From Patescibacteria group bacterium (GTDB lineage Bacteria > Patescibacteriota > Patescibacteriia > 2-12-FULL-57-11): 64,000 nucleotides of DNA. How positions within the stretch are numbered: the stretch's first letter is position 1; each line of letters opens with the position of its first letter. Shown piece after piece: positions 1-64,000 of the stretch. The stretch spans positions 594,893 to 658,892 of the forward strand of contig SCUL01000002.1 in NCBI GenBank assembly GCA_004297205.1. Reading direction: 5' to 3'. Both the position numbers and the translations under genes were made by a program. Below the pieces are notes generated by a model. That model was not told the origin of the DNA. It was given only the letters and a program-made list of their open reading frames with translations, and made no database searches.

Positions 1-158
1 AGAGAATGCGCCTGCGCGAAGCCGGACGGCTCGATCCAACGATAGGCAGTGTCCGGCCGAAGCTCGAGGCGGTTCAACGCAAAGACCGCAAAGACGTTTA
101 CGATCACGAGCCAGACGCCGACAATGACAAGCGCACGCTTGTCGAACCGGTTGTTCAT
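1..158 (-). CDS. N-terminal fragment of a membrane protein (runs off the window start); translation MNNRFDKRALVIVGVWLVIVNVFAVFALNRLELRPDTAYRWIEPSGF...
   Basis: ATG at 156-158 (minus) followed by a hydrophobic TM segment. Sits 35 bp downstream of the NUDIX gene on the same strand. Too short for the ORF track. The plus-strand ORF 6..218 has a less protein-like composition. Confidence 0.3.
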   Translation of the reverse strand, partial: MNNRFDKRALVIVGVWLVIVNVFAVFALNRLELRPDTAYRWIEPSGFAQAHS

Positions 159-192
159 ATTACTGACAGGATACCGCAGCGGGCCGAGCAAC

Positions 193-630
193 TCACGCCT
201 TTTGCGGCTCGTCGATGAGCGTCTGACCGGAGACAAAAGCGGCGAGCAGCGGTCGGTGTGACGGAAAGACGTTGTCGGGGAGCGACGTCAGCGCGATGAA
301 CCGCCATTCCGAGCAGCGGTCGGGCTCACAGAGCCTCGGTTCCCCGGCCAGCCGTTCTGCCAGAAAAGCGGTTTGCAGATAATGGTCTCCACCGCTCAGG
401 CCGGTGTTTGAGACACCCATGAAACGGTAGGCGTCGGCGTGCAGCCCTGTTTCCTCTTTCAGTTCCCGAGCCGCGGCACCGACAAGCGACTCACCCAACT
501 CCAGGTGGCCACCTGGCAGTCCCCAGGTTCCCGCGCCAAAACAATTCCTCCGCAGGCCGAGCAGAACCGACCCATCGCGGATGACGATGACGTTCACGCC
601 AATCTGAAATCGCATCGATGAGTCGGGCAT
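193..630 (-). CDS. NUDIX hydrolase
   Basis: Nudix box GGHLELGESLVGAAARELKEETG (GX5EX7REUXEEXGU) in the 145-aa ORF. Confidence 0.8.
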   Translation of the reverse strand: MPDSSMRFQIGVNVIVIRDGSVLLGLRRNCFGAGTWGLPGGHLELGESLVGAAARELKEETGLHADAYRFMGVSNTGLSGGDHYLQTAFLAERLAGEPRLCEPDRCSEWRFIALTSLPDNVFPSHRPLLAAFVSGQTLIDEPQKA

Positions 631-690
631 GAGGCTGTAACGATTCTCATTCTATCGGTCAGCCAGTATTCCTAGTAGGGAAACTTTCAA

Positions 691-723
691 TACAAAACGC
701 CGCTCCGGATGGGAGCGGCGTTT
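691..723 (-). terminator. Intrinsic terminator downstream of tRNA-Ala(CGC)
   Basis: Minus-strand hairpin CGCCGCTCC-GGATG-GGAGCGGCG followed by TTTT, immediately 3' of the tRNA CCA end. Confidence 0.6.
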
Positions 724-797
724 TGGTGGACCTAAGCAGAATCGGACTGCTGTCTCCGCAATGCGAATGCGGCGTACTACCACTGTACGATAGGCCC
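724..797 (-). tRNA. tRNA-Ala (anticodon CGC)
   Basis: Hand-folded cloverleaf: acceptor GGGCCTA/TAGGTCC with G3:U70, D arm GTAC-AGTGGTA-GTAC, anticodon loop TTCGCAT, T arm AGCAG-TCCGATT-CTGCT, encoded CCA. T-loop position 55 is C (atypical). Confidence 0.65.
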
Positions 798-978
798 GCG
801 TGGTAATGCGCGCACAGTGTACGTCTGTCCCCAAGCTCAGTCAACTCTCCTCCTTGACATACCGTGCATTTTACGACACAAATATTATCAACAGATAATA
901 CAACTTCTTCAATATCCATCGCGTGAATAGCAAATTCTGCTTCTCGATTGTCCACACGATAAGCACACTGAGGACAAC

Positions 979-994
979 TGTTTCACGTGAAACA
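979..994. promoter_or_regulatory. parS: parS centromere-like site (TGTTTCACGTGAAACA, perfect consensus)
   Basis: 16-bp perfect palindrome identical to the canonical ParB-binding parS consensus TGTTNCACGTGAAACA. Confidence 0.75.
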
Positions 995-1019
995 TTCTGC
1001 TCTCAGCGCCTCTCCCGTT

Positions 1020-1035
1020 TGTTTCACGTGAAACA
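1020..1035. promoter_or_regulatory. parS: parS site (TGTTTCACGTGAAACA)
   Basis: Second perfect copy 41 bp from the first. Confidence 0.75.
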
Positions 1036-1064
1036 AAACACCCACCGGATCGGTGAGTGTTTTG

Positions 1065-1140
1065 TGGTGGACCGTAAGGGATTCGAACCCTTCACCTCTT
1101 CCATGCCATGGAAGCGCTCTACCAAATGAGCTAACGGCCC
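1065..1140 (-). tRNA. tRNA-Ala (anticodon GGC)
   Basis: Minus-strand cloverleaf: 5' GGGCCGT with G3:U70, anticodon loop ATGGCAT, T arm GGTTCGAATCC, 3' ACGGTCC-A-CCA. Confidence 0.8.
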
Positions 1141-1196
1141 GTGGATAAGTTGTGACTGTCGTTATTTGTCTACACAAGCGTAGACATTTGTTCTTC

Positions 1197-1271
1197 TGGT
1201 GCCCCCGGCACGAATCGAACGTACATCCACCCCTTAGGACGGGGTTGTTCTATCCGTTGAACTACAGGGGC
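1197..1271 (-). tRNA. tRNA-Arg (anticodon CCT)
   Basis: Minus-strand cloverleaf GCCCCTGTAGTTCAACGGATAGAAC...GTCCTAA...GTTCGATTCGTGCCGGGGGCACCA; anticodon loop GTCCTAA. Confidence 0.75.
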
Positions 1272-1379
1272 TAGGGAATGAGGCGCGAGAGCTTGCTCTC
1301 AGCGCCGAGCGAGTGCAGGCTCCGTATCGGTCGCTGCGCCCGATACGGGGTACATCGGCTCGATGAGACTTTCACAAAT

Positions 1380-1395
1380 TGTTTCACACGAAACA
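1380..1395. promoter_or_regulatory. degenerate parS-like site (TGTTTCACACGAAACA)
   Basis: Two central mismatches to the parS consensus; 7 bp from the next perfect copy. Confidence 0.4.
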
Positions 1396-1402
1396 ATTTG
1401 GA

Positions 1403-1418
1403 TGTTTCACGTGAAACA
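1403..1418. promoter_or_regulatory. parS: parS site (TGTTTCACGTGAAACA)
   Basis: Third perfect consensus copy (embedded in ATGTTTCACGTGAAACAT). Confidence 0.75.
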
Positions 1419-1577
1419 TTTTCTGGTCTCTCAACCAGAAAACCACTGCGCTCAAGAAAATTCGCTCTACTCTAGAAAGAGTATGCGTCGCAAAACGATA
1501 GACTGTGAAAAGACCGCAACACCACAGGCCGAAAAACGTGTGCTAATATTACGGCACCATCTGAACCGGGTCAATCT

Positions 1578-2531
1578 ATGGACGTGGGGATTTCCGTACT
1601 TATCGCCGCCCTTCTCCTCGGAGGCCTCATTGTTGCCGTATTTTTACTGATCCGCCGTCAGCTCACCGACATGTCGTCAGCCCGCTCAAACGACCAAACC
1701 GTGACCATGCTGAACCAGAATATGGTGGGCATGCAGCAACGGCTCGACGCCACGAACCAGGCCATCAACCAGCGGCTTGATAAGGCCGCGCACGTCATGT
1801 CGGGACTCATGAAGGAAGCCGGCACCATGAACGAGATCGGCCGCTCCATCAAGGAGTTCCAGGAGTTCTTGAACTCCCCAAAACTCCGTGGTAACATCGG
1901 CGAACAAATCCTGGCGGATGCTCTGGGACAGGTCTTTGCAAATGAGCAATACGAGCTGCAATTCAAGTTTCGGGAGGGGCAGACGGTCGACGCGCTGATC
2001 AAGTCGGCACAAGGCTACATCCCCATCGACTCTAAATTTCCGCTCGAAGATTACCGTCGCGCCGTTGGACTCGAGGATCCCGCTGCACGGAAAGCAGCGC
2101 TTCACGACTTCGAACGCGCCGTGCGCAAGCACGTCGACGACATCGCCAAAAAGTACATCCTGCCGCACGAAGGCACCGTCGACTTCGCGGTCATGTACGT
2201 GCCGTCGGAGAGCATCTACTACGAGATCATCCTGAACAGCGAGGAGCTGATGACGCACGCCCGCTCCCGACGCGTCATCCTGGTTTCACCGAACACCTTC
2301 TTCCACTTCCTGCGCGTCATCATGATGGGATTGGAACGAACGCAGCTTGCTGAGGAATCGAAACGGATCTGGGAACTGTTGCGCGGCATCCAGCAGGACA
2401 CCACGAAGTTCAGCGAATCGCTGGGGCTCGTGGCGCGCCACCTCACCAACGCCAAGAACGCCATGGACAACGCGTCCACCGAATACGGACGCCTCTCAAA
2501 TCGCATCGATCAGGTCAAACTGCTCAAATAA
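1578..2531 (+). CDS. rmuC: DNA recombination protein RmuC
   Basis: N-terminal TM, long coiled-coil region and the conserved RmuC C-terminal block (ILVSPNTFFHFLRVI). Confidence 0.8.
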   Translation: MDVGISVLIAALLLGGLIVAVFLLIRRQLTDMSSARSNDQTVTMLNQNMVGMQQRLDATNQAINQRLDKAAHVMSGLMKEAGTMNEIGRSIKEFQEFLNSPKLRGNIGEQILADALGQVFANEQYELQFKFREGQTVDALIKSAQGYIPIDSKFPLEDYRRAVGLEDPAARKAALHDFERAVRKHVDDIAKKYILPHEGTVDFAVMYVPSESIYYEIILNSEELMTHARSRRVILVSPNTFFHFLRVIMMGLERTQLAEESKRIWELLRGIQQDTTKFSESLGLVARHLTNAKNAMDNASTEYGRLSNRIDQVKLLK

Positions 2532-2543
2532 CCATCATCAGTC

Positions 2544-2816
2544 ATGCCGATTACGCACGCCGCTGCCAAAGCGCAGCGCAAGGGCGCCAAACAGCGCGCC
2601 CGCAACGTCGCCGAGAAGCAGGGGATCGCCAAGATCCTGAAGCAGGCCCGCAAGGCGCTCGACGCCAAGAAGAACGACGAGGCCGCCAAGCAGGGTCGCG
2701 CCGCCATCAAGGCCATCGACAAGGCCGTGGCCCACGGGATCATCAAAAAGAACACCGCCGGCCGGCTCAAGAGCCGCCTGGCCAAGCGGATCAACGCCGC
2801 CGCCAAGGCCAAATAA
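2544..2816 (+). CDS. rpsT: 30S ribosomal protein S20
   Basis: 90-aa basic protein; KRAxQxxKR..N N-terminus and GIIHKN.A.R.KSRLAK motif typical of S20. Confidence 0.9.
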   Translation: MPITHAAAKAQRKGAKQRARNVAEKQGIAKILKQARKALDAKKNDEAAKQGRAAIKAIDKAVAHGIIKKNTAGRLKSRLAKRINAAAKAK

Positions 2817-2820
2817 CAAA

Positions 2821-2850
2821 AACACCCCGCCAACGCGGGGTGTTTTTGAT
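2821..2850. terminator. Bidirectional intrinsic terminator between convergent rpsT and holA
   Basis: Hairpin CACCCCGC-CAAC-GCGGGGTG flanked by an A-run and a T-run. Confidence 0.7.
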
Positions 2851-3822
2851 TTAGACGCACTGCGCGAGGATTTGTCGTAAGGCGTCTTCGGCGGCGAAGC
2901 GGCCGCGCTTGATGCCGGCATCGGCATTCAGAAGCGCGTCATGAAAACGGCGGACGCGGACGGCGGAAAGCGCTCGCGCCTGGGCGAATGTCTTCTTGGC
3001 CACAAACGGGTGGACGCCGAAGGACGAGGCCAGCGCCTCCGGCCCGCCGCTGCCGGCGTCGATCAGCGAACGGGCGGCGGCGAGCAGCCGCGCCTGGCGG
3101 ATGAGCATGGCGAGCAGGGCGAAGGCGTCATTGCCGGCCGCGAGTTCGCGCTCGAGCAACGTCGCACCAGCCCGGGTGTCGCCGGCGCCCACGGCATCGG
3201 TGAAGGCAAAGGCGTTCTCCTCCAGATGGCGTTCCACGAGCAACGCAACATCTTCACGCATGATCGGAACGTCGCTGCGCCAGGCGGCAAGTTTGGCCAC
3301 TTCGCCGGACATGCGCCACAAATCCGGACCCACGGACACGGCCAAGAGCTCGGCGGCGTCGCTCATGATCTGGCGGCCGGCGCGCGCCGCTTCCTCGGCA
3401 ATCCAGGCGCGCAGCGGCCCGGGGGCGAGTGGGGGGAAGCCGTACTCGACGATGGCGCTTTTCGGCAGCGCCTTCTGAAGCGCTTTCCGGAGCGGATGCT
3501 TAGCGACCGCTTCTTCGGAGATGACGTCGGATAAGACAACAATCAGCTGCTCGGCGTCGTGAGCGGCAAGCGCCGCGGCGTAGGGCTCCATGGCTTTCTC
3601 GCCCTTCCGGGAAAACAGCCCTTTCACAACGACCAAGCGTCGGCTGGCGAGGAACGGTTGGGTCCGCACCGCCGATGACAGCTCTTCCGGCGAAAGCGCG
3701 CTGCCGTCGCGCAGGTCTACGTTCATGCCGGACTGGTCGAACTTGGCGCGGAAGGCGGTTACCAATTCATCGCGCTTCTGGGCGACGCGATAGCCGTCTT
3801 CGCCATGCACCAAGATGACCAT
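2851..3822 (-). CDS. holA: DNA polymerase III delta subunit
   Basis: 323 aa; delta-subunit-like N-terminal RFC-box region and C-terminal helical domain; adjacent to rpsT, a commonly conserved neighbourhood. Confidence 0.75.
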   Translation of the reverse strand: MVILVHGEDGYRVAQKRDELVTAFRAKFDQSGMNVDLRDGSALSPEELSSAVRTQPFLASRRLVVVKGLFSRKGEKAMEPYAAALAAHDAEQLIVVLSDVISEEAVAKHPLRKALQKALPKSAIVEYGFPPLAPGPLRAWIAEEAARAGRQIMSDAAELLAVSVGPDLWRMSGEVAKLAAWRSDVPIMREDVALLVERHLEENAFAFTDAVGAGDTRAGATLLERELAAGNDAFALLAMLIRQARLLAAARSLIDAGSGGPEALASSFGVHPFVAKKTFAQARALSAVRVRRFHDALLNADAGIKRGRFAAEDALRQILAQCV

Positions 3823-3833
3823 AGGCGCCCATC

Positions 3834-4442
3834 CTACCCCGGCCTCTGCATGACAATCCAGGCCATGCCGACCTCCGGCGGTTCGCGTCCGTCGATGCGC
3901 CGCGAAAAGAAGCGGTCCGGCTGGCAGGCAGTGCAGGGCGGCTCCGCGCTGACCAGTGCGGCGGCGAGTCCGGCATCAAGAAGCGCCCGGACGGCGGCAC
4001 GCCGCAGATCCAGCACCTGATCACAGACCACCGCTGCACCGAAGCGTTCAGAAAACTGGGCCCGGCGGTCCGCGTCAACTGCGTAGTGGCAGGGACCGAC
4101 GGACGGGCCGACCTCGACATGCAGGTCCTCTGGTCGGGATCCGAGGGCGGTGAGCGCGTCGACCGTCGCAGCCAGGACGCCGCGGGGCGCAGCCACGAGT
4201 CCGCGCCAGCCGGCGTGCGCCAGGCCGATCGCGCCCAAAACCGGATCAAAGAAATACACGGGAAGGCAATCCGCGGCCGTGATGGTCAGCACGATGCCGG
4301 GAGTCGTGGTCACGAGCGCGTCGCTCTGCGGGAACAGGGCGTGTCCCTCCTGCAGCGTTTCTTGCCCGGTGACGGTGCCGACGGCCGCACCATGCACGGG
4401 CAAGGGAGCGGCAATCGTGGTGCCGGGAACGCGCGCGGCCAA
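3834..4442 (-). CDS. pgeF: Purine nucleoside phosphorylase / laccase-domain protein PgeF (YfiH); the N-terminus may be frameshifted
   Basis: Motifs QVHG-like (PVHGAAV), TADCLPV and GLAHAGWRG. A further ~35 N-terminal residues appear in another frame (ORF 4246..4569, MPHLIWTDEP...). Confidence 0.7.
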   Translation of the reverse strand: MAARVPGTTIAAPLPVHGAAVGTVTGQETLQEGHALFPQSDALVTTTPGIVLTITAADCLPVYFFDPVLGAIGLAHAGWRGLVAAPRGVLAATVDALTALGSRPEDLHVEVGPSVGPCHYAVDADRRAQFSERFGAAVVCDQVLDLRRAAVRALLDAGLAAALVSAEPPCTACQPDRFFSRRIDGREPPEVGMAWIVMQRPG

Positions 4443-4641
4443 GTATGCGCGGCTTGCGCAGCATGTCGTCCTGGACCACGCCGTCGGCGCGCAGGCGCAT
4501 GTCGCCGTCTTCGCGCAGCGTCATGCCGGCCGAGAGGCGCGGTTCGTCCGTCCAGATGAGGTGGGGCATGGCAGGAATCTACCACATTCCCGCGGCCGAC
4601 TGGAAAGTGTATGCTGCGTGTGTACACATCACCCCGTCGTT

Positions 4642-5409
4642 ATGAATCCCCAATGGCACAAACACTTACGCTCCCTCGGTTTCACGGACAGCGAAGCCAA
4701 GACCTACCTTACCTCCGTTGAAACCGGGCCATCCTCGGTGCAGGACCTGGCCCGCAAGGCGCGCATTTCCCGTGTCACGGCCTATGCCGCGATCGAGGAG
4801 CTGATGCGCAGCGGGCTGATGAGTACGGTGCAGCGCGGCAAGAAGCAGCTCTACCAGGCCGAGTCGCCGGAGCGGCTGCGCGCCGTGGCCCAGGAACGCG
4901 CCCGCTCCATGCAGGCGCTTGCTGCCGAAATCGACGACGCGGTGGCCGATCTCAAGCTCGTCCAGCGTGGCGAAAAACCGGTCGTGAAGTTGTTCGAAGG
5001 CAAAGAAGCGCTCAAGGCCATCCAGGGTGACTTGCTGACGAGCGGCATCAAATCGCTCGATGAGATCTACAACGGAGACGATCTTTTCTCGCTGTACCGC
5101 GACGAAGAAGAGCTCATTCCCACCAAGGTCGAACTCGGCAAACGGAAAACGTACGCCCGGACCATCATGCAATCCAAGCAGCGGCGCCTCGGCGTCCATG
5201 CCTTGAATCCCGTGTTGACGTTGCCTGCGGACGCTCCGGAATTCCATGGCGACATCCTGGTCTACGGCGACAAGGTGGCGCTGACCAGTCTGCGCGGCAA
5301 GCAAATTTCAGTGCTGATCGAGAGCGCCGACATCGCCCAGACCATGCGTGCCATGTATGAGCTCCTGTGGCGTGCGTTGGAAAAAAACCAGTCGCCCACC
5401 ACGCTATAA
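4642..5409 (+). CDS. TrmB-family transcriptional regulator
   Basis: N-terminal HTH LRSLGFTDSEAKTYLTSVETGPSSVQDLARKARISRVTAYAAIEELMRSGL typical of TrmB. The track ORF starts at 4150, but that region overlaps pgeF on the other strand, so the ATG at 4642 is chosen. Confidence 0.7.
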   Translation: MNPQWHKHLRSLGFTDSEAKTYLTSVETGPSSVQDLARKARISRVTAYAAIEELMRSGLMSTVQRGKKQLYQAESPERLRAVAQERARSMQALAAEIDDAVADLKLVQRGEKPVVKLFEGKEALKAIQGDLLTSGIKSLDEIYNGDDLFSLYRDEEELIPTKVELGKRKTYARTIMQSKQRRLGVHALNPVLTLPADAPEFHGDILVYGDKVALTSLRGKQISVLIESADIAQTMRAMYELLWRALEKNQSPTTL

Positions 5410-5435
5410 AGATTTGTTCACTCGAACTAAACAGA

Positions 5436-5464
5436 AAAACCGCCGATATTCGGGGGTTTTTTCT
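5436..5464. terminator. Intrinsic terminator after the trmB-like gene
   Basis: Hairpin CCGCCGATATTCGGGGG flanked by A6 and T8. Confidence 0.6.
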
Positions 5465-5778
5465 TTCTTGTACGGCACCCCCTGACAGCGTCGTCTCCGG
5501 GTGCTAGGGTCCGTCGTTCGGTTGCCGGCTGTTTTTGTCGGCCCCGAACGTGCAGATGCGGACCCACCGGGCCATGGGGGTTCGCGCTCTGCCTAAGCCC
5601 GTCAGATGGGAGAGATGATGGGTTTGGGCAGAGGAGCGCATCCTGGGACTCGTACCAGCCACACGGACTACCCCGCGCGAACGGCCGGCTCATGCCGGCG
5701 CATCGCGCAGAATGGCGGACCGACCCTTATGGGACGATCCGACAACCGCCTTCCCCCCGGCGGCAATAGGGGGTTCTT

Positions 5779-8493
5779 TTATTCCAGCTCCCGCATCTCG
5801 CCCCAGTTGGCGCCGACCTCGACGTTGACGACGATCGGCACGGCGAAGCGGTGAACCTTTTCCATTTCTGCGGAAACGAGCGACGCCAATTCCTTGACGT
5901 CGCTCTTTTTGACTTCAAAAACCAATTCATCGTGCACCTGAAGCAGCATCGCCGCATCGAGCTTCTCTTTCTTGAGGCGACGATCCACCGCGATCATGGC
6001 CAGCTTCATCAAATCGGCTTCGGCGCCCTGCACCGGGTGGTTGATGGCCATGCGCTCGGCACCGGCGCGTACGAACGGGATGCCGCTCGTGATTTCCGGG
6101 AGGTAGCGGCGGCGGCCGAAGACCGTTTCGACGTACCCTTGCTTCCTGGCCAGCGCCTTCTGCAGATCCATGAATTCACGGATCGCCGTATGCACTTGGA
6201 AGTACTTGGCGAGCGCGGCCTTGGCCTCGGCAAAACTCATGTCACCGGACTGGGCCAGCCCCTGGCTGCCCATGCCGAAGATGATGCCGAAGTTGATGGC
6301 CTTGGCCTTGCGCCGCATGTCCCGGTCGACCTTGTCCGGCGTGACCTCCCAGATTTCGCAGGCCGTGCGCGTGTGGATGTCCTCTCCGGCATTGAAGGCT
6401 TCGATGAAGCTCTTGTCGCCGGCGAGCGAAGCCACGATGCGCAGTTCGATCTGCGAGTAGTCGGCGGAGAGCAGGAGCGTGCCGGGCGTAGCCACGAAGG
6501 CCTCGCGGATGCGCGGGCCGTAGGAGCCGCGCATGGGGATGTTCTGGAGGCCGGGGTCGGTCGAGGACAGGCGGCCCGTCGCGGCCACGGTCTGATTGAA
6601 GGTGGTGTGCAGCCGCCCGTTTTTATCGACGAGCGTCGGCAGTGCGTCGACGTACGTCCCCGTCAGCTTGGTCAGTTCGCGGTAGTCGGAAATGAGGTCG
6701 ATGATGGGGTGGAGCCCGCGCAGTTTTTCGAGTTCGGAAGCGGCCGTGGACAGGCCGGCGCCGGATTCGGTTTTGCGGATGCGGTCGGTCGGGATGCGCA
6801 GCTTCTCGAACAGCACCTCCTTGAGCTGGGCAGGGGAGTTGATATTGAAGTCGCCGCCCGCGATCTCGTGGATCTTCTCGGTCAGGGCATCGATCTTTTT
6901 GTGCATCTCCGCCGACAGCTTTTTGAGGTACGCCGTGTCGAGCGTGATGCCGACGTGTTCCATCTCGGCCAGGATCGGAACCAGCGGCATCTCGATGCGG
7001 CTGAGAAGATCCTCTTGGTGGCGCTCGGCGATGTCTTTACGCAGCACCGGCACCAGCGTGGCCACGGCTTCGGCACGCGCCGCGGCGGCCGGCACGATCT
7101 CCGCCATGTTCGGCACAAGCAAGCGCCCCTCCGCGGTCGGCACGGACGGCAGTTCCTTGCCCATGCGCTCCAACCATTCGGCGTCGAGACCGTGGCTGCG
7201 GGTGCCCGGATTCAGGAGATACGACAGGATGCCGACGTCGGCCGAGACGGGGACGAGCGCCTGGCCGGAGGCGAGCAAGAAGCGCAGGAACGGCTTAGCG
7301 TCGGCGAACCAGTTCTCCCCGGAGCCGAGCGCCTCGATCAGCGGCGCCGCGTGTTGTCCGGAAACGACGATCGTGGTTTTTCCATCGGAGACGGCCAGCG
7401 CCTCGGGCGTTGCCGGAAAAATCGCGCGCGCCTTCATGGCGGCGACGGTGTGGGCGGCATCTTTGGCGGCCGCCGCAGTTTCCACGATCTGCCGCTCGCC
7501 CTGCGCAACGCGGCCTTTCTTTCCTGCTACGCGACGCGCCTCCGGAGCTGCGGGCTGCTCACTTTCCTGATGGCCATCAACAAGTTGCGGGGGGATGCGC
7601 CCGATGAGCGTCCGGAAGCCGAGCGCGCCGAGCGCCGCCACGGCATGCTCGCGCGGCGCCGGTTTGAGCCTGGCATCCTCCCAGGAAAAACCGGTGTCGA
7701 GGTCGCGCACCAGGGTCACGAGCTTCTTGCTTTCCGCGGCGGCTTCGACGCCGGAGGCGAGCTTCTCCAGGATGCCCGGCTTGGCCGCGACCTTGTTCTT
7801 CTTGAGCGCGGCGAACATCTTCTCGATCGTGCCGTGTGCGGTCAGGAGTTCGGCGGCCGTCTTCTCGCCGATGCCTTTGACGCCGGGAATGTTGTCGGAC
7901 GGGTCGCCGCGTAGCGCCTTGTAGTCGACCATCTGCTCCGGATCGAGGCCGTAGCGGGCGCGGACCTCGGCCGGGCCGTACTCCACGGTGTCGCTGATGC
8001 CTTTTTTCGGGGTCAACACGTGTACGCGGTCCGTCACGAGCTGCATGGTGTCCATGTCGCCCGTAAGGATGGTGACGCGCGTGTTCTTGCGGCGCGCCGC
8101 GAGCTCGGCGATCGAGGCTATGACGTCGTCGGCCTCGAAACCGGGGGCTTCGTAGACGGGGAGGCCGAGCGTTTTCAGGACCTCTTTCAGAATCGGAATC
8201 TGCGCGTACAGTTCGTCGGGCTGCTTCACGCGCGTCGCCTTGTATTGCTCGTACGCTTCGTGGCGGAAGGTCTTGCCGGCCTTGTCGAAGGTCACGGCGA
8301 GCGCCGCTGGGGTGCGCGATTTGAGGACGTTGAACAGGAGCGAGAGAAAGCCGTAAACGGCGTTCACGATGGTGCCGTCTTTGGTGGAGAGCGGCGGCAA
8401 GGCATGCCAGGCGCGGTGCAAGAGCGCGTTGCCGTCGATGATCAGCAATTCCTCCCTGTTGGCGGCGGATTTCTTGGCCATATCGCCTGGCAT
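5779..8493 (-). CDS. polA: DNA polymerase I
   Basis: 904 aa; 5'-3' exonuclease N-terminus (LLIIDGNALLHRAWHA), Klenow/polymerase motifs (RRKAKAINFGIIFGM, QVHDELVFE). Confidence 0.95.
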   Translation of the reverse strand: MPGDMAKKSAANREELLIIDGNALLHRAWHALPPLSTKDGTIVNAVYGFLSLLFNVLKSRTPAALAVTFDKAGKTFRHEAYEQYKATRVKQPDELYAQIPILKEVLKTLGLPVYEAPGFEADDVIASIAELAARRKNTRVTILTGDMDTMQLVTDRVHVLTPKKGISDTVEYGPAEVRARYGLDPEQMVDYKALRGDPSDNIPGVKGIGEKTAAELLTAHGTIEKMFAALKKNKVAAKPGILEKLASGVEAAAESKKLVTLVRDLDTGFSWEDARLKPAPREHAVAALGALGFRTLIGRIPPQLVDGHQESEQPAAPEARRVAGKKGRVAQGERQIVETAAAAKDAAHTVAAMKARAIFPATPEALAVSDGKTTIVVSGQHAAPLIEALGSGENWFADAKPFLRFLLASGQALVPVSADVGILSYLLNPGTRSHGLDAEWLERMGKELPSVPTAEGRLLVPNMAEIVPAAAARAEAVATLVPVLRKDIAERHQEDLLSRIEMPLVPILAEMEHVGITLDTAYLKKLSAEMHKKIDALTEKIHEIAGGDFNINSPAQLKEVLFEKLRIPTDRIRKTESGAGLSTAASELEKLRGLHPIIDLISDYRELTKLTGTYVDALPTLVDKNGRLHTTFNQTVAATGRLSSTDPGLQNIPMRGSYGPRIREAFVATPGTLLLSADYSQIELRIVASLAGDKSFIEAFNAGEDIHTRTACEIWEVTPDKVDRDMRRKAKAINFGIIFGMGSQGLAQSGDMSFAEAKAALAKYFQVHTAIREFMDLQKALARKQGYVETVFGRRRYLPEITSGIPFVRAGAERMAINHPVQGAEADLMKLAMIAVDRRLKKEKLDAAMLLQVHDELVFEVKKSDVKELASLVSAEMEKVHRFAVPIVVNVEVGANWGEMRELE

Positions 8494-8513
8494 CGTACCT
8501 GTCTGCGGGTAAT

Positions 8514-8545
8514 AAAAAAAGCGTCCCGCCGTGGCGGGACGTCCG
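8514..8545 (-). terminator. Intrinsic terminator 3' of the CYTH-NTPase gene
   Basis: Minus-strand hairpin GTCCCGCC-ACGG-CGGGAC followed by T7. Confidence 0.7.
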
Positions 8546-8565
8546 GGACCGAGGGGACCAGGCGC

Positions 8566-9648
8566 TCAGCCCAGGAGATCGGCGACGTGCCGACGGACCC
8601 GGGCGACCTTGTCTTCCCAGCTGGTGTCCTCGACGCAGACGAGGCGCGGATGATCGGCCCAGGCCTCGCGCACGCGCGTGCCGCGCACCACGGCCTCCGC
8701 GTAGGACTCGGCGCGCGCCGGGTTGTTGGTCCGGTCACGCGCGTAGATCTCCGGCGGCGGCGGACAGAGCCAGACGACGGCGTCGTACTGGCCGAACTCG
8801 TGGCCGGTCTGCGACTGCAGGACCTCCATGAGCTCGGACACGCCGCCCTGCAGGTAGGCCGCGTTGTCCATGAGGCCGCGATCCAGGAGCAGCGCCCGCT
8901 TGCCGTCGCGCAGCGCCTGGTCGGCGCTGGCCTCCTCGAAGCTGCGCTGGACACGCGCCACGACGCGCTGGAAGCGCCGCGCGGCGAGCGCCTCCGTCGA
9001 CGGCCGGATCCCGACCTGGGCGATCAGGGTCGTCGCCACCTCCGGCACGCAGTGGACGGCCGCGCCGAACTCCTTCTTGAGCAGCGCCATGAGCGCGCTC
9101 TTGCCGGAGCACGGCCCGCCCGTCAGCACGATCCGCTTCATGGCCGTGGGCAGCAGCTCGCGCACCGGACGCTCGGGAAGGTCCTGCGCCAGATCCCGCA
9201 CCAGGTACGCCAGGTGCAGGTTGGTGAGCGAGTCGGTGACGTCGCGCGCCTTGCCGATCCAGGGCGGCAGGCTGGTCCAGGCCTGCTCGCTGGCCAGCTC
9301 CTTCTCGGCGATGATGAGGCCGGGCAGCGGTGCATCGAAGACGTCCACCGTCCAGCCGTCCTTGGCGTAGCGGGTCTTGTGCAGGACGGCGAAGCAGCTG
9401 CGGAGAAGCGTCTCCGCCGCCTCGACGGACACCGCATGCTCGCATTCTTCGCGCACCAGACCCCTGCCGGCCTTCCGGGTGATGACGGCGTTGCGCGTGC
9501 CCTGCAGGTCGGTGCTGATCCGCACCCGCAGGCTCGTGCCCGGCGGGCTCTCCAGGTAGCCCTGCTCGATCGCCACGCGCGGCGACCGCCGGAAATCCGG
9601 ATCGATCTGCGTGACCACGAAGCGGAACTCGATTTCCACGTTGTCCAT
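8566..9648 (-). CDS. CYTH (CyaB/thiamine-triphosphatase-like) domain fused to a P-loop NTPase/kinase domain (NadR/AAA_28-like)
   Basis: N-terminus EIEFRFVV...YLE (CYTH signature). C-terminus has Walker A LTGGPCSGKSAL and Walker-B-like LLLDRG. Start placed at the second Met (MDNVEIE), which has a GGGGAGGA RBS. Confidence 0.7.
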   Translation of the reverse strand: MDNVEIEFRFVVTQIDPDFRRSPRVAIEQGYLESPPGTSLRVRISTDLQGTRNAVITRKAGRGLVREECEHAVSVEAAETLLRSCFAVLHKTRYAKDGWTVDVFDAPLPGLIIAEKELASEQAWTSLPPWIGKARDVTDSLTNLHLAYLVRDLAQDLPERPVRELLPTAMKRIVLTGGPCSGKSALMALLKKEFGAAVHCVPEVATTLIAQVGIRPSTEALAARRFQRVVARVQRSFEEASADQALRDGKRALLLDRGLMDNAAYLQGGVSELMEVLQSQTGHEFGQYDAVVWLCPPPPEIYARDRTNNPARAESYAEAVVRGTRVREAWADHPRLVCVEDTSWEDKVARVRRHVADLLG

Positions 9649-9651
9649 GAA

Positions 9652-9700
9652 CGGTCCTCCCCGTCGACCGTACCGCGTCCGCCGGAATAAAAAAAGCGCG
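9652..9700 (-). terminator. Putative terminator after the 305-aa gene
   Basis: GC hairpin followed by T7 on the minus strand (plus-strand AAAAAAAGCGCGCTCGGAGAG...). Confidence 0.4.
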
Positions 9701-9868
9701 CTCGGAGAGTGCCTCACGCATCGGCGAACCGATGTGTGGGAACCCCCCGAGCGCGTGGGGATGCCTGCGGTGATCGCCGTCCGGCGATCGGTGCAGGCAT
9801 GTCCTGCCGTACTGCGTGGCAGGACCCGCCGCTTCCCCCGGCGACGGCCGACGCGACCTGCCGTGCGA

Positions 9869-10786
9869 TCAGGCGGAGAAGGCGGCCTGCGCGCCCGCGG
9901 GCAGGGGGTTGCCCTGGCGCGGGTAGGTGCGGATCTCCTTCGTGCCGTTGCTGGCGCGACCGATCGACGAGACGAACTGCTTGTTGGTCGTGTGGCCGAT
10001 GTAGTACTCGCCGTCGCCCTGCTTGGCGGGCCCGACGAGGATGTCGCCCTTCGGGTTGCGCGTGAGCAGCCCGGTGAGGTCGACCTTCTGGTAGCGGAAG
10101 TCCTCGCGCGTCACGACGACCGTGCCGCTCTCGAGGTCCGTCTTCGAGAGGAACGCGAGGTTCGCCCCGAAGTCGGCCTTCTCGGTCCAGCGGTTCTCCG
10201 GCAGGATGCGGCCCTTCTCGTCCACCGGCGTGAAGACCATGCGGTTGCCGAGCGTCCCGATCGCGCCGACCGAGCCGAGGAGCCGGATGTTCCGGATGTC
10301 CCACTCGCGGCCGGCGCTGATCTTGTGCATGCCCTCCGTCGTGCCGATGAAGCTCTCGACCGGCTTGTGGCCGTGCCGGAGCGCCAGCGCCGTGCAGCCG
10401 TACTTGCCGGCCGTGCGGTGCGCGTCCGCGACCATGAAGAGCATCGACTGCACGCACCCGAGGAGCTTGGTCAGCGGGTGTCCCTTCCCGAGCGCGCTGC
10501 CCGCGAGGATGTGCTCGAGACCGCTCTCGACGGCGAGGTGGAGCTTGCCCCCGTCGGTCTCCATCCACGCCACCTCGAGGAAGTTGCCGATCTCCTCGTC
10601 CGCGACCGGATCGTGGGAGGCCTCGTCCGCGACCTCGCCCCACCGCAGGAAGACCTGCTCGCCGTCCGGCGCGATCGCCAGCTGGCGGAGGTTCCCCGCG
10701 GTCACCTGCTTCTGCATGATGAGCGCGATCGCCTCGGAGATGGCCACGGTGCGGGCCTGGGTGTTCGACTTCTGGTAATGATGCAT
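9869..10786 (-). CDS. Hypothetical 305-aa cytoplasmic protein, no recognisable family
   Basis: Only frame in this region with a normal amino-acid composition (the other frames are Arg/Gly/Pro-rich artefacts). GGAGG RBS 9 nt upstream of the ATG. Preceded by a ~460-nt non-coding leader. Confidence 0.65.
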   Translation of the reverse strand: MHHYQKSNTQARTVAISEAIALIMQKQVTAGNLRQLAIAPDGEQVFLRWGEVADEASHDPVADEEIGNFLEVAWMETDGGKLHLAVESGLEHILAGSALGKGHPLTKLLGCVQSMLFMVADAHRTAGKYGCTALALRHGHKPVESFIGTTEGMHKISAGREWDIRNIRLLGSVGAIGTLGNRMVFTPVDEKGRILPENRWTEKADFGANLAFLSKTDLESGTVVVTREDFRYQKVDLTGLLTRNPKGDILVGPAKQGDGEYYIGHTTNKQFVSSIGRASNGTKEIRTYPRQGNPLPAGAQAAFSA

Positions 10787-11308
10787 CGTTCTTCGCCTCC
10801 GAACTCCCCGTGGGGAGGGTCATTGTCCCGTCGTCCGCAGACGGCGCCCCCCATGGGCAACCGGTGCTTTGGTACGGGTTCCCCCGAGCGCTGACCGGGC
10901 GCCGGAGTCGGGTATTGGTGCGGCAGCTCCGTGGGGAGATGCCGAGGCAGACGACCCAGGGCGCCCACCTTTTCAGGCCGGAAGTAGCCCCTTGGTTCCC
11001 CCGCCTTGGCGGGGGATGGTTGGACGAATGCCGTCGTCCCCGGTACAGCACCGAGCCCGTTTTCGACCCGGCAGCGGCGGCCTTCCCTGGAAAGCGGCTC
11101 CTGCCGGGCCGCAGTGGCCCGGAGTTCCTGCCGGAATCCAGCAAGAACGGTGACGATGTGGAAAGAGCGAAATCAAAAGGCCCCTTGCAGGGCGGACAAG
11201 AGCATATCGTCTGATGCCGGGAGCGTCAAGCGTCGAATGGGGATAATCCGAGGGGCTTGACAGAACGACGAAAAAAGGACAAAGGTGGTGCAGCCGCGGA
11301 GGTGCGGT

Positions 11309-11740
11309 ATGGAAAAAAGTTCGGACCAGGATGGTCCGCCGACACGCAGAGAGCGGCCGGAGCGTCCGTCGACCAAGCTCCTCTTCCCCAGGGTGTTGGT
11401 GGTGGGGACGGAATCGCATCTGCGCAGCAAGATCCTGGGACTGCTGCAGGCGCGCGGCTTCAAGGCCGAGGCGCTCGACAGCGGCATCGGCGCGATGGAG
11501 GCGATCTCACGGGAATCGTACAACACGGTGGTCGTCCTCGATCTGATCGACGCCATGAGTCAGGAAGCGGTCATTCGCCTGCTGCGCGGCAACGCGCGCA
11601 CCAAGGATCTCGGCATCATCGCCTTCGTGGATCCGCGGGCAGAACCGCCGGAGGGCGTCGACACGACCTTCGGCAAGGGGACGCTTTCCAACCTCACGGA
11701 CGTCATCGCGGACGTCTGCGAGGCGCGCGCGGGGCGCTGA
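11309..11740 (+). CDS. Stand-alone receiver-like (CheY-fold) protein with a degenerate acidic pocket (pseudo-receiver)
   Basis: LVVGTE replaces the canonical LVVDDE; a putative phospho-Asp is retained in VVVLDLID. GGAGG RBS 6 nt upstream of the ATG at 11309. Confidence 0.6.
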   Translation: MEKSSDQDGPPTRRERPERPSTKLLFPRVLVVGTESHLRSKILGLLQARGFKAEALDSGIGAMEAISRESYNTVVVLDLIDAMSQEAVIRLLRGNARTKDLGIIAFVDPRAEPPEGVDTTFGKGTLSNLTDVIADVCEARAGR

Positions 11741-11760
11741 TCTGCCCCACAAACGCGAAC

Positions 11761-11800
11761 GCGCCGCCCCCCCCGGGGACGGCGCATCTTTTTTTCTTTT
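11761..11800 (+). terminator. Intrinsic terminator after the receiver gene
   Basis: Hairpin GCGCCGCCCCC-CCG-GGGACGGCGC followed by a T-run. Confidence 0.6.
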
Positions 11801-11801
11801 T

Positions 11802-11876
11802 TGGAGGCCACGGCCGGAATCGAACCGGCGAATGAGGGTTTTGCAGACCCTCGCCTTCCCACTTGGCTACGTGGCC
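11802..11876 (-). tRNA. tRNA-Cys (anticodon GCA)
   Basis: Minus-strand cloverleaf GGCCACGTAGCCAAGTGGGAAGGC...CTGCAAA...GGTTCGATTCCGGCCGTGGCCTCCA. Confidence 0.8.
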
Positions 11877-11955
11877 GGGCTCGCGCAAGATGCGCGCACT
11901 GTAGCAGCCGTCCTGCTATAATTCAAGCCTCTTTCCTCCGTATTTCCCCAGGAAC

Positions 11956-14874
11956 ATGCCCATTCCCTACCTAAAAACCCCAAAGAACCTGCACACCCTG
12001 GCACCCAAGGCCGGCCGCATCGCCGGAAAGGGCTTGGCGCGCCTGCGTGCCGGCCTTTCCAGCGTCTTCGCCCGGGTCCGCACCTTTTTGCGCAACAGCA
12101 AGAACCGCGGGCGCATGGCGAGCTGGGGCGCGAACCTGCTGTTGGGCGGCGTGCTCATCACGGTCGTGGCTGGTGTCTCCGGTGCCATTCTCGTGGCCTG
12201 GCTGGCCGCGACCTTGGGCGATCCGGCCAAGATCCTGGAAAGCCATCAAGTGCAGTCCACGAAGATCTACGACCGCACCGGCCAGACGGTCCTCTACGAG
12301 GTGGCGGCGGATGAGCGCCGCACGGTGGTGGCGCTGGCCGACATCCCGCAGCACGTCCGCGAGGCGACGATCGCCATCGAGGACCGCAAATTCTACGAAC
12401 ACAAGGGGCTGCGCATCACCTCGCTCGTCCGCGCGGTGCTGACCGACATCTTCTCACGCAAGCTGGCGCAAGGCGGCTCGACCATCACGCAGCAACTCGT
12501 CAAAAACGCCATTCTCACCAACGAAAAACGCATCACCCGCAAGATCAAGGAAATCGTCCTGTCCTGGCAGATCGAACGCAAACTCACCAAGGACCAGATC
12601 CTCGAGTTGTACTTCAACGAGATTCCCTACGGCGGCGTGACCTACGGCATCGAGGCGGCCAGCCGGCAGTTCTTCGGCAAGTCGGTGCGCGACCTGGACC
12701 TGGCCGAGGCGGCCATGCTCGCCGCCATTCCGCAGTCGCCGACGCGGTACTCCCCCTACGGCAACCACACCGACGAGTTGGAAAACCGCCGCAAACTGGT
12801 GCTCCAAAAGATGGTGGACGAAGGGTACGTCACGCAAGACCAGGCCGAGGCGGCCAAGGCCACGGACGTATTGGCCCGCATCAAGCCGCGGCGCGATGCC
12901 ATCACCGCGCCGCACTTCGTGATCTGGGTGCGGGAACTGCTCAGCGAAAAATACGGCGACACGCTGCTCACCAAGGGCGGCCTCAAGGTCATCACCACGC
13001 TCGACCTCGACAAGCAGCGCCTGGCCGAAGAGGCCGTGACGGACGGCATCGCCGGCGTGGAGAGGTCCGGTGGCTCCAACGCCGGGCTCGTGTCCATCGA
13101 CCCGCGCTCGGGCGAAGTGCTGACCATGGTCGGTTCGCGCGATTACTTCGACGAGGAACATGACGGCGCCGTGAACATCACGCTGCGTCCGCTGCAGCCG
13201 GGTTCGTCGTTCAAGCCGGTCGTCTACACCGCCGGCTTCTTGAAGGGCTACACGCCGGACACGGTGCTCTACGACGTGAACACCACCTTCCGCACCGACA
13301 CGCGCAACTACGAGCCAAAAAACTACGATCTCAAGGAACACGGCCCGGTCACGGTGCGCACGGCGCTCCAGGGTTCCCTGAACATCCCGGCCGTGAAGAT
13401 GCTCTACCTCACGGGCATCGACCGCGTGCTCGACCTGGCCGAAGCGCTCGGCTACACCACGCTCGGCGACCGCAGCCGCTTCGGCCTGGCGCTCGTCTTG
13501 GGCGGCGCGGAAGTGAAACCGATCGAGCACGCCGCGGCCTTCGGCGTGTTCACCAATGATGGCGTCCGCATGCCGATGACCGCCATCCTCAAAGTCGAAG
13601 ACGCCTCCGGCCGCGTGCTCGAAGAATGGAAAAAGGGGGAAGGGACGCGCGTCTTGGACGAGCAGTTCGCCCGCCAAATCACCAACATCACCTCCGACAA
13701 CGAGGCCCGCGCCTACGTCTTCGGCGCCCGCAACTACCTGACCTTGCCGGGCCGCCCGGCGGCCACCAAAACCGGCACGACCAACGACTTCCGGGATGCC
13801 TGGACCGTCGGCGGCACGCCGTCGCTCGTGACCGCCGTCTGGACCGGCAACAACGACCACAGCGAAATGCATCGCGGCGCCGACGGCTCCAAGATCGCCG
13901 CGCCGATCTGGCAGCAATACATGAGCGAGGCGCTCAAAGGGACGCCGGTCGAAAACTTCCAGGCGCCTGCGCCGGTCAAAACCGGCAAGCCGATTCTGGA
14001 CGGCGAGCTGATGCCGAAGACGACCGTCATGATCGACCGGGCCTCGGGGCTGCTCGCGACGTCCTCGACGCCGGACAGCATGATCGAGATCCGCGAGTAC
14101 ACCACGGTCCACGATACGCTCTTCTGGGTGGATCGCGACGATCCCCGCGGTCCGCCGCCGTCGAACCCGGCCAACGACCCGCAGTACACGTCCTGGGAGG
14201 CCTCCGTGCAGGCCTGGGCCACGAAGCAGGAGGGGCTTGTCCTCGAGGCGCCGCCCACCGAATACACTACGGTGCGCGACCCCTCGACCTTCCCGCGCGT
14301 CCAGCTGCTCTCGCCGGCGGAGAACGCGACGCTTGCGACCCGCGACTTCACGGTGTCACTCGACATCAGTGCGCCGCGCGGTCCGGTGCGGGCTGTGGCG
14401 CTCCTGGACGGCCAGGTCATCGGCTCGTCGTCCGTCTATCCGTTCGCCGGTCCGTACACGATCCCGAATCGTTTCGGCAAAGGCTTCCACACGCTCGAGA
14501 TCCAAATCTTCGATGATGTCGACAACATGGGCTCCGACCAGTCGACGATCAATCTGACGGCCGACCCGGCACCGCTCGGCGCCAGCTGGATCGTGCCGAC
14601 CCAGAGCGCACGCATTCCGCTCTCCGAGTTCCCGGTCAGCCTGCGCGCGGCGCTGAATGATGATTCCGGCGTGCGCTCCCTCGAATTCCTGGCCACGGAC
14701 ATCGAGGGGGGCGAGACGCGCTCCCTCGGCTCGGTCTCGAATCCCGGCACGCGCCCGGTCGTGGCCCGCTGGGACAGACCCGCCCCCGGCAGCTACCGTC
14801 TCTGGCTCAGGGTGATGCTCGAAGACGGCCAGCAGGAAACCATCCGCGACGAACGCCAAGTCGTCGTGGAATAA
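11956..14874 (+). CDS. Class A penicillin-binding protein 1A (transglycosylase + transpeptidase) with a long C-terminal extension
   Basis: GT51 motifs EDRKFYEHKG and GGSTITQQ. Transpeptidase motifs SSFKP and KTGTTND. An alternative start exists at 12115 (MASWGANLL). Confidence 0.9.
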   Translation: MPIPYLKTPKNLHTLAPKAGRIAGKGLARLRAGLSSVFARVRTFLRNSKNRGRMASWGANLLLGGVLITVVAGVSGAILVAWLAATLGDPAKILESHQVQSTKIYDRTGQTVLYEVAADERRTVVALADIPQHVREATIAIEDRKFYEHKGLRITSLVRAVLTDIFSRKLAQGGSTITQQLVKNAILTNEKRITRKIKEIVLSWQIERKLTKDQILELYFNEIPYGGVTYGIEAASRQFFGKSVRDLDLAEAAMLAAIPQSPTRYSPYGNHTDELENRRKLVLQKMVDEGYVTQDQAEAAKATDVLARIKPRRDAITAPHFVIWVRELLSEKYGDTLLTKGGLKVITTLDLDKQRLAEEAVTDGIAGVERSGGSNAGLVSIDPRSGEVLTMVGSRDYFDEEHDGAVNITLRPLQPGSSFKPVVYTAGFLKGYTPDTVLYDVNTTFRTDTRNYEPKNYDLKEHGPVTVRTALQGSLNIPAVKMLYLTGIDRVLDLAEALGYTTLGDRSRFGLALVLGGAEVKPIEHAAAFGVFTNDGVRMPMTAILKVEDASGRVLEEWKKGEGTRVLDEQFARQITNITSDNEARAYVFGARNYLTLPGRPAATKTGTTNDFRDAWTVGGTPSLVTAVWTGNNDHSEMHRGADGSKIAAPIWQQYMSEALKGTPVENFQAPAPVKTGKPILDGELMPKTTVMIDRASGLLATSSTPDSMIEIREYTTVHDTLFWVDRDDPRGPPPSNPANDPQYTSWEASVQAWATKQEGLVLEAPPTEYTTVRDPSTFPRVQLLSPAENATLATRDFTVSLDISAPRGPVRAVALLDGQVIGSSSVYPFAGPYTIPNRFGKGFHTLEIQIFDDVDNMGSDQSTINLTADPAPLGASWIVPTQSARIPLSEFPVSLRAALNDDSGVRSLEFLATDIEGGETRSLGSVSNPGTRPVVARWDRPAPGSYRLWLRVMLEDGQQETIRDERQVVVE

Positions 14875-14900
14875 AAAAGAGAGCCGACCCGCGAACGGTC

Positions 14901-15101
14901 TCAGAGACCGTGCTGATCGGCGATCTGCTTGATCGTCTGCAGGGAGACCTTCCGCTCCTGCGAGACGGCATCGAGCGCCTGCTCGCGCGTCTTCCCCTGC
15001 GCCATGAACGCCTTGATGCGTTCCACGATGGCGGCCTCCGCGATGTCGCCGGTGCGAACACCGCGGGTGCCCTTGAACCGGCTGTCCTTTTTCACGGTCA
15101 T
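14901..15101 (-). CDS. Small hypothetical protein (66 aa)
   Basis: ORF with a GGAGGAACC RBS upstream of MTVKKDSRFKG. Confidence 0.45.
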   Translation of the reverse strand: MTVKKDSRFKGTRGVRTGDIAEAAIVERIKAFMAQGKTREQALDAVSQERKVSLQTIKQIADQHGL

Positions 15102-15177
15102 GGTTCCTCCGCCGTTGTTGTGCAGCATTTTTCCCAAATAGTCAAGACCCGCCTCATGGGCGGGTCTTTTCTGTTCG

Positions 15178-16323
15178 CTACACCTTGATGGGCATCACCA
15201 GGTACAGGTAGTCGGCGGTAGCGGCCTGCGGCGTAATCAGGCAGGGCGCGTTGGCGTCGATCACCTGGAGCTTCACTTCAGACAGGTCCATGGCGTTCAA
15301 CCCATCGAGCAGATAGCGGTAGTTGAGGGTGATGGTGTTCTGGTCGCCCTTGATCTCCGTGGGCGTCAGGACTGCCTCCTGCTCGCCGACCTGGCTGTCG
15401 GTAGCGGAGAGCTTGAGCGTGCCTTCGGAGGGTTCATAGGTGAAATGGACGTCGTACAGGCCGGTCCGGGAGAAGAGCGCCGCCGCCTTCACGGCTTTGA
15501 TGAGCTGGTCGCGGCTGAGCACGGCAAAGGTCCGCGCCTTGTCCGGGATGACCGCCCGGTATTCCGGATAGTTCCCCTCGATGGTGCGCGAGACCACCTC
15601 GACCGCGTCGTAGACGAACAGAATCTGCGAGTCGGACAGCGCGATCTCGAGGGTGGCCGGGCTGTCCGGACCGTCCTTGAGCGAGGACAAGATGCGCTGG
15701 ACTTCGGCCAAGGTCCGGGCCGGAACGATGACCGAGCGCTCGCCGGCCGGTTTCCCGCCTTCGTGGAGCGCCACGCGGGCCTCGGACAGGCGGTAGGAGT
15801 CGGTCGCGGCAAAGATCAGCGTCCCGTTCGGACCGTCCGGCGAGAAGCGGAGCAAAACGCCGGAAATCTCAGGGCGCGACTCGTTCGGGGAGACGGCGAA
15901 GATGACGCGCGAGACCGCCCGGCGAAAATCGGAGACCAGCACCCGGAACGAGGAATCGCGGGACACCTTGGGGATGAGCGGAAATTCAGAGGAGGGCAGC
16001 CCTTTGATCTTGGTGCGGCTGGATCCCGACGAGACGGTGGCGGTTTCGCCGTCGGCGGTCAGGTCGACCCGGTCGCCGGTAAGCAATCCCACGTAGTCGG
16101 CCAAGAGGCGCGAGGGCAGCGTGCATTCGCCGGGCTCGTCGACCTTGCCGCGCACCTGGACGGTCACGGCGATCTCCAAGTTGGTCGTCGCCAGCTGGAT
16201 CGATTTGTCCTCGACCTTGATCAAGACGTTATTCAAGATCGGTAGGTTCACGTTCTTCGTGGCGATGTGGCTGACGGCCGCCAGGCCCTGGATCAAATTT
16301 TCCTGTGTGCACGAGAATTTCAT
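15178..16323 (-). CDS. dnaN: DNA polymerase III beta sliding clamp
   Basis: 381 aa with the beta-clamp three-domain pattern; immediately downstream of dnaA. Confidence 0.95.
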   Translation of the reverse strand: MKFSCTQENLIQGLAAVSHIATKNVNLPILNNVLIKVEDKSIQLATTNLEIAVTVQVRGKVDEPGECTLPSRLLADYVGLLTGDRVDLTADGETATVSSGSSRTKIKGLPSSEFPLIPKVSRDSSFRVLVSDFRRAVSRVIFAVSPNESRPEISGVLLRFSPDGPNGTLIFAATDSYRLSEARVALHEGGKPAGERSVIVPARTLAEVQRILSSLKDGPDSPATLEIALSDSQILFVYDAVEVVSRTIEGNYPEYRAVIPDKARTFAVLSRDQLIKAVKAAALFSRTGLYDVHFTYEPSEGTLKLSATDSQVGEQEAVLTPTEIKGDQNTITLNYRYLLDGLNAMDLSEVKLQVIDANAPCLITPQAATADYLYLVMPIKV

Positions 16324-16555
16324 GTGGATCGGTATATATATCCAATAGACGTAATCGGCGTGGGGATACCGGGGATAACCCCGAAATTTGCCGACATGTC
16401 CTCACGATTCATGAACAAGCCCTTGGGGACGACGACCTGCACGGACTGTCGACGGACAGGGGACCGCCGTTTCCGAGCTGCCGCGCCTGGGGATGACGGT
16501 CCTCCTTATCCCCATCGCCATCCTCGGGTGCGCAGCTCTTTTCCCCAACCTGTCC
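16324..16555. promoter_or_regulatory. oriC: oriC-like dnaA-dnaN spacer: AT-rich DUE candidate plus DnaA-box-like repeats
   Basis: GTATATATATCC AT tract. Four 9-mers of the form TGGGGAT(A/G)(A/C): TGGGGATAC, GGGGATAAC, TGGGGATGA, and TTATCCCCA in reverse complement. TGTGGATCG overlaps the dnaN start. Confidence 0.55.
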
Positions 16556-17959
16556 TCACGCCGCGTGGTAGACGCGCTCCTTGAGGAGGGACAAATCTTG
16601 TCGCAGCTTCTCATCCTTCTCGACCATCAGGCCGATCTTCGTACAGGCGTGGATGGCGGTGGTGTGGTCGCGGCCGCCGATCTCGGAACCGATGGCCGGG
16701 AATGAGGCTTTCATCTCTTCGCGCATCAGGAACATCAGGACCTGGCGGGGGAAGGCCAGCTTCTTTTCGCGGCTCTTGCCGAGCAGGTCATCGATCTTCA
16801 GGTCGTAGTAGGCGGCGACGGTGGCGATCAGCTGGCGCGCCGTGATCGTTTTTTTGGCTGGGTTGACGGAATAGCTGGAGATGATGTTTTTCACTGTCTC
16901 GACCGTCGGCGGAATGTTCTTGAACTGGTGGTAGGCGTGGATCTTGTTGAGGGCGCCTTCGAGCTCGCGGACGTTCGAGGTCACCCCGGCGGCGATCGTC
17001 GTCAGGATGTCGTCCGAGAGGTGCACGCCCTTCTCCTGGCACTTGGAGCGCAGAATGGCGATGCGGGTTTCGAGGTCCGGCGGGCTGACGTCGATGACCA
17101 TGCCCATCTCGAGCCGGCTCACCAGCCGCTCTTGAATGGTGGGGATGCTCTTGGGCGGACGGTCCGAGGACAGCACCACCTGGCGGTTCTCCTGGTGGAG
17201 GGCGTTGAAGGTGTGGAAGAACTCCTCCTGAGTGGATTCTTTGTTGGCCAGGAATTGGATGTCATCGACGATCAGGAGATCCACGGTCCGGTAGCGGTCC
17301 TTGAACTCCTTGGCCAAACCGGCGCGGACCGCGGCGATGTAGTCATTCGTAAACTGCTCGCTGGAGACGTAGAGCACCCGTGCGCCGGGGTTCTTTTCCA
17401 GCATTTTGTTGCCGATGGCCTGCAGCAGGTGGGTTTTGCCGAGTCCGACGCCGCCGTGCAGGTAGAGCGGGTTGTATTTTCGCCCCGGCGCGTCGGCCAC
17501 GGCCTGGGCCGCGGCGTGCGCCAGCTCGTTTCCTTTGCCGACGACGAAGCTCTCAAAGGTGTAGTGGCGGCGGAAGCCGCGCTCACCGGCCGGCTCCGTC
17601 TCCATGGCCTGCGGCATCTCGGGCATGGCCGGGACGTCGGTCACGGCGACGGCCTGCGAGACCGTTATCGCGGCCTGGGTGCGCATCGGCTCGCCCGCGC
17701 TGCGCGTCTCGACGCGGTACTGCACGTCGCGGATCGGGGCATTCAAAATGTTCTGGAGCGCTTTCAGGATTGCTGAGTGGTACTTCTTTTCAAGCCAGGC
17801 CTTCGTGAAGGCGTTGGGGACCGAGATCGTGATCCGCGCTTCCTCCATCTCCGAGATGAAGGTGCTCTTGAACCAGGTTGTGAAATTGGCCTTGGACAGG
17901 GCGAGTTCCAACTCCCCGAGCGCCGCCTGCCAGAGTTGTTGCGGGGTCATGGACGTCAT
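16556..17959 (-). CDS. dnaA: Chromosomal replication initiator DnaA
   Basis: AAA+ Walker A GGVGLGKTHLL, sensor motifs, and the C-terminal DNA-binding domain (LIATVAAYYDLKIDDLLGKSREK). Confidence 0.97.
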   Translation of the reverse strand: MTSMTPQQLWQAALGELELALSKANFTTWFKSTFISEMEEARITISVPNAFTKAWLEKKYHSAILKALQNILNAPIRDVQYRVETRSAGEPMRTQAAITVSQAVAVTDVPAMPEMPQAMETEPAGERGFRRHYTFESFVVGKGNELAHAAAQAVADAPGRKYNPLYLHGGVGLGKTHLLQAIGNKMLEKNPGARVLYVSSEQFTNDYIAAVRAGLAKEFKDRYRTVDLLIVDDIQFLANKESTQEEFFHTFNALHQENRQVVLSSDRPPKSIPTIQERLVSRLEMGMVIDVSPPDLETRIAILRSKCQEKGVHLSDDILTTIAAGVTSNVRELEGALNKIHAYHQFKNIPPTVETVKNIISSYSVNPAKKTITARQLIATVAAYYDLKIDDLLGKSREKKLAFPRQVLMFLMREEMKASFPAIGSEIGGRDHTTAIHACTKIGLMVEKDEKLRQDLSLLKERVYHAA

Positions 17960-18165
17960 CGTGCGGGGGCCACGGGGGGATGAATGACGGGACTGGGGAA
18001 AACTCGGAAAAGACTTGATTTTCAGCGGTAAAATGGCACGTGGAAGTGTAACACGGGGCGCGACTCGGTCAACTATGCACAGGAGCGCTCAAAGTGTTGA
18101 AAAGATGTGGATGGTATGTGTATGATGGTGCCACTCGTTCGCTGATCGAGGCAAGAACCCTACAT

Positions 18166-18306
18166 ATGCCGAAGCGCACATATCAGCCGAAGAAGCGGAA
18201 GCGCGCACGTACCCACGGATTCCGGGTCCGTATGCGGACCAAGAACGGCCGAAAAGTGCTGAAGAGCCGCCGCGCCAAGGGCCGTAAGCGCGTGAGCGTT
18301 CAGTAG
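18166..18306 (+). CDS. rpmH: 50S ribosomal protein L34
   Basis: [42 protein letters not shown] matches L34 almost residue for residue. The track ORF is extended upstream. Confidence 0.95.
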
Positions 18307-18344
18307 AGACGGGGGCGGGGGGTTTCCCGCCCTTCGTCGTTTCT

Positions 18345-18692
18345 ATGTTGTCCGCCGACTTCCGCCTCCGTAAGAAGACCGACATCGACCGGGTCTGGAA
18401 AAAGGGCCGGAGCTTTGCCACACCTCTTTTTTCGCTGAAGATAGCCAAAAACGACCTTCCGGTGAGCCGCTTTGCCGTGGTCATCGGCACCAAGGTCAAC
18501 AAGCGGGCGGTGGTTCGAAATCTGGCCAAGCGTCGGTTGCGTGAGGCCATCCGGCTCCTCGGACCGCGGATCGTGGCCGGGCAGGACGTCATCGTCATGG
18601 GACGCGGCAAGATCGCGGACACCACCTACGACGAGATCAGTCGCACCATCCGTTTCGCCTTCGAAAAGAGCGGTCTCCTGAAGAACGTATGA
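18345..18692 (+). CDS. rnpA: RNase P protein component
   Basis: 115-aa basic protein following rpmH; conserved RNR-like block and overall RnpA pattern. Confidence 0.85.
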
Positions 18693-18931
18693 TCCGCGCC
18701 GGCGTGCTGCTCGGCATCCGTCTCTACCAGCGGACGCTGTCCATCGACCACGGCCTGCTCCGGTTCGTCTATCCGGGCGGCGCCTGCAAGTTCTATCCGA
18801 GCTGCTCTGAGTACGGTTACCGCTCCATTGAGCGCTTCGGCCTCGTGCGCGGTTCCTGGTTGGCAGTGAGACGTGTTCTGCGCTGTCACCCCTGGAGTCC
18901 GGGCGGGGTCGACGAGATTCCGGAACACTAA
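18689..18931 (+). CDS. yidD: Membrane protein insertion efficiency factor YidD
   Basis: [16 protein letters not shown] motif. Overlaps the rnpA stop. No yidC follows. Confidence 0.85.
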
Positions 18932-18957
18932 ACGTCCCGCCTAGGCGGGACGTTTTT
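18930..18957. terminator. Bidirectional terminator between yidD and the yggU-like gene
   Basis: Hairpin GTCCCGCC-TAG-GCGGGAC with a flanking A-run and T-run. Confidence 0.7.
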
Positions 18958-19267
18958 CGTCTGTCTTCTGCGGTTTTTCCGGCTTCTCCCGGGCGGCCTG
19001 GGGAACGTATCGGGCGAAGCGTTCCTCGAGGTGCTCCGGCTCCAGATTCCATATCTGGAGCGTCTTCAGCCGGTCACCTTCGCCGTACTGAATCTTGATG
19101 GTCGAGGCTGGCAGGTGGAGTTTTTCGGCGAGGAGACCGATCAGCGCTTCGTTTGCCCTGCCGTCTTCAGGCGCGGCCGTGACCGAGACCTTGAGCCGGT
19201 CGCCCTCCCAACCCCAAATCTTGTTGGCGTGCGAATGCGGACTGAGTTTGATTTTGAGCGTGGTCAT
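18941..19267 (-). CDS. DUF167/YggU-family protein
   Basis: 108 aa; the MTTLKIKLSPHSH...GEGDRLKTLQIW pattern resembles the UPF0235 family. Confidence 0.55.
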   Translation of the reverse strand: MTTLKIKLSPHSHANKIWGWEGDRLKVSVTAAPEDGRANEALIGLLAEKLHLPASTIKIQYGEGDRLKTLQIWNLEPEHLEERFARYVPQAAREKPEKPQKTDEKRPA

Positions 19268-20037
19268 ATTGTGCGGCGGACAAGAGCGAGCAACTTGTTG
19301 TGGAGATGGCCGTTGGAGACGATCAGGGTGCGGACGATGCGCCCCGGCATCCAGGCGCGGCCCGCCTCATCCGTTACGATGCCTCCGGCCTCCTCCACGA
19401 GCAAGACCCCCGGAGCGATGTCCCAGGGCTTGGCACCGCTGTAGATGAAGCCTTCAACGGTCCCGGCCGCGACCATGCCCAATTCAAAGGCCGCCGAGCC
19501 AAACATGCGGCAATAGCGGATTTTTGGGTGGAGGACGGCGTAGAGCTTGGCACCGCGGCGCATCTCCGCCGGGCTATAACCGTGGCAGAAAATCAGGGTC
19601 GACTCGGAGAGCCTCTTCCTGTTGGAAACATGGATGCGCTTGCCGTTACGCCAGGCGCCCTTGCCGCGCACGGTCGAGAACAGGTCGCCTGACATCGGGA
19701 GTGCGCTGACCCCGACCGTCGTCTCGCCGGCCTCGATGCGCGCGATGTTCACGCCCCAGATCGGCGTGCCGTGCGTGAAGTTGGTGGTGCCATCGAGCGG
19801 ATCGACGATGAAACCGGTATCGAAGCGTCCGTCGGGCAGGCGTTGCTCTTCGGACATGATTGTCGCCCCCTTCACGTGCGCCCGCAGCCGACGCGTGATC
19901 AGCTTGTCGGCGGCAAGATCAGCCACGTTCACGATCTCCTTGTGCGCCTTGAAACGAATATGATTGCCCGGCCGCAGGAAATACGACGTGAGCAGTTTTC
20001 CAGCCTCTTTGGCTGTTTTTTTAAGGAATCCTTGCAT
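19264..20037 (-). CDS. Inositol monophosphatase family protein (SuhB-like)
   Basis: IMPase motifs ...EE..., VDPLDGTTNF and WDIAPG. Confidence 0.8.
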   Translation of the reverse strand: MQGFLKKTAKEAGKLLTSYFLRPGNHIRFKAHKEIVNVADLAADKLITRRLRAHVKGATIMSEEQRLPDGRFDTGFIVDPLDGTTNFTHGTPIWGVNIARIEAGETTVGVSALPMSGDLFSTVRGKGAWRNGKRIHVSNRKRLSESTLIFCHGYSPAEMRRGAKLYAVLHPKIRYCRMFGSAAFELGMVAAGTVEGFIYSGAKPWDIAPGVLLVEEAGGIVTDEAGRAWMPGRIVRTLIVSNGHLHNKLLALVRRTI

Positions 20038-20039
20038 AT

Positions 20040-20873
20040 CTAGCCGTCACGGAATTTTTTGAGCAGCGCCAAATCCTTCTTCAAGGCGTCGTCCCAGGGG
20101 GTTTCAAGCTGAAACAACCAGTGCTTGAGTTTGGGGTGCTGGACGAGCGCCTTGAAGCCGTCGAGGCCGATGTGGCCCTCGCCCAGATGTTCGTGTCGGT
20201 CCTTCTTGCCGTTCAGCTCGACCTTGGAATCGTTGCAGTGCGTCATGGGCACGCGCTCGAGGCCGATCGTGGCGTCGAGTTTCTTTACGGTCGCGTCGAC
20301 CGCGGCTTTGGTGCGCAGGTCGTAGCCAGAGGCGAAGGCGTGTTGTGTATCGAAACACACGCCGAGCTTTTTTACTTTGATCTTGTCGAGGAACATGGCG
20401 ATCTCCTCGAAATTATCGCCCATGACCATGCCGGAGCCGGCGGAGATTTCGATCAAGAGCTGCGTCGAACCTTTGTAACCCTTCAAAACTTCCTTGATGC
20501 CCTCGATGGTGGCTTTGTGGGCCTCTTTTTCCCCCATGTCCTTGGCCGAACCCGGGTGGAACATGACAGAGGCGGCGCCAAGCAGCGAGCCGCGTTCCAG
20601 CTCGTCGCGCACCACGGCGACCGAGCCGTGGCGGATGCGGGGCGTGGCCGAGGCGAAATTGATGAAGTAGGGCGCGTGGATCACGAACTCCTTGAAGCCG
20701 CACTCCTCATGCGTCTTCCGGAATTGCTGGATCAGCTCCTTGGTGAGTTTTGGGGCGGGGCCGCCCTGCGGCGGACGGGAAAAGATCTGGTACGTCTCGC
20801 AGCCCAGCTCTTTGGCATTCAGCGGAGCGTTCCAGAGCCCGCCCGCAGCCGACACATGCGCGCCGAATTTCAT
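20040..20873 (-). CDS. nfo: Endonuclease IV (AP endonuclease, TIM barrel)
   Basis: 277 aa; MKFGAHVS...HAPY.INF...CFDTQHAF pattern of the Nfo family. Confidence 0.85.
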   Translation of the reverse strand: MKFGAHVSAAGGLWNAPLNAKELGCETYQIFSRPPQGGPAPKLTKELIQQFRKTHEECGFKEFVIHAPYFINFASATPRIRHGSVAVVRDELERGSLLGAASVMFHPGSAKDMGEKEAHKATIEGIKEVLKGYKGSTQLLIEISAGSGMVMGDNFEEIAMFLDKIKVKKLGVCFDTQHAFASGYDLRTKAAVDATVKKLDATIGLERVPMTHCNDSKVELNGKKDRHEHLGEGHIGLDGFKALVQHPKLKHWLFQLETPWDDALKKDLALLKKFRDG

Positions 20874-20918
20874 ATGTGGCCATGATAGCAGAAACCCCGC
20901 CGGGTGGCGGGGTTCCGC

Positions 20919-22202
20919 TTACTGCACGATCAGGTCGCGCAGGAACTCGATGGTCTTCCTATTGCGCATCCGGATCTTCAAGGACTCCGCATAGTCCGGC
21001 GAGGAGACGTACTTCTGCGCCTCGGGGTCGTGCTTGTAGTGGTTCACGGCTTCCTCGACCTGCTTGATGACCTCGGCATCGTCAGCCTCGATCTTTTCGG
21101 CCCGGCCGATGTCGCGGATGACGATGGCCGTCTTGATGCGCTTCACGGCCTGCGGCGCAAAGTCGAGCTGGATGTCCTGGCGCGACTTCTTCAGGCTGCG
21201 CAGGTATTCGCCGAACTCCATGCCGCGCTCCTTGAGCGAGGCTTCAAGTTCTTCAACCATGCGCGTCGTCTCCTGGGTCACGAGCTGGTCCGGAATGTCG
21301 TCGAAGGTCGTGCCGTCCACGATCTTCTCAAGCATCTCGAGTTCGACGCGCTGTTCCTCCTTTTCTTTCGCCTCCGACTCCAGATTATTCTTGAGGAGGC
21401 TCTTCAGTTCCGTCACCGTTTTTTGGCCCAGGGTGGCGGCAAAGGCATCGTCGAGCGCCGGCGGCGTCAGTTCGACGACCGAGCCGACCTTCACTTTGAA
21501 CTCCACGTTCTTGCCGGCGATGTTTTTCTGGAAGTGGTCGGCCGGGAAGGGGAGCGTGAAGGTCTTCTCGTCGCCTTTCTTGAGCCCCACGAGCTGGTCG
21601 GTCAGTCCGGGGACATAGGCCTCTTCGGACAGTACGACGCCGTGGTTCTGGGTCTGCCCGCCGTCGAGCGGGACGTTGTCGAGGAACATATGCATGTCCA
21701 CGACAATTTTGTCCGTGCCCGCGGCCGGACGGTCGACTTCCTGTTCCTTCGTTTGCATGCGGCGCAGCTCGTCGAGCGTGCGGTCCATGTCGGCGTCCGT
21801 GACTTCCGTCGGTTTGCGTTTCACCGTGAGGGAGCGGTAGTCGGCGAGCTTCGAGATGCCGGGCAGGGTCGGTGCGACCGCCTTGTAGACGAGCGGGTTG
21901 CCTGGCGCGAAGGTCACCAATTCGATCTTCGGCTGGCCGACCGTGGCCAGGTTCTCCTGCATGATGGCTTTGACGAAGCTGTGGCGGACGATGTCTTCGG
22001 CCGCCTCCTGCCAGATGGCCATCTCGCCGGTCTTGGCTTTGACGACGTCGTAGGGCGCTTTGCCCGGCCGGAAGCCATCGAGTTTCATCTGCTCGGAGAT
22101 GCGCGCCGCGGCGTTTGCGAGCTCCGACTGGATCTCGGCCGCCTCGAGCGTGATCGTCAGTTCGACTTCGGATTTGGGGAGTTTTTTGATGGAAACCTGC
22201 AT
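20919..22202 (-). CDS. tig: Trigger factor
   Basis: MQVSIKKLPKSEVELTITL N-terminus and GFRPGKAPYDVV motif. Start moved to the internal ATG at 22202; the longer track ORF is Ala/Pro/Arg-rich noise. Confidence 0.9.
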   Translation of the reverse strand: MQVSIKKLPKSEVELTITLEAAEIQSELANAAARISEQMKLDGFRPGKAPYDVVKAKTGEMAIWQEAAEDIVRHSFVKAIMQENLATVGQPKIELVTFAPGNPLVYKAVAPTLPGISKLADYRSLTVKRKPTEVTDADMDRTLDELRRMQTKEQEVDRPAAGTDKIVVDMHMFLDNVPLDGGQTQNHGVVLSEEAYVPGLTDQLVGLKKGDEKTFTLPFPADHFQKNIAGKNVEFKVKVGSVVELTPPALDDAFAATLGQKTVTELKSLLKNNLESEAKEKEEQRVELEMLEKIVDGTTFDDIPDQLVTQETTRMVEELEASLKERGMEFGEYLRSLKKSRQDIQLDFAPQAVKRIKTAIVIRDIGRAEKIEADDAEVIKQVEEAVNHYKHDPEAQKYVSSPDYAESLKIRMRNRKTIEFLRDLIVQ

Positions 22203-22236
22203 AGCGTTCGGAGTGTATGCGCGCGGAAGCGCCGCG

Positions 22237-22872
22237 TCAACCCACCAGCTCCAGACCGATCTGGTACTTGCTGCGTTCCACTGGCATGAGGCTGAAATGC
22301 CGGCCGATGATCTTTGCCACCGCTTCGACGGTCTCGGCGGTCGCGCCCTCTTCGGCCTCGACCTCGAGGTCATAGCGCTCGGCCGTGCCACGCGGACCGA
22401 TGAAGGTGGAACTGCCGAAGGTGGCGTTCCAGACGCCGCCGTCGCGGATGCCATGAAGCGCCCAGAAGACCTTGGAGACGCGGATTTGTTCGGTCATCGG
22501 CACTTCGCCGACCGCCTCGCGCACCAGGTCCATCGGCTTCGCCAGTTTTTTCCAACGCACCGCATCCATGGCTTCGGCCGGCGGCATCACTTCTTCGATT
22601 TCCGTCCGCGTCCGACGGTCGTCCGTGTTCTTTTTCACGGTCAGTTTGGCGCGCTCCGAGGAGGCGATGCCGACCCGCAGCAACATGCCGGCGGCGAGCA
22701 GCTTGCGGTCCGGCGTGTCGAAGTAAAAGTCGTAGCGCACGAGCGGTCCCACGAACGTCGAAATTTCGAGGCCGGGAATGGCCCGCGCCTCGGCCGCGGC
22801 AAGAATCGTATCGAACCCGGCGCGGTCCGGGATGGCGAGCTTCACTTCGATCTCCAGGTTGTTGTAGGCCAT
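22237..22872 (-). CDS. Stand-alone CYTH-domain protein (class IV adenylyl cyclase / triphosphatase-like)
   Basis: MAYNNLEIEVKL...YDLEVE (ExExK and ExE CYTH signatures). The 381-aa track ORF upstream extension is a high-GC artefact. Confidence 0.65.
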   Translation of the reverse strand: MAYNNLEIEVKLAIPDRAGFDTILAAAEARAIPGLEISTFVGPLVRYDFYFDTPDRKLLAAGMLLRVGIASSERAKLTVKKNTDDRRTRTEIEEVMPPAEAMDAVRWKKLAKPMDLVREAVGEVPMTEQIRVSKVFWALHGIRDGGVWNATFGSSTFIGPRGTAERYDLEVEAEEGATAETVEAVAKIIGRHFSLMPVERSKYQIGLELVG

Positions 22873-22950
22873 ACCGCGGCAGTGTATCGGCGACGGAGTA
22901 AAAAAAGAAGACCGCGACACGCTGTCGTGTGCGGCCCGAGTGTTCATACG

Positions 22951-22980
22951 AAAACGCCCGACCGTGAGGCCGGGCGTTTG
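22951..22980 (-). terminator. Intrinsic terminator 3' of hppA
   Basis: Minus-strand hairpin CGCCCGGCC-TCAC-GGTCGGGCG followed by TTTT. Confidence 0.65.
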
Positions 22981-23012
22981 CCCGCTTCTCCCTCTGCGGA
23001 GGGGGAGGAGTT

Positions 23013-25007
<1,995 letters not shown>

Positions 25008-25117
25008 AGCCGAAACCGAACGTGTACAATGACGTGAGTAAGAAAAGGCCCGGAAACATGGGCACGACGCCCTTCATGATAGGAACCGCACCCCGGACTG
25101 TCAACGCGACCCGCCGC

Positions 25118-25726
25118 ATGAGCGCCCCGACCTTCGCCGTGGAAAAAGCCTGGTACGCCCGCGGCGCGCGGCTGATTGTGGGCGTCGACGAGGCCGGCGC
25201 CGGGGCCTGGGCCGGGCCGATTGTGGCCGCTGCCGCGTCTGTTCCCCTGGATTCCCGGCTGGGCGGCATCCGTGACTCGAAGCTCCTGACCGCCGCCTCC
25301 CGGGAAGAGCTTTTGGCGGGTTTCGCGGCCCGTGGCATCCGCGTTGCCACGGCCGAGGCGAGCGTCGAGGAGATCACGCGGCTGGGCCTGCGACCCGCCA
25401 ACCTGTTGGCGCTCAAGCGCGCCGTCGAAGCCTTTGGCGAAATGCCGGATGCCGTGCTCGTGGATTGGTACCGCATTCCTGGGCTGGCCGCGCCGCAGGA
25501 AGCGTACGTTCGCGGCGACCGGCGCGTGAAATCCATCGCCGCCGCATCCATCGCCGCCAAGGTGACGCGCGATCGGCTGATGGCCGAGGCCGACCTGCAG
25601 TACCCTGGATATGGTTTCGGTGTACATAAGGGATATGGGACGGCCGCGCACCGGGCCGCACTGGCCGTCCGCGGCGCCTGCTTGCTCCACCGGATGACCT
25701 TTGCCCCATTGACGCCCTACCGTTGA
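25118..25726 (+). CDS. rnhB: Ribonuclease HII
   Basis: VGVDEAGAGAWAGPIVAAA (DEAG catalytic motif) and SIAAASIAAKVTRD. Start set at 25118 so that the divergent hppA promoter has room. Confidence 0.85.
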   Translation: MSAPTFAVEKAWYARGARLIVGVDEAGAGAWAGPIVAAAASVPLDSRLGGIRDSKLLTAASREELLAGFAARGIRVATAEASVEEITRLGLRPANLLALKRAVEAFGEMPDAVLVDWYRIPGLAAPQEAYVRGDRRVKSIAAASIAAKVTRDRLMAEADLQYPGYGFGVHKGYGTAAHRAALAVRGACLLHRMTFAPLTPYR

Positions 25727-25783
25727 CCGCCCCCCGTTTTCCTGCTATGGTATGACCGCTGAAGCGAAAAAGGCCCGGGTAAA

Positions 25784-27157
25784 TTGGCTCAACAGAGCGA
25801 TTTCATGGCCCACCGCGTCAAAACTCTACTGATTTCTGCTGCCGCCCGCACCCTCGGGTGGCTTTCTGCTTCCGAAGGGGGTCTTCGAAAAATCGCTGAG
25901 TTGGGTGCAAAACCGATCTTTGCCCTGGGCCGCCTCGGATTCCGCTTCGTATTCGTGCCGCTGTATGCCGTGGGGTATGCGCTGAAGCGCGCGCTGCGGC
26001 GCGTCGCCAATCCGGCCAAGAATCGGGTCATGTTCGTGATGGCCAACCGCTACGTGGTGCATGTCCTGATCATCGCGATCGCCACGGCCACCTCCGCGGT
26101 CTCCCTGTATGCCCGCGAAGTCCGCGCCGAGAACCTGGGCGAGCAGAGCATCCTCTACAAGCTGGTGCGCGGCGAGGAGGCCGAGCTGACCGAGGAGACG
26201 GCTGAATCCACGCCGACCCACATCGTTTCCTATTTCGATCCGCCGGCCGTCGAAGCCCAACTCGACGTCGACGACATCACGGCGGAGGACTCCGCGGGCT
26301 TGGCCACGATCGGCGACGCCGCGATGGTGCAGCCGAACATCACGGAGACCGACGTGACGCCGACGGGCACCCGCACCAAACCGGAGACGTACGTGGTTCA
26401 GGACGGCGACACCCTCTCCGGCATCGCCAAGAAGTTCGGCGTGTCCATCAACACCATCCTTTGGGAGAACAAGCTGACCCCGCGGGATTTCTTGAAGCCC
26501 GGCCAGTCGCTGGTCATTCTGCAGACGACGGGGCTCACCCACACCGTGGCCAAGGGCGACACGCTCGGCCGCATCGCCGCGCGCTACGGCGTGACTGCCG
26601 ATGACGTCATTGCTGCGAACTCGCTGGCCTCGGCCGACGACCTGCGCGTCGGCGAGAAGCTGGTCGTGCCCGGCGGCCAGCCGCCGACCCCAGTCGTGGC
26701 GGTTGCGCCGCGTCCGACGCTCGCCGCGGTCCGGAAGATTCTGACCGTCGACCGCGGCGGCACGCCTCCGCCCAACGCGCCGGCGAGCTCCGGCCGCATG
26801 GTCTGGCCGACGTCGTGGCGCGTCATCACGCAGTACTACGGCTGGAAGCACACCGGCGTCGACATCGACGGCGATTACAACTCGCCGATCTACGCTTCCG
26901 AAGCGGGCGTCGTGACGCACGCCGGCTGGGGCCGCACCAAGGGCGGCTACGGCTACTACATCGACATGGACCACGGCGGCGGCATCAAAACCCGCTACGG
27001 CCACGCCTCGAAGATCTTCGTGAATGTCGGCGACCAGGTGGCGAAGGGCCAGACCATCGCCATGGTCGGCACGACCGGCCGTTCCACCGGCACCCACCTG
27101 CACTTCGAAGTGATGGTCAACGGCAAATTCACCAACCCCCTGCAGTGGGTCCGGTGA
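25784..27157 (+). CDS. Membrane-anchored LysM-LysM-M23 peptidoglycan endopeptidase
   Basis: Two LysM repeats (GDTLSGIAKKFGVSINTI, GDTLGRIAARYGVTADDV) and the M23 core HTGVDI...GGYGYYIDMDHGGGIKTRYGH...GTHLHFEV. Confidence 0.9.
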   Translation: MAQQSDFMAHRVKTLLISAAARTLGWLSASEGGLRKIAELGAKPIFALGRLGFRFVFVPLYAVGYALKRALRRVANPAKNRVMFVMANRYVVHVLIIAIATATSAVSLYAREVRAENLGEQSILYKLVRGEEAELTEETAESTPTHIVSYFDPPAVEAQLDVDDITAEDSAGLATIGDAAMVQPNITETDVTPTGTRTKPETYVVQDGDTLSGIAKKFGVSINTILWENKLTPRDFLKPGQSLVILQTTGLTHTVAKGDTLGRIAARYGVTADDVIAANSLASADDLRVGEKLVVPGGQPPTPVVAVAPRPTLAAVRKILTVDRGGTPPPNAPASSGRMVWPTSWRVITQYYGWKHTGVDIDGDYNSPIYASEAGVVTHAGWGRTKGGYGYYIDMDHGGGIKTRYGHASKIFVNVGDQVAKGQTIAMVGTTGRSTGTHLHFEVMVNGKFTNPLQWVR

Positions 27158-27206
27158 TGTAAGGTATACTTACGGCAGGCGTAGGATCCTTAGTAACCTT
27201 CTCCGT

Positions 27207-27506
27207 ATGAACAAACGCATCATAGTCGGCATCGCGATCGTTCTGTTGCTCGTGCTCGGCCTGGGCTACGTTGCTTACCAGACGATGAATGACGGCGCGA
27301 ACACCAACATCAACGCGGCTGCCACTAGCACCCCGGCGGCCAACGCCAATACGTCCGGCGGCGCGGCACTGAACGTGAACGCCGGCGTTAAAGTGAACAC
27401 CGGTGCCAAGACCAACGGTTCGATCAAGAACACCGGCGCGACCGGCCAATTGCCGACGACGACCGGCAGCGACATCAACGGCAACATCGGTCAGCCGATG
27501 TACTAA
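27207..27506 (+). CDS. Small membrane-anchored low-complexity (Asn/Thr/Ala/Gly-rich) protein
   Basis: 99-aa ORF with an N-terminal TM helix then a repetitive NxN/TG-rich tail; followed by a terminator. Confidence 0.5.
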   Translation: MNKRIIVGIAIVLLLVLGLGYVAYQTMNDGANTNINAAATSTPAANANTSGGAALNVNAGVKVNTGAKTNGSIKNTGATGQLPTTTGSDINGNIGQPMY

Positions 27507-27512
27507 AAAAGA

Positions 27513-27562
27513 AGAGACCGCGCGATGCGGTCGTGGCCGACCCTCCGGGGTCGGCTTTCGTT
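27513..27562 (+). terminator. Intrinsic terminator (tandem hairpins)
   Basis: Hairpins GACCGCGCGATGCGGTC and GCCGACCC-TCCG-GGGTCGGC followed by TTTCGTTT. Confidence 0.55.
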
Positions 27563-27682
27563 TACGCGCGCTCTACGAAGGGGAGCAGAAGCGTCGCAGG
27601 CAGGGCGCGGGCGCGGCGCGCCTGCTTGGGCTCCGGTCTTGATTTTTTCGTTGCAGCGCGTATGATCGCGGCCGGAGGAGAC

Positions 27683-28246
27683 ATGCAGATTGACCGGTTC
27701 CTGGTGCCGCTCGTTGCGCGGCTGCCTGGCTGGGTGACGCCGAACAGGATCACCGTCCTGCGCGGGCTGATGCTCGTGCCGATCGTGCTCGTGTATCCCA
27801 CGCATCCCCTCGTGGCCGGCTGGTGTTTCTACGTTCCGGCCATGTTGTTCGACGTGGTCGACGGGGCGCTGGCGCGCCACCGAGGCATCTCAAGCGAGAA
27901 CGGCGCCTTGCTCGACGCCACGGTCGACAAGGTGCTGCTCCACGGCCTCGTGTGGCTCTCCCTGTTGCCGCACGTCGGTATCCTGCTGGCGGTGCTGCTC
28001 GCGGGGCTCGATCTGGCGCTCACGGGGATCCGCCCCCTGAAGCGCTGGCGCGGACGGAGTCTGGAGGCCAACGTCTTTGGCAAGGCAAAAACGATCGTCA
28101 TGGCCTTTGGCGTCGGTTGGATCGTCTCCGATGTCCCGATCTGGATGAGCGGCGGCATCGTGCTGCTTTGGGTCACTGTGGGACTCGCCGTGCTCTCGCT
28201 GGTGGCCCATATCGGCGATTTCTTCGGGAAGCGGGACGCTTCCTGA
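27683..28246 (+). CDS. CDP-alcohol phosphatidyltransferase family protein (PgsA-like)
   Basis: DVVDGALARHRG...G...DATVDK matches the D-G-x-A-R...G...D-x3-D motif; multiple TM helices. GGAGGAG RBS before the ATG at 27683. Confidence 0.75.
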   Translation: MQIDRFLVPLVARLPGWVTPNRITVLRGLMLVPIVLVYPTHPLVAGWCFYVPAMLFDVVDGALARHRGISSENGALLDATVDKVLLHGLVWLSLLPHVGILLAVLLAGLDLALTGIRPLKRWRGRSLEANVFGKAKTIVMAFGVGWIVSDVPIWMSGGIVLLWVTVGLAVLSLVAHIGDFFGKRDAS

Positions 28247-28263
28247 GGTGGTCGCCGTCTTTT

Positions 28264-28671
28264 TTATCTCGCGAAGTAGGGGCTGAGCAGTTCGTCGCGC
28301 ATCATCAGCGCGACGTTGGCTTTGTAGCGTTTCCAAAAATGCGGATGATGGACCATCCAGACGACCCGGAACCATTGGCGGACCCGGCGCGGCGGCTCCT
28401 GATGATGCGCGAACTCGTGGGCGATGACGCGCAAAATTGCGTCCGTCTTGCGCGGCTTCATGGTCCGCGGCGTATAGAGGTCCACGGTCATGCTTTTCTC
28501 GCCGGGTTTGGTGTAGCCCAGGCGTAGGTAGTGGAACTTGCCTTTGCCGCGCGAGCGGCGGCGCAACGGCTTCAACTCGAAACCGGAAAAGCCAAAGAGT
28601 CCTTCCGCGCGGCGGAAGAGATGTTCGATCAGCGCTTCGTGGCGCGGGTCGAGGAGGTCGGACATGGCCAC
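28264..28671 (-). CDS. YgjP/DUF45-like zinc metallohydrolase (HExxH)
   Basis: VIAHEFAHHQEP...FW motif in a 135-aa protein. Confidence 0.55.
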   Translation of the reverse strand: MAMSDLLDPRHEALIEHLFRRAEGLFGFSGFELKPLRRRSRGKGKFHYLRLGYTKPGEKSMTVDLYTPRTMKPRKTDAILRVIAHEFAHHQEPPRRVRQWFRVVWMVHHPHFWKRYKANVALMMRDELLSPYFAR

Positions 28672-28680
28672 AGTGTACCG

Positions 28681-30240
28681 TCATTCCACGCGCATGCGGT
28701 ACTGGAGCGCTTCGGCGACATGCGCGGAGGCCACGCCGCCACTTCCCGAGAGATCGGCGATGGTACGGGCCACTTTGAGCACCCGGCTCCAGGCGCGCGC
28801 CGAGAGTTTGAGCCGTTCCACCGCCGCGGCGATCAGCCTCTTGCCGTCGGCGTCGAGCGCGCAGTGCAGCTTGGCCTGGCGCGAGGTCATTTCGCTGTTG
28901 GTGACGATGGGGGTGCCGACAAAGCGCGCGGTTTGGACGGCACGTGCCGCCTCGACCCGGGCACGGACCGCGGAGGACGGTTCGGCGTCCGTCTCAGCCG
29001 CGAGTTTTTCAATCGGCATGCGCGGCACCTCGACGTGCAGGTCGATGCGGTCGAGGAGCGGGCCGCTGACTTTGCGGCGGTAGCGGTCGACCATGGTAGC
29101 CGGACAATCGCAGCGACCCGAAGGGTCGCCGTGCCAGCCGCACGGACAGGGGTTTTGTGCGGCAACGAGCAGGAAGCGCGCCGGAAAACGCAACGTGCCG
29201 GCGGCCCGCGAAACGGTCACTGAACCGTCTTCGAGCGGTTGGCGCAGCGCTTCGAGCGCCGTGCGGTTGAATTCGGGGAATTCGTCGAGGAAGAGCACGC
29301 CGCGATGGGCGAGCGAGACTTCTCCGGGCCGGGGCGTGCTGCCGCCGCCCACGAGTGCCGCGCCGCTCGCGGTGTGGTGCGGCGAGCGGAACGGGCGACG
29401 GGAGAGCAATGCGGCGTCCGGCGGCAGGGTGCCTGCAACGCCGTGGATCTGCGTCGCCTCGAGCGCCTCCGGCAGAGTGAAGGCCGGTAGGATGCCGGGG
29501 ATGGCGCGGGCCAACAGCGTTTTGCCTGAGCCGGGCGGGCCGGACAACAGGACGTTGTGGCCGCCGGCCGCGGCGATTTCGAGGGCGCGCTTGGCATGTT
29601 CCTGGCCGCGGATGTGCGCGAAGTCGTCTTCACCCGCATGATCAGGCGCATGCGGCACGGCTGCAGAGACCGTTGCCGGGGGGATGGGCGTCTTCCCGGT
29701 CAGATGCGCGGCCAGGCTGCGCAAATCACGTACCGGAATCACGGCGGGTCCGGCCACCAACGCCGCCTGGCCGGCATTCGCTTCAGGAACGAAAAGGGTT
29801 TTGATGCCGGCCGTGGCGGCGAGCCGCGCGATCGCCAATGCGCCGGGCACCGGCCGGACCATGCCGTCGAGCGCAAGCTCGCCGACGAACAGGGCCGGTT
29901 CGCGGGCGGCCGGCAGCACGCCGGCGGATTCCAGGAGCGCCACGGCGATCGGCACGTCGAACCCCGGCCCCTCCTTTTTGAGGTCGGCCGGGGCGAGATT
30001 CACGGTCAGCCGGGTGCGCGGAAAGCCCAAGTCGGCATTCCTGAGCGCCGCCCGGACGCGTTCCCGGGATTCCTGAACCGAGGCGTCCGGAAGTCCGACC
30101 ACCGTGAAGTTCGGCAGTCCTTGCGCAATATCGGCTTCGACTTCGACGAGCGCTGCGTCCACGCCAACCAGCGCGGCGGAGAGAATGCGGGAGGACATGC
30201 AGGAAGCGTACCGCAGACCGCGCGTCGTCGGTTTTGTCAA
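28681..30240 (-). CDS. YifB/ComM family Mg-chelatase-like AAA+ ATPase
   Basis: N-terminal Lon-protease-like domain (AALVGVDAALVEVEADI). AAA+ Walker A LLSGPPGSGKT and Walker B VLFLDEFPEF. C-terminal ChlI domain. Confidence 0.9.
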   Translation of the reverse strand: MTKPTTRGLRYASCMSSRILSAALVGVDAALVEVEADIAQGLPNFTVVGLPDASVQESRERVRAALRNADLGFPRTRLTVNLAPADLKKEGPGFDVPIAVALLESAGVLPAAREPALFVGELALDGMVRPVPGALAIARLAATAGIKTLFVPEANAGQAALVAGPAVIPVRDLRSLAAHLTGKTPIPPATVSAAVPHAPDHAGEDDFAHIRGQEHAKRALEIAAAGGHNVLLSGPPGSGKTLLARAIPGILPAFTLPEALEATQIHGVAGTLPPDAALLSRRPFRSPHHTASGAALVGGGSTPRPGEVSLAHRGVLFLDEFPEFNRTALEALRQPLEDGSVTVSRAAGTLRFPARFLLVAAQNPCPCGWHGDPSGRCDCPATMVDRYRRKVSGPLLDRIDLHVEVPRMPIEKLAAETDAEPSSAVRARVEAARAVQTARFVGTPIVTNSEMTSRQAKLHCALDADGKRLIAAAVERLKLSARAWSRVLKVARTIADLSGSGGVASAHVAEALQYRMRVE

Positions 30241-30294
30241 GACCCGCAGCCTCCGCCGGCCTCATGTATACTGTAAACGAGTCATTCATCTCTT

Positions 30295-30411
30295 ATGGCC
30301 ACCATGCGCAATGAATTCTCGAACGGCGTCATGGCTGCGATCCTGATCGTGGTGTCGGTCATTGCCGTTCTCGAGGCGATCGCCATCGGCATCCTGGTCG
30401 GCGCCGGCTAG
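30295..30411 (+). CDS. Possible 38-aa hydrophobic peptide (MATMRNEFSNGVMAAILIVVSVIAVLEAIAIGILVGAG)
   Basis: Short ORF not in the track, with a single predicted TM helix. A TATACT -10-like hexamer lies 20 bp upstream. No SD. Confidence 0.25.
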   Translation: MATMRNEFSNGVMAAILIVVSVIAVLEAIAIGILVGAG

Positions 30412-30472
30412 AAGGCCGCAGCAGCGGGTTTGCTTATCTGCTACACTGATCCCGTCATTCCCCCTTTCACCT

Positions 30473-31228
30473 ATGCGCGCTTCACCGCTTATCGCCACGT
30501 TGCTCGGTCTCACGCTTTTGGGCGCCGGATGTGCCGCTCCGGCCGCACCGGGGGCCTCCGGTGGAGCCTCCGGGTCTGGCTCCGTCGCCACCCGCGGCGG
30601 CGGTGCCTGCGACAACGCGTACTTTCCCTCCGCACAGGGGACGAAGCTGGAATATGCCACGGCGGTCTCCGGGAGCAGCGGCAGCTACAGCATCGAGGTG
30701 CAGGAACGTTCTGCAACGAACCTGAAGCTGCTCTACACCTTTTCGACCACGGCTTCCGGCGGCGGTTCGCTGTCCTTCACGCAGGACGTCCGCTGTGACG
30801 ACGGCGCGCTCTCCGCATTGAGCTATGCCGACATCGGCAGCGCGGTCACGGGCGGTCGGGTGAGCGCCAGGACCACGCGCTCCAGCGGTCTGCTCATGCC
30901 GCGCGACATCAGCGTGGGCACGACGTGGACCTCGAGTTTCGACATCGAAGCCACGATCACCCTGCCGGGAACGTTGGGGTCGCGGACGGTCAGCAGCACC
31001 ATCAACAATGAAAGCCGCGTGGTTGGCCAGGAAAGCGTGACCGTGCCCGCGGGCACCTACCAGGCGTTCAAAGTCGAGTCGACGCTGACCACGCAGAGCG
31101 GGCCGATCAGCGGCATCGCCATTCCGCCGCAGACCGTGGTATCGACGAGCTGGTTCGTGGAAGGACTCGGCATGGTGAAATCGGTGGCCGGAGGGATGAG
31201 CACGCAACTCGTGCGCGTGACGCAATAA
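30473..31228 (+). CDS. Secreted lipoprotein, hypothetical
   Basis: Signal peptide MRASPLIATLLGLTLLGAGC with lipobox LGAGC. Ser/Thr/Gly-rich mature region. Confidence 0.6.
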   Translation: MRASPLIATLLGLTLLGAGCAAPAAPGASGGASGSGSVATRGGGACDNAYFPSAQGTKLEYATAVSGSSGSYSIEVQERSATNLKLLYTFSTTASGGGSLSFTQDVRCDDGALSALSYADIGSAVTGGRVSARTTRSSGLLMPRDISVGTTWTSSFDIEATITLPGTLGSRTVSSTINNESRVVGQESVTVPAGTYQAFKVESTLTTQSGPISGIAIPPQTVVSTSWFVEGLGMVKSVAGGMSTQLVRVTQ

Positions 31229-31239
31229 GCGTCCATGTG

Positions 31240-31272
31240 AAACACCCCCGCCGAGGCGGGGGTGTTTTTGTT
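31240..31272. terminator. Bidirectional terminator between the lipoprotein gene and the nuclease gene
   Basis: Hairpin CACCCCCGCC-GAG-GCGGGGGTG flanked by AAA and TTTTTGTTT. Confidence 0.7.
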
Positions 31273-31860
31273 TCAGGTCCGGCCGGCGCAGGTGTCGGGG
31301 TTCCAGAGCCCTTTTTCTGACAGGCGGGCGGCGCGTTCGGCATCGCGGAGGATTTCCTGGTATCTGCCGGCGCGTTCGTAGGTGTATTCATGGGCGTAGC
31401 CCTCGGCGACGAGCCTTAAGTTCACATGCGTACCGTCCTCGAGGAACACATGGCGCAGGAGGCGGCCGTAGCGGTCGCGGTCATCCTGGGTCGGGTCGGC
31501 TTCGAGTCGCACCGTTTTGCCGAGCAGCAGCCCCTTGGCAAAGGCCGAGGCCTCTTTGCCGAAACATTCCACGGGCCGGCGCGGATCAACGGACTCCGGC
31601 GTGTTGATGCCGAGCAGACGGATGCGGACTTCTTCGCCTGAGGCAATGACGTCGATGGTGTCGCCGTCAACGACCTTGGAGACGGTCCAAGGAGTGCCGG
31701 TTGCGGCGTCAGCACCGGAGATCGCCACCGGAGCGGCCTCCCTGGGCGCGCGCAGGGCGTCCGGCAGCGTCAGGCTGAGGATAAGGACCGCGATGATGAC
31801 GGCCGCACCCTGGAGTGTCCGAAGGCGGCGCAGCAGGGAGTGGTGGGCGTCGTGAGGCAT
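31273..31860 (-). CDS. Thermonuclease (SNase-like) family secreted nuclease
   Basis: VVDGDTIDV...RIRLLGINTPE...GKTVRLE...D.YGR.L..V pattern of staphylococcal-nuclease homologues; N-terminal TM/signal. Confidence 0.8.
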   Translation of the reverse strand: MPHDAHHSLLRRLRTLQGAAVIIAVLILSLTLPDALRAPREAAPVAISGADAATGTPWTVSKVVDGDTIDVIASGEEVRIRLLGINTPESVDPRRPVECFGKEASAFAKGLLLGKTVRLEADPTQDDRDRYGRLLRHVFLEDGTHVNLRLVAEGYAHEYTYERAGRYQEILRDAERAARLSEKGLWNPDTCAGRT

Positions 31861-31866
31861 AGCGTC

Positions 31867-32295
31867 TCAGGCGGACGGCGCAGCCGGTTCCGATGTGGGG
31901 CGAAGCAGAAAAAGAAGCAGTCCTGCCACGATCATGCCGTCCGCCAGGTTCACGAGCGACCACGGGCCGATGCGGATGTAGTCGAACGTGACGCCGAAGA
32001 AGACGCGGTCGATGGCATTCGAGAGTCCGCCGGCGGCCACCAGCAAGGCGCCCAGGTTGCCGCGGCGCACACCGAGCGCGCCAAAACCCAGTGCCAACGC
32101 CAGCGATCCCAAGGTCAGCACCAGACCGGGCACGGGGATGCCAAAGGCGATGCCGGGATTTTGGAACGGCTCGAACCCCAGCAGGCCGGGAACCAAGAAC
32201 ACCCCCTGGCTGGGCAGGAGGTGCTGGGAGTACCACTTGAGCGCCTGATCGACGCCGATCAGGACGATCGGGAGGATGTACGCGCTGCGGCGCAT
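31867..32295 (-). CDS. lspA: Lipoprotein signal peptidase II
   Basis: 142 aa, four TM helices; conserved NPGIAFG and VNLADG...D blocks. Confidence 0.85.
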   Translation of the reverse strand: MRRSAYILPIVLIGVDQALKWYSQHLLPSQGVFLVPGLLGFEPFQNPGIAFGIPVPGLVLTLGSLALALGFGALGVRRGNLGALLVAAGGLSNAIDRVFFGVTFDYIRIGPWSLVNLADGMIVAGLLLFLLRPTSEPAAPSA

Positions 32296-32667
32296 TTATG
32301 CTTCTTGCGTGAGCCGTTTCTTGCACTCAATGCAGGCGGAGGAGGTCGGACGGGCCAGGAGCCGCTTGGCGTCGATTTCCTTACCGCAGTATTTGCAGAC
32401 GCCGTAGGTTCCCTTGGTGATGCGCTCCAGGGTCTTTTTGACGTCGCGCAGCGCCGCTTCGAGGGTCCGCTCCAGGGTCAGATTGGTGGAGTAGGTTTCG
32501 ACTTCCGCGGCATTCTCATCTTCTTTGTCGCCAATCTGCGGGAACTCAGCGTTGAAATCGTCCTTGTTCTTTGGATTACGGTGCGTGAAGGCAGCGAGCT
32601 GGCCTTCCAGCTGCACCTTTTCCGCTTCCAGCTTGGTTTCGATCTCTTTTAGGGTCTTTTTGTCCAT
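32296..32667 (-). CDS. DksA/TraR-family C4 zinc-finger protein
   Basis: C-terminal CKYCGKEI...CIEC four-Cys finger and an N-terminal coiled coil. Start at MDKKTLKEI. Confidence 0.75.
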   Translation of the reverse strand: MDKKTLKEIETKLEAEKVQLEGQLAAFTHRNPKNKDDFNAEFPQIGDKEDENAAEVETYSTNLTLERTLEAALRDVKKTLERITKGTYGVCKYCGKEIDAKRLLARPTSSACIECKKRLTQEA

Positions 32668-32721
32668 AAGGGGTGGCACAAAGCCGGAAACACCCGGATT
32701 CCCCAAAGAATACCGTGTTAT

Positions 32722-32787
32722 CGGAAAAAAAAGAAGAGGCGCAGATAGTTGGCCATACATAGAAATGGATGTGCCTCACTGCGCCTC
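32722..32787 (-). terminator. Extended hairpin plus U8 tract on the minus strand, 55-120 nt upstream of the dksA-like start codon
   Basis: Stem GAGGCGCAG...CTGCGCCTC (9 bp, long loop) followed on the minus strand by TTCTTTTTTTTCC. Confidence 0.45.
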
Positions 32788-33108
32788 GCGGCGCTGCGCC
32801 GGGGATGACTCCCCGGGGCCAGGGATCCATGTATTGGATCTCTCGCCTAGGGGAGTAATACCACAAGCATTGCAGTGCCAGGTCCATCTCCTCAACCGCC
32901 CTGAGGGCTGTTCGACCCCTCGACCCACGCGTAACCGTGAAGTCATAGTGAGGGGAAGCCACTCAACAGTTTCCTTTTCTTTTTGTTTCAAAGGGAACGG
33001 GAGAGCAGTAGAGGAGAGAGAAATACGCCCCTCCGGACGAGGAACATCTCTCTACAGGACCGCTATCGCTTTCAAGGAACGATGGTACCTTTCTGAGGGT
33101 ACGAACAC

Positions 33109-33137
33109 ATAGTATCAAAAAAGTGTTCGATTGTCAA
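33109..33137 (-). promoter_or_regulatory. Near-consensus sigma70-type promoter on the minus strand (TTGACA-17-TACTAT)
   Basis: -35 TTGACA at 33132-33137 and -10 TACTAT at 33109-33114 with a 17-bp spacer; directs transcription toward the terminator at 32722-32787 and the dksA-lspA operon. Confidence 0.55.
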
Positions 33138-33210
33138 CTCTGCTGGGTTGAGACAAAAAGGTGCCAAATGAGGCACGAACATCACGTTTCAACACCAGTT
33201 CTCAATACAA

Positions 33211-33275
33211 TGTGGATAAGTCTGTGGATGAAGTGGCAAAATTGGGGATAAGACCGTGGAAAAAATGTGGTTACC
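33211..33275. promoter_or_regulatory. Cluster of DnaA-box-like 9-mers in an AT-rich island
   Basis: TGTGGATAA (perfect DnaA box) at 33211, TGTGGATGA at 33224, GGGGATAAG at 33244, TGTGGTTAC at 33267. Confidence 0.45.
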
Positions 33276-34143
33276 CAAGGATTCCGCAGAAATTTCGATA
33301 TGTATCGGTGATTCCATCGATGGGGATGGAGGATCGGGGTCGCGGAGCGACGAGTGGCAGGACAAACCCTGGCATGGGAGCGCGGAAGGTCTTCCAGCGG
33401 CTTTCAAGGCGGACTGGAACCGCCGCCGGAACCCCGTTCAGGCAGAAGCTGCGCCCGGCAGGGAAGCGTGCCGAGATCTGGACCAGCCACTCCACCGGAA
33501 AGGTGGTGATTTCGAGATTTTCATTGTCTTCCCGGAGGGCGAGGGGGAGCGACGAGGTGGCACTCCCGAACAAGAGCCAATCCGTGCCGGGAACGCGGCT
33601 GAGCTGGGCTTCGGCTGCCTCCGGGTCGGCAACAAGCTCGTAGGCGCGCCGACCATCCGGGAGCTCGTAGGCGACCTCCTGAGGAAAAGCCCGCCCCAAA
33701 GAAGGCAGAAGGGCCTTCCGGCTCTGGCCGCTGAGCGTCAGGACGAACTGGGCGGTGCCGCTCACGTGCGGTCCGTACATCGTCAACCTGCCGCCGTGCT
33801 CAGCCTTCAGGGCGGCGGCCAGTTCAGGGTGATGGCTGGCGAAGACCCGGACGGAGCCGGCCTCCGCCGGAAACAACGGCTCCAGGATGTCTGCGGCGTT
33901 CAGGAGCGTCGCCCCAGGCGGAAGCGTGACGGCGACGCGGGCGCCGCCCGTGAATTCATCCGTGGGAGAGGCGGGAACGGGCAAAAAGGCGAGTCCGACA
34001 CCGATCGCTGCCAGGCCGATTCCTGCTGCCACGGACAGCGTCAGCATGAAGCGCCGGGATTCGTCCGTGAAGGGGAATTGGGCCAAAAACGCCTGCATAT
34101 GGCCCGTAGTGTACGTTCCGGCCGGGTCCCGGGCAATCATCAC
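33271..34143 (-). CDS. Hypothetical membrane-anchored protein (290 aa)
   Basis: N-terminal TM (LTLSVAAGIGLAAIGVGLAFL) then a probable extracytoplasmic domain. The opposite-strand 333-aa ORF is Arg/Gly-rich noise. Confidence 0.5.
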   Translation of the reverse strand: MMIARDPAGTYTTGHMQAFLAQFPFTDESRRFMLTLSVAAGIGLAAIGVGLAFLPVPASPTDEFTGGARVAVTLPPGATLLNAADILEPLFPAEAGSVRVFASHHPELAAALKAEHGGRLTMYGPHVSGTAQFVLTLSGQSRKALLPSLGRAFPQEVAYELPDGRRAYELVADPEAAEAQLSRVPGTDWLLFGSATSSLPLALREDNENLEITTFPVEWLVQISARFPAGRSFCLNGVPAAVPVRLESRWKTFRAPMPGFVLPLVAPRPRSSIPIDGITDTYRNFCGILG

Positions 34144-34178
34144 AAAAAGAAGACCGGGGACGTTTCCGTCACCCGGCG

Positions 34179-34652
34179 TCAGCGCTCGTCGTCCGCCCAG
34201 AACTTCCAGCGATACACGTTGGTGTCCCGCAGCTCGCCCTTGAGCTTGTCGCGATAGACGTGATTGGCTCGCGCGCGGTTCGCGCCACGTCCGCTGGTTA
34301 GCTCCACGAAGGAGAGACCCAGGTTACGCCCCTGCTCGATCAGCCGCTCGACGAGTGTCGTGCCGACGCCGTGTCCCTCATGGCTCGGCAACACCGCGAC
34401 GCCGTCGATAGAGCCGTAACTCTCATAGGGCGTGGTCACCAGGTTCATGGTCGCCATGCCGATGATCGGCGAGCAGCTCTCCTGGCTGATATCCCTGGCC
34501 ACGATCAGCTGGGCGCGGTACATCACCGTGATCAACCTGTCCCGGCTCGTTCGGACATTGCGCTTCGTCAGCGCGGCGATGAGGGCGTTGATGCAGGGCA
34601 GGTCGCCTTCCTGGAGGTCCTGCTGGCCGCGCATCAATTGGTATTCGATCAC
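34179..34652 (-). CDS. GNAT family N-acetyltransferase
   Basis: Motif A VLPSHEGHGVGTTLVERLIEQ (Q/RxxGxG/A). Confidence 0.8.
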   Translation of the reverse strand: MIEYQLMRGQQDLQEGDLPCINALIAALTKRNVRTSRDRLITVMYRAQLIVARDISQESCSPIIGMATMNLVTTPYESYGSIDGVAVLPSHEGHGVGTTLVERLIEQGRNLGLSFVELTSGRGANRARANHVYRDKLKGELRDTNVYRWKFWADDER

Positions 34653-34746
34653 AACTCCTCCCGTGGCAGGTTTCTACGGCATCCTGCACTCCGTGTCAAC
34701 CGTCGACCGGCGCATCTTTTCGTGGTCTTATGGCGCTGGAGGAGTC

Positions 34747-34944
34747 ATGTCCAAGACGTCGTCGATCGGTAGGAGTTGGGGATCGATCCTGAACTCCGCA
34801 ATGAACAGGGTGGCGCTCGTCCTGCTTCTGAGTTTCATGCTCGTGTTCGCGCTGCTGTTCACCGCAGCCCTGGCCATCGGTTCCGCCTGGGAGCTGACGG
34901 GAGGAAATCTCCTCCGCCGCTTCCGCCCCGCCCGCGCGCAGTAA
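34747..34944 (+). CDS. Small membrane protein (65 aa)
   Basis: GGAGGAG RBS 4 nt before the ATG; one TM helix. Followed by a terminator that is repeated after the next gene. Confidence 0.5.
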   Translation: MSKTSSIGRSWGSILNSAMNRVALVLLLSFMLVFALLFTAALAIGSAWELTGGNLLRRFRPARAQ

Positions 34945-34975
34945 CGCTGCTCGCGGCTCTTTTTTATCTTTCGTA
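34935..34975 (+). terminator. Intrinsic terminator, copy 1 of a duplicated ~40-nt module
   Basis: CCGCGCGCAG-TAACG-CTGCTCGCGG hairpin followed by CTCTTTTTTATCT. Confidence 0.6.
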
Positions 34976-35004
34976 GGTATGTTTAGATGCTTGTGGAGGT
35001 GAGC

Positions 35005-35418
35005 ATGGTCTACGTTTTCTGGTTCCTCTACTTCCTCGTTGTCGGCGCATCTTTCGGCTACTGCACCGCCCAGACCTATCGCTATGAGAGGATCAACGGC
35101 TGGTGGCTCTTCGCTTCAGTCATCGTTCCCTCCGCGATAACCCTACAATGTCCCCTCGACTTGTCAGGCCTGAAGGTCGATGCCGCGGTGCTGACCAGTC
35201 AATCGGCCCTGTTCATCGGTGTCCTGGCGGCCATCATTGGTGTGAGGGGAGAATGGTTGCTCCTGAACCATCCGCAGGTGCTGACGTCGATCGTGGTTGC
35301 AGAGAGTTACCGAACGACGAGCAGAAGTTACCCGACGCAGTCGCTGGCGGCGCATCTCCGTCGCGCCGCCTACGAGCGTTTCCCCGTCCTGTTCAAGGAC
35401 GCAGCCCGCGTGCAGTAA
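35005..35418 (+). CDS. Hypothetical polytopic membrane protein (137 aa)
   Basis: GGAGGTG RBS before the ATG at 35005; three or four TM helices. Ends inside the second copy of the repeated terminator. Confidence 0.5.
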   Translation: MVYVFWFLYFLVVGASFGYCTAQTYRYERINGWWLFASVIVPSAITLQCPLDLSGLKVDAAVLTSQSALFIGVLAAIIGVRGEWLLLNHPQVLTSIVVAESYRTTSRSYPTQSLAAHLRRAAYERFPVLFKDAARVQ

Positions 35419-35447
35419 CGCTGCTCGCGGCTCTTTTTTATCTCCGA
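35407..35447 (+). terminator. Intrinsic terminator, copy 2 of the duplicated module
   Basis: Near-identical GCCCGCGTGCAGTAACGCTGCTCGCGGCTCTTTTTTATCT. Confidence 0.6.
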
Positions 35448-35506
35448 GGGTCTTGACAAGCGCTCCCGCCTGTGACGGAGCCGTGCCGGTGATACACTTA
35501 CTGCGT

Positions 35507-35749
35507 ATGAAATCCGACTCGCAAAAACTGGATCAACTCATCCTGACCGTGGTTGAGATGCGGGAATACATGCACACGGAGCTGGCCACCAAACAAGAAG
35601 TCTGTGAACTTCGACAAGAAATGCTCACGAATTTCGACCAGCAAGGCGTCATGTTGCAGCGGCTCGATCACGAGTTCGTGGCTTTGAGAGGAAACTCGGA
35701 TCGACGGCTGACCCGCGTCGAAAAACATCTCGGTTTTTCCGACATCTAA
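35507..35749 (+). CDS. Small coiled-coil protein (80 aa), hypothetical
   Basis: MKSDSQKLDQLILTVVEMREYMHTELATKQEV...; followed by a strong terminator. Confidence 0.45.
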   Translation: MKSDSQKLDQLILTVVEMREYMHTELATKQEVCELRQEMLTNFDQQGVMLQRLDHEFVALRGNSDRRLTRVEKHLGFSDI

Positions 35750-35781
35750 AACACCCCCGCCGGGGCGGGGGTGTTTCTTGA
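35750..35781. terminator. Bidirectional intrinsic terminator
   Basis: CACCCCCGCC-GGG-GCGGGGGTG hairpin with an A-run before and a T-run after. Confidence 0.7.
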
Positions 35782-35787
35782 CGTGGC

Positions 35788-35985
35788 TTATCGCCACAAA
35801 GAAAACAGAAGCCAAAGGAGGATCATGACGCCCATCAAGACGGCGAATCGGACAGAGGTCCGACTGCCACGTCGGGCAACCTCGATTCCTTCAGCCTGTT
35901 TCTCCCGTGCGAGCGCATACTGCTCGCCCAGTTTTTTTATCTCATCACGAATCTCCTGCAGCAACGTGATGGCGCGCTCATCCAT
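35788..35985 (-). CDS. Small C-tail-anchored membrane protein (65 aa) in an operon with pnp
   Basis: ATG 9 nt after the pnp stop. Amphipathic N-terminus plus C-terminal TM (FAVLMGVMILLWLLFSLW). Confidence 0.45.
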   Translation of the reverse strand: MDERAITLLQEIRDEIKKLGEQYALAREKQAEGIEVARRGSRTSVRFAVLMGVMILLWLLFSLWR

Positions 35986-35994
35986 ATGTTTCTG

Positions 35995-38211
35995 TCAGCG
36001 TCCGCCGCGGAACGGGGGATGTCCGCCGCCGGCGCGCGGGGCCGGGCGCTTGGGCACCTCCACCGGTGCGTCCGGATTTTTGGCCTGGCGGATGGAGAGG
36101 TTGATGCGGCCCATGGAGTCGATCTCCACGACCTTCACCTCGACCTCCTGGCCGGGTTTGACGGCGTCCTCAACGCGTTCCACGCGGCCGTCGGTGAGCT
36201 CGCTGATGTGCACGAGTCCTTCCTGCTTGGGCAGGATCTCGACGAAGGCGCCGAAGGTCATGGTGCGGGTCACCGTTCCCTTGTAGATTTCGCCGACCTT
36301 CACCTCGCGCGTCAGCTGTTTCACCCAGTCCACGGCGCGCTGCATGTTGTCGGCGTTCTTCGAGGTGATCATGACGAGACCGGAATCCTCGATGTCGATC
36401 TGCACGCCGGTGGCGTCGATGATCTCGTTGATCTGCTTGCCGCCCGGGCCGATGACGTTGCGGATCAGCTCCGGGTTGATCATGAAGGAGACGATGCGCG
36501 GCGCGTACGGAGAGAAGTCCGGCCGCGGCTGACTGATCACCTTGTCCATGGCGTCCAAGACTTCCATGCGGCAGTCGCGGGCCTGGGACAGCGTCTTTTC
36601 GATCAGGTCGGAGGAAAGGCCGATCGTCTTCGTATCCAGCTGGATGGCGGTGATGCCGGCGCGGGTTCCGGAAATCTTGAAGTCCATGCCGCCTTTGCCA
36701 TCCTCGAGGTCCTGGAGGTCGGTCAGGACCTTCCACTTGGACATGTCGGGGATGGAAGCGAGGCCCATGGCCACGCCCGCAACCTGGGCCGGGATCGGCA
36801 CGCCGGCGTCCATGAGCGCGAGCGACGAGCCGCAGATCGAGGCTTGCGAGGACGAACCGTTCGAGCCGAGCACTTCGGACACGACGCGGATGGTGTAGGG
36901 GAACTTCTCCTTGTCCTGCGGGACGACCGGCATGAGGGCGCGTTCCGCGAGCGCTCCGTGGCCGATTTCGCGGCGGCCCGGACCGCGGTTGGGGCCGGTT
37001 TCACCGACGCTGTAGGCCGGGAAGTCGTAGTGGTGCATGTAGCGCTTCTTGCCGACGTCTTCCATGCCGTCCATGGTCTGCTCGTCGCCGGGGGAGCCGA
37101 GGGTCAGCACGGACAGCACCTGCGTCTCCCCGCGGGAGAACAGCGCCGAACCGTGGGCGCGCGGCAGCACGCCGACTTCAACGGACAGCGGGCGGACTTC
37201 CGTGATCTTGCGGCCGTCGACGCGCTTGTCTTCCTCCAGAATGGCGCGCGTCACTTCGGCCTCGACCCAGGAGTCGACCTTGCTGACGATCCCCTCGATG
37301 CGGTCCTTGTCCGCGCCCTGTTCGGCGAGGTGCGCCTTGAGCACGTCATGGAGTTTGTCGAGCGCATCAAGCCGCTCACCCTTGGTGATGAGCGGGCCGG
37401 TGAAGAGCGCTTCACGGATTTTGGGCAGGAGCCAGGCGCGGGCTTCGTCGCGTGCCGAAGCGAGCTCGTCCTCGGCCTTCATTTTTTCCTCACCGAGCAA
37501 GGAAACGAGCGTGGCCTTGGGGCGGCCGGCCTTGGCGCGGACGTCGTCCAAAAACTTCGTGACCTCGCGCAGGTGCTTTTGGCCGAAGGCGATGGCCTCG
37601 AGCATGTCCTTTTCCGGGACCTGCTGGGCGTTGGCTTCGATCATCAAGACGCGTTCGCTGGTGCCGGCCACGATCAGATCCATGTCGCTCTTCAGCTTGG
37701 CCTCGAAGGTCGGGTTGATGACCCACTGGCCGTCGATGCGGCCGACCCGGATGCCGCCGATCGGGCCGGTCCAGGGGATGTCGGAAATGGTCAGCGCGGC
37801 CGAAGCGGCGATGAGACCGACGATGTCGGAGTCGTTCTCGAGGTCGGCGGACAGCACCGTCGTCCAGACCTGGATGTCGTTCCTAATGCGGTCCTCAAAG
37901 AGCGGCCGGATCGAGCGGTCGATCATGCGGCCGGTGACGACGGCTTCGTCCGTCGGGCGGCCTTCGCGCTTGATGAAGCGCGAGCTCTTGATTTTGCCGG
38001 CGGCGTAGAGCTTCTCTTCGAAGTCGACCATCAGCGGGAAGAAGCTGATGCCCGAGCGCTGGCCGCCCATGGTGGCGCAGCCCAAGACCACGGTGTCGCC
38101 GTAGCGCACCAGGCAGGAGCCGTTGGCCTGCTTGGCGACTTTGCCGGTCGTGATCGAAAGGGTCCGGCCGCCCCACTGCATTTCGAACGTCTGCGGTGCT
38201 GAATATGGCAT
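35995..38211 (-). CDS. pnp: Polyribonucleotide nucleotidyltransferase (PNPase)
   Basis: Two RNase PH domains, KH and S1 domains (GEIYKGTVTRTMTFGAFVEIL). Start set at MPYSAPQTFEMQW rather than the 27-aa upstream extension. Confidence 0.95.
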   Translation of the reverse strand: MPYSAPQTFEMQWGGRTLSITTGKVAKQANGSCLVRYGDTVVLGCATMGGQRSGISFFPLMVDFEEKLYAAGKIKSSRFIKREGRPTDEAVVTGRMIDRSIRPLFEDRIRNDIQVWTTVLSADLENDSDIVGLIAASAALTISDIPWTGPIGGIRVGRIDGQWVINPTFEAKLKSDMDLIVAGTSERVLMIEANAQQVPEKDMLEAIAFGQKHLREVTKFLDDVRAKAGRPKATLVSLLGEEKMKAEDELASARDEARAWLLPKIREALFTGPLITKGERLDALDKLHDVLKAHLAEQGADKDRIEGIVSKVDSWVEAEVTRAILEEDKRVDGRKITEVRPLSVEVGVLPRAHGSALFSRGETQVLSVLTLGSPGDEQTMDGMEDVGKKRYMHHYDFPAYSVGETGPNRGPGRREIGHGALAERALMPVVPQDKEKFPYTIRVVSEVLGSNGSSSQASICGSSLALMDAGVPIPAQVAGVAMGLASIPDMSKWKVLTDLQDLEDGKGGMDFKISGTRAGITAIQLDTKTIGLSSDLIEKTLSQARDCRMEVLDAMDKVISQPRPDFSPYAPRIVSFMINPELIRNVIGPGGKQINEIIDATGVQIDIEDSGLVMITSKNADNMQRAVDWVKQLTREVKVGEIYKGTVTRTMTFGAFVEILPKQEGLVHISELTDGRVERVEDAVKPGQEVEVKVVEIDSMGRINLSIRQAKNPDAPVEVPKRPAPRAGGGHPPFRGGR

Positions 38212-38319
38212 ATCGCGCGATGCGGTCGCGCGCAGACGTGAGATCTCAGGATCTCCGTGTCTGCGTACGACCCGGGGTTTTCTGCGGGGCACGTCGTGCG
38301 CGCCCCGCGGTAAGTGAGT

Positions 38320-38931
38320 TTAAACGGGAATTTTCTTGCCGCCGCGGATGATCGCCCCATGGCTGCCGTCCGTGCCGGCGTCGTCCGGCGGTTCCTCGCT
38401 CTTCGCCGGCGGGCGCCGGCCCCGTCCGCTGCCGTCGCGGATGAGATAGGCGTCCTGATCGGCCGAGAGGTCGGTGTAGACGTCGGCGCTCTCCACGAGC
38501 TTGGTCGAGCTCGATTCGCGGAACGAGACGACCTCCACCTGGCGGCCCTGGTTGCGCAGGTACTCGACGAGCGGGACGAAGTCGCCGTCGCCCGAGGCGA
38601 TGATCACGACGTCCAAGTTGGCGCTGATGCGGATGGCGTCAACGACGATGCCGACGTCCCAGTCGGCCTTCTTGGCACCGCCGATGAATTCCTGAATTTC
38701 CTTTTCCTTATACTCGATGCCCTGGTGGTAGAGCGCTTCAAAGAACGGTTTTTCCTCGCCGGTCTTGGTGCGTACCACGTAGGCGATGGCGCGGATGAGC
38801 TGGCGGCCTTCGACCGCCTTCTTCACCACTTCGCCGAAGTTCACTTTGGCACCGTACAAGTTACGGGCCGAGTAGTACATGTTTTGGACGTCGATGAAGA
38901 CGCCCACGCGTTGATTCGGATGCTTGATCAT
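38320..38931 (-). CDS. NYN-domain (LabA/DUF88-like PIN-fold) protein
   Basis: VGVFIDVQNMYYS...DVVIIASGDGDFVPLV pattern typical of NYN/LabA proteins. Located between rpsO and pnp. Confidence 0.7.
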   Translation of the reverse strand: MIKHPNQRVGVFIDVQNMYYSARNLYGAKVNFGEVVKKAVEGRQLIRAIAYVVRTKTGEEKPFFEALYHQGIEYKEKEIQEFIGGAKKADWDVGIVVDAIRISANLDVVIIASGDGDFVPLVEYLRNQGRQVEVVSFRESSSTKLVESADVYTDLSADQDAYLIRDGSGRGRRPPAKSEEPPDDAGTDGSHGAIIRGGKKIPV

Positions 38932-38947
38932 AAAAAACGGAAAACGG

Positions 38948-38983
38948 TTGAAAAATCGCACGACCCCGCCATGGCGGGGTCGC
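38948..38983 (-). terminator. Intrinsic terminator 3' of rpsO
   Basis: Minus-strand hairpin CGACCCCGCC-ATGG-CGGGGTCG followed by TGCGATTTTT. Confidence 0.65.
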
Positions 38984-38988
38984 CCTTT

Positions 38989-39252
38989 TTACCTCAGTTT
39001 GAGCTTCTCGGCCAAGTCGGCATAGCCCTTGGCGTCTTCGCGCTCCAGGTAGCGGAGCAGCCGATGACGTTCGCCGACCTTCTTGAGCAGACCGCGGCGG
39101 GAGCTGTGGTCCTTCTTGTGGTCCTTCAGGTGGCCGGAGAGTTCCTCGATCTCCGCCGAAAGGATGGCGATTTGGACCTGCGGCGAGCCAGTGTCCTTGG
39201 CGTGCGTCTTGTACTTCTCGATGATCTTCTCTTTCTTGGCTTTGTCCAACAT
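38989..39252 (-). CDS. rpsO: 30S ribosomal protein S15
   Basis: The [29 protein letters not shown]...[29 protein letters not shown] pattern of S15. Confidence 0.9.
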
Positions 39253-39389
39253 GGGGATGATCCGGGGACGCCCAGCAATCGCCAAGCGGCCCTAAAGAAT
39301 GAACGGCCGCAGCATAGCAGGGGAGGCGCCCATCGTCAACCCTCGCTGCAGGGCGGTATCTGTCGTACAATATCCATTGTCCCGACTCT

Positions 39390-40367
39390 ATGGCAGTACC
39401 GAACATCCGCACCTTGCTCGAGCAGTTCCTCGACCACCTGGAGATCGAGAAGAACCGTTCCTTGCGCACCCGCACCAACTACCAGTTTTACCTGGCGCGT
39501 TTCTTTGATTGGGCCAAGAGTCAGAACGCCAACAAAGACGTGACACCCGCCGGCATCTCCGACGAGTTGGTGCGCGAATTCCGTCTCTGGCTGAACCGCG
39601 TCAAGAACGGCCGCGGTGAAGAGCTCAAAAAGAACACCCAAAATTACCACCTCATCGCCCTGCGCGCTTTCCTGAAGTACCTCGCGAAGCGCGACGTAAA
39701 ATCCTTGCCTGCCGAAAAGATCGAGCTCGGCAAAATGCCGGAGCGCATGGTGGCCTTTCTCGAAGCCACCGACCTGGAGCGTCTCTTGGCGGCGCCGCTC
39801 AAAGACGGCTCGGAGGGGAAGGCCGATGTCATCCGTCTGCGCGACAAGGCCATTCTTGAATTGCTGTTCTCGACCGGGCTGCGCGTCTCGGAATTGGCCG
39901 GCCTCCAGAAAGAGGAGCTCCACCTCGACCGCGACGAGTTCTCGGTGCGCGGCAAAGGCCGCAAAGTCCGCATCGTCTTCCTGTCCGAGCAGGCCAAGTA
40001 TTGGATCAAGCAGTACCTGGAGAAGCGCCGCGACGTTTCGCCGTTCCTGTTCGTAGCCCACGACCGCGCCCAGAAGGGGCGGGACGACGTGGACGCCTCG
40101 GGACTCACGCCGCGCTCCGTGGAGCGGCTCGTGGAGCGCTACAGCCGTGCCGCCGGCATCCCGAAGCACATCACGCCGCATTCGCTCCGCCACACCTTCG
40201 CTACCGACCTGCTCATGAACGGCGCCGACATCCGTTCCGTGCAGACGCTCTTGGGCCACGCTTCGATCACCACGACCCAGATCTACACCCACATCACCAA
40301 CCAGCAGCTCAAGGAAGTGCATCAGGCCTTTCATGCCGCCAGACGCGGGAAGAAGGGGAAGGGTTGA
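39390..40367 (+). CDS. Tyrosine recombinase, XerC/XerD family
   Basis: N-terminal core-binding domain, catalytic R...HxxR...Y (RHTFATDLL...LGHASITTTQIYTHI). Confidence 0.85.
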   Translation: MAVPNIRTLLEQFLDHLEIEKNRSLRTRTNYQFYLARFFDWAKSQNANKDVTPAGISDELVREFRLWLNRVKNGRGEELKKNTQNYHLIALRAFLKYLAKRDVKSLPAEKIELGKMPERMVAFLEATDLERLLAAPLKDGSEGKADVIRLRDKAILELLFSTGLRVSELAGLQKEELHLDRDEFSVRGKGRKVRIVFLSEQAKYWIKQYLEKRRDVSPFLFVAHDRAQKGRDDVDASGLTPRSVERLVERYSRAAGIPKHITPHSLRHTFATDLLMNGADIRSVQTLLGHASITTTQIYTHITNQQLKEVHQAFHAARRGKKGKG

Positions 40368-40409
40368 CGCGGCGGCCGTTTTCCTGTATAAGGCAGTCGG
40401 AGGCTGTGA

Positions 40410-40787
40410 ATGAAGATCCAGTGGTTGGTTCTCGCCGTTGTCTGGATGGCGTGTGGTGCAGGATGCGACTGGTCGCCACGTGCTCCGACCCCGTCGCCGA
40501 CGGCTGTGACGGCCCCCGAGCCGCCCGACGCCGATCGGATGTACCAAATCGTCCAACCGATTCCGTCGGAGGAGGGCGACGGAGTCCAGGCCGTCGTTTC
40601 CGTGACGGTCGGGCACCACAGTGTGCAATACGGGGACAGGGACCTGACTCGGATGTTCGTCTATCGGGACGAGGAACGTCGTACTACCTGCTACGTCGCT
40701 GTCGAGAGTACGCACAGCCACACCGGCGTCTCGTGCGTTCCCGACGCGACGCGCCTTGCGGCGGAGACCGATTCGAGCGGACGCTGA
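40410..40787 (+). CDS. Small lipoprotein, hypothetical
   Basis: Signal peptide with lipobox (VWMACGAGC). GGAGG RBS. Confidence 0.55.
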   Translation: MKIQWLVLAVVWMACGAGCDWSPRAPTPSPTAVTAPEPPDADRMYQIVQPIPSEEGDGVQAVVSVTVGHHSVQYGDRDLTRMFVYRDEERRTTCYVAVESTHSHTGVSCVPDATRLAAETDSSGR

Positions 40788-40838
40788 TTGCAGCGTCGCT
40801 CTCTTTTTTTTCGCTCCTTTGTTATATTGCGCTCGCGT

Positions 40839-40915
40839 GCCCCGGTAGCTCAACCGGATAGAGCAACTCGTTTCTACCGAGAAGGTTGGGGGTTCGACTC
40901 CCTCCCGGGGCACCA
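40839..40915 (+). tRNA. tRNA-Arg (anticodon TCT)
   Basis: Cloverleaf GCCCCGGTAGCTCAACCGGATAGAGC...TTTCTAC...GGTTCGACTCCCTCCCGGGGCACCA. Confidence 0.75.
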
Positions 40916-40943
40916 CATCGTTTGCTACTTGTCTTTCGATCGC

Positions 40944-41828
40944 ATGGCGCTCCTCTTCGTTGGGCTCATGCTTGGCGGCACGTTTGCCCTCGGGGCGAGC
41001 GATGTCCTCAAGAAGAAATACCTAAAAGACGGTCTCGATGATCAGGCCTTGCTTACGATCACGTTGTTCTTGACAGGCGTTCTGCCGGTGCCGGTGCTGC
41101 TGATCGTCGGGATTCCAGAAATCAAAGAGGGATTTTGGCTTGCGGCCGCCACGACGATCCTGTTGAACGTCATTTCGCAGAATTTGTTCATCCGCGCTTT
41201 CAAATTGAGCGATGCGTCGCTCGTCGCACCCCTGCGTCTCATCATCCCCCCGCTGGTCATCGTCACGGGTTTCGTGTTTTTGCGCGAGACGCCTTCCCTC
41301 ATCGGGACGGTCGGCATTTTCGTGACGATGGTCGGCCTGTGGTTCCTTCTGGGCGGCAGGAAAAAAGACGGACAGCCTGTCCACCAGGTCTGGTTGAAGG
41401 ATCGCGGTGTCGCGTACGGTCTGGCCGGTTCCCTCCTGTTCGCGATCTCTTTTCCGTTCGACAAGATCACCGTGGTGACGTCTTCGGCGATCTTTGCGAC
41501 TTGTTCGGTGTTTAGCGTGCTCGGTCTTTGCACGTTCGCGATCAACGTCGTCCGGGACCGGACGTTTGCGCGGAAAGTGTTCCTGTCCTGCACGCAGCAC
41601 CTTACGGCGAATGTCATGGTCTCGGTTTTCAGCGCGGTCGGCATCGTGATGACGAACCAGGCCTTGAACTATTCTCTGGTGGCATATGCGTCGAGCCTGA
41701 AGCGGCTTCAGGCGCTCTGGACGGTGATCATCGCCGGGAAGTTCCTCCAGGAAAAAGAAATGAAACGGCGGGTGATCGCGACGGTCATCATGTTCCTCGG
41801 CATTCTTCTTTCCGTTTTTTGGAAATGA
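40944..41828 (+). CDS. EamA/DMT-family transporter
   Basis: Ten predicted TM helices with two EamA-like repeats. Start set after the tRNA (the track ORF reads through the tRNA). Confidence 0.7.
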   Translation: MALLFVGLMLGGTFALGASDVLKKKYLKDGLDDQALLTITLFLTGVLPVPVLLIVGIPEIKEGFWLAAATTILLNVISQNLFIRAFKLSDASLVAPLRLIIPPLVIVTGFVFLRETPSLIGTVGIFVTMVGLWFLLGGRKKDGQPVHQVWLKDRGVAYGLAGSLLFAISFPFDKITVVTSSAIFATCSVFSVLGLCTFAINVVRDRTFARKVFLSCTQHLTANVMVSVFSAVGIVMTNQALNYSLVAYASSLKRLQALWTVIIAGKFLQEKEMKRRVIATVIMFLGILLSVFWK

Positions 41829-41832
41829 AATG

Positions 41833-41866
41833 AAAACGCCCCCGCCTTGGCGGGGGCGTTTTTGTT
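41833..41866. terminator. Bidirectional terminator
   Basis: GCCCCCGCC-TTG-GCGGGGGC hairpin with flanking A-runs and T-runs. Confidence 0.7.
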
Positions 41867-41875
41867 CTGCGAAAG

Positions 41876-42589
41876 TTATTCCGTGACGCGGAACGTGGCG
41901 ATGATCGTGTCGAGCTGCGCCTGATATTCATCCAGAATGAACAGGGAGCGGCCGCTCGCGAAGCTCAGCACCAGTTCCTTCTTGGCAAAGGCGTCGGCGC
42001 AGACCGGATCGGTGTCCATGCACGTAGCAGGGTTGTGCGTAACTTTTCGGAAGATGATGGCCACGGTGCGGCTGCCAATATTCGTGGTGTAGATGTCCAC
42101 GTGGCCGAACCCGTCAGCAAAGGGGTTTCCCAGGCTGGCGTGGCAGAACTCGCGACCGCCGACCGAGACATACTCCTCGGTGTCCCCTTGCCGTCCGGGC
42201 ATCGACGCAAAAATGATCGAGTAGCAACCGCCCTGGAGGTACTCCTGTCGGAGGAGCGTAGCGGTGTCGATGAGTTTCACTTCCCACTCCGGCGCGTATT
42301 TCCCCTTGGTCGGTGTCTGGAAGGAGAAGCCGAGCGCTTTGTTCGTGTAGGTCTTCCAGGTGCCGTCGATGCCGCTTGCGGCGGGCAGAGTACGGACGCC
42401 GGATGCCGGTGTCGGCACGTTCACGTTCACGTTCGCGGTAGTTGGCGCGTTGGTGTTAGTCGTTGCGGCTGGAATATTGGCCGCCGGACGGTTGGCGGTC
42501 GCTGTGTTTGCGGCGGGTGCTGCAGCGCGGTTGCAACCGGCACCGACGAGGAGCAGGCCGGCGAGAGCAAATGAAAGAGGGGTGCGCAT
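41876..42589 (-). CDS. Secreted lipoprotein, hypothetical (237 aa)
   Basis: Signal peptide MRTPLSFALAGLLLVGAGC (lipobox). Ala/Asn/Thr-rich linker then a globular domain. The upstream track extension has no signal-peptide logic. Confidence 0.55.
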   Translation of the reverse strand: MRTPLSFALAGLLLVGAGCNRAAAPAANTATANRPAANIPAATTNTNAPTTANVNVNVPTPASGVRTLPAASGIDGTWKTYTNKALGFSFQTPTKGKYAPEWEVKLIDTATLLRQEYLQGGCYSIIFASMPGRQGDTEEYVSVGGREFCHASLGNPFADGFGHVDIYTTNIGSRTVAIIFRKVTHNPATCMDTDPVCADAFAKKELVLSFASGRSLFILDEYQAQLDTIIATFRVTE

Positions 42590-42718
42590 ATGCCCCCAGA
42601 ATATCGCATCGCGGCGGTTTGGCAACCGTTCCCGTTCTATCCCCTTGACGGTCTGCGCCGGCTGCGATATACCGTGAGCCATCGGCCCAAAAGAAAAGCC
42701 GCAAACGACTTGTGACCT

Positions 42719-43147
42719 ATGCGCGAAGAAGCAGAAGCATCCTTGGATGAAATCTTCTCCGATGCGGGCGTCGCCGAAGACGACGAGCTCCGCGATCGGG
42801 CCCAGCGGGTGGTTGATATGCTCCCCGAGTATATTGACCAGGAGGACATCGATGGGTTCGTCTCCTTCATCCGCGAAGAGACCTCGGCCTACGGCAACGA
42901 GCGCGCGCTGATTGCCGGCGTGCTCGACCTGCTGCTCGCTCAAGGCGACGTCACGCCGGAGTTCGTGAAGAGCATCAACGCCTTCTTCGAACAGGAGCTG
43001 GCCGTCGCCGCCAAAGAGGCAAGCGATGAAGACGAGGAAGAGTTGGAAGACGAAGACGATGAGGACGACGATGAAGAGGACGAGGAAGAGGAAAAGGCGA
43101 TCGCGGGAGAAGTGCCCGCGCTCGACCTCGGCGCCGAAGCGGCGTAA
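42719..43147 (+). CDS. Highly acidic protein (Asp/Glu-rich tail), hypothetical
   Basis: 142-aa ORF; the C-terminus is poly-acidic (EDEEELEDEDDEDDDEEDEEEE). Confidence 0.45.
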   Translation: MREEAEASLDEIFSDAGVAEDDELRDRAQRVVDMLPEYIDQEDIDGFVSFIREETSAYGNERALIAGVLDLLLAQGDVTPEFVKSINAFFEQELAVAAKEASDEDEEELEDEDDEDDDEEDEEEEKAIAGEVPALDLGAEAA

Positions 43148-43182
43148 CGGACAATCAGAGCCCCGCCACGGCGGGGCTTTAC

Positions 43183-43258
43183 GGTGGCCATGGTGTAACG
43201 GTTAGCACAGAAGCTTGTGGAGCTTTTAGCGAGGGTTCGATTCCCTCTGGCCACCCCA
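43183..43258 (+). tRNA. tRNA-His (anticodon GTG) with encoded G-1 and CCA
   Basis: G-1 pairs with C73. Acceptor GTGGCCA/TGGCCAC, anticodon loop TTGTGGA, T arm GAGGG-TTCGATT-CCCTC. Confidence 0.8.
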
Positions 43259-43261
43259 GAG

Positions 43262-43293
43262 AAAAGCACTCCTCATCGAGGGGTGTTTTTCTC
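43262..43293 (+). terminator. Intrinsic terminator after tRNA-His
   Basis: CACTCCTC-ATC-GAGGGGTG hairpin followed by TTTTTCTC. Confidence 0.6.
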
Positions 43294-43388
43294 TTTGATG
43301 GGCGGGAATCGAACAGAGGGGGGTCGGGGGAGAACGTCTCCCCCGTGGAGGAAGCCTTGAAACCGAAAGGTTTCAAAAGCGAACGAAG

Positions 43389-43408
43389 TGAGCGCGTGAG
43401 ATTCCCTC
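43389..43408 (+). repeat. 20-bp exact direct repeat of the tRNA-His 3' end (GATTCCCTCTGGCCACCCCA)
   Basis: Identical to 43239..43258; the copy is embedded in a degenerate duplicate of the T arm, followed by its own terminator hairpin at 43410-43439. Confidence 0.7.
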
Positions 43409-43484
43409 TGGCCACCCCACAAAAACACGACCCATACGGGTCGTGTTTTTGTGTCGCTGGACGGGCAGGGCATGCGTCTCTACC

Positions 43485-44156
43485 ATGGTTCTCGTTATGC
43501 ATGCACAACCAGACCGGCACGCCGCTTTTGAATCTCAAAGGCAACGGCTTGAGGAGCGAAAAGCCGGATCGCCTCGGTATGAATCCGTGTGCGGTACGGA
43601 GTTCCTCGTCCTTCCCGGCGTATACGACACCAGCGTCGACACTGAGCTCATGGCAGAGAGTGTCGTCATCAGCGCGACCGATCGGTTCTTGGAGATCGGG
43701 TGCGGGTGCGGCGCCGTCAGTCTGCTGTTGGCGCCGCGCTGCGCGGGCGGGGTTGCCACGGACATCAACCCTTTGGCCGTGCGCAATGCGGAAGCGAATG
43801 CCGAGCGGCTTGGCGTCCGGAGCGTGGGGTTCGTTCGTGGAGATGGGTATGCGGGAGTCATGGAAAAGTTTGATGTGCTCCTTTGCAACCCGCCGTACAG
43901 CGACAATCCTGTGCGCGACGAGATCGAACGGATGTTCTGGGATCCGTCCGACCATCTCAAACGGATGTTCTTCGAAGGTGCGCGAGCACATCTCCTCCCA
44001 GGAGGTCGCGTGTATTTCGGATGGGCGGATTTCGCGGATATCGATGCGGACCTGCCGCTACGGCTTGCCGAGCAGAACGGTTTTTCGCTGCGCAGGACAC
44101 ATGAGCGACGTTCACGCAGCGGAAGGCATCAGTTCCTCGTACTGGAGTTCGCATAA
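43485..44156 (+). CDS. Class I SAM-dependent methyltransferase (methyltransferase small domain, NPPY motif)
   Basis: GxGxG-like EIGCGCGAVS, LLCNPPY motif typical of RsmC/RsmD/PrmC-type N-methyltransferases. Confidence 0.7.
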   Translation: MVLVMHAQPDRHAAFESQRQRLEERKAGSPRYESVCGTEFLVLPGVYDTSVDTELMAESVVISATDRFLEIGCGCGAVSLLLAPRCAGGVATDINPLAVRNAEANAERLGVRSVGFVRGDGYAGVMEKFDVLLCNPPYSDNPVRDEIERMFWDPSDHLKRMFFEGARAHLLPGGRVYFGWADFADIDADLPLRLAEQNGFSLRRTHERRSRSGRHQFLVLEFA

Positions 44157-44269
44157 TCGGCTGCCTCAGCAAGAACCGACCTTTGCATGGGTCGGTTTTT
44201 GGTTGTCCACGTGGCTCCTCCCGGTTGACTTTGCGGTTCGTTTCTGTTAGATCAGGAAGAGGAGGAGCG

Positions 44270-44794
44270 ATGACGTGGTTCGTGCTTCTGTCGGGTGCGG
44301 TGGTGTTGGCGCTGGGTTCGCTGCTCAGGGCGGTATACAACCGCCCGGACCGCAAGCTGCGGCGCGAGATTCGACGGGCCGCCTGGGACATCCGTGAAAA
44401 AGTCGAGGCGATCGAAGGCGAGGAAGAGGAGTTGCGGTATCTGTTGAGCGACGCGTTCCTCGATAAGGTTCGCAGCGGCAGTATCGCGGACCAGTTCGAG
44501 AGAGTTTCACGTCCGGAGAATGACGATGAGGCTGCCCGCGAGCGGCAAAAGTTCGTGGACGGAGCACGAGCGCAGCTGAAGCTGTACCGTTTCCAACTGA
44601 AGGGAATGGTGGGTACCTCGAAGCGTCTCCTTACGCGGTATCATGCCCAATGCCGCGTCTCCTCGGTCGTCGACGGCTACCGCGGTGCACCCGCATTCCC
44701 GAGGGTTCGCGTCGAGCCGGCCGTTGAGGAGGTTGAGGAGATGGAGGGGCTGCTCGACCGTATCGAGCGCAAGGAGTTGGCCGCCGATTCCTGA
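44270..44794 (+). CDS. Hypothetical membrane-anchored coiled-coil protein (174 aa)
   Basis: GAGGAGGAG RBS before the ATG at 44270. N-terminal TM helix then a charged helical region. Confidence 0.5.
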   Translation: MTWFVLLSGAVVLALGSLLRAVYNRPDRKLRREIRRAAWDIREKVEAIEGEEEELRYLLSDAFLDKVRSGSIADQFERVSRPENDDEAARERQKFVDGARAQLKLYRFQLKGMVGTSKRLLTRYHAQCRVSSVVDGYRGAPAFPRVRVEPAVEEVEEMEGLLDRIERKELAADS

Positions 44795-44877
44795 ACGCCG
44801 CGCAGCCTACGCTGCGGAGCCGCCGGCGGGGGGAGTCGGCGTTTTTCTTTTGCCGGCATGTTACGATACCTTCGCCT

Positions 44878-45993
44878 ATGAAACGTCTTCTCAAAGGATC
44901 CATCGTCGCGCTCGCGCTCTCCGTCGCCCTGCCGGCGTTTGCCGCCGACAATACCAAACCCGTCGTCGGCGCGCCGTCTCCGGATACCGCCGTCGTCGGC
45001 GCCGCCGTGAGCATCGCGGCCAGCGTCAACGACGCGGACTCGGGCATTGCCAACTGCAGCTTGTACATCGAATTTTTGAACGTCGGCGCCATGAACGTCT
45101 CCGGCGGCATCGCCAGCAAGACGTACGTCTTTGCCGAGCCGGGCGTGTACACCGTGTTCGTCTTCTGCAGGGACGTCGCCGGCAACTTTGCTTCCGGACC
45201 GAACACCTCGGTCCTCGTCAGCTTCGCGTCGGGAGGAGGAGGCGCCGTCCCGCTGTCCGTCGGAGCGATCGCTCCGACGTCCGCGACCGCCGGCATCTCC
45301 CTGACGTTGAGCGCGTCGGTGAGCAGTGCTCTGTTCAGCTGCACCCTCGTCGTCGAGGGGACGCAGCGGGGGGCGATGACGGTCTCCGCTGGTACGGCCA
45401 GCGTTTCGTATACCTTCGAGAACCCCGGCAGCTACGCCGTCCGCGCGCAGTGCGCCACGGTCGGCGGCACCATTGCCGACGGTCAGAGCACCGTCGTCTT
45501 GGTGGCGGCTCAGGTGGCGCCGTCCTTCGGTTCGCGCCTGATCAAGCTGGCCTGCCCGCCGAACGCCGCCGCTTTCGATTCTTGCCGCTCGGTCTATTAC
45601 CAGGGCGTCGACGGCAAACGCCACGCGTTTCCGAGCGACAAGGTGTACTTCAGCTGGTACGAGAATTTTGAGGGCATCCAGACCGTCGACGGCACCGCGC
45701 TGGCCGGGATTCCGCTGGGCACGAACGTCACCTACCGTCCGGGAGTGAAACTCGTGAAATTCGAAAGCGTCAGCAAGGTCTATGCCGTTTCCCGCGGTGG
45801 CGTCTTGCGGTGGATCACCAGCGAATCAGCCGCTCGCGAAGTGTACGGCAGCGATTGGGGCACGAAGGTCAACGACATCTCCGATGCATTCTTTGGGAAT
45901 TATTCCTTCGGTGCGGACATCACCGGGGCCAACGATTACTCGCCCGCGGCCGAGACGTCGGCCACGGCGACGATCGACGCCAACATCCGGTAA
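44878..45993 (+). CDS. Secreted protein: signal peptide + two Ig-like repeats + C-terminal ~135-aa conserved domain (paralogue A)
   Basis: Signal peptide MKRLLKGSIVALALSVALPAFAAD. C-terminal block RLIKLACP...YYQGVDGKRHAFPSDKVYFSWY...NVTYRPGVKLVKFESVSKVYAV...NYSFGADI is shared with 47987..49282 and 52346..53221. Confidence 0.7.
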   Translation: MKRLLKGSIVALALSVALPAFAADNTKPVVGAPSPDTAVVGAAVSIAASVNDADSGIANCSLYIEFLNVGAMNVSGGIASKTYVFAEPGVYTVFVFCRDVAGNFASGPNTSVLVSFASGGGGAVPLSVGAIAPTSATAGISLTLSASVSSALFSCTLVVEGTQRGAMTVSAGTASVSYTFENPGSYAVRAQCATVGGTIADGQSTVVLVAAQVAPSFGSRLIKLACPPNAAAFDSCRSVYYQGVDGKRHAFPSDKVYFSWYENFEGIQTVDGTALAGIPLGTNVTYRPGVKLVKFESVSKVYAVSRGGVLRWITSESAAREVYGSDWGTKVNDISDAFFGNYSFGADITGANDYSPAAETSATATIDANIR

Positions 45994-46021
45994 CGGGTCG
46001 GAAAAAAAGAGCCTCATCCCA

Positions 46022-46588
46022 TCATCGCAGGGCGATGAGCAGGATGAGGATCGCGGCGAGCGCGCCGGGCAGCGCGGCCACGGTGTCGTCGATCATGACG
46101 CCGAAGGCCGTGCCTTTGAAGCGCGTTTCGACCTGGCGGACCGGCCAGATCTTCGTGGTGTCGAAGATGCGGAAGACCACGAAGGCGATGAGCAGCGCGG
46201 TCACGCGGTGACCCGGCGGCGCGTCGACGAGCCAGACCGGGAGTCCGGCCAGGAACTGGCCGTGGAATTCGTCGATGTTGGTCTCGTTGAAGTCCGACGT
46301 CACCGTCTCGCCGGTGTGCCGCTTGCGGGGACCCCAGCGCGCGACCATGAAGCGTTCGGCCGGACCGACGGCCAGAACGCCGACGAGGAAGCTGCCGACC
46401 GTGATCGCCGCGGGGATGGCCCACGAGGCATCGAGCAGGGCGCACTGCAGGCCGAGCGCCACGAGCGCGCCGGCGGTGCCACCGGCCTTGCCGGGCCGGT
46501 GGGCGATCTTGCCCGGCAGGAAGCCGGAGAACAGCGTGCTGGAGACGCAGAGTGCGAGCCAGCGGAGCGTGATGTGGAGCCGATGCAT
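46022..46588 (-). CDS. pgpA: Phosphatidylglycerophosphatase A
   Basis: PgpA family pattern (GTAGALVALGL...RWGPRKRHTGE...DE.HG) with TM helices. Confidence 0.75.
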   Translation of the reverse strand: MHRLHITLRWLALCVSSTLFSGFLPGKIAHRPGKAGGTAGALVALGLQCALLDASWAIPAAITVGSFLVGVLAVGPAERFMVARWGPRKRHTGETVTSDFNETNIDEFHGQFLAGLPVWLVDAPPGHRVTALLIAFVVFRIFDTTKIWPVRQVETRFKGTAFGVMIDDTVAALPGALAAILILLIALR

Positions 46589-46662
46589 GGTTCCTCCGTG
46601 GCGCCGAATCTACTGCGTCTTCAGAGGATGGTCAATGGTTTCGGAAAAAAAGACCGCGGTCG

Positions 46663-47445
46663 TTACCGCGGAGCCGCATCGAGCAGCGCGTCCATGCGCC
46701 GCCATTCGTTCGTCAGCCACTGCGGATCGGCGGCGACCGTCGCGGCGTCGATCTGCTCCACCTCCACGAGTACCTGGTCGCGGAAGTAGTCCGCGCTCTG
46801 GAACATCGTCTTGCCGGACGATCCCTTGCGGCGGATGAGGAGCCGGAGCACCGGGTAGTCGGGAAGCGCCGTCCGCAGGGCCTCGAATCCGCCGCGCTTT
46901 GGCGGGCCGAGGTTCCGGAATCCGCCCGTGCCGAGAGGCTGCCGCGTGCCTTCCACGAAGATGAAGGGCGAGGCGCCGTCCGCTGCCGCGCGTGCCGCCC
47001 CGGCACGGATGTCGTCGAGGTCGCGCGGATCGCGGTTGCGGCGGACGTAGATGCCGCCGGAGACGGTGCACATCCAGCCGATGAGCGGGTACCCCGCGAC
47101 CGCCTGCTTCGCCACCCAGCGCAGGTTGCGGATGCCGTGGCGGCGCAGGGCGTAGAGCGCAAAGAAGACGTCGAGCGTGGAGCGGTGGTTGGCAATGACG
47201 ATCGAGGGCCGCGCGTCTCCGGCCGGCGGCGCCACGTCCACGCGCATCTCGAGCCAGCGGCAGACGAAGAGGAGGAGCGTCTCCGCCCAGGCGTTGGTCG
47301 CCTCGGCCACCGCGGTGCGCCGTGCGGCGTCGTCGGCCCGCAACCGACGGAGCCGGAGAAGTATGTCGAGGAACGCAACGCCGATCAGGAGCATGCTGCC
47401 CGTGAAGGCGACGGAGAAGCCCAGGAACTTTCGGACGTTCGCCAT
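46663..47445 (-). CDS. plsC: 1-acyl-sn-glycerol-3-phosphate acyltransferase
   Basis: HX4D motif (NHRSTLD) and FVEGTR block; N-terminal TM. Confidence 0.8.
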   Translation of the reverse strand: MANVRKFLGFSVAFTGSMLLIGVAFLDILLRLRRLRADDAARRTAVAEATNAWAETLLLFVCRWLEMRVDVAPPAGDARPSIVIANHRSTLDVFFALYALRRHGIRNLRWVAKQAVAGYPLIGWMCTVSGGIYVRRNRDPRDLDDIRAGAARAAADGASPFIFVEGTRQPLGTGGFRNLGPPKRGGFEALRTALPDYPVLRLLIRRKGSSGKTMFQSADYFRDQVLVEVEQIDAATVAADPQWLTNEWRRMDALLDAAPR

Positions 47446-47516
47446 GTCTGTCTCCCGCCCCTGAATACCAAAAGCCGCCGCTGCACGTCAATGCACGGCG
47501 GCCCCGGAGGTCGACG

Positions 47517-47687
47517 CTAGCGCTTCATCCAGCCGAACGCGATGAGCGCCGCCGCGACCAGGTTCAGGACGGCGTGTCCCGTCATCTGGTCCGCCGGCAG
47601 GCCGGCGACGAGCATGTAGACGTGCGTGGCGAGGACGATGGCCAGGCCGATGTAGTACGACCAGAGGGCGAGATTCTTGGCGTTCAT
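47517..47687 (-). CDS. Possible 56-aa small membrane protein (MNAKNLALWSYYIGLAIVLATHVYMLVAGLPADQMTGHAVLNLVAAALIAFGWMKR)
   Basis: ATG 9 nt after the glsB-like stop, two hydrophobic helices; below the track length cutoff. Confidence 0.35.
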   Translation of the reverse strand: MNAKNLALWSYYIGLAIVLATHVYMLVAGLPADQMTGHAVLNLVAAALIAFGWMKR

Positions 47688-47696
47688 GGGAAACGA

Positions 47697-47939
47697 TTAT
47701 GCCCGCTTGAAGAGCGAGACGACGAACAGCAGGAGCAGCGCGCCGATGACCGACATGACGATGTCGCCGAGCAGGCCGTAGGACGCGATACCGACGACCT
47801 GGAAGACGAAGCCGCCGACCACGGCGCCGACGATGCCAACCACGATGTTGCCGAGGACGCCGAAACCCCGGCCTTTGGCGATCATGCCGGCAATCCAGCC
47901 GGCGAGCGCGCCGATGATGAGAAACCACAGAAGGCTCAT
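47697..47939 (-). CDS. GlsB/YeaQ/YmgE-family transglycosylase-associated small membrane protein
   Basis: 80 aa; the GALAGWIAG...GxxGNIVVGIVGAVVGGF glycine-zipper pattern of the family. The 302-aa track ORF upstream is a high-GC artefact. Confidence 0.7.
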   Translation of the reverse strand: MSLLWFLIIGALAGWIAGMIAKGRGFGVLGNIVVGIVGAVVGGFVFQVVGIASYGLLGDIVMSVIGALLLLFVVSLFKRA

Positions 47940-47986
47940 ATGGTGTGGATTATGGAGTGATCTCTCCGAGTATACCCCATCTTCGC

Positions 47987-49282
47987 CTATTTTTTCTTGA
48001 AGAGAATGGCGTTCGGGACGTGCCGCCCCGGGCCGGCCTTGTATCCGTTGTCGTACCACAGTGCGGCGCTGCCGCCGCCGTCCAGGTTGAGCGCATTCGT
48101 TGCGCCGAGCTCCTGCATGACGGAGGCCAGGTCCGTGACGGTGGCCTGGTGCGCCACGACGAGGAAGAAGGAGCGGTCGTTCATGCCGATGGCGGCACGC
48201 ACGCCGCTGACCGTCGGGTTGGTTTCGCTCAACCGCTCTTCGCTCTCCACGACGATCACGCCGTCTTCGACGAGCGAGGGATAGTTGGCGAGCGCCGCCG
48301 CGAGTCGCGCCCCGTGCGCGGCCTCGAAGGCCGAGACCGAGCTGCCGAAATCGGCGGTGCGGTGGAAGAAGAAGGTGCGGCCGTCCTCCGCGGCGGCGAG
48401 CATCGGGCCTTTGTGGACGACGAGGCTCGAAGCGTTGCGCATCACCCGGGCGGCGCTGTTGAAGACCGGCGAGAGGAAGGTGTTGCTCTTGCCGGCGCAG
48501 TCCGGATATTCGGCCGGGCAGAAATAGGTGCCGTTGATGCCGACGGTTGCGCCGTTGTCCGTTGCATAGTCGGCAAGCAGGCGTACGGCGCAGCCGTTGT
48601 TGCATTCCGACGTGTCGGCCGTGTCGGTGATCATGGCGAAGCGGCTTTTTTGCAGCGTGACCACCTCAACGTCGAAGCTGCCGCGCGCCGTTGCCACCGT
48701 CCGTGAGGCGAAGGTGCTCTCCAGGGTGGCCTCGATGGTCGGCGCGGCCGCGAGTTCGGCGGCCCGGTCGTAGTCCGCCGCGGCCGTGATGTCGGCCCCG
48801 AAGCGGTAGTTCGAGAAAAGAACGTCGGCGATGTCTTTGACTTGGCTGCTCCAGCCGGATCCGAACGAGGCCGCCGCCAATGCTTCGCTCGTCATCCAGC
48901 GCAGTTCGCCGCCGCCCGCGACCGCATAGACCTTGCTGACGCTTTCGAATTTCACGAGCGTCGTGCCCGGGCGGTAGGTGACGTTGTCGCCGAGCGGGAT
49001 CGCCGCGAGCGCGGCCGCGGTCACGATTTGGATGTTCAAGAAATCCGGATACCAGCTGAAGTAGACCGTGTCGCTCGGGAAGGCATGGCGTCGTCCGTCG
49101 CCGCCGACGTAGTAGACGGATTTGCAGACATGCGTCGGACCGGCGCCGGTCGGACAGGCAAGTTTGACGCGCTGTCCCGTTGCGACGGCCGCATCCGCTC
49201 CCGTGGGAAAAAGGACGAGCGCGATCGCGACGCCGACGAGCCACAGAGGGAGGTGAACTCGGTCCATGGGCCTATGGTACAC
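47987..49282 (-). CDS. Secreted phosphodiester glycosidase-family protein with an N-terminal copy of the shared ~135-aa domain (paralogue B)
   Basis: Signal/TM, then the RVKLACP...YYVGGDGRRHAFPSDTVYFSWY...NVTYRPGTTLVKFESVSKVYAV...NYRFGADI block. C-terminal NAGPA/DUF2233-like core (GINGTYF...LNLDGGGSAALWYDNGYKAG). Confidence 0.75.
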   Translation of the reverse strand: MYHRPMDRVHLPLWLVGVAIALVLFPTGADAAVATGQRVKLACPTGAGPTHVCKSVYYVGGDGRRHAFPSDTVYFSWYPDFLNIQIVTAAALAAIPLGDNVTYRPGTTLVKFESVSKVYAVAGGGELRWMTSEALAAASFGSGWSSQVKDIADVLFSNYRFGADITAAADYDRAAELAAAPTIEATLESTFASRTVATARGSFDVEVVTLQKSRFAMITDTADTSECNNGCAVRLLADYATDNGATVGINGTYFCPAEYPDCAGKSNTFLSPVFNSAARVMRNASSLVVHKGPMLAAAEDGRTFFFHRTADFGSSVSAFEAAHGARLAAALANYPSLVEDGVIVVESEERLSETNPTVSGVRAAIGMNDRSFFLVVAHQATVTDLASVMQELGATNALNLDGGGSAALWYDNGYKAGPGRHVPNAILFKKK

Positions 49283-49319
49283 TGTTCATGATCCCCTTTC
49301 ACGCTTTCCGCGGACATCT

Positions 49320-50330
49320 ATGCGCACGCCGTTCATCAGGGAACGCGACGGATTCCAGATGCTTGTCATCGTCCTGTTTCTCGCATTTTTGGCGGCCGTG
49401 GGCGGCGGCGTTTTTCTCTCGTTGCGCACGCCGCCGGGACAAGCACCCGCCCGTTGCACGCAGGAAGCCAAGCTTTGTCCGGACGGCAGCGCCGTTGGGC
49501 GGACGGGTCCGAACTGCGCATTCGCGCCGTGTCCGCCGACGGCCACCACCACGCCGCCGGGACCGGAACCCGTGTACTGCACGCTCGAAGCGAAACAGTG
49601 CCCGGACGGGAGCTACGTCGGCCGCGTGCCTCCGAGCTGCGAGTTTGCGCCGTGTCCGCTCACGGTCAACGGCAACGTGCCCCCGGCGGCCTGCAAAAAC
49701 CAGTGCGGCAACGGGCAGTGCGAGGAGATCGTCTGCCTGGCGGTCGGCTGTCCGTGCGCCGAGACGCCCGCATCCTGTCCGCAGGACTGCGCGCAACCGC
49801 AACCGCGGGAGTGCCGCTCCTATGCGAGTTGTCAGGACGGCCAGGCTTGTCCGGCAGGGACCGAATGCAGCGGACTGCCCGCCTATGGGTGCTATCCGCC
49901 CGGCTGCCCGACGCCGATCTGCTTGGCGGCCGCGACGAACATCGCCACGCCCTCCGGTCAGGTGAACGTCCAGAAGCTGATGGTCGGCACGAAGGTCTGG
50001 TCGCTCGATGCGCAGGGGAAGAAAATCGTGAGCACCATCGTTCGTGTCGGACGGACGCCGGCGCCAAAAAACCACCGCGTCGTCCGCCTGATGCTGTCTG
50101 ACGGGCGTGAGGTCCGGGTGTCGCCCGACCACCCCACCGCGAACGGACAGCCCGTCTCGAAGCTGCAGGTCGGCGCATTCTATGACGGCGCCCGCGTGAC
50201 CTCGGCCGATCTCGTTCCCTACGGCGAAGCGGCGACCTACGATCTGCTGCCCGACAGCGCCTCAGGAGCCTACTGGGCCGACGGCATTCTTCTGGGCAGT
50301 ACGCTTTCCGCGTCCTCCATTGGCCAATAA
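49320..50330 (+). CDS. Membrane-anchored Cys-rich repeat protein with a C-terminal Hint (Hedgehog/intein-like, BIL-type) domain
   Basis: N-terminal TM. Two C..EAK.CPDGS.VGR..P.C.FAPCP repeats plus further Cys-rich segments. The C-terminus ICLAAATNIATPSG...VSPDHPT...YDLL...YWADGILLGS matches Hint blocks A and B (Cys nucleophile, TxxH). Confidence 0.65.
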   Translation: MRTPFIRERDGFQMLVIVLFLAFLAAVGGGVFLSLRTPPGQAPARCTQEAKLCPDGSAVGRTGPNCAFAPCPPTATTTPPGPEPVYCTLEAKQCPDGSYVGRVPPSCEFAPCPLTVNGNVPPAACKNQCGNGQCEEIVCLAVGCPCAETPASCPQDCAQPQPRECRSYASCQDGQACPAGTECSGLPAYGCYPPGCPTPICLAAATNIATPSGQVNVQKLMVGTKVWSLDAQGKKIVSTIVRVGRTPAPKNHRVVRLMLSDGREVRVSPDHPTANGQPVSKLQVGAFYDGARVTSADLVPYGEAATYDLLPDSASGAYWADGILLGSTLSASSIGQ

Positions 50331-50349
50331 TCACTGACCCGCTCATCTT

Positions 50350-50787
50350 ATGGACACCGCTCCGTCCGGTACGCCGGAGAGGCCGCAAACGCCGCCCATG
50401 CCGCAAGTCAGCGGCTCGCTCAAGCAGGAACAGCTGCAGACGAACCGCATCAAGCCGTTGTACCGGGGAACGCAGATCATCTGGTACGTCGTCGCCGTCA
50501 TCGAGATCCTGCTGGCATTCCGGTTCGTGCTCAAGCTGTTCGCCGCCAATCCGGAGGCTGGCTTCACGCGCTTCATCGACGGCGCCACCTGGCTGTTCGC
50601 CGGACCCTTCATGATTCTGTTCCGGGTCACGCCCGTCGTCGCCGGCAGCGTCTTTGAATGGTCGACGCTCTTTGCGATGTTCGTCTACCTCGTCGCCGGC
50701 TGGCTGATCGTTAAAGCGCTGGTCATGATGAAGCCGGTTTCGACCAAGGAGGCCGACACGAAGCTGCCGGAGCAGGAGAAGCTCTGA
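50350..50787 (+). CDS. YggT-like integral membrane protein
   Basis: IIWYVVAVIEILLAFRFVLKLF...GFTRFI pattern resembling the YggT/Ycf19 family; several TM helices. Confidence 0.45.
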   Translation: MDTAPSGTPERPQTPPMPQVSGSLKQEQLQTNRIKPLYRGTQIIWYVVAVIEILLAFRFVLKLFAANPEAGFTRFIDGATWLFAGPFMILFRVTPVVAGSVFEWSTLFAMFVYLVAGWLIVKALVMMKPVSTKEADTKLPEQEKL

Positions 50788-50792
50788 CGGCC

Positions 50793-51338
50793 ATGGCAAA
50801 GGATACGGCGACTGCGGTCTTCGGCGGCGGGTGCTTCTGGTGCACGGAAGCGATCTTCAACGAACTGCGCGGCGTCACGTCCGTCATCTCCGGTTATGCC
50901 GGAGGAAAGAAAGATGATCCCACCTACGATCAGGTGAGCATGGGGAACACCGGACACGCCGAGGTGGTGCAGGTGGCGTTTGATCCGGCTGTGATTTCCT
51001 ACGACACGCTGCTCGAGGTGTTCTTTGCGACGCACGACCCGACGACCATGAACCGCCAAGGCGGGGATGTCGGCACGCAGTACCGTTCCGTGATTTTTAC
51101 GACGAACGACGCGCAGGCCGCCGCGGCGCGTGCCTATATCGCGAAGCTCGAAGCGGGGGAGCATGCCGGGAAGAACATCGTGACTGAGATTTTACCGCTC
51201 GTTCGTTTCTCCACGGCCGAGGAATATCACCAGAAATATTTCGAGAAGAACGCCGACAGCAACCCGTACTGCTCGGTGGTCATCGTGCCGAAGCTCAAGA
51301 AGCTGCGGGAGAAGTTTGCGCCGTTGCTGAAGGGCTGA
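50793..51338 (+). CDS. msrA: Peptide methionine sulfoxide reductase MsrA
   Basis: GGGCFWCTEA active-site motif and GYAGG. Confidence 0.9.
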   Translation: MAKDTATAVFGGGCFWCTEAIFNELRGVTSVISGYAGGKKDDPTYDQVSMGNTGHAEVVQVAFDPAVISYDTLLEVFFATHDPTTMNRQGGDVGTQYRSVIFTTNDAQAAAARAYIAKLEAGEHAGKNIVTEILPLVRFSTAEEYHQKYFEKNADSNPYCSVVIVPKLKKLREKFAPLLKG

Positions 51339-51435
51339 GCGAACACCCGGGCGCCCCCCACGGGCGCCATTGACGTTCCGCGGTTTTTCGACTACGGTCT
51401 GCGCGCCACACCAACTAAGAGAAAGGGGTGGTGAC

Positions 51436-52011
51436 ATGCGGACGTTCCTTGCAATCGTCGGAGCAGCCGTCGTGATCGGAGCGATCGCGCTTCCGGCGTC
51501 GGCCCAGCCCGCGTGCTACGCGGTCCTGGACGCATCGCCCGCCAGTCTGGCGGTCGTGCCGGGCTGCGATCTTACACGCAATGGCGCATTCCGGCCGGGC
51601 GTGATCGGCGGAGTCAGCCATCCGTACAACGTCAGGCGGGGATTCGACCTCGACCTGTACGGATCCTTGTCCTGGTACGGGCCGGCGGACTGGCTCGTGA
51701 TCGCCTCCGCCGGTGCGGGCTACGCCCAGCGCGCCAGCGACTGGGCGCCCTCCGTGCGGGCCAGCCTGGCTTTCACCCGCGCGACGCCCGTGGCGCCGTT
51801 CGTGACGGCCTTCGTCATGTACACGCCGGCCTGGCACACGCAGCAGGACGACACCTTCGTCAACATCAAGGGGGGCGTCGCCGTGTTGCTGTCGAACCAC
51901 CTGCGTCTGATCGGCTATCTCGCGACCGCGTTCTCGGCGCGCGCCGGGTGGCTGACGTTCGGGACGGGGGATCACATCGCTCCGGGCGTGTCCCTCATCT
52001 GGTTCTTCTGA
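51436..52011 (+). CDS. Secreted protein with an OMP-like C-terminus (…SLIWFF), hypothetical
   Basis: Signal peptide MRTFLAIVGAAVVIGAIALPASAQ. Alternating hydrophobic pattern and terminal aromatic Phe resemble a small beta-barrel OMP. SD GGGGTGGTG. Confidence 0.45.
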   Translation: MRTFLAIVGAAVVIGAIALPASAQPACYAVLDASPASLAVVPGCDLTRNGAFRPGVIGGVSHPYNVRRGFDLDLYGSLSWYGPADWLVIASAGAGYAQRASDWAPSVRASLAFTRATPVAPFVTAFVMYTPAWHTQQDDTFVNIKGGVAVLLSNHLRLIGYLATAFSARAGWLTFGTGDHIAPGVSLIWFF

Positions 52012-52063
52012 CGAAGACCGGACGACGGCCGATCGGGTTGTCTCGCGACAGCCCGATCTTTTT

Positions 52064-52324
52064 TTGTGTAGTATGGACGGCATGTCCCGCGTCCGCTTCA
52101 TGCCCGACTGGCGCGCCGTGGCCGCCTACCTGCGCGACCCGTCTTCGGATTGGAAACCGAAAGTGTTTGCCGTCTTGGCCATCGCGTACCTGATCTGGCC
52201 GGCGGATCTTGTGCCGGACATCGTCCCGCTGTTGGGCTGGTTCGACGACATCGGTCTCGCCGGCGTGGCGACGTGGTATCTTATGCATGCGGCGGGGCGT
52301 AAGCGTCCGCCCGCGGCGCCGTAA
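52064..52324 (+). CDS. YkvA/DUF1232 family membrane protein
   Basis: DLVPDIVPLLGWFDDIGLAG motif characteristic of DUF1232. Confidence 0.7.
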   Translation: MCSMDGMSRVRFMPDWRAVAAYLRDPSSDWKPKVFAVLAIAYLIWPADLVPDIVPLLGWFDDIGLAGVATWYLMHAAGRKRPPAAP

Positions 52325-52345
52325 GAATTACCGTAACCTTTTCCT

Positions 52346-53221
52346 ATGCGCACTTCCTTTCTCGCCCGTGCGGCCGCCGCCGCTTGGGTGGTCGGTCTGC
52401 TCTTGTCCGCGCCGCCTCCGGCTCTTGCCGGCGATTGTTTTTCGGATCCGGTCTACGAGCGCAACGAGGGCGCCACGGTCACGACCGGTGCGCGCGTCCG
52501 CGACGTGGCCTGCATGGAAGGCTCGGTCGTGAAGACGACGCTCGCGGTCGGCACGCGCGTCACGATCATCGCCGAGACCGACGGCTGGTACAAGGTGCGG
52601 ACGACCGCGGGGCTGGAAGGCTGGGTCGGCCAGTGGCTGCTCTCGGTGGGCGGCGAACCGCCCGCCCTGACGGTTCCTCCGACCTCGCTTGAGGGTTCGG
52701 CAGGGCCCGCCGCCTCCCCGACGGCGACCGCACCGCCGGTCACGAATGTCCAGCCGCTGCCGACGGCCGGGCTGATCCGCGGCGTCTCGACGCGCGCCGT
52801 GTACCTCCTGCACAACGGCAAGCGTTACGCCTTCCCGACGGAACGCGTGTACCTCAGCTGGTACGCCAATTTCAACGCCGTCGTCGTGGTCTCGGACGCG
52901 GATCTGGCCACCGTGCCTTTGGCCGGCAACGTCACCTACCGCCCCGGTATCCGTCTCGTGAAGCTCCAGACCGACAACCGCGTCTTCGCCGTCGGCCGTT
53001 ACGGCGTGCTGCGCCACATCGCCAGCGAAGTGGCGGCGCGTGAACTGTACGGCGATGTTTGGGCGACGTTCGTCGACGACATCCTCGACATCAGCTTCGG
53101 CAATTACCTCGAGGGCGCAGACATCAGCTCTTCGTCAGATTTCGACCGCACCACGGAAAGTGAGATCAATGAACCGGCGGAAAACATCCGACCGGAGGGC
53201 TTCGACGACACCTCGATGTAA
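52346..53221 (+). CDS. Secreted SH3b-domain protein with a C-terminal copy of the shared ~135-aa domain (paralogue C)
   Basis: Signal peptide. SH3_3-like GATVTTGARVRDVACMEGSVVKTTLAVGTRVTIIAETDGWYKVRTTAGLEGWVGQWLL. C-terminal AVYLLHNGKRYAFPTERVYLSWY...NVTYRPGIRLVKL...FGNYLEGADI. Confidence 0.7.
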   Translation: MRTSFLARAAAAAWVVGLLLSAPPPALAGDCFSDPVYERNEGATVTTGARVRDVACMEGSVVKTTLAVGTRVTIIAETDGWYKVRTTAGLEGWVGQWLLSVGGEPPALTVPPTSLEGSAGPAASPTATAPPVTNVQPLPTAGLIRGVSTRAVYLLHNGKRYAFPTERVYLSWYANFNAVVVVSDADLATVPLAGNVTYRPGIRLVKLQTDNRVFAVGRYGVLRHIASEVAARELYGDVWATFVDDILDISFGNYLEGADISSSSDFDRTTESEINEPAENIRPEGFDDTSM

Positions 53222-53308
53222 CGAGGTTGCGGGAACGAACACAGCCGCCGACGCTTGACGCGCCGGCGGCTTTTTGTTAATCCCTACGATTACGAGAGGG
53301 GTCAACAG

Positions 53309-54211
53309 GTGACAACGTACATCGAACGGTATCGGGAAGTCCGCGCCTTGTTCGTGGGAGGCGACGTCGCATCCGTGGTCGGTCGCGCTCGCGTCGACAT
53401 GGAGGAGGCCTACGCGCATCTGGCGCAGAAGCTGCCGGACAGTCACGTCTGGAAGCAGGGCAAGATGGTGCACGCCCGCACCGCGGCGGGCGAGGTCATT
53501 GCGCTCGCCTCGCGCTTCGGCTTCAACGATGTGGAACGGCAGGCGGTCGCGTTCCTGCTCTACAGCCACGACGTCGGCCGAATGGTGGAGGCGCTCCGCC
53601 AGGTCCAGGGGCAGCCGCGCGCGCTGTGGCATCACGGCCGCGACAGCGTCGAGGTCATCCGCGCCGCGACCGCGGTGCTCCCCGGCACGCGCCCCTGGTT
53701 CGACACGCTGCTCGTCGCGGTCGAACATCATGCCGACCGCACCACGCCGAGCACCAAGGAGTTGGGCGGCGACCGCGCCGCCTGGGCGCTCATGACGCTG
53801 CTGCGCGACCTCGACAAGCGCGTCGGGTTTCAGTCCGCGGAACGCTACACCGCGGACGAGGCGTACAAGGTTGCGCAAGCCAAGGCCAACTGGCCGGAGC
53901 GGCGCGCCGTGGATCCGCTCTGGGGGACGGAGATGGGCCGCATCGACCCGCCGGAGATGGTCGCGGCCTTCCTGCGCGGGGAAGCGCTCGAGCGGTCCCG
54001 CTGCCGGAGTTACGAGGCCTACATGCTCCAGTACCTGGCCTGGCTCTTCGACGTGGTACACCAGGAGGTTCTCGACCTGATCCTGGCCGAAAACGGACCG
54101 ATGATCGTCCGCGACTACCTGACGCGCCAGCTCACGGCGGCCTGTCCCGAGGAGGCGCAACAGATCGCCAACACGGTCTACAGCTTCATCCAAGGCCGGA
54201 TGTCGAAGTGA
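53309..54211 (+). CDS. HD-domain phosphohydrolase-like protein
   Basis: H...HD (LLYSHDVGR) and downstream His/Asp positions. GTG start after a GAGAGGGG RBS; the first 18 codons of the track ORF cover a terminator hairpin. Confidence 0.5.
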   Translation: MTTYIERYREVRALFVGGDVASVVGRARVDMEEAYAHLAQKLPDSHVWKQGKMVHARTAAGEVIALASRFGFNDVERQAVAFLLYSHDVGRMVEALRQVQGQPRALWHHGRDSVEVIRAATAVLPGTRPWFDTLLVAVEHHADRTTPSTKELGGDRAAWALMTLLRDLDKRVGFQSAERYTADEAYKVAQAKANWPERRAVDPLWGTEMGRIDPPEMVAAFLRGEALERSRCRSYEAYMLQYLAWLFDVVHQEVLDLILAENGPMIVRDYLTRQLTAACPEEAQQIANTVYSFIQGRMSK

Positions 54212-54222
54212 GATCGGCGAAC

Positions 54223-54258
54223 GCCGTGCACGCCCCGCGTGCACGGCGTCTTTTTTAT
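54223..54258 (+). terminator. Intrinsic terminator
   Basis: GCCGTGCACG-CCCC-GCGTGCACGGC hairpin followed by GTCTTTTTTATT. Confidence 0.65.
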
Positions 54259-54306
54259 TCCGCTCGCCTGGCAGATGCGCGGTCTGCGCGTCCTGCGGTA
54301 TGATGG

Positions 54307-54903
54307 TTGCCTATGACATCGACGTATCACCACATTGCCCAGGCGCGCATCACGCTGCTGACCCTTGGTGAGGCGCCGCATGCCACGCTGCTGACCTCGC
54401 AGGCCACGGCGCTCGATGAATTGCGCGCCGCGGCGCAGGAAACGGAGAAGTTGGCGCGCATCCATCCGGCCACGATGCTCAAGGAGGCGGCGATCGGCGG
54501 CTTCTCCGCATTGTCGCTCTTGTCCGTATTCGTTCTTGGACGGAGTCTGGCCCTGATGTATGCGCAGATCCGCGCCCAGATTTCAGGCATCCAGATTCCC
54601 TTCGTGGATGTCTCCGCGCAGACCAGCCGCATCCTTCCTCCGATGCCGCTGCTTGATCAGATTGCCAAGCTTCCCGAGATGACCTGGGCTCAGGCTATTG
54701 CCGCGTCCGTCGCCGTGGCCGTTGTCATCTTGCTGTACCATATCGTGAAATCGTTTCTGCTGTTGAGGCGGGAGCGGTTGCTCGCGCACAGCGCCAAGGC
54801 GCTCGCCGCCGCCTCCCACGTCATACGTCAGGCGGCCGCCGTCGGCAGTCGGGAAGATGCGCTTGCCCTGCTTGCCAAAGCCATGGAGGACGTCGCGCCC
54901 TGA
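54307..54903 (+). CDS. Hypothetical membrane protein (2-3 TM helices)
   Basis: ORF with hydrophobic segments; terminator follows. Confidence 0.45.
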   Translation: MPMTSTYHHIAQARITLLTLGEAPHATLLTSQATALDELRAAAQETEKLARIHPATMLKEAAIGGFSALSLLSVFVLGRSLALMYAQIRAQISGIQIPFVDVSAQTSRILPPMPLLDQIAKLPEMTWAQAIAASVAVAVVILLYHIVKSFLLLRRERLLAHSAKALAAASHVIRQAAAVGSREDALALLAKAMEDVAP

Positions 54904-54907
54904 AAAC

Positions 54908-54940
54908 AAAAACGCCCCCGCCGAGGCGGGGGCGTTTTGT
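54908..54940. terminator. Bidirectional terminator
   Basis: GCCCCCGCC-GAG-GCGGGGGC hairpin with flanking A-runs and T-runs. Confidence 0.7.
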
Positions 54941-54945
54941 ATCGC

Positions 54946-55578
54946 TTACTTCTTGACCGTGAACAGGACGTGGACGTAGACCCGGCCGTCGTCGACCTGG
55001 ATGGTCAGTTGTCCGCCTTCCTGGTCGTCGCCCTCGCCGCGGCCGAAGGCCATGATCGATCCCTGGTCGGTCGTGCCGCCGATGCTGCTGCTGATCGTCC
55101 AGCCCTTGGCCGGCAGCTCACGCTTGTACCAGGCATCCAACTCGGCCACCGCGGCCGTGCTTGTCCAGGTCGCGGTGTGCAGCTCGCCCTTGGGTGCGTC
55201 CACCACCGACCCGCTCACCACGGTCGTGCTGCCATGGATCGGAAAGTCGCGGGAAAAATTGGACGGCAGCCTGCCTTCCTCGGTCTTCAGCGTCGCGGTG
55301 TTCCCTTCGTTGTCCGTGAAGGTGAAGGTGCCGTCTTCGCCGATCTTCATCGTTTCGCCATCCTTGCCGGAGAAGCTCACGGCGCCGCCGCGTTCGTCGA
55401 TCTTCACGCCGCCGGCTTCGAAGGCCTTCTTGAGGCCGAAGCCCACGGCTTTGGCGGCGATCCAGCCGCCGATCAGGGACAGCAGGCCAAGGCCCAGGAC
55501 CACCGCGAGGATGATCATCAGGATCTTTTTGTTGGAACCGGACGAGCTGCTCGGCGGCGTGGCGGACGGCGTGTCCAT
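54946..55578 (-). CDS. Membrane-anchored extracytoplasmic protein, hypothetical
   Basis: N-terminal TM (ILMIILAVVLGLGLLSLIGGWIAA) then a beta-rich domain. Start uncertain: 55578 or 55614. Confidence 0.45.
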   Translation of the reverse strand: MDTPSATPPSSSSGSNKKILMIILAVVLGLGLLSLIGGWIAAKAVGFGLKKAFEAGGVKIDERGGAVSFSGKDGETMKIGEDGTFTFTDNEGNTATLKTEEGRLPSNFSRDFPIHGSTTVVSGSVVDAPKGELHTATWTSTAAVAELDAWYKRELPAKGWTISSSIGGTTDQGSIMAFGRGEGDDQEGGQLTIQVDDGRVYVHVLFTVKK

Positions 55579-55635
55579 ACGGAGGAGGTGTGAGGAGTTT
55601 GTGGGAGCGTACACCGGACGTTCGGTGCGGCCAAG

Positions 55636-56643
55636 TCAGATGCGGGAGATGGTTTTGCGGATTTCACGGCCCGGGTCGGCGCCCGCGAACAGGACACGGT
55701 CGACGAGGAACAGGAGCGGCGCGACGATCTTCTTGCGCTTGGCGAACGGGGCCAGCGCGCGGACGGCGCGCACGCCTTCGATGGTCTGGGCGGGGTCGTT
55801 CATTCTGATGCGGCAGGACGCGTCCAGGCACAGCTCTTCGCCGAAGCGGCGGTTGCGGCTGTGCGTCGAGGTGCCGGTCACGAACAGGTCGCCGAGACCC
55901 GCAAAGCCGTGGACGGCGTCGCTGCTCGTCGCGCCCAGGGCGCGCATCAGCCGGTTCATCTCCTCGACCGCCAAGGTCAGGAGCGCGGCTTTGGTGTTGG
56001 CGCCGAGCTTGGCGCCGTCGCACATGCCGAGCGCCAGCGCATAGACGTTTTTCAGGGTTCCGCCGAAGGCCGTTCCCGCCACGTCGGCCGTCGGCCGGAT
56101 GCGGAACGTCGGCGTCTCCAAGAGGCGCGCCACGCGCCGGGCCACGCGGACGTCGTGCGCCGCCACGTTCACGACCGTCGGCTGTCCGGCGGCGAACTCG
56201 GTGGCGATCGACGGGCCGGAGAGCGTGGCCAGCAGTTTCTTGTTGGGTCGCGGCAATTCGTCTTCGACCACGTCGATCATCGGCGCGAGCGACGCTTCGT
56301 CCACGCCCTTGGCGACGTTCAGGACGAGCGTGGTCGGGGAAAGATGGCGCGCCATCTGGCGGCTGACGGTCTGAACGACGTGCGATGGCACGGCCACGAT
56401 CACGAGTCCGGCGCCCTCGACCGCGTTCTCGATGCGCGCCACGGCGCGGACCGTGCGCGGCAGGCGGACGCCGGCAAGGTACTTCGTATTCTCCCGCCGT
56501 TTGGCGATCTGTTCGATGACGTCGGACTCGACCGACCACAAGACGACCGGGGCATGACGCGCCGCGCAGACGGCGAGCGCCGTGCCCATGTTGCCTGCAC
56601 CGAGGATGGCGATGTGCTTCGGCATATGCGCGGATTGTAGCAT
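55636..56643 (-). CDS. gpsA: NAD(P)H-dependent glycerol-3-phosphate dehydrogenase
   Basis: Rossmann HIAILGAGNMGTALA plus GpsA C-terminal domain blocks. Alternative start at 56625. Confidence 0.9.
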   Translation of the reverse strand: MLQSAHMPKHIAILGAGNMGTALAVCAARHAPVVLWSVESDVIEQIAKRRENTKYLAGVRLPRTVRAVARIENAVEGAGLVIVAVPSHVVQTVSRQMARHLSPTTLVLNVAKGVDEASLAPMIDVVEDELPRPNKKLLATLSGPSIATEFAAGQPTVVNVAAHDVRVARRVARLLETPTFRIRPTADVAGTAFGGTLKNVYALALGMCDGAKLGANTKAALLTLAVEEMNRLMRALGATSSDAVHGFAGLGDLFVTGTSTHSRNRRFGEELCLDASCRIRMNDPAQTIEGVRAVRALAPFAKRKKIVAPLLFLVDRVLFAGADPGREIRKTISRI

Positions 56644-56667
56644 GGGGAAAAAAAGTCGGCGTCCTTG

Positions 56668-57204
56668 TCAGGGAAGCCGAACGTCGATGATGCGCCAGTC
56701 GGCGCGGTCCGGAAGCGGCGCCTCACCCAGGTGGTGGAGCAGCGTGTTGTGGCTGCGGCCGTGGCCGACCAGGATCACCGCGCCCTCCGACGGTTCGGCG
56801 AGTGCGTCCGCGAGCGCGGCGAGGGTGCGTGCGAGTACGCCGTCGCGGTGCTCACCGCCCCAGGCGCGGAAGTCGTAGGGCGCGGCTGCGGGCGGCATCA
56901 CCCCGCCGATGATCTCCGCGACGTCGTCGAGCGTCTTGCCTTCGAGCGTGCCGAAGCCGCATTCCATGAGCCGCTTGTCGTGGTCCACGGTGCGGTGAAG
57001 CTTCGCACCAATGATCGTCGCCGTCTCCGACGCGCGGGAGAGTGACGAGCTGATGATGCGTGTCACGTTTTGCTCGCCCAAGGCACTGGCGATGATCTCT
57101 GCCTGCTCCCGCCCCACCCGGTTGAGCGGGATGTCGGTATGCCCTTGGATGCGCTTCTGTGCGTTCCAGTCCGTCAGGCAGTGGCGGACGAAAATTACCC
57201 GCAT
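56668..57204 (-). CDS. Histidine phosphatase family protein (phosphoglycerate mutase-like)
   Basis: RHG motif (VRHCLTDWN) with catalytic His, GHG. Confidence 0.8.
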   Translation of the reverse strand: MRVIFVRHCLTDWNAQKRIQGHTDIPLNRVGREQAEIIASALGEQNVTRIISSSLSRASETATIIGAKLHRTVDHDKRLMECGFGTLEGKTLDDVAEIIGGVMPPAAAPYDFRAWGGEHRDGVLARTLAALADALAEPSEGAVILVGHGRSHNTLLHHLGEAPLPDRADWRIIDVRLP

Positions 57205-57222
57205 GTTTCCTCCGCGTTGATC

Positions 57223-58662
57223 CTACGGACGGGCGGGTGCCGCGTCAACCGCAGGCAGCGGAAGCGGCTCGGGCGGCGGCACCGGTTTGCCGAGCGGGAC
57301 CGGAACCGGCTGCGGATCTTCGCTCTGGAAGGCGTTCGGGTCGAGCGCCGGGACGATCACGGCGTGCGGATAGGAGTTGCCGAATTGGTCGGTGACGGTG
57401 CCGCGGAAGGCGACGACCGGCAGGAAGTAGGAGGCCGGACCCGTGCCGTCATCCGACCACTTCTGCAGATACCCGAGCCGCGCTTCGGTGAGCACGATGC
57501 GCACCACCGGGCGCTTGGCTTCCTCGGCCGGCGTGTAGACGCCTTCGCCCCACCCGCCCCAGGGGTTGATGCCGCCCAGGAGCGCCTTGGCGCGGATGGC
57601 GTCTGCGGACTGCGTCGGATAGAGCGAGCGTTCCAGACCGCGCAGGAGCGTCGCCGAACCGTTCTCGACGGCGCGCGTCGCGGCGGAAACCTGCACGGTG
57701 ATGACGCCGGAATCGGCGCCGTCCCAGTCGAGCGTCGGCAGATTGTCGAGCTTGGCGCCGTAGCGGACGGTCACGGTCTGCGGCCAGTAGCCGGGCCAGA
57801 TCGTCGGCATCATGTCCTTTACGGGCGCGACGGCGGACGTCGGCGGCGGACTCGTCACGGTGGCGTCGGCGGCCCGGCCTTCCATGATGCAGGCGCGGCC
57901 GTCGCCGCAGGGATCCGCATTGCGGATCACGGTCGGCCCGCCGTAGCTCGAAAGGTCCAAACCGAGCTTCGCCAGGAAGCCGTTGGCGATGCTGATCGCG
58001 TCACCGTCGCTGATCGTCGCTTCCGCATTCCCCGTGTCCGTCGCCCAGGCGCGGTCGCGGTACCAGGAGAGCATGCCGCTTGTGGCGTCGTAGGTGTAGG
58101 TCAGGCCGTCCTCGCCGCGCATGGAGAACGAGGCGATGCTCCCCCCCGGGAGATTCAAGCCGGCCGCGTCGGCAAAGGAGCGCGCCGCGCCGCCCAAGCC
58201 CGGCGGCCGGCTGCGGAAGACGGCCATCTCGCCCGGAACGGCGGGAAGCGCCGGTCCTTCCCAGGTCGTCACGATGCGCGGCGCCAAGTATTCCTCCGGC
58301 GGGATGCCGGGGCGCGTGATGCCGATCGATCCCGACGTGCCGCCGCCGCTTCCGGCAACCGCGGTTCCCGAGACGGCGATGTCGCGGGCAACCATCGGTT
58401 CCGCGCCGACGGACGGTGCCACGGCATCCTCCGTCACCGCACCCGTGACGCCCGCGGCAGCCGGACGGGGCGCCATGGCGAGGGCCGAGCGTTCCGCCGC
58501 GGAGACGCCGGCATCCGCGGTCGAGAGCCCCGGCAGTTTGCCGAAGCCCTGGCGGTCGGCAACCGGCGCGGATGACGGCGCGCGCGGCGCAATGGCCACG
58601 AGTCCGGCGATCAGCGCGACGCCGGCGAGCACGAGTCCTGCGGGGATGAGGAAGCGGGGCAT
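57223..58662 (-). CDS. Large membrane-anchored extracytoplasmic protein, hypothetical (479 aa)
   Basis: N-terminal TM (LIPAGLVLAGVALIAGLVAIA), Ala/Pro/Gly-rich linker, then a globular region; the opposite-strand 501-aa ORF is noise. Confidence 0.5.
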   Translation of the reverse strand: MPRFLIPAGLVLAGVALIAGLVAIAPRAPSSAPVADRQGFGKLPGLSTADAGVSAAERSALAMAPRPAAAGVTGAVTEDAVAPSVGAEPMVARDIAVSGTAVAGSGGGTSGSIGITRPGIPPEEYLAPRIVTTWEGPALPAVPGEMAVFRSRPPGLGGAARSFADAAGLNLPGGSIASFSMRGEDGLTYTYDATSGMLSWYRDRAWATDTGNAEATISDGDAISIANGFLAKLGLDLSSYGGPTVIRNADPCGDGRACIMEGRAADATVTSPPPTSAVAPVKDMMPTIWPGYWPQTVTVRYGAKLDNLPTLDWDGADSGVITVQVSAATRAVENGSATLLRGLERSLYPTQSADAIRAKALLGGINPWGGWGEGVYTPAEEAKRPVVRIVLTEARLGYLQKWSDDGTGPASYFLPVVAFRGTVTDQFGNSYPHAVIVPALDPNAFQSEDPQPVPVPLGKPVPPPEPLPLPAVDAAPARP

Positions 58663-58763
58663 AGGAAAGAGATGTTCATGTGAACATACGGTGCGCGGAC
58701 CGCCGGTTTACAGGTTGACATGGGCGCCGCTGTCTGTTATTTCTGGCTCGAAGGAGGTGCATT

Positions 58764-59426
58764 TTGGGAAAGTCGTATCGGGGAGACTATGACATCAGTC
58801 TGCACGCAGTGCAGCGGTATGTCGAACGGGTGAAAGGAGAGCGCACGCCGAGTTACATGCCGCAGGAGCAGATCGACGCGGTGCGCCGCGAGATGCGCCG
58901 GGACCTGGCGATCGCCCGGGAGCTGCCGTCGGCAGCCGGACTCGCGCTTGCGGTCCGCGGTCTGCTCGCGCCCCTTCACTCCGCGCTCGTCTCGGAGACG
59001 CGAATCTACGTGTTGAAAGGCAGGAAGGTGGTGACCGTGCTCGTGGTCGAGCCGGAGATGCTCGCGCTTGCCGACGACCTCATCGAGCAGTCGGAAAAAG
59101 GGAGCGGCATTTTCAGTACGGACGGGCAGCGCTCCTCGGACACGTTCACGTGTGCGTTGCAGGACGACGCGGTCCCGGGGCTGAAGTCGCTCTCGATTCC
59201 GAATGGTTGTCTGGAGGTGTTCGAGGCGGCGTGGAAATGCGACCGTTACCACCACGACTTCGCGCCGCAGCTGGCTCGTCTGCGACGACGGTCGTATACG
59301 ATAGATCGGACGGTGTTTCTCAGACACACGAGTCTCAGTCCGGAGACCGCCTCGGTCTGCTACGCGCACGGCAATTTTCGTTTCGCGGTCCTCGACGGCA
59401 GGATGGTCGCCTGCGTCGTGGTGTGA
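58764..59426 (+). CDS. Hypothetical protein with an N-terminal DUF4258-like (toxin-fold) motif
   Basis: ISLHAVQRYVERV resembles the hxHAxxRMxER signature of DUF4258/RelE-fold proteins; long C-terminal extension. Confidence 0.4.
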   Translation: MGKSYRGDYDISLHAVQRYVERVKGERTPSYMPQEQIDAVRREMRRDLAIARELPSAAGLALAVRGLLAPLHSALVSETRIYVLKGRKVVTVLVVEPEMLALADDLIEQSEKGSGIFSTDGQRSSDTFTCALQDDAVPGLKSLSIPNGCLEVFEAAWKCDRYHHDFAPQLARLRRRSYTIDRTVFLRHTSLSPETASVCYAHGNFRFAVLDGRMVACVVV

Positions 59427-59490
59427 CGCGGTCCTGACCAGGGCCGCCTTTTCTTTTCCCGGCGCTGATCAGCTGCTAGGATGCCGGCGT

Positions 59491-60204
59491 ATGGCCAAGC
59501 ATTCGAAATGGGCGAAAGTGAAGAACTACAAGGGCGCGGCCGATGCCAAGCGCGCCGGCGTCTTCACGAAGCACGCCCGTGCCGTCGCCGTGGCCGCCCG
59601 TCATGGCGCCGATCCGTCCGCCAACTTCCAGCTGCGCATGGCCATGGACGCGGCGCGCGCCGACAACGTGCCGAACGACAACATCGAGCGGGCCATCGCC
59701 CGCGGCAGCGGCGCGGACGCCGGCGAGCAGATGAAGGAAGTGCTCTATGAGGGATTCGGTCCGGGCGGCTCGGCCCTGCTCATCGAAGCCGTGACCGACA
59801 ATCCCAACCGCACCGTCCAGAACCTCCGCCACATCATGTCGAAACTCGGCGGCAACCTTTCCGGCAGCGTGCAGTGGCAGTTTGAAAGGCGCGGCGTGCT
59901 GCGCCTGCCTGCAAGCGCCGGCAGCGGCGACGAATTCCAGCTGGCCTTGATCGATCTGGGCGCGGCCGACGTCGAGGCGGACGATGAGGGAACGACCGTC
60001 TTCACCGCGCCGGGCGACCTGGAGCGCGTGCGCGCCGCGCTCGTTGCCAAAGGGTGGACGCCGGAAGCGGCGGAGACCGCCTGGATCCCCAAAGAGCAGA
60101 TTGCGCTTTCCGGAACCGATGCCGAGAGCTTCGTGAAGCTCTGGGATGAATTGAACGGCGACGACGATGTGCAAAAGGTCGCGACCAATGCGACCTGGGA
60201 GTGA
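59491..60204 (+). CDS. yebC: YebC/PmpR (TACO1) family DNA-binding regulatory protein
   Basis: MAKHSKWAKVKNYKGAADAKRAGVFTKHARAVAVAARHGADP... matches the family N-terminus. Confidence 0.9.
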   Translation: MAKHSKWAKVKNYKGAADAKRAGVFTKHARAVAVAARHGADPSANFQLRMAMDAARADNVPNDNIERAIARGSGADAGEQMKEVLYEGFGPGGSALLIEAVTDNPNRTVQNLRHIMSKLGGNLSGSVQWQFERRGVLRLPASAGSGDEFQLALIDLGAADVEADDEGTTVFTAPGDLERVRAALVAKGWTPEAAETAWIPKEQIALSGTDAESFVKLWDELNGDDDVQKVATNATWE

Positions 60205-60719
60205 CTATGATCGTGCTGGGAATTGATCCGGGACTTGAGCGGCTCGGCTGGGCCGTGACGACGGAGGAGCGGGGAACACCGCGCGCCATGGCGTTCGGTT
60301 GTTTCCTGACGCAGCGCACGGCAGCGGTGGAGGAGCGCCTGGCGTTGCTCCAGGAGCACGTCCGCTCCGTGATCGCCCTGCACCGTCCGGAGGTCATGGC
60401 CGTAGAAAAACTGCTGTTCCAGAAAAACGTGAAGACCGCGATCGTCGTTGCCCAGGCGCGCGGCGTGGTGCTCGCCGCCGCGGCAGAGGCCGGACTCGGT
60501 CTCGTCGAGCAGACGCCCAACGCCATCAAGCTGGCGGTCACCGGCTACGGCGCTGCCGACAAAAAACAGGTTCAGCGCATGGTGCAGGTGTTGTACCGCC
60601 TGGCCGAACCGCCGCGGTCGGATGACGCCGCGGACGCCCTGGCCATCGCGTTTGCGGGGCACGCCGCCGCAACCATGCTCCGCAGGACCGGCGGAGGCCG
60701 TGGTACACTACGCGCATGA
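60201..60719 (+). CDS. ruvC: Holliday junction resolvase RuvC
   Basis: VLGIDPGL..LGWAV N-terminus, catalytic acidic residues; overlaps the yebC stop (ATGA); the yebC-ruvC pairing is a classic one. Confidence 0.9.
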   Translation: MTMIVLGIDPGLERLGWAVTTEERGTPRAMAFGCFLTQRTAAVEERLALLQEHVRSVIALHRPEVMAVEKLLFQKNVKTAIVVAQARGVVLAAAAEAGLGLVEQTPNAIKLAVTGYGAADKKQVQRMVQVLYRLAEPPRSDDAADALAIAFAGHAAATMLRRTGGGRGTLRA

Positions 60720-61636
60720 AACGCGACGCCGACACTCCGCGCATCGTCGTTGATCCGCTGTCCGGCCGGACGGCGGTCTTCGCGCCCAAGCGCGGCAAGC
60801 GCCCGCACGGCCACAGCGCCAAAGGCCGCAAAGATTTTCTCGCTTCGATCGAGGAGCGGGAAACGGTATTTGCACAGCGCGGCAAAGATCCGAACTGGCG
60901 CATCCGCGTCGTCGGCAACCTCTATCCGTCCTTCACGCCGGCCTACCGCGAGGCGTACGGCCACCAGGACCTGATCGTCGAAGGGCGCAGGTCGACCGCC
61001 ACGCTTGGCACCCTGCCGCCGTCCCTGGTGCGCGAAATCGTCGACGTCTGGGCGGAACGCACCGCGCACTACATGCGCGACCCCAAGGTGGGTTACATCG
61101 TCGTCTTCCACAGTTGGGGAGAGCGGTCCGGCGCCTCCATCGGACATCCGCACAGCCAGATCTACGCCTCGGCCTTCGTGCCGCCCTGGCTCGTTGCGGA
61201 GATGCGCCGCGCCAACCGGTTGCGCGTGCGCGGCGTCCACCCGGTGCTCGCCGAAGCGCGCCGCCTGCGCCGCTCGTCGCTTGCGGTCTGGTCGCGCGGC
61301 GGACTGCTGGCGTACTGCCCGCCGGCCAGCCGTTTTCCCTATGAGACCTGGATCACGCCGTTGCGCCCGGTCGACAACATTGCGGAGCTTACGGCCGGGG
61401 AGCGTCGAGTGCTCGCCGACATGCTCCGCGCCCTGGCGCGGACGTTGGAGCGGCATGACACAGCCTTCAACATCAGCTGCCACCAGCTGGTACGGCAGTC
61501 CGGCGAGCAGCTCGTCATCCGCGTCACGCCGCGCAGGACCATCCCGGCGGGGGTTGAACTCGACGCCGAGATGTATCTGAATCCGGTTTTTCCGGAGCAA
61601 GCCGCTCAACGCCTGCGCCGCGGTCTGGTACAGTGA
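60716..61636 (+). CDS. galT: Galactose-1-phosphate uridylyltransferase-like HIT-family nucleotidyltransferase
   Basis: HPHSQ (HxHxQ) active-site motif and GalT-like half-barrel duplication. Confidence 0.65.
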   Translation: MKRDADTPRIVVDPLSGRTAVFAPKRGKRPHGHSAKGRKDFLASIEERETVFAQRGKDPNWRIRVVGNLYPSFTPAYREAYGHQDLIVEGRRSTATLGTLPPSLVREIVDVWAERTAHYMRDPKVGYIVVFHSWGERSGASIGHPHSQIYASAFVPPWLVAEMRRANRLRVRGVHPVLAEARRLRRSSLAVWSRGGLLAYCPPASRFPYETWITPLRPVDNIAELTAGERRVLADMLRALARTLERHDTAFNISCHQLVRQSGEQLVIRVTPRRTIPAGVELDAEMYLNPVFPEQAAQRLRRGLVQ

Positions 61637-61973
61637 GGGCGATGTCACACGAACGGTATGCCCAACAGGAGGACCAAAACCAAGTCGCGCATCCAGGCAA
61701 CGACGCGGACGGCGACGGCCGTCGCACTTGGCACCGTGGGGATCGCGGCGATCGCTTCTGCTGCGCTGGCGTTCAACTTTCAGGAAACCAGCAACATGAT
61801 CCCGGGTACGGGGTTCAGGACGACCGATGCGGCGCCGAACGCGCCGACGACCTGGCCGGCACCGTGACACGCGTCGCCCTCATCCGGATGCTCAACCATG
61901 CCGACACGCCCGTCGCGCCCCGCGCCGGGCGTCTTGTTTTTTCGGAAAAAAACGGGAATGATAGGTGCGGTCT

Positions 61974-62048
61974 CGGTCCGTAGCTCAACGGTAGAGCGGT
62001 CGTCTTATACACGACTGGTTGCTGGTTCGAATCCAGCCGGACCGACCA
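61974..62048 (+). tRNA. tRNA-Ile2-like with anticodon TAT (UAU)
   Basis: Cloverleaf CGGTCCG-TA-GCTCAACGGTAGAGC-G-GTCGT-CTTATAC-ACGAC-TGGTT-GCTGGTTCGAATCCAGC-CGGACCG-A-CCA; T arm nearly identical to E. coli ileX. Confidence 0.7.
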
Positions 62049-62054
62049 CATGAT

Positions 62055-62561
62055 ATGCCCCTCGTCCTCTTCCGCACCCCGTCCTTCCTGCGCAACTTCA
62101 TTTTCGGCGTCGAAGACTCGCTCGTTTCCACGGTCGGTTTGCTTTCGGGTGTCGCCATCGGCGGCGCCTCACGACGGACGATCTTGCTTGCCGGGATCGT
62201 GTTGATTTTCGTGGAAGCGTTCTCGATGGGCGTGGGCAGCTATCTCTCGGAGCAGAAGGCCCAGGAGTTTTCCAAACAGCGGATGATGCCGCCGCGCCGG
62301 GCGATCATCGGCAGCCTGGTGATGTTCGTCTCGTATTTCGTTTCCGGGTTCGTGCCGCTCGCACCGTACGTTTTTTTGGATCGCGATACGGCATTCGGCG
62401 TATCCATCCTGTGTTCGCTCATCGCACTCTTCCTGCTCGGCTTCGTCGGCGGGCGGCTGTTCCGGATGTCGGCCGTGCGTAACGGACTGGAGATGCTGGT
62501 CATCGGCGGGGCGGCGATCCTCATCGGCGTCGTCGTCGGCCGGTTCGTTCCCGCAGCGTAA
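62055..62561 (+). CDS. VIT1/CCC1 family (iron/manganese transporter-like) membrane protein
   Basis: FGVEDSLVSTVGLLSGVA and second-half repeat pattern of the VIT family. Start placed after the tRNA. Confidence 0.7.
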   Translation: MPLVLFRTPSFLRNFIFGVEDSLVSTVGLLSGVAIGGASRRTILLAGIVLIFVEAFSMGVGSYLSEQKAQEFSKQRMMPPRRAIIGSLVMFVSYFVSGFVPLAPYVFLDRDTAFGVSILCSLIALFLLGFVGGRLFRMSAVRNGLEMLVIGGAAILIGVVVGRFVPAA

Positions 62562-62580
62562 AAGCGGCCCCGGAAACGAA

Positions 62581-62611
62581 AAGACGGCCACCCTGAGGTG
62601 ACCGTCTTTTC
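62581..62611 (+). terminator. Intrinsic terminator after the VIT-family gene
   Basis: GACGGCCACC-CTGA-GGTGACCGTC hairpin followed by TTTTC. Confidence 0.6.
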
Positions 62612-62686
62612 TGGTGCCGGGGGCCAGAATTGAACTGGCGACGCCAGCCTCTTCAGGGCTGCGCTCTACCACTGAGCTACCCCGGC
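62612..62686 (-). tRNA. tRNA-Phe (anticodon GAA)
   Basis: GCCGGGGTAGCTCAGTGGTAGAGC...CTGAAGA...GGTTCAATTCTGGCCCCCGGCACCA. Confidence 0.85.
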
Positions 62687-62688
62687 TC

Positions 62689-62765
62689 TGGTGGGCGGCA
62701 GAGGAGTCGAACCTCTGACCTTCACAATGTCAATGTGACGCTCTAACCAACTGAGCTAGCCGCCC
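62689..62765 (-). tRNA. tRNA-Val (anticodon GAC)
   Basis: GGGCGGCTAGCTCAGTTGGTTAGAGC...TTGACAT...GGTTCGACTCCTCTGCCGCCCACCA. Confidence 0.85.
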
Positions 62766-62805
62766 AAACGCGGGAGCAGAATACCCAAGGAGCGCCGGTC
62801 TGTAA

Positions 62806-62838
62806 AGAAGAGCGCCCCTCTTTCGAGGGGCGCTCTTC
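62806..62838 (-). terminator. Hairpin 3' of the tRNA-Pro/tRNA-Gly pair
   Basis: AGAGCGCCCCTC-TTTCG-GAGGGGCGCTCT perfect 12-bp stem. Confidence 0.5.
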
Positions 62839-62913
62839 TGGAGCGGGCGAGGGGAATCGAACCCCTATCAGCAGGTTGGAAACCTGCGGTAATAGCCATT
62901 ATACGACGCCCGC
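62839..62913 (-). tRNA. tRNA-Gly (anticodon TCC)
   Basis: GCGGGCGTCGTATAATGGCTATTAC...TTTCCAA...GGTTCGATTCCCCTCGCCCGCTCCA. Confidence 0.85.
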
Positions 62914-62920
62914 ATCTTCC

Positions 62921-62996
62921 TGGTCGGGCCGGTGGGACTCGAACCCACGACTTCCTGCTCCCAAAGCAGGCGCGCTACCAACTGCGCTACGGCCCG
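62921..62996 (-). tRNA. tRNA-Pro (anticodon TGG)
   Basis: CGGGCCGTAGCGCAGTTGGTAGCGC...TTTGGGA...GGTTCGAGTCCCACCGGCCCGACCA. Confidence 0.85.
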
Positions 62997-63080
62997 AAAT
63001 CGATGTGAAGATACGCGAAAACCGCCGGACGGTCAACGATGACAGGAGCAGAAGTGCATGGTATCTTCTGCCCATCTTCT

Positions 63081-63746
63081 ATGGAATACCTCCAAACGGC
63101 CGTTGACCTGTTCGTGCACGTCGACGAGCACTTGAACACGCTCATCGTCCTGTTCGGGCCGTGGACCTACATCATCCTCTTCTCGATCATCTTCGCTGAA
63201 ACCGGACTCGTGGTGGCGCCGTTCCTGCCGGGCGACTCCATGATCTTCGCGGTTGGCAGCATTGCCGCGTTGGGTACGTTGAACATTTGGATCATCTACG
63301 TCCTGTTGCTGGTGGCCGCGATTTCCGGCGACAGCTTTAACTACTGGATCGGCGCCCGTTTCGGACGGCGCATCCTGGAGCGGACCAACGGCCGTCTGGT
63401 GAAGAAAGAGCACTTGGAAAAAACCGAAGTCTTCTTCGCCAAGCATGGAGCAAAGACGATCGTGCTCGCCCGTTTTATGCCGATCGTGCGCACCATCGCG
63501 CCGTTCGTGGCCGGGATCGGCCGCATGCCGTACGCCACGTTCGCCCTGTACAACGTGGTCGGCGGGTTCGTCTGGGTGACCATGTTCACCTGGGGCGGCT
63601 ACTGGTTCGGCAACATCCCCTGGGTGCGGCACAACTTCGAATATGTCATCCTCGGTATCGTCGCCACCTCGTTTCTTCCGCCGCTCTGGGAATTCGTCCG
63701 GGCGCGTCTGCGTCCCGCCAAAGATTCTGGTAGCATAGCTTCATGA
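63081..63746 (+). CDS. dedA: DedA/SNARE-associated (TVP38/TMEM64) family membrane protein
   Basis: Conserved PFLPGDS...FVAGIGRMPY blocks. Confidence 0.8.
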   Translation: MEYLQTAVDLFVHVDEHLNTLIVLFGPWTYIILFSIIFAETGLVVAPFLPGDSMIFAVGSIAALGTLNIWIIYVLLLVAAISGDSFNYWIGARFGRRILERTNGRLVKKEHLEKTEVFFAKHGAKTIVLARFMPIVRTIAPFVAGIGRMPYATFALYNVVGGFVWVTMFTWGGYWFGNIPWVRHNFEYVILGIVATSFLPPLWEFVRARLRPAKDSGSIAS

Positions 63747-64000
63747 AGCCGACCGCCAGACTCTTCGCCGCGTGGATCTCGCCCGCGCTGGAGCGCGCCC
63801 TGATCCGTCCGTTCTTTGAGCGCTTCCCGGACGGGGAGCTCTTTGTTGTGGGCGGCGCCGTGCGCGACGCCCTGCTCGGCCGCACCGCGAAGCGCGATCT
63901 GGATCTCGTGGCCCGCGGCGTGCCCGGCTCGACGCTGGAGCGGTTCCTCAAGGAGCATGGACGCGTCCACTACGTCGGCCGCACCTTTGGCGTCTGGAAG
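63743..64000 (+). CDS. tRNA nucleotidyltransferase / poly(A) polymerase family, N-terminal fragment (runs off the window)
   Basis: VVGGAVRDALLGR...DLDLV head-domain motif. Start overlaps the dedA stop (ATGA). Confidence 0.7.
   Translation, partial: MKPTARLFAAWISPALERALIRPFFERFPDGELFVVGGAVRDALLGRTAKRDLDLVARGVPGSTLERFLKEHGRVHYVGRTFGVWK

Follow-up and report, generated by a model that had tools for sequence, protein, structure and literature searches.

A conserved cluster of predicted chromosomal parS sites around a tRNA operon in the dnaA region of an uncultured Patescibacterium

The stretch of Patescibacteria DNA analysed here, 64 kb in length and hereafter called the window, contains four parS sites within 440 bp, arranged in pairs on either side of a two-tRNA operon in the neighbourhood of dnaA. 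The cluster is almost certainly a real, well-conserved, and ordinary parS in a textbook arrangement; to our knowledge, and in the papers we searched, parS has not been described before in this uncultured Patescibacteria (CPR) lineage. Very probably, the cluster serves as the chromosomal parS of a ParABS system, at which ParB encoded elsewhere would nucleate, load as CTP-dependent clamps, and form the complex used by ParA. The identification as parS is based on the consensus match, the non-random clustering of the sites, their proximity to the origin, the small number of local copies, and the fact that both position and sequence are conserved. We infer ParB binding, CTP-dependent sliding, and the coupling to ParA by analogy with the established ParABS mechanism.

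Results

Three perfect parS palindromes and one degenerate copy

The 16-bp palindrome TGTTTCACGTGAAACA occurs three times without any mismatch in the window, at 979–994 (parS-1), 1020–1035 (parS-2), and 1403–1418 (parS-4). The fourth copy at 1380–1395 (parS-3) reads TGTTTCACACGAAACA and deviates from TGTTTCACGTGAAACA by two central mismatches. The four sites, to which no strand is assigned, thus comprise three perfect copies and one two-mismatch copy of a palindrome matching the parS consensus TGTTNCACGTGAAACA, and they span 440 bp (979–1418), exactly at the positions given in the original prediction. The Spo0J/parS consensus of Bacillus subtilis is reportedly tGTTNCACGTGAAACa (Lin & Grossman 1998; Livny et al. 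2007). The proposed identity as canonical chromosomal parS was borne out by the exact consensus, by numbers of matches beyond chance, and by the same sites being found at orthologous positions in relatives with RmuC identities down to 51%.

Apart from these four sites, we found no match with up to three mismatches on either strand of the 64-kb window. Dinucleotide-preserving shuffles gave an expectation of 0.08 matches per window at this threshold, and none of the 100 shuffles reached four matches. From the base composition, the perfect 16-mer is expected 2.5e-6 times per window. A chance origin of the cluster is excluded by these two expectations. Half-sites were not significantly enriched outside the cluster, with 10 found there against 6.5 ± 2.7 expected for the whole window.

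The distance between neighbouring sites shows a recurrent value. Centre-to-centre spacings of 40–41 bp, corresponding to about four helical turns, are found in the window (979/1020) as well as in three of the related loci described below (L003, 9406/9447; L002, 9821/9861; L088, 5142/5183), thus across several lineages, at positions that are not orthologous. The sequences flanking the sites spaced in this way are unrelated, and recent tandem duplication is therefore not the origin of the spacing. Some plasmid centromeres consist of tandem repeats that contain a 16-bp inverted repeat, among them sopC of the F plasmid, a regular array of 12 repeats with a 43-bp period. Like sopC, the cluster consists of closely spaced palindromic ParB-family sites, and the spacing of roughly 41 bp resembles the 43-bp period. 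However, the palindrome is different from that of sopC, only pairs are formed here, the flanks are unrelated, and the sequence is that of a chromosomal site.

The parS sites bracket a tRNA operon in a gene-free stretch of low GC content

All four sites are located in a gene-free stretch of 947 bp (631–1577) between a Nudix gene on the minus strand (193–630) as the left neighbour and rmuC on the plus strand (1578–2531), which lies directly to the right of the cluster and served as the syntenic anchor for the comparisons with relatives. With a GC content of 49.7%, compared with 63.9% for the window, the stretch has the lowest value among the 14 gene-free gaps longer than 150 bp in the first 40 kb, for which this was measured. 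The original prediction had described it as a low-GC island. The low GC content stands, whereas the stretch does not appear to be an acquired island, as the synteny of the tRNAs, parS, and rmuC is conserved. The low GC content does not indicate foreign DNA either because a tRNA-bearing non-coding stretch in a genome of 64% GC looks just like this.

ARAGORN and Rfam identified three tRNA genes in the stretch, tRNA-Ala(CGC) (724–797), tRNA-Ala(GGC) (1065–1140), and tRNA-Arg(CCT) (1197–1271), which are the three tRNAs originally named and are all encoded on the minus strand. No other RNA was detected with Rfam between 600 and 1600. Together, tRNA-Arg(CCT) and tRNA-Ala(GGC) constitute a two-tRNA operon (1065–1271, minus strand) with one parS pair on either side, so that the order along the minus strand is two candidate promoters, parS-4, parS-3, tRNA-Arg, tRNA-Ala(GGC), terminator, parS-2, and parS-1. 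The intrinsic terminator of the operon is a minus-strand hairpin with 15-nt arms (1033–1065). Among relatives, its stem sequence varies and the hairpin is kept. Its T-tract runs into parS-2, which starts 29 nt beyond the 3' end of tRNA-Ala(GGC) and abuts the T-tract with its TGTTT half.

All promoter calls in this stretch are consensus matches only. Upstream of tRNA-Arg, we noticed two sigma-70-like candidates on the minus strand, one running from 1574 to 1546 (TTGACC-17-TAATAT) and abutting the rmuC start codon, and the other from 1509 to 1480 (TTCACA-18-CATACT). The former has counterparts beside the rmuC start in L003, in L002 (TTGACC-18-TATATT), and in L004 (TTGACG-17-TATAAT), where 11 of the 12 consensus positions are matched. 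In L008, the best promoter match is found between parS and the tRNA. Transcription from either candidate in the window would cross parS-4 and parS-3 into tRNA-Arg, and the parS-3/parS-4 pair is probably situated within the transcribed tRNA leader. The other tRNA gene, tRNA-Ala(CGC), has a conserved promoter-like site on the minus strand that matches the consensus (844 to 816; TTGACT-17-TACACT) and a terminator hairpin on the same strand (693–725). The parS-1/parS-2 pair sits between the operon terminator and this tRNA-Ala(CGC) promoter, at a distance of 135 bp from the predicted -35 element. Contrary to the earlier suggestion that the sites overlap the tRNA promoters, no predicted -35 or -10 element overlaps any of the parS sites.

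The element TGCTAATATTA at 1541–1551 matches an extended -10 element for rmuC on the plus strand and also matches the -10 element of the minus-strand candidate (TTGACC-17-TAATAT). It would thereby make a compact face-to-face divergent promoter pair with one common AT-rich element.

Conservation of the cluster in relatives

Two RmuC-anchored scans yielded 160 loci (L002–L161) with flanks of up to 10 kb on each side, and parS was searched with up to two mismatches in 161 rmuC-anchored loci comprising about 2 Mb. The closest RmuC relatives are all metagenome-assembled genomes (MAGs) of Patescibacteria/CPR, among them a Hainich groundwater MAG (L003) with an 89% identical RmuC, a Candidatus Uhrbacteria MAG (L006) with 54%, and Parcubacteria bacterium SG8_24 (L008) with 51% identity. 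According to the entries of a supplementary table, SG8-24 is a high-GC order of the class ABY1 in GTDB. The window therefore probably comes from a Patescibacterium of the ABY1 type. Exact matches to its proteins were confined to short Logan contigs of run SRR8426588, which end inside the window.

We found parS in nine of the 160 loci, representing about six distinct relatives, with RmuC identities of 89–91% (L003, L082, L083), 75% (L002), 59% (L004), 56% (L086), and 51% (L008, L089, L088). In every one of the nine, the parS sites are grouped around the same tRNAs directly upstream of rmuC. L003, L082, and L083 have four sites in the layout of the window; there are three sites in L002 and in L086, two in L004, and three perfect sites each in L008 and L089. 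L088, from a genome of only 42% GC, has four sites, three of which are about 700 bp from the tRNAs. Away from the rmuC-adjacent cluster, parS was not found with up to two mismatches in the about 2 Mb of related loci. In the visible sequence, which includes the 64-kb window and these related loci, the copy number of parS is low and the sites are confined to one locus.

The alignment of five genomes (the window, L003, L002, L004, and L008) shows how much better the sites are preserved than their surroundings. Between the window and L003, the parS sites are 98% identical compared with 67% for the remaining intergenic DNA, and between the window and L002 the corresponding values are 83% and 35%. 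The site at 1020 (parS-2) has orthologues in four of the five genomes and the site at 1380 (parS-3) in all five, making these two the orthologous core sites. Whereas parS-2 is identical in L003, L002, and L008, the core of parS-3, which is positioned upstream of tRNA-Arg, changes from the perfect CACGTG in L004 and L008 to CACATG in L002 and CACACG in the window and L003. The lineage-specific additional site parS-1 has one mismatch in L003, L082, and L083, is reduced to a three-mismatch remnant in L002, and is missing from L004 and L008; parS-4 is restricted to the window, L003, L082, and L083. Judging from these aligned cores, parS-3 is a decaying ancestral site and parS-4 looks like its replacement. 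The decay of parS-3 together with a fresh perfect parS-4 at a distance of 23 bp (centre to centre) fits binding-site turnover with selection for occupancy.

The sites are thus conserved at orthologous positions in nine loci with RmuC identities between 51% and 91%. Their retention, together with the divergence of the surrounding intergenic DNA and the lack of copies elsewhere in these loci, argues for purifying selection on a low-copy site. No parS was found at the rmuC locus in L084, L085, L087, L090, and L005–L007 (RmuC 53–59% identical), and the relatives without parS revealed no weaker or alternative palindromes. Because some relatives at a similar distance lack parS, its location is clade-specific, as would be expected for evolutionarily mobile sites. 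In L084 (contig Ga0187892_10000012; RmuC 59% identical), the tRNAs are kept upstream of rmuC at 9668–9921 with tRNA-Arg(CCT) inverted and no parS, which suggests a local rearrangement plus the loss or relocation of parS.

The perfect parS 16-mer is also found in more than 120 contigs classified as viral in IMG/VR. Among the 120 IMG/VR loci examined (L162–L281), 27 have two to five perfect copies in a tight cluster, for example L182 (2657–3444), L222 (10535–11462), and L249 (276–910). Spo0J- or Soj-like proteins were not found by tblastn in these 120 loci, with no hit below E ~2. These contigs may represent phage- or plasmid-like elements that have host-type parS without a ParB of their own. 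None of the viral contigs with the 16-mer is related to the window.

Location of the cluster relative to the origin of replication

Rightward of rmuC, the window contains rpsT, holA, a gene for a TrmB-type regulator, polA, the gene for PBP1a, dnaN (15178–16323, minus strand), and dnaA (16556–17959, minus strand), with rpmH-rnpA-yidD (about 18167–18931) just to the right of dnaA. The distance from the last parS site to dnaN-dnaA is 15.1 kb, in agreement with the original estimate of about 15 kb from dnaA. The 232-bp spacer between dnaA and dnaN (16324–16555) contains six weak DnaA-box-like 9-mers and an AT-rich tatatatat run. The dnaN-dnaA pair, the boxes in the spacer, and rpmH-rnpA-yidD together mark an origin region, and with these landmarks nearby the proposed origin-proximal position of the parS sites holds.

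The densest cluster of DnaA boxes in the window is, however, not beside dnaA and is denser than that in the dnaA-dnaN spacer. It is located at 33211–33270, where five DnaA-box-like 9-mers on the same strand were found within about 65 bp, namely one perfect TTATCCACA, two with one mismatch, and two with two mismatches. This segment ends a gene-free stretch of 975 nt (32296–33270) with 52.7% GC and no match in Rfam. Its sequence features could be those of oriC, of a DnaA-titrating site, or of a DnaA-regulated promoter. The parS/tRNA stretch itself contains DnaA-box-like motifs with one mismatch at 885–893, 948–956, and 1140–1148, and an AT-rich run at 877–915. We did not adopt an oriC inside this stretch, as the boxes are poorly conserved beyond L003 and gene orientation does not switch there. 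Over the whole window, GC skew follows the coding strand, which is C-rich whichever way the genes point. Because the skew tracks gene orientation and not replication direction over the 64 kb, it was rejected as a locator of the origin. Whichever candidate is oriC, the parS cluster is about 15–32 kb away from it, a distance that is origin-proximal if the genome has a size of ~1.2 Mb, as listed for MAGs of the SG8-24 order.

ParB, ParA, and SMC

Among the about 60 ORFs of the window, no ParA, ParB, or SMC domain was detected with Pfam. Likewise, tblastn searches with Spo0J and Soj identified no homologue in the window, in the flanks of ±10 kb at the 160 rmuC loci, or in the Logan contig L001. 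A homology search with Spo0J returned Bacillus clusters only and was uninformative about CPR. For Southlakia epibionticum, a cultured Patescibacterium, the published Tn-seq tables list SEML1_0183 as ParA (K03496) and SEML1_0184 as ParB (K03497; PF02195 and PF17762), both scored as growth-defect/essential. In that genome, in which dnaA marks position 1, parAB is located at 180 kb, so a location of parAB distant from dnaA is normal in the phylum. As neither the window nor the related flanks contain parB, ParB is documented at the level of the phylum only, by Southlakia epibionticum. Chromosomal parB is present in 84% of bacterial orders according to a recent survey. In the main texts of the literature we searched, we found no specific account of ParB or parS in Patescibacteria/CPR.

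The original prediction also regarded the cluster as a probable SMC loading centre. No entry for SMC, ScpA, ScpB, or K03529 was found in those parts of the Southlakia epibionticum supplementary tables that were available. With no SMC/ScpAB annotation in these tables, the role as an SMC loading centre is unsupported and we do not endorse this part of the prediction.

Discussion

As a chromosomal parS, the cluster would be bound by ParB dimers encoded elsewhere in the genome, which would occupy the three perfect palindromes and bind the degenerate copy less strongly. CTP-bound ParB would then close into clamps sliding onto the flanking DNA, and the clamps would assemble into a single partition complex at a distance of about 15 kb from dnaA. 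The movement of this complex by ParA would segregate the newly replicated origins.

The parS sites of Pseudomonas aeruginosa lie near parAB and are spaced more widely than those in the window. The cluster in the window shares with the chromosomal parS of ParABS systems the identical 16-bp palindrome, the origin-proximal location, a copy number that is low within the visible sequence, and the position conserved in relatives. It is distinguished by all four sites being intergenic and lying within 440 bp around a tRNA operon. Moreover, parAB is not found between -10 and +62 kb here, whereas many model species have at least one parS in or beside parB. Reviews describe parS as inverted repeats of roughly 16 bp near the origin, with one to four in most species and 20 or more in some. 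ParB of P. aeruginosa occupies four clustered parS sites near oriC, the intergenic members of which repress neighbouring genes. The window resembles this case (parS1-4) in having a four-site cluster near oriC, at which one ParB complex is formed in P. aeruginosa, and in its intergenic sites, since some of the P. aeruginosa members are likewise intergenic and upstream of genes. The P. aeruginosa sites are reported only as being in the vicinity of oriC, with their spacing unstated, whereas the sites here are confined to 440 bp, flank tRNA genes, and have no parAB nearby. Four tightly packed sites overlapping tRNA promoter regions had originally been considered unusual. As one to four sites are the norm and P. 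aeruginosa has four, we consider the arrangement compact rather than unusual, and in other contigs perfect sites are packed still more tightly, for example five within 800–900 bp.

The location of the sites around the tRNA operon is most likely explained by the 947-bp stretch being origin-proximal non-coding DNA in a gene-dense genome, and a special tRNA-linked mechanism for the placement of parS is not needed. It is conceivable, albeit unlikely, that ParB-bound sites were selected for a local role, such as regulating or insulating the divergent rmuC and tRNA-Arg/Ala promoters or, if the heavily transcribed tRNA operon blocks the sliding of ParB, providing sites to either side of it, with segregation being secondary or relying on other sites. 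The same bracketing is seen in the nine loci, which stem from about six relatives: one site closely follows the terminator and one or two precede tRNA-Arg. Moreover, parS is separated from the 3' end of tRNA-Ala by 28–29 nt in the window, L003, L002, L008, and L089. This spacing, however, is just the length of the terminator hairpin, and the geometry is not fixed, considering the promoter between parS and the tRNA in L008 and the three remote sites in L088. Two further points could speak for a local role, namely the conserved minus-strand promoter-like sites that precede the parS pair and would put it in the tRNA leader, and the repression of adjacent genes by the intergenic parS3 and parS4 of P. 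aeruginosa. Yet RNA polymerase is hardly slowed by ParB condensates in vitro, as summarised in a review, and no other low-GC non-coding DNA near the origin is as large as this stretch, so that neutral "available space" suffices as an explanation. We consider it improbable as well that the tRNA operon and the flanking parS sites represent a conserved functional module in ABY1-type Patescibacteria, in which the leader transcript would include one site and the terminator T-tract would be fused to another. In such a module, strong tRNA transcription would be coupled to ParB loading and could remove ParB clamps, position them, or set a boundary to the partition complex; alternatively, ParB could tune the expression of the tRNAs and rmuC. 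A rarer variant would be a lineage without ParB in which another protein reads the site.

We know of no other protein family that recognises the parS 16-mer. It seems very unlikely to us that the palindrome serves some other DNA-binding protein as its operator, for example a transcription factor that controls rmuC or the tRNAs, with ParB having been lost and the likeness to parS being inherited or coincidental. Such an operator would agree with ParB not being found in any sequence examined for this lineage, with the intergenic sites near promoters, and with the sporadic loss of parB in many clades noted in the survey. But it would leave the exact 16-bp consensus in three copies here and in many across relatives to be explained, the placement past a terminator is not operator-like, and a cultured representative of the phylum has a ParAB pair that is critical for its fitness. 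Highly improbable, too, is a partition site left by, or still part of, a plasmid or phage that integrated at the tRNA genes, although tRNA genes are common targets of integration, the stretch is low in GC, and many IMG/VR contigs have the same perfect 16-mer, often in tight clusters. The tRNAs, parS, rmuC, rpsT, and holA remain syntenic down to 51% RmuC identity, neither an integrase nor a mobile-element gene adjoins the cluster (38 kb separate it from the closest tyrosine recombinase), direct repeats of the tRNA 3' end were not found, and the viral contigs are unrelated to the window. A genomic island, recognisable by presence/absence polymorphism between relatives, an integrase, and flanking att repeats, is not supported by these observations. 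Chance or a generic REP-like repeat or hairpin, to which only the palindromic form points, is scarcely credible in view of the expectations from shuffling and base composition. In the window the sequence is confined to this locus, and in relatives to the orthologous one, and a loop-less 16-bp palindrome makes no stable hairpin in RNA or DNA. A generic dispersed repeat is ruled out for the visible sequence, given that no 16-mer occurs outside the cluster in the 64 kb or in the about 2 Mb of related loci. Even taken together, a reader other than ParB, a relic of a mobile element, and chance have a low probability.

A chromosomal parS cluster at this location provides a centromere and a landmark of the origin region for uncultured high-GC Patescibacteria, which aids in orienting and checking MAG assemblies. 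That selection maintains the universal parS sequence in the ultra-small CPR bacteria implies that they have a functional ParB. The existing picture of chromosome segregation is unchanged, and the conserved packing of parS around a tRNA operon is the only, mildly new, point.

Other features of the window

A tyrosine recombinase gene with Phage_integrase and SAM-like N-terminal domains (39390–40367) is located 470 bp upstream of tRNA-Arg(TCT) (40839–40915). It could encode a chromosomal XerC/D or mark the edge of an integrated element. Towards the right end of the window, a tRNA-Ile with the anticodon UAU (tat; 61974–62048), an uncommon bacterial way of reading AUA, is adjoined by four further tRNAs at 62612–62996.

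Follow-up and report, generated by a model that had tools for sequence, protein, structure and literature searches.

A conserved, structured non-coding leader precedes an orphan gene in a lineage of Patescibacteria

Does the long interval upstream of an orphan gene in a Patescibacteria genome hold a regulatory RNA and, if so, of which kind? The gene lies on the minus strand of the window (the whole stretch of DNA analysed, 64,000 nt), where an ORF of 305 aa (9869..10786) begins with ATG and is preceded, across a 9-nt spacer, by the Shine-Dalgarno (SD) sequence GGAGG (10796..10800, minus strand). The first-pass annotation had placed a hairpin-rich, ORF-free leader of about 460 nt in front of it and suggested a riboswitch or another regulatory RNA. 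Covariation and indel evidence indicates that the region is a real, conserved, structured non-coding leader joined to the orphan gene. Little work exists on post-transcriptional regulation in Patescibacteria (CPR), and the open literature, as searched, yielded no description of such an RNA for these bacteria. As a candidate for a new family of structured RNAs, the locus is well delimited, with its promoter, boundaries, helices and covariance model defined.

A single promoter-like site exists in the interval 9500-11900, compared with an average of 0.1 in shuffled sequences. It is a sigma-70-type promoter, TTGACG-17-TATGCT, located at 11201..11229 on the minus strand, and its position puts the predicted transcription start site (TSS) at about 11194. 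Since the promoter occupies 11201-11229, the transcribed leader would run from about 11194 to 10787 on the minus strand, which shortens the proposed 460 nt to approximately 408 nt and leaves its non-coding character intact. The promoter hexamers are conserved in the related loci L001, L003, L014 and L015, with a variable spacer, and L004 and L018 possess TTGACA-17-TATATT. The expression signals are strong, including the near-consensus promoter, the GGAGG, the highest GC3 of the window and a strong terminator. We infer from the sequence that the leader and the ORF are co-transcribed.

The complete unit, consisting of the promoter, a leader of 378-432 nt, an ORF encoding about 300 aa, a four-hairpin 3'UTR some 180 nt long and the terminator, recurs at nine related loci, all from metagenome assemblies of a single Patescibacteria clade, and the leader length is kept within 378-432 nt even where the sequence is unalignable. 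The leader RNA and the ORF are always found jointly and decay jointly. In L009-L013 the promoter and leader are deleted, the ORF has shrunk to 108 aa and the unit is lost as a whole. In GTDB genomes and JGI metagenomes, all matches to the leader pattern GGGCTACNTNCGGCC-N(8-18)-CCTGGGTCG were chance ones within unrelated CDSs, and viral contigs contained neither this pattern nor, in a protein scan, relatives of the 305-aa ORF. A word-index search with a 5-member protein alignment overlooked known members, and in the exhaustive search P0007 and P0008 turned out to be uninformative repeat or low-complexity proteins.

The window DNA is 64% GC, and long chance ORFs traverse the leader region, a setting in which a genuine frameshifted or mis-called coding region might be concealed. 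However, in pairwise comparisons of the relatives only 9 of 70 leader indels are divisible by three, as against 13 of 13 in the ORF; within the leader no ORF is common to the loci, and the upstream in-frame extension of the 305-aa ORF is blocked by a stop codon. The leader is read as non-coding because 61 of the 70 indels are not multiples of three. A frameshifted real ORF filling the leader, named beforehand as the finding that would overturn the proposal, was looked for and not found; the indel pattern rejects it, and its probability is close to nil.

Between genomes, identity is 80-82% for the leader and 80-85% for the 3'UTR, as against 59-62% at the four-fold sites of polA (dS ~0.75); judged by these identities, both are under purifying selection. 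In the full leader (six sequences), 96 pairs are formed with 92.4% of the cells paired, compared with 36-52% in slid controls, and 24 pairs are compensatory, compared with 2-11; none of 500 shuffles reaches the observed values, although the covariation statistics are weak in absolute terms because only 7-9 sequences, several of them close relatives, enter them, and the structure is derived from the same sequences. An independent MAFFT/RNAalifold run reproduces the same helices. Single-sequence folding of the leader is modestly better than that of shuffles (z = -2.24), and the support for the leader structure, as we read it, is comparative rather than derived from such folding. Compensatory substitutions that keep pairs across relatives, the mark of a structured functional RNA, are found in the leader, including helices 2, 3 and 5. 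Thus conservation and covariation, whose absence from the relatives had also been named as a refuting outcome, are both present.

From its 5' end, the minus-strand leader opens with a hairpin, GCCCU-GCAA-GGGGC, followed by a U-rich tract (11180..11193). In comparative folds this hairpin is paired in 100% of the cells over six leaders, and it also occurs in L004/L018 with an altered stem. The adjacent CU-rich motif UUUCGCUCUUUCC (11160..11172) is invariant in the window's clade, and of all leader sequences only its core, UCGCUCUUU, persists in the distant L004/L018 lineage. The variable 5' half (10996..11159), where hairpins are gained, lost or replaced, contains an optional hairpin (11124-11148), a long stacked helix (11051-11122) and a GGACGA/UCGUCC hairpin (11022-11039), all from comparative folds, and a C-rich hairpin, TCCCCCGCC/GGCGGGGGA. 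Whole hairpins of this half are missing in L003 and L014 and enlarged in L002, and in L015 they are swapped for unrelated sequence that still pairs. The C-rich hairpin, which had been proposed at 10998-11017, is real and kept in relatives, where both sides have changed in four of its five pairs; its coordinates are 10997-11016. Another element of the first-pass annotation, CCGGGCCACTGCGGCCCGG, is present at 11104-11122, but its two arms take other partners in both MFE and comparative folds, with CCGGGC pairing with GCUCGG and GGCCCGGCAGG with CCGCUGCCGGGUC. A candidate pseudoknot, GGUC x GACC, was rejected: four of its pairs are invariant, but the fifth is Watson-Crick in only three of seven sequences.

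The 3' domain of the leader (10788..10995, minus strand) is conserved, spans about 209 nt with about 54 base pairs, and ends just before the start codon. Here 94.3% of the cells are paired, compared with 37-53% in slid controls, and 14 pairs are compensatory, compared with 3-6. The conserved unpaired stretches are GGGCUAC, CCGCACCAAUACCC, a GGUCA loop and CCCAUGGGGGG. The covariance model R1, built from four sequences, scores the domain of the window at 223 bits and recovers L014 (219 bits), L015 (146) and L016 (104), none of which was among the sequences used to build it, with E-values from 1e-29 to 1e-63. In the leaders of L004/L018 the 3' domain is not detectable by R1, even with the filters off. 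Among known RNAs, the Rfam scan of the whole window at gathering score returned nothing, and Rfam 15 (4227 models), searched up to E 10 over 9600-11700, yielded noise only, the best being Hrs1 at 19.8 bits (gathering 56.4), AS-traI at 20 (99) and mir-3150 at 19.6 (100). The leader belongs to no described RNA family.

Around the SD sequence, the CU motif is complementary to the SD region, but this pairing is not uniquely supported: the partner of the motif varies between sequences, and in RNAalifold the SD region takes either the CU motif or CUUCCG as its partner. The SD window ranks 1, 2, 2 and 3 as a duplex partner in four leaders and below 4 in a fifth. Compared with 26 control genes, the SD has an unpaired probability (0.15-0.58) inside their range, and the initiation region shows no excess of structure. 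Partition functions, duplex ranking and the control genes thus give SD sequestration no support beyond plausibility. No terminator or antiterminator is located between the leader and the ORF, the sole terminator-like site in the leader being the 5'-terminal hairpin (about +2 to +15 of the predicted transcript); a transcription-attenuation leader is rejected, with no intrinsic terminator ahead of the SD.

Behind this leader, the ORF has a GC3 of 0.977, the most extreme among 56 ORFs of the window. The 305-aa protein, originally described as having a GGAGG ribosome-binding site and no recognisable family, retains that description, as searches of Pfam, NCBIfam, PHROGs, PADLOC and PDB sequences gave no match, whether the query was a single sequence or an alignment of 5 or 10 members. 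The AF2 model from two sequences was useless (pLDDT 41), and that from five reached a pLDDT of 67.9 and a pTM of 0.50. The best Foldseek matches are all beta-propellers, but weak (E 6e-4 to 1e-2, TM ~0.3, about 150 residues aligned), and no Pfam repeat family of the WD40, YVTN or TolB-like propeller type matches the product. The ORF proteins are soluble and mostly basic (pI 6.8-9.4) and lack a signal peptide, a TM segment and any known secretion signal; the lack of a signal peptide and TM segment and the neutral to basic pI weaken a reading as an S-layer protein or secreted antigen.

The ORF is the fastest-evolving part of the unit. Its allele classes are only 27-33% identical between genomes in which polA is 84-91% identical, and they are incongruent with the leader relationships; therefore, cassette exchange is indicated, that is, the ORF alleles appear to pass between strains as cassettes. 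Compared with L003, identity is 87-93% in the 3' half of the leader and 43-67% in the ORF, with the break situated at the start and stop codons. L004 and L018 reach 97-100% identity across the 3' half of the leader and the ORF, as against about 84% in the neighboring gene, and recent recombination rather than selection could underlie part of the UTR similarity. The unit displays an unusual pattern, in which the UTRs appear more constrained than the protein that they bracket and the protein occurs as deeply divergent, exchangeable alleles.

On the downstream side, covariation defines a structured 3'UTR with four hairpins (9689..9868, minus strand), comprising 47 pairs of which 17 are compensatory (eight sequences). 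Its last hairpin (9697-9755, minus strand), together with a U-run, forms the intrinsic terminator recognised from the sequence. This 3'UTR is still present in the decayed locus L009. On the opposite side, a receiver-like protein is divergently transcribed (11309..11740, plus strand). Its name of pseudo-receiver is a fair label because GT, GA or SD stands in place of the acidic DD pair, the phospho-acceptor Asp is not conserved in L004 and the profile matches are weak, with NCBIfam E-values of at least 1e-3 and Pfam Response_reg matching only in L004/L018; with its acidic pocket altered, the product is no true response-regulator receiver domain. It adjoins the unit in seven of the eight loci with a visible upstream side. 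The small signalling module that the annotation had read from these neighbors is not supported: the CYTH-like/AAA_28 gene occurs in only two of the seven loci with a visible downstream side (the window and L015), L001 keeps the leader and ORF without the pseudo-receiver, and L009 keeps the pseudo-receiver though its leader and ORF have decayed.

Taken together, the leader is probably, with modest confidence, a lineage-specific cis-acting structured 5'UTR of the mRNA of the 305-aa gene. Transcription from the strong sigma-70-type promoter would yield an mRNA with a non-coding 5' leader of about 408 nt, which folds into a conserved multi-helix structure whose 5' half tolerates the gain, loss or replacement of whole hairpins and whose 3' domain of about 210 nt, beside the ribosome-binding site, has hardly changed in either sequence or structure; the four-hairpin 3'UTR and the terminator close the unit. 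The leader may act in cis on mRNA stability and translation initiation. The 5'-terminal hairpin may protect the 5' end, the purine-rich SD region could be bound by the invariant CU-rich, anti-SD-like motif and by a second run of pyrimidines, CUUCCG, and the conserved 3' domain may be a platform on which a protein or small molecule acts in trans. In effect, the conserved UTRs also serve as homologous flanks for swapping very different ORF alleles among strains. A riboswitch of a new class, in which the 3' domain of about 210 nt binds a metabolite and alters access to the adjacent ribosome-binding site, would suit the conserved multi-helix architecture with its strongly conserved unpaired stretches and the position directly upstream of the SD, and two pyrimidine and two similar purine elements could make alternative pairings. 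Such a riboswitch is nevertheless unlikely, given that no Rfam family matches, no expression platform of the riboswitch type was found in the leader, the core is not retained in L004/L018, and the element is restricted to one narrow clade and tied to a single orphan gene with no metabolic or transport signature.

It is also rather improbable that the leader is itself the functional RNA, either a processed ncRNA or an RNP partner of the encoded protein, co-transcribed with the ORF. The RNA is better conserved than the protein behind it, occurs and decays with the ORF, and resembles large orphan ncRNAs in size and complexity, and the soluble, mostly basic proteins would fit; yet the protein has no detectable RNA-binding fold or domain, it falls to 30% identity while the RNA stays at 90%, which is hard to square with specific binding, and no terminator or processing signal precedes the SD. 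That the RNA is functionless, its UTR similarity arising from frequent homologous recombination or gene conversion around an exchanged cassette, would explain the incongruent allele classes and the mosaic L004/L018, and the extreme GC3 may have been left by GC-biased gene conversion, a process described for recombining bacterial genes (PMC4450053). Against this unlikely reading, the UTR substitutions are preferentially compensatory (24 and 17 pairs, well above slid controls), replaced hairpins of unrelated sequence still pair, the promoter hexamers are kept across a varying spacer, and the leader length is maintained even where the leader is unalignable. A further, rather doubtful reading is a novel RNA-plus-variable-protein module specific to this lineage, where a conserved, complex RNA of about 400 nt would be co-transcribed with swappable, diversifying protein cassettes and the structured UTRs would act both as functional RNA, such as an RNP scaffold or sensor, and as recombination arms for the exchange of effector alleles between strains; such a module would fit a host-interaction, self/non-self or anti-phage system under frequency-dependent selection. 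Should the RNA sense something or bind a partner, it would be among the largest cis-acting leaders known and would give a way into what this seemingly abundant orphan protein of ultrasmall bacteria does; as a mere stabiliser, it would be a modest addition to the known catalogue.

Compared with known systems, the leader resembles the cobalamin riboswitch (RF00174) as a structured 5'UTR element beside the SD with conserved unpaired nucleotides, but the link to B12 raised by the annotation finds no support. RF00174 does not match up to E 10, and the downstream side has no gene related to B12. The resemblance of the B12-like elements is due to chance: AGGGAAGG is not conserved and sits in a hairpin tip that in L001 and L003 carries the unrelated GUCGAGC..GCUCGAC instead, and GCCACTG (GCCACUG) is conserved, but as a bulge or loop between two stacked helices. 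A type III toxin-antitoxin locus, whose ToxI-like upstream RNA has tandem repeats of about 34-45 nt, is rejected, as 10787-11250 contains no tandem or direct repeats. The large orphan bacterial ncRNAs OLE, ROOL, GOLLD and raiA likewise span several hundred nt with many helices and conserved sequence blocks; however, they are free-standing genes, all in Rfam, whereas the leader has no Rfam match and is fused to the SD and ORF with no terminator between. In the case of flagellin, pilin and S-layer antigen loci, allelic cassettes possess conserved flanks. As in those loci, close relatives of the unit carry strongly diverged alleles at a single syntenic site, identity drops sharply at the borders of the gene and the allele phylogeny is incongruent with the flanks, but the product of the unit has no secretion or membrane signal, silent copies are absent nearby, and the flanks are structured UTRs rather than coding termini. 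The leaders of ompA, aprE, the S-layer gene and rpoS are long structured 5'UTRs that stabilise or gate abundant mRNAs, and the rpoS leader, several hundred nt long, pairs distant pyrimidine stretches with the initiation region. We know of no Hfq/sRNA partners in the Patescibacteria phylum. Similar to these leaders, the unit has a 5' hairpin within a few bases of the predicted TSS, a strong promoter, an SD and a terminator. Unlike them, its leader of about 400 nt forms about 13 helices and includes 210 nt that stay about 90% identical, as against about 60% at neutral sites, and SD occlusion is not predicted here; by this comparison of sequences, the constraint on the leader far exceeds the needs of a simple stabiliser.

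The orphan ORF of 305 codons (9869–10786, minus strand), whose product is the NCBI entry 'hypothetical protein EPO33_04330 [Patescibacteria group bacterium]' from a contig of 856 kb, is preceded by GGAGG (SD; 10796–10800, minus strand) with a 9-nt spacer. A scan of 9500–11900 returns a single sigma-70-like promoter, TTGACG-17-TATGCT (11229–11201, minus strand), against 0.1 such sites in shuffled sequence. A transcription start approximately 7 nt past the −10 hexamer would give a 5′UTR of approximately 408 nt (about 11194 to 10787), which contains no tandem repeats. On the same strand, a hairpin stretch of approximately 180 nt follows the stop codon and closes at 9689–9755 with an extended, GC-rich stem and a run of U residues. 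As judged from alignments with related loci, leader and 3′UTR are both structured RNA elements, the leader being new and narrow in its distribution, and between them lies a fast-evolving, exchangeable orphan gene.

Relatives of the protein were recovered by a word-index search (one homologue, 71% identity), an exhaustive HMMER run against 1.84 billion representatives (four further real homologues), another search with the most divergent allele of the close clade as its seed (four others) and a cluster look-up (one more). The syntenic order of the locus is PBP1A, tRNA-Cys, a divergent receiver-like gene, promoter, leader, ORF, 3′UTR, terminator and polA, with a leader of 378–432 nt wherever the contig extends far enough. 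The tRNA-Cys(GCA) at 11802–11876 (minus strand) is found immediately upstream of this unit and, in the related locus L001, approximately 60 nt from the leader promoter; two tRNA clusters also occur in the window, at 727–1271 and 61974–62996. The receiver-like protein (11309–11740, plus strand) lacks the acidic DD pair, and comparison with loci L003 and L009 makes ATG 11309, not GTG 11285, its likely start. The gene on the 3′ side (8566–9648, minus strand) encodes a P-loop protein of the AAA_28 family whose CYTH-like N-terminus bears an EIEFRF motif; its start is likely the ATG at 9648, after a GGAGG, not the GTG at 9717, and its CYTH match reaches E = 0.023 at best, solely in the L015 orthologue. 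The small signalling module suggested from these two neighbours by the first-pass annotation is not supported, as the receiver-like gene is missing from L001 and the CYTH-like/AAA_28 gene is present in only two of seven loci, the window and L015, an unrelated 152-aa ORF taking its place in L014. A decayed copy in Hainich groundwater assemblies (L009, at 9920–10500, and L010–L013) has lost promoter and leader by deletion, and its ORF has shrunk to 108 aa with the N- and C-terminal ends joined. The same copy keeps the four-hairpin 3′UTR at 81–84% identity, a retention that hints at a possible separate role for the 3′UTR, for example as a terminator, polA upstream element or sRNA.

The leader had been described as free of ORFs, and this description stands. 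A hidden frameshifted ORF is ruled out because pairwise comparison of the five closest leaders gives 70 indel runs, of which only 9 are multiples of three, against 13 of 13 in the ORF, no ORF within the leader is common to the loci, and a stop codon closes the in-frame upstream extension of the 305-aa frame. The genomes of the window, L001, L003, L009, L014 and L015 are about equally related (polA 84–91% identical in amino acids, dS approximately 0.73–0.86), and their polA four-fold sites are 59–62% identical, compared with 80–82% for the leader and 80–85% for the 3′UTR. By this yardstick, the leader is conserved in relatives beyond the neutral level. Identity to L003, followed along the unit in a sliding comparison, is 87–93% in the leader 3′ half, 43–67% in the ORF and 83–92% in the 3′UTR, and the breaks in identity coincide with the start and stop codons. 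The window and L001 share 80% identity at four-fold sites of the ORF, the ORF dS being atypically low and misleading as a neutral yardstick.

The single-sequence fold of the leader is mildly better than that of shuffles (z = −2.24). In a MAFFT alignment of six full leaders, 13 helices with 96 pairs are 92.4% paired and contain 24 compensatory pairs, compared with 36–52% and 2–11 when partners are slid by 1–3 columns, and 0 of 500 shuffles reach the observed values; the available sequences are limited in number, some of them close to one another, and the structures derive from the same sequences. A first five-sequence analysis took in L004, whose alignment is unreliable. The conserved 3′ domain of approximately 209 nt (10788–10995, minus strand) is 94.3% paired with nine compensatory pairs in four sequences, and the covariance model built from these four, R1, recovers unseen leaders from L014 (219 bits), L015 (146 bits) and L016 (104 bits). 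With eight sequences, pairing is again 94.3% with 14 compensatory pairs against 3–6 slid, and the helices recur when seven sequences are aligned and folded independently with MAFFT/RNAalifold. A candidate pseudoknot joins a GGUCA loop (approximately 10888–10892) to UGACC (approximately 10822–10826) upstream of the last hairpin on the minus strand, its four pairs invariant and a fifth Watson–Crick in three of seven sequences as three different pairs. In the 5′ half, entire hairpins are deleted (L003, L014), swapped for unrelated, still-pairing sequence (L015) or enlarged (L002); whole-hairpin loss, replacement or enlargement is usual for peripheral elements of structured RNAs. The 3′UTR forms four hairpins with 17 compensatory pairs in eight sequences.

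The leader finding of the first-pass annotation is real, with more support than the sequence alone could give then; the leader is not a cobalamin riboswitch. Its C-rich hairpin, placed one base off, lies at 10997–11016 and is upheld by compensatory changes, and its inverted repeat CCGGGCC...GGCCCGG is present, with arms that enter a longer stacked helix in the comparative and MFE folds. The B12-box-like element is a bulge within this same helix, the 'AGGGAAGG' element is an unconserved hairpin tip, and Rfam is silent: at gathering thresholds nothing matches at the locus and the whole window yields 11 tRNAs only, while the permissive mode adds three noise-level matches in 9600–11700 (best E = 0.83).

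The 305-aa protein has no match in Pfam, NCBIfam, PHROGs, PADLOC or the PDB sequence set, searched with single sequences and 5- or 10-member profiles. The AF2 model from five sequences is moderate (pLDDT 67.9, pTM 0.50), made up of a small alpha/beta domain at the N-terminus, one long helix and a C-terminal half rich in beta structure (pLDDT 74–90); Foldseek against PDB and BFVD gives weak partial beta-propeller matches only (E 6e-4 to 1e-2, TM approximately 0.3). Ten homologues, with no signal peptide or TM segment and a pI of 6.8–9.4, share invariant D41, E87, H140, E151, R168, W200 and Y232, which could mark an active or binding site, and a C-terminal Ala (..AAFSA, ..AQAAA, ..QTIAA).

No part of the predicted transcript is less conserved than the ORF itself. 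Its alleles fall into class A (the window and L001, 71% identical), class B (L003 and L014–L017, 50–81%) and the groups L002 and L004/L018, with between-class identity of 25–42% (A versus B 27–33%) while polA of the genomes is 84–91% identical. The leader 3′ domain of the window is closer to L003 and L014 (89–90%) than to L001 (79%), and this incongruence indicates that ORF alleles have been exchanged relative to their flanks, the coding cassette apparently swapped between conserved UTRs. L004 and L018 are 97–100% identical across the leader 3′ half, ORF and 3′UTR, with an adjacent receiver gene at approximately 84%, a mosaic that suggests recent recombinational transfer of the cassette. Between the window and L001, dN/dS is 0.86 for the ORF, inflated by its low dS (0.20, against 0.78 for polA), 0.10 for polA and 0.3 for the receiver-like gene. 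ORF GC3 is 0.93–0.997 at every locus and in the window exceeds that of every other ORF (56 ORFs, median 0.82; window GC 64%). The high GC3 and low dS fit either strong codon selection from very high expression or GC-biased gene conversion in a recombination hotspot, a process described for recombining bacterial genes (PMC4450053); the two are not separable here. Conservation through recombination alone is kept as a rival reading of the leader; the L004/L018 mosaic speaks for it and the compensatory changes in the helices speak against it.

How the leader acts is inferred. RNAalifold pairs the CU-rich motif near the 5′ end (11160–11172, minus strand) with the SD region in an alignment including the unreliably aligned L004; when the 3′ domain is aligned by itself, it is another stretch, CUUCCG, that fills this role. 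In partition functions, the motif has the SD or start region as its partner in three leaders (window, L002, L004), a comparable block of purines (−39 to −50) in L003 and no partner in L001. As a duplex partner of the motif, the SD window ranks 1, 2, 2 and 3 in four leaders and below fourth in a fifth, and the P(unpaired) of the SD (0.15–0.58) is ordinary compared with 26 other genes. No terminator lies between leader and ORF. Given these mixed results, we commit only to a cis-acting leader that would affect how stable the mRNA is and how its translation starts; a partner would probably dock at the conserved 3′ domain. A new riboswitch class and a dual-function ncRNA/RNP are kept as rivals to this cis-acting leader. 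R1 finds no match in the L004/L018 leaders. Conservation reaches furthest at the 5′ end, where a short hairpin a few bases from the putative transcription start is followed by a U-rich tract and the CU-rich motif UUUCGCUCUUUCC; the core of UUUCGCUCUUUCC is kept even in the distant L004/L018 lineage, where the remaining leader is unalignable, and in sequence this motif is similar to the 16S rRNA pyrimidine tail.

Follow-up and report, generated by a model that had tools for sequence, protein, structure and literature searches.

In the 64-kb stretch of DNA analyzed in this study (hereafter the window), the minus strand carries dksA-lspA and, upstream of it, an AT-rich interval referred to here as the island. 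The dksA-type gene (32296..32664, minus strand) encodes a 122-aa DksA/TraR-type C4 zinc-finger protein (Pfam PF01258, E = 8e-9), and the second gene of this downstream operon (31867..32295, minus strand) encodes LspA, signal peptidase II (Pfam PF01252, E = 2e-19). At the other end of the island, a gene for a 290-aa protein terminates with its stop codon at 33271-33273. The GC content is 41-55% across the island and 64% in the window, in agreement with the initial annotation, which had described an AT-rich island at this place.

A sigma-70 promoter was identified on the minus strand at 33109..33137, with a -35 element TTGACA (33137-33132), a 17-bp spacer and a -10 element TACTAT (33114-33109). 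It is the sole sigma-70-like site across 32000-34000, where 0.3 such sites are expected. This near-consensus promoter had been pointed out in the initial annotation and was recovered at the same coordinates or within a few bases; the extended -10 TG at 33117-33116 (TTGACA-17-TGaTACTAT) is an addition to that description. The predicted transcript is a noncoding RNA (ncRNA) of ~378 nt (32725..33102, minus strand), whose 5' end was placed from the position of the -10 element and whose 3' end is the U-tract of an intrinsic terminator (32725..32787, minus strand). The terminator consists of the stem GAGGCGCAG...CUGCGCCUC (32787-32736) followed by CUUC and eight U residues (32732-32725), and its arms GAGGCGCAG and CTGCGCCTC (32787-32779 and 32744-32736) are 100% complementary, so that the extended hairpin with a U8 tract previously noted ahead of dksA is confirmed. 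The sole reason why a pattern scan missed it is a loop longer than 8 nt. The distance from its end to the dksA start codon is 60 nt in the window. The interval, in which long hairpins had been noticed, is far more strongly folded than expected by chance: a segment of 384 nt gives -162 kcal/mol, with z = -5.8 against 100 dinucleotide shuffles.

Upstream of the promoter, an array of five predicted DnaA boxes, all in one orientation, occupies 33211..33274 (consensus TTATCCACA on the minus strand). Box 1 (33219-33211, minus strand) is perfect, with TGTGGATAA at 33211; box 2 (33231-33223, minus strand; TGTGGATGA) and box 3 (33251-33243, minus strand; TGGGGATAA) have one mismatch each; box 4 (33263-33255, minus strand; CGTGGAAAA) and box 5 (33274-33266, minus strand; TGTGGTTAC) have two each. 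The boxes are arranged head-to-tail with start-to-start spacings of 12, 20, 12 and 11 bp. A perfect box at 33211 with further boxes within 65 bp had already been noticed, and the five boxes indeed fall within 64 bp. No DnaA-box cluster elsewhere in the 64 kb scores as high, and the array holds the only perfect box of the window. Between the array and the RNA promoter, a short GC hairpin GTGCCTCATTTGGCAC followed by CTTTTTGT (33161..33176, minus strand) forms a terminator-like site, which is probably the terminator of the 290-aa gene. The array sits between the stop codon of that gene and this hairpin, and transcripts from upstream would therefore read through the boxes.

Homologues and shared structure of the RNA

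The RNA has homologues in ~50 loci of Patescibacteria, ultra-small bacteria of the candidate phyla radiation (CPR), with genomic GC contents of 30-68%; all have the same type of promoter, a similar length and a terminator. A single-sequence nhmmer search retrieves only two or three relatives (with the window RNA, E = 3e-80 to L001 and 5e-12 to L007), and profile iteration was required to reach the others. Iterative nhmmer matched L001-L007, L012, L014, L027, L028 and L031-L033; a metagenome scan with an RNA-only pattern yielded 34 further loci; and the profile together with a covariance model added L008, L015, L016, L019, L030 and L052. The covariance model, built from AT-rich relatives only, recovers exactly 32888-33015 (minus strand) as its one match in the 64-kb window. 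It gives this copy a low score of 16.7 bits (E = 2.6), a consequence of the AT-rich composition of the model's source sequences. The RNA pattern has no match in viral contigs, and as far as sampled the family appears to be restricted to Patescibacteria.

The arrangement of promoter, RNA and terminator observed in the island recurs in these related loci. In essentially all of 49 family members, a TTGACx-17-TGnTAxxxT promoter is located 57-134 nt upstream of a shared structural core, and in nearly all of them a terminator follows 110-196 nt past the core, with one outlier at 363 nt. The RNA length delimited by these two signals is 320-450 nt, mostly 350-400 nt, across the 49 loci. A predicted promoter and a predicted intrinsic terminator of its own, both conserved in position, are what would be expected of an independent ncRNA gene.

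The core is a three-way junction composed of a long helix (YUUCUNUACU...GGUAGAGAAG), an invariant A-rich strand (AAAACAAAAAYAAAA) and a GGUA...UACC hairpin. In the window it spans 32888..33016 (minus strand), where P2 (5' strand 33016-33002, CUCCUCUACUGCUCU; 3' strand 32902-32888, AGGGCGGUUGAGGAG; minus strand) encloses P3 (32998-32993 with 32974-32969, minus strand) and P4 (32964-32903, minus strand); P2 and P4 are supported by covariation. The A-rich single strand of the window, AAACAAAAAGAAAA (32975..32988, minus strand), corresponds to the family consensus AAAACAAAAAYAAAA, which can be read as a run of AAN triplets. No other block is as well conserved in alignments A2, A3 and A6, and the folds predict this strand to be exposed in the P3 loop or at the P3/P4 junction. 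On the 5' side of the core, minimum free energy folds place the hairpin P1, GAGAGAUGUUCCUC...GAGGGGCGUAUUUCUCUC, at 33018..33052 (minus strand); its counterpart in the Falkowbacteria-type alignment, helix 1, shows compensatory changes in 9 of 16 pairs. The 3' domain (32790..32887, minus strand) includes a long imperfect hairpin with arms at 32862-32835 and 32829-32802. Its helix ACUCCCC/GGGGAGU covaries with ACUCAUC/GAUGGGU in L007, and covariation is also seen in P6 and P7, the homologous helices of the Falkowbacteria-type 3' domain. A kissing interaction of CCGAC in the P3 loop with GUCGG in the P5 loop is proposed as well.

These helices are kept by compensatory substitutions beyond the controls. 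In the full-length alignment A4, 89.5% of cells are paired versus 46-60% when the structure is slid, with 35 double-change pairs versus 12-23 in slid controls and a covariation score of 0.343 versus at most 0.172 (0/500 shuffles). On four of five measures no shuffle out of 500 reached the observed value, and on the fifth 10 did. In the core alignment A7 (49 sequences), 94% of cells are paired versus 34-72% slid, 16 of 20 pairs are compensatory, and the covariation score is 0.250 versus at most 0.083 (0/500 shuffles). The many conserved G-U pairs assign the structure to this strand as RNA. In addition, L027 has a folding z of -8.5. Conservation of the island across relatives, on which the initial annotation had said that its reading would depend, is thus documented by about 50 loci with covarying helices.

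MAFFT with RNAalifold on the mixed core set recovered P2 alone, since P3 and P4 differ in length; P4 was established from per-sequence folds and a covariance-model-guided alignment. Several other pairings and motifs were set aside. The pairing of the P1 purine run with the terminator U-tail, given by RNAalifold for the Uhrbacteria-type alignment, is regarded as a low-complexity artefact, and a pairing of the A-rich tract with the RNA's own U-tail is indistinguishable from low-complexity chance. A T-loop-like GGGGUCGAACAGCCC in the window is not kept in L007. A reading of CUUCUCUACU as a DnaA-trio was dropped because this segment is a covarying RNA helix that lies ~170 bp or more from the boxes.

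Coding potential, known RNA families and the dksA operon

A conserved small protein gene in the interval had been named beforehand as an observation that would speak against an RNA; it was looked for and not found. The two weak ORFs listed in the initial annotation, one of 71 aa beginning with TTG and one of 128 aa beginning with GTG, are present, but neither is conserved. Across relatives no ORF keeps its frame and position: the longest sense ORFs range from 8 to 97 aa in unrelated frames and positions and do not exceed 12 aa in L068 and L072. Between the window RNA and its closest relative, L001, there are frame-breaking indels of 1, 2, 1 and 1 nt, and the ORFs of the RNA interval in the window have no Pfam match. 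These observations rule out a small protein gene. Together with the conserved promoter, length and terminator and the covarying helices, the missing ORF strongly supports the proposal that the interval encodes a stable or regulatory RNA of ~390 nt.

No Rfam 15 family matched the RNA at gathering scores (window and 14 loci) or in a permissive scan at E ≤10 or 1 (island and eight loci); the scans returned only tRNAs, tmRNA elsewhere and chance matches to snoRNA, miRNA and lncRNA models. ARAGORN found no tmRNA over 31000-35000. The earlier failure to recognize RNase P, tmRNA, SRP or 6S motifs by eye is thereby borne out. The tmRNA (RF00023) is characterized by a tRNA-like acceptor/T-arm domain and a tag-peptide frame, and neither ARAGORN nor Rfam assigns the present RNA to this class. 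Moreover, L028 and L032 contain a canonical tmRNA (143-149 bits) separate from the RNA, and this co-occurrence excludes tmRNA identity. In bacterial RNase P RNA (RF00010/RF00011), P1 joins the 5' and 3' ends and P4 is formed by the strands GGAAAGUCC and ACAGAAnnCGGCUUA; here the ends are unpaired, the helices are only local or nested, and no Rfam match appears at E = 10. A GGAAGUU-like stretch pairs locally inside the covarying P1 hairpin. 6S RNA is rod-shaped, measures ~150-200 nt and is marked by a closing stem and by a large bubble at its center; it differs from this multi-domain RNA of ~375 nt, which has a three-way junction, unpaired ends and no Rfam match. For SRP RNA (RF00169 or RF01854), whose hallmark is the helix 8/domain IV motif, no Rfam match was obtained either.

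A highly divergent RNase P, 6S or SRP RNA missed by the Rfam models would share with the present RNA its length of ~375 nt, its stable-RNA-type promoter and its single match in the window, features that resemble rnpB or ssrS genes, and the window indeed contains no recognizable RNase P, 6S or SRP RNA. However, a stretch of 64 kb is too small for their lack to count, Rfam 15 yields no family match up to E = 10, and the RNA has neither paired 5' and 3' ends (a P1 or closing stem) nor a long-range P4-like helix. We consider this identity extremely improbable. As for shared traits, tmRNA, RNase P RNA and 6S RNA are of a similar size class and have strong promoters and terminators, and the extended -10 and AT-rich upstream DNA of the present promoter are also found in abundant housekeeping RNAs; what the RNA lacks are the structural features that define them. 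A full-text literature search yielded no prior description of such an RNA, and the comparisons suggest a previously undescribed family.

The initial annotation had offered a second reading, in which the transcript is a terminator-controlled leader of the dksA operon. A long cis-acting leader of this kind, similar to an attenuator or riboswitch and controlling dksA-lspA via the terminator, would agree with the RNA lying on the same strand as dksA and directly upstream of it in most loci, and with the 60-nt gap between terminator and dksA in the window. No separate dksA promoter was found in this gap, nor in L001, and terminator read-through may therefore feed dksA-lspA in the window; in both loci the terminator could double as an attenuator of the operon. 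By contrast, dksA has its own promoter (TTGCCx-17-TATACT) past the terminator in 7 of 13 related loci (~200 nt after it in L006), it lies kilobases away on the opposite strand in L008 and L015, and it is not downstream at all in L068, L072, L080 and L081. No alternative antiterminator pairing was noticed in an unsystematic look at alignments A4 and A5, and no riboswitch or T-box family matches. A leader function is thus disfavored as the purpose of the element and appears very improbable, and the dksA-type gene is better described as the usual downstream neighbor of the RNA than as a part of it.

DnaA boxes and the origin question

The association with DnaA that was proposed from the window is strongly reinforced by the family: all 36 loci tested have predicted boxes beside the RNA gene, located between -260 and -40, and 31 of these loci include at least one perfect box. 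Perfect boxes number 50 in 7.9 kb near the RNA and 3 in 232 kb elsewhere, which corresponds to a ~490-fold enrichment. Boxes and RNA also stay together where dksA is kilobases off on the other strand (L008 and L015) and where no dksA follows (L068, L072, L080 and L081). In every family member the array is located 95-260 bp upstream of the predicted transcription start; box orientation and promoter distance vary among loci, and many loci hold just two boxes. DnaA boxes at 2000-2550 of L010, L011, L017 and L020 were considered as a displaced copy of the module and rejected, as they fall within a conserved coding region that has no RNA motif in its vicinity.

Clustering of consensus boxes (TTATCCACA) in noncoding DNA, conserved in relatives, is the pattern of a putative DnaA-box cluster outside the origin. 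The array might be mainly a chromosomal site for DnaA titration or inactivation, comparable to Escherichia coli datA and the Bacillus subtilis clusters, with an RNA whose function is unrelated to DnaA. In such a case, the strongly transcribed RNA gene and upstream read-through would modulate DnaA occupancy. The five close boxes in the same orientation, 15 kb from dnaA, would suit such a site, as would their being transcribed through ahead of the upstream gene's terminator-like hairpin and the tRNA gene directly upstream of the boxes in Falkowbacteria-type loci. Precedents are datA with its tRNA read-through (PMC10950094) and the Bacillus clusters near oriC (PMC2533591). The distance of 95-260 bp and the unfixed orientation suggest that a titration or inactivation site fits at least as well as classical promoter control. 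Nevertheless, the boxes invariably occur with this RNA gene (36/36 loci) while the upstream neighbors change, which argues that they serve the RNA promoter or a joint function, and the two boxes of many loci are below typical titration clusters. A mainly titrating role is viewed as unlikely.

We also considered the island as the chromosomal replication origin or as part of a bipartite origin, with the RNA as an origin-embedded transcript like ccnA. The parts would be the DnaA boxes, an AT-rich unwinding region and an outward strong promoter assisting opening. The box cluster is better than the boxes beside dnaA, the island is among the three most AT-rich spots of the window, and ccnA inside the Caulobacter origin provides a precedent (PMC8959179). 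In Falkowbacteria-type loci, furthermore, the spacer between boxes and -35 is extremely AT-rich, genes farther upstream are mostly on the opposite strand, and the left side has a lower GC skew than the right. The AT-rich DNA between boxes and -35 could equally well be a promoter UP element, however, and the left-side skew in these loci is about zero rather than negative. In the Uhrbacteria type, genes on both sides share the RNA's strand. Within the window, cumulative GC skew rises with an equal slope on both sides of 33.2 kb and shifts only at ~5-16 kb. The classical origin context lies ~15 kb from the island, with dnaA at 17959-16559 and dnaN at ~16401-15181; there, boxes and a promoter separate the divergently oriented rpmH and dnaA, and dnaN comes next. 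No DnaA or DnaN homolog was detected in the flanks of the other loci by tblastn with the window proteins. The island shows neither a skew inversion nor adjacency to rpmH, dnaA and dnaN (adjacency to dnaA and dnaN being common for origins though not required), and for this reason it is probably not oriC; the probability that it takes part in an origin is judged to be very small. In the upstream flank of L061-type loci, the ~500-aa gene encodes an uncharacterized protein and sits after PNPase.

Proposed function and comparison with known systems

We consider it reasonably probable that the island is a self-contained gene of a new ~375-nt family of stable and highly structured Patescibacteria ncRNAs, linked to DnaA and acting in trans. 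Its most likely product is a highly expressed RNA whose promoter region is predicted to bind DnaA. Under this proposal, the sigma-70 promoter would drive the RNA and the intrinsic terminator would end it 60 nt before dksA. The RNA folds into a 5' hairpin domain, the conserved three-way junction and a 3' hairpin domain, and the junction is built from the long closing helix, a variable hairpin, the invariant single-stranded A-rich tract and the GGUA...UACC hairpin.

DnaA acts as a transcription factor at its own autoregulated promoter and, in B. subtilis, at sda, ywlC and yydA. By analogy with these B. subtilis genes and dnaA, array-bound DnaA may modulate the RNA promoter, and RNA levels would in that case follow the state of the initiator. 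DnaA-regulated promoters likewise have consensus boxes upstream of a sigma-70 promoter, and the dnaA promoter of the window is arranged in this way, with three degenerate boxes ahead of TTGACC, a 17-bp spacer and TGTTACACT; the differences are that the product here would be an ncRNA and that 95-260 bp separate the boxes from the start site. Two invariant unpaired elements, the (AAN)n tract and the 5' motif AGUUCMUUACA, might be the means by which the RNA acts in trans, and a protein-binding scaffold or sponge would be more plausible than a cis-regulator of dksA.

More tentatively, and with some doubt on our part, the RNA and the box array may constitute a single conserved module through which, in CPR bacteria, an RNA-based regulator is coupled to replication initiation. 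Two versions can be envisaged. In the first, DnaA-ATP would set the level of an abundant RNA, and this RNA would in turn act back on the machinery of growth or the cell cycle, for example by sequestering a protein on its invariant A-rich platform; in the second, transcription of the RNA gene would set DnaA occupancy at a datA-like site. Either version, if true, would amount to a circuit for replication control in which one component is an RNA, and for which no counterpart has been described.

Among known systems, OLE, raiA, ROOL, GOLLD and HEARO are likewise long multi-helix covarying RNAs with their own promoter and terminator, a lineage-restricted yet wide distribution and an obscure function. 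The present RNA has no sequence or structure match to them (Rfam 15) and differs in its three-way junction with the invariant (AAN)n strand; to our knowledge, coupling to a DnaA-box array has not been reported for these classes. With datA/DARS and the B. subtilis clusters the locus shares a consensus-box cluster outside yet fairly near oriC (here 15 kb from dnaA) and, with datA, a noncoding site adjoining stable-RNA transcription. datA and DARS keep a fixed distance from oriC. The glyVXY operon precedes datA, and tRNA read-through transcription regulates this site (PMC10950094); the B. subtilis clusters are stable, lie near oriC and also regulate flanking genes (PMC2533591). In contrast to these sites, the boxes here are tied to one structured RNA gene lineage-wide, and many members have only two. 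CcnA, a 182-nt CtrA-driven ncRNA inside the Caulobacter origin, base-pairs with the ctrA and gcrA mRNAs (PMC8959179). The present gene is similarly placed amid (predicted) binding sites for a replication or cell-cycle master regulator, but it shows no sequence similarity to CcnA and its locus is probably not an origin.

Patescibacteria account for a large share of bacterial diversity and have genomes of ~1 Mb with very few recognizable regulators; we know of almost no work on their ncRNAs or cell-cycle control. The conservation of the architecture over 30-68% GC and the stable-RNA-type promoter imply that the RNA is likely important to these cells, and its invariable pairing with DnaA boxes offers a testable hypothesis joining it to the replication initiator. 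The seed alignments and the covariance model of this new family could be used for the annotation of thousands of metagenome-assembled genomes. Likely mis-annotations would be corrected at the same time, namely the spurious ORFs in the RNA interval and an over-long dksA start at 32760.

Layout of the island and its predicted transcript

The island upstream of dksA-lspA is AT-rich (GC 41-55%, against 64% for the window), and the near-consensus promoter, the perfect DnaA box at 33211 with further boxes, and the terminator upstream of the dksA start that the initial annotation had placed there are all present on the minus strand. Five DnaA-box-like 9-mers, all in one orientation, come first: two with two mismatches each (33274-33266 and 33263-33255), two with one mismatch each (33251-33243 and 33231-33223), and the perfect box TTATCCACA (33219-33211). 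This cluster has the top score in 64 kb, and no perfect box occurs anywhere else in the window. Between the cluster and the RNA promoter lies a short GC hairpin with a T-run after it (33176-33161). The promoter consists of TTGACA (33137-33132) and, at a spacing of 17 bp, TG-a-TACTAT (33117-33109). Some 378 nt of sequence lead from there to the terminator hairpin GAGGCGCAG...CUGCGCCUC (32787-32736), with CUUC and a U8 tract (32732-32725) directly 3' of it. The ATG of a DksA/TraR zinc-finger gene (32664) lies 60 nt past the U-tract, and lspA is next. The folding energy of the transcribed interval is -162 kcal/mol, with z = -5.8 relative to dinucleotide shuffles.

A 21-nt imperfect direct repeat (71% identity; minus strand TTGAnAC...TGTTCGTnCC) was also observed, one copy of which (33098-33118) overlaps the -10 element and start of the RNA promoter, while the other (33172-33192) lies 74 bp upstream, beside the upstream hairpin. 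The 290-aa ORF upstream of the RNA (33271-34143, minus strand, ending at 33271) has a hydrophobic N-terminal segment. Uhrbacteria-type loci have, between the PNPase gene and the RNA, a gene whose protein is without a Pfam match; in L061 the protein encoded at this place has about 509 aa.

A conserved small protein gene, which according to the initial annotation would speak against an RNA, was not found and is rejected. Compared with L001, the closest relative (DksA 85% identical), the window has indels of 2, 1, 1 and 1 nt that break the frame inside the RNA; the longest sense-strand ORFs of the family (8-97 aa) lie in unrelated frames and positions; and neither the 71-aa nor the 128-aa ORF of the window has a Pfam match. 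Rfam 15 (4227 families) gave nothing in the window at gathering scores, nothing meaningful in the island up to E = 10, and only tRNAs and tmRNA in 22 further loci. The failure of the initial annotation to recognize RNase P, tmRNA, SRP or 6S RNA by eye is borne out for the island by Rfam and, for tmRNA, by ARAGORN. Moreover, tmRNA is excluded by canonical copies elsewhere in two loci carrying the RNA (L028 and L032), with which ARAGORN agrees, and the architecture is incompatible with RNase P or 6S RNA, as the RNA ends are unpaired and there is no long-range P4-like helix. In kind, the RNA is an orphan structured bacterial ncRNA; no prior description was found in the literature searched, and the family appears to be undescribed.

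Distribution and structure of the RNA family

With the window's DksA-like protein as bait and one genome per GTDB species, 57 loci were collected, nearly all from Patescibacteria (Uhrbacteria, Falkowbacteria, "Patescibacteria group" and others), some under plainly wrong placeholder organism names. Single-sequence nhmmer with the island as query picked up L001 (E = 3e-80) and L007 (E = 5e-12); in both, the promoter, the terminator and the DnaA boxes align in register. Profile iteration added L002-L006, L012, L014, L027, L028 and L031-L033, with the RNA directly upstream of dksA each time. For retrieval that does not rely on the dksA bait, the RNA-only pattern TTCTNTACT..AYAAAAAYAAA..GGTAGAGAAG was scanned over metagenome contigs, resulting in 34 additional loci; viral contigs gave no match. 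The RNA is conserved across 49 loci with genomic GC contents of 30-68%. The best promoter site lies 57-134 nt 5' of the core and is almost always TTGACx-17 bp-TGnTAxxxT, and a terminator lies 110-196 nt 3' of the core in nearly all loci (363 nt in a single outlier). Predicted RNA lengths are 320-450 nt, mostly 350-400 nt.

All members share a long helix P2, YUUCUNUACU(n)UYC / GRA(n)GGUAGAGAAG, which closes a three-way junction, and a variable-length hairpin P3. The base of hairpin P4 is GGUA...UACC, with the covarying forms GGAG/CUCC, GGUU/AACC, GGUC/GACC and GGCU/AGCC. The core spans 33016-32888 in the window, and the invariant A-rich strand AAAACAAAAAYAAAA 32988-32975 (both minus strand). 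Uhrbacteria-type RNAs carry this A-rich strand in the P3 loop, Falkowbacteria-type ones at the P3/P4 junction. The invariant single strands, (AAN)n and the 5' motif AGUUC(A/C)UUACA, are obvious candidates for functional interfaces.

As the initial annotation had proposed, relatives were aligned, and the helices covary beyond slid and shuffled controls. A full-length alignment of ten Falkowbacteria-type RNAs (A4) contains seven helices, namely P1, P2, P4, P6, P7, the terminator and a candidate loop-loop contact. Paired cells amount to 89.5% (46-60% with 3' partners slid), both-side changes occur in 35 pairs (12-23 in slid controls), and the covariation score is 0.343 (at most 0.172 in controls). 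On four of five measures, none of 500 shuffles attained the observed values; on the remaining one, further pair types, 10 of 500 did. From 13 AT-rich cores a covariance model was built, and it locates the GC-rich copy of the window precisely at 32888-33015 (minus strand). The model aligns 49 matches; in these, pairing in P2 and P4 reaches 94% (34-72% in slid controls), and the changes are compensatory in 16 of 20 pairs. Since many conserved pairs are G-U, the structure belongs to the RNA of the minus strand. The RNA of L027 folds with z = -8.5.

The candidate kissing contact of Falkowbacteria-type RNAs joins CCGAC in the P3 loop to GUCGG in the hairpin loop right after P2 (5-6 bp; L027 305-312 with 411-418, A4 columns 132-137 with 256-261). 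In L091 the two motifs are missing together, and the flanking pair alternates between G-C and A-U; covariation support is thin, because CCGAC and GUCGG are otherwise nearly invariant.

DnaA boxes upstream of the RNA

Among 36 non-redundant loci with enough upstream sequence, all carry at least one box with no more than one mismatch at -260 to -40 of the predicted start, and 31 carry a perfect box. The 7.9 kb of these intervals contain 50 perfect boxes and the other 232 kb contain 3, an enrichment of about 490-fold. As the metagenome loci were fetched by RNA motifs alone, the association does not depend on how they were retrieved. It also holds in L008, L015, L016, L019, L030, L044 and L052, where weak RNA matches and clusters of boxes occur together, spaced as expected. 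The boxes vary across the family in number (2-8), orientation and spacing. At the level of sequence comparison, these data show that the structured RNA has a conserved, independent gene, whose promoter is of the stable-RNA type and which is physically coupled to an array of DnaA boxes. The proposal of DnaA binding and of a stable RNA some 390 nt long finds support here and is considerably strengthened by the conserved promoter and terminator, the covariation and the boxes at all 36 loci compared. Such lineage-wide coupling is unusual and directly testable.

Our first preference is that DnaA bound upstream would tune transcription of a trans-acting RNA. Such control would be comparable to what DnaA does in B. 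subtilis at dnaA, sda, ywlC and yydA (PMC2533591), and the same order, boxes and then promoter, is seen at the dnaA gene of the window itself. Second, the array may be a site of DnaA titration or inactivation, with transcription of neighbouring stable RNAs modulating how far it is occupied, as proposed by likeness to datA, which sits downstream of glyVXY (PMC10950094). The window boxes lie between the stop codon of the upstream gene and its terminator-like hairpin, and a tRNA gene is found just upstream in Falkowbacteria-type loci, both of which are consistent with titration.

The third reading, that the island is oriC and the RNA an origin-embedded transcript like CcnA (PMC8959179), has a low probability. 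It draws on Falkowbacteria-type loci, where genes further upstream are mostly on the opposite strand and left-side skew is lower; however, this skew is about zero rather than negative. The window has a classical origin context at 15181-18303, with rpmH (ATG at 18166, plus strand) divergent from dnaA (17959-16559, minus strand, with the RDHTTA signature), then probable dnaN (16401-15181). The 206-bp rpmH-dnaA spacer holds three degenerate boxes of the same orientation (18125-18095) and a promoter TTGACC-17 bp-TGTTACACT. Between dnaA and dnaN are TTATCCCCA and two weaker boxes. All boxes of this region have mismatches, in contrast to the one at 33211. The cumulative GC skew curve changes slope at about 5-16 kb and climbs evenly past 33 kb, and dnaA/dnaN were found in the flanks of no other locus. 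The island is therefore probably not oriC.

Several boxes lie elsewhere. The transcribed 3' domain of the L033 RNA contains a perfect and a one-mismatch box (3767-3775 and 3856-3864), seen in no other member. Box-like 9-mers ATATCCACAGTTATCCCCAAGTTGTCCACA are grouped inside apparent conserved coding sequence in L010 (2121-2553), L020 (1994-2225), L011 and L017; no RNA motif was found near these groups, which are probably coding coincidences. In the same four loci (genomes of about 36% GC), no RNA adjoining dksA was found. The window has two tRNA gene clusters (727-1271 and 61974-62996), the first of which includes box-like 9-mers at 948 and 1140, at least the latter inside a tRNA gene, as well as the window's most AT-rich 100 nt (about 851).

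Relation to dksA and neighbouring genes

The initial annotation had offered a terminator-controlled dksA leader as an alternative. The RNA is most probably not a leader of dksA-lspA. A second promoter, TTGCCx-17 bp-TATACT, lies between terminator and dksA, about 70 nt before dksA, in 7 of 13 loci (L002 3928, L003 3928, L004 3936, L006 3946, L007 3026, L012 3937 and L014 3898), and in L006 it is about 200 nt past the terminator. Moreover, the RNA occurs without downstream dksA in four metagenome loci (L068, L072, L080 and L081), and kilobases away from dksA on the opposite strand in L008 and L015. What stands of the leader proposal concerns the window and L001: since no separate dksA promoter was found in the window (60-nt spacer 32724-32665) or in L001, read-through of the RNA terminator may contribute to dksA-lspA expression in these two.

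The Falkowbacteria-type neighbourhood consists of stable-RNA and translation genes, with tmRNA, SmpB and IF3 on the opposite strand (L028 504-901 and L032 736-1135, both minus; also the upstream regions of L090 and L067). The RNA shares its strand with several consecutive tRNA genes and a gene for a 3D-domain protein, and a few hundred bases separate the last tRNA from the DnaA boxes downstream of it. In the window, the mechanical ORF stretches the dksA-like gene to an ATG at 32760 (154 aa; 32296-32760, minus strand). That codon falls in the loop of the RNA's terminator hairpin, and the conserved protein start is at 32664 (122 aa); gene callers may therefore over-extend the dksA-like gene.
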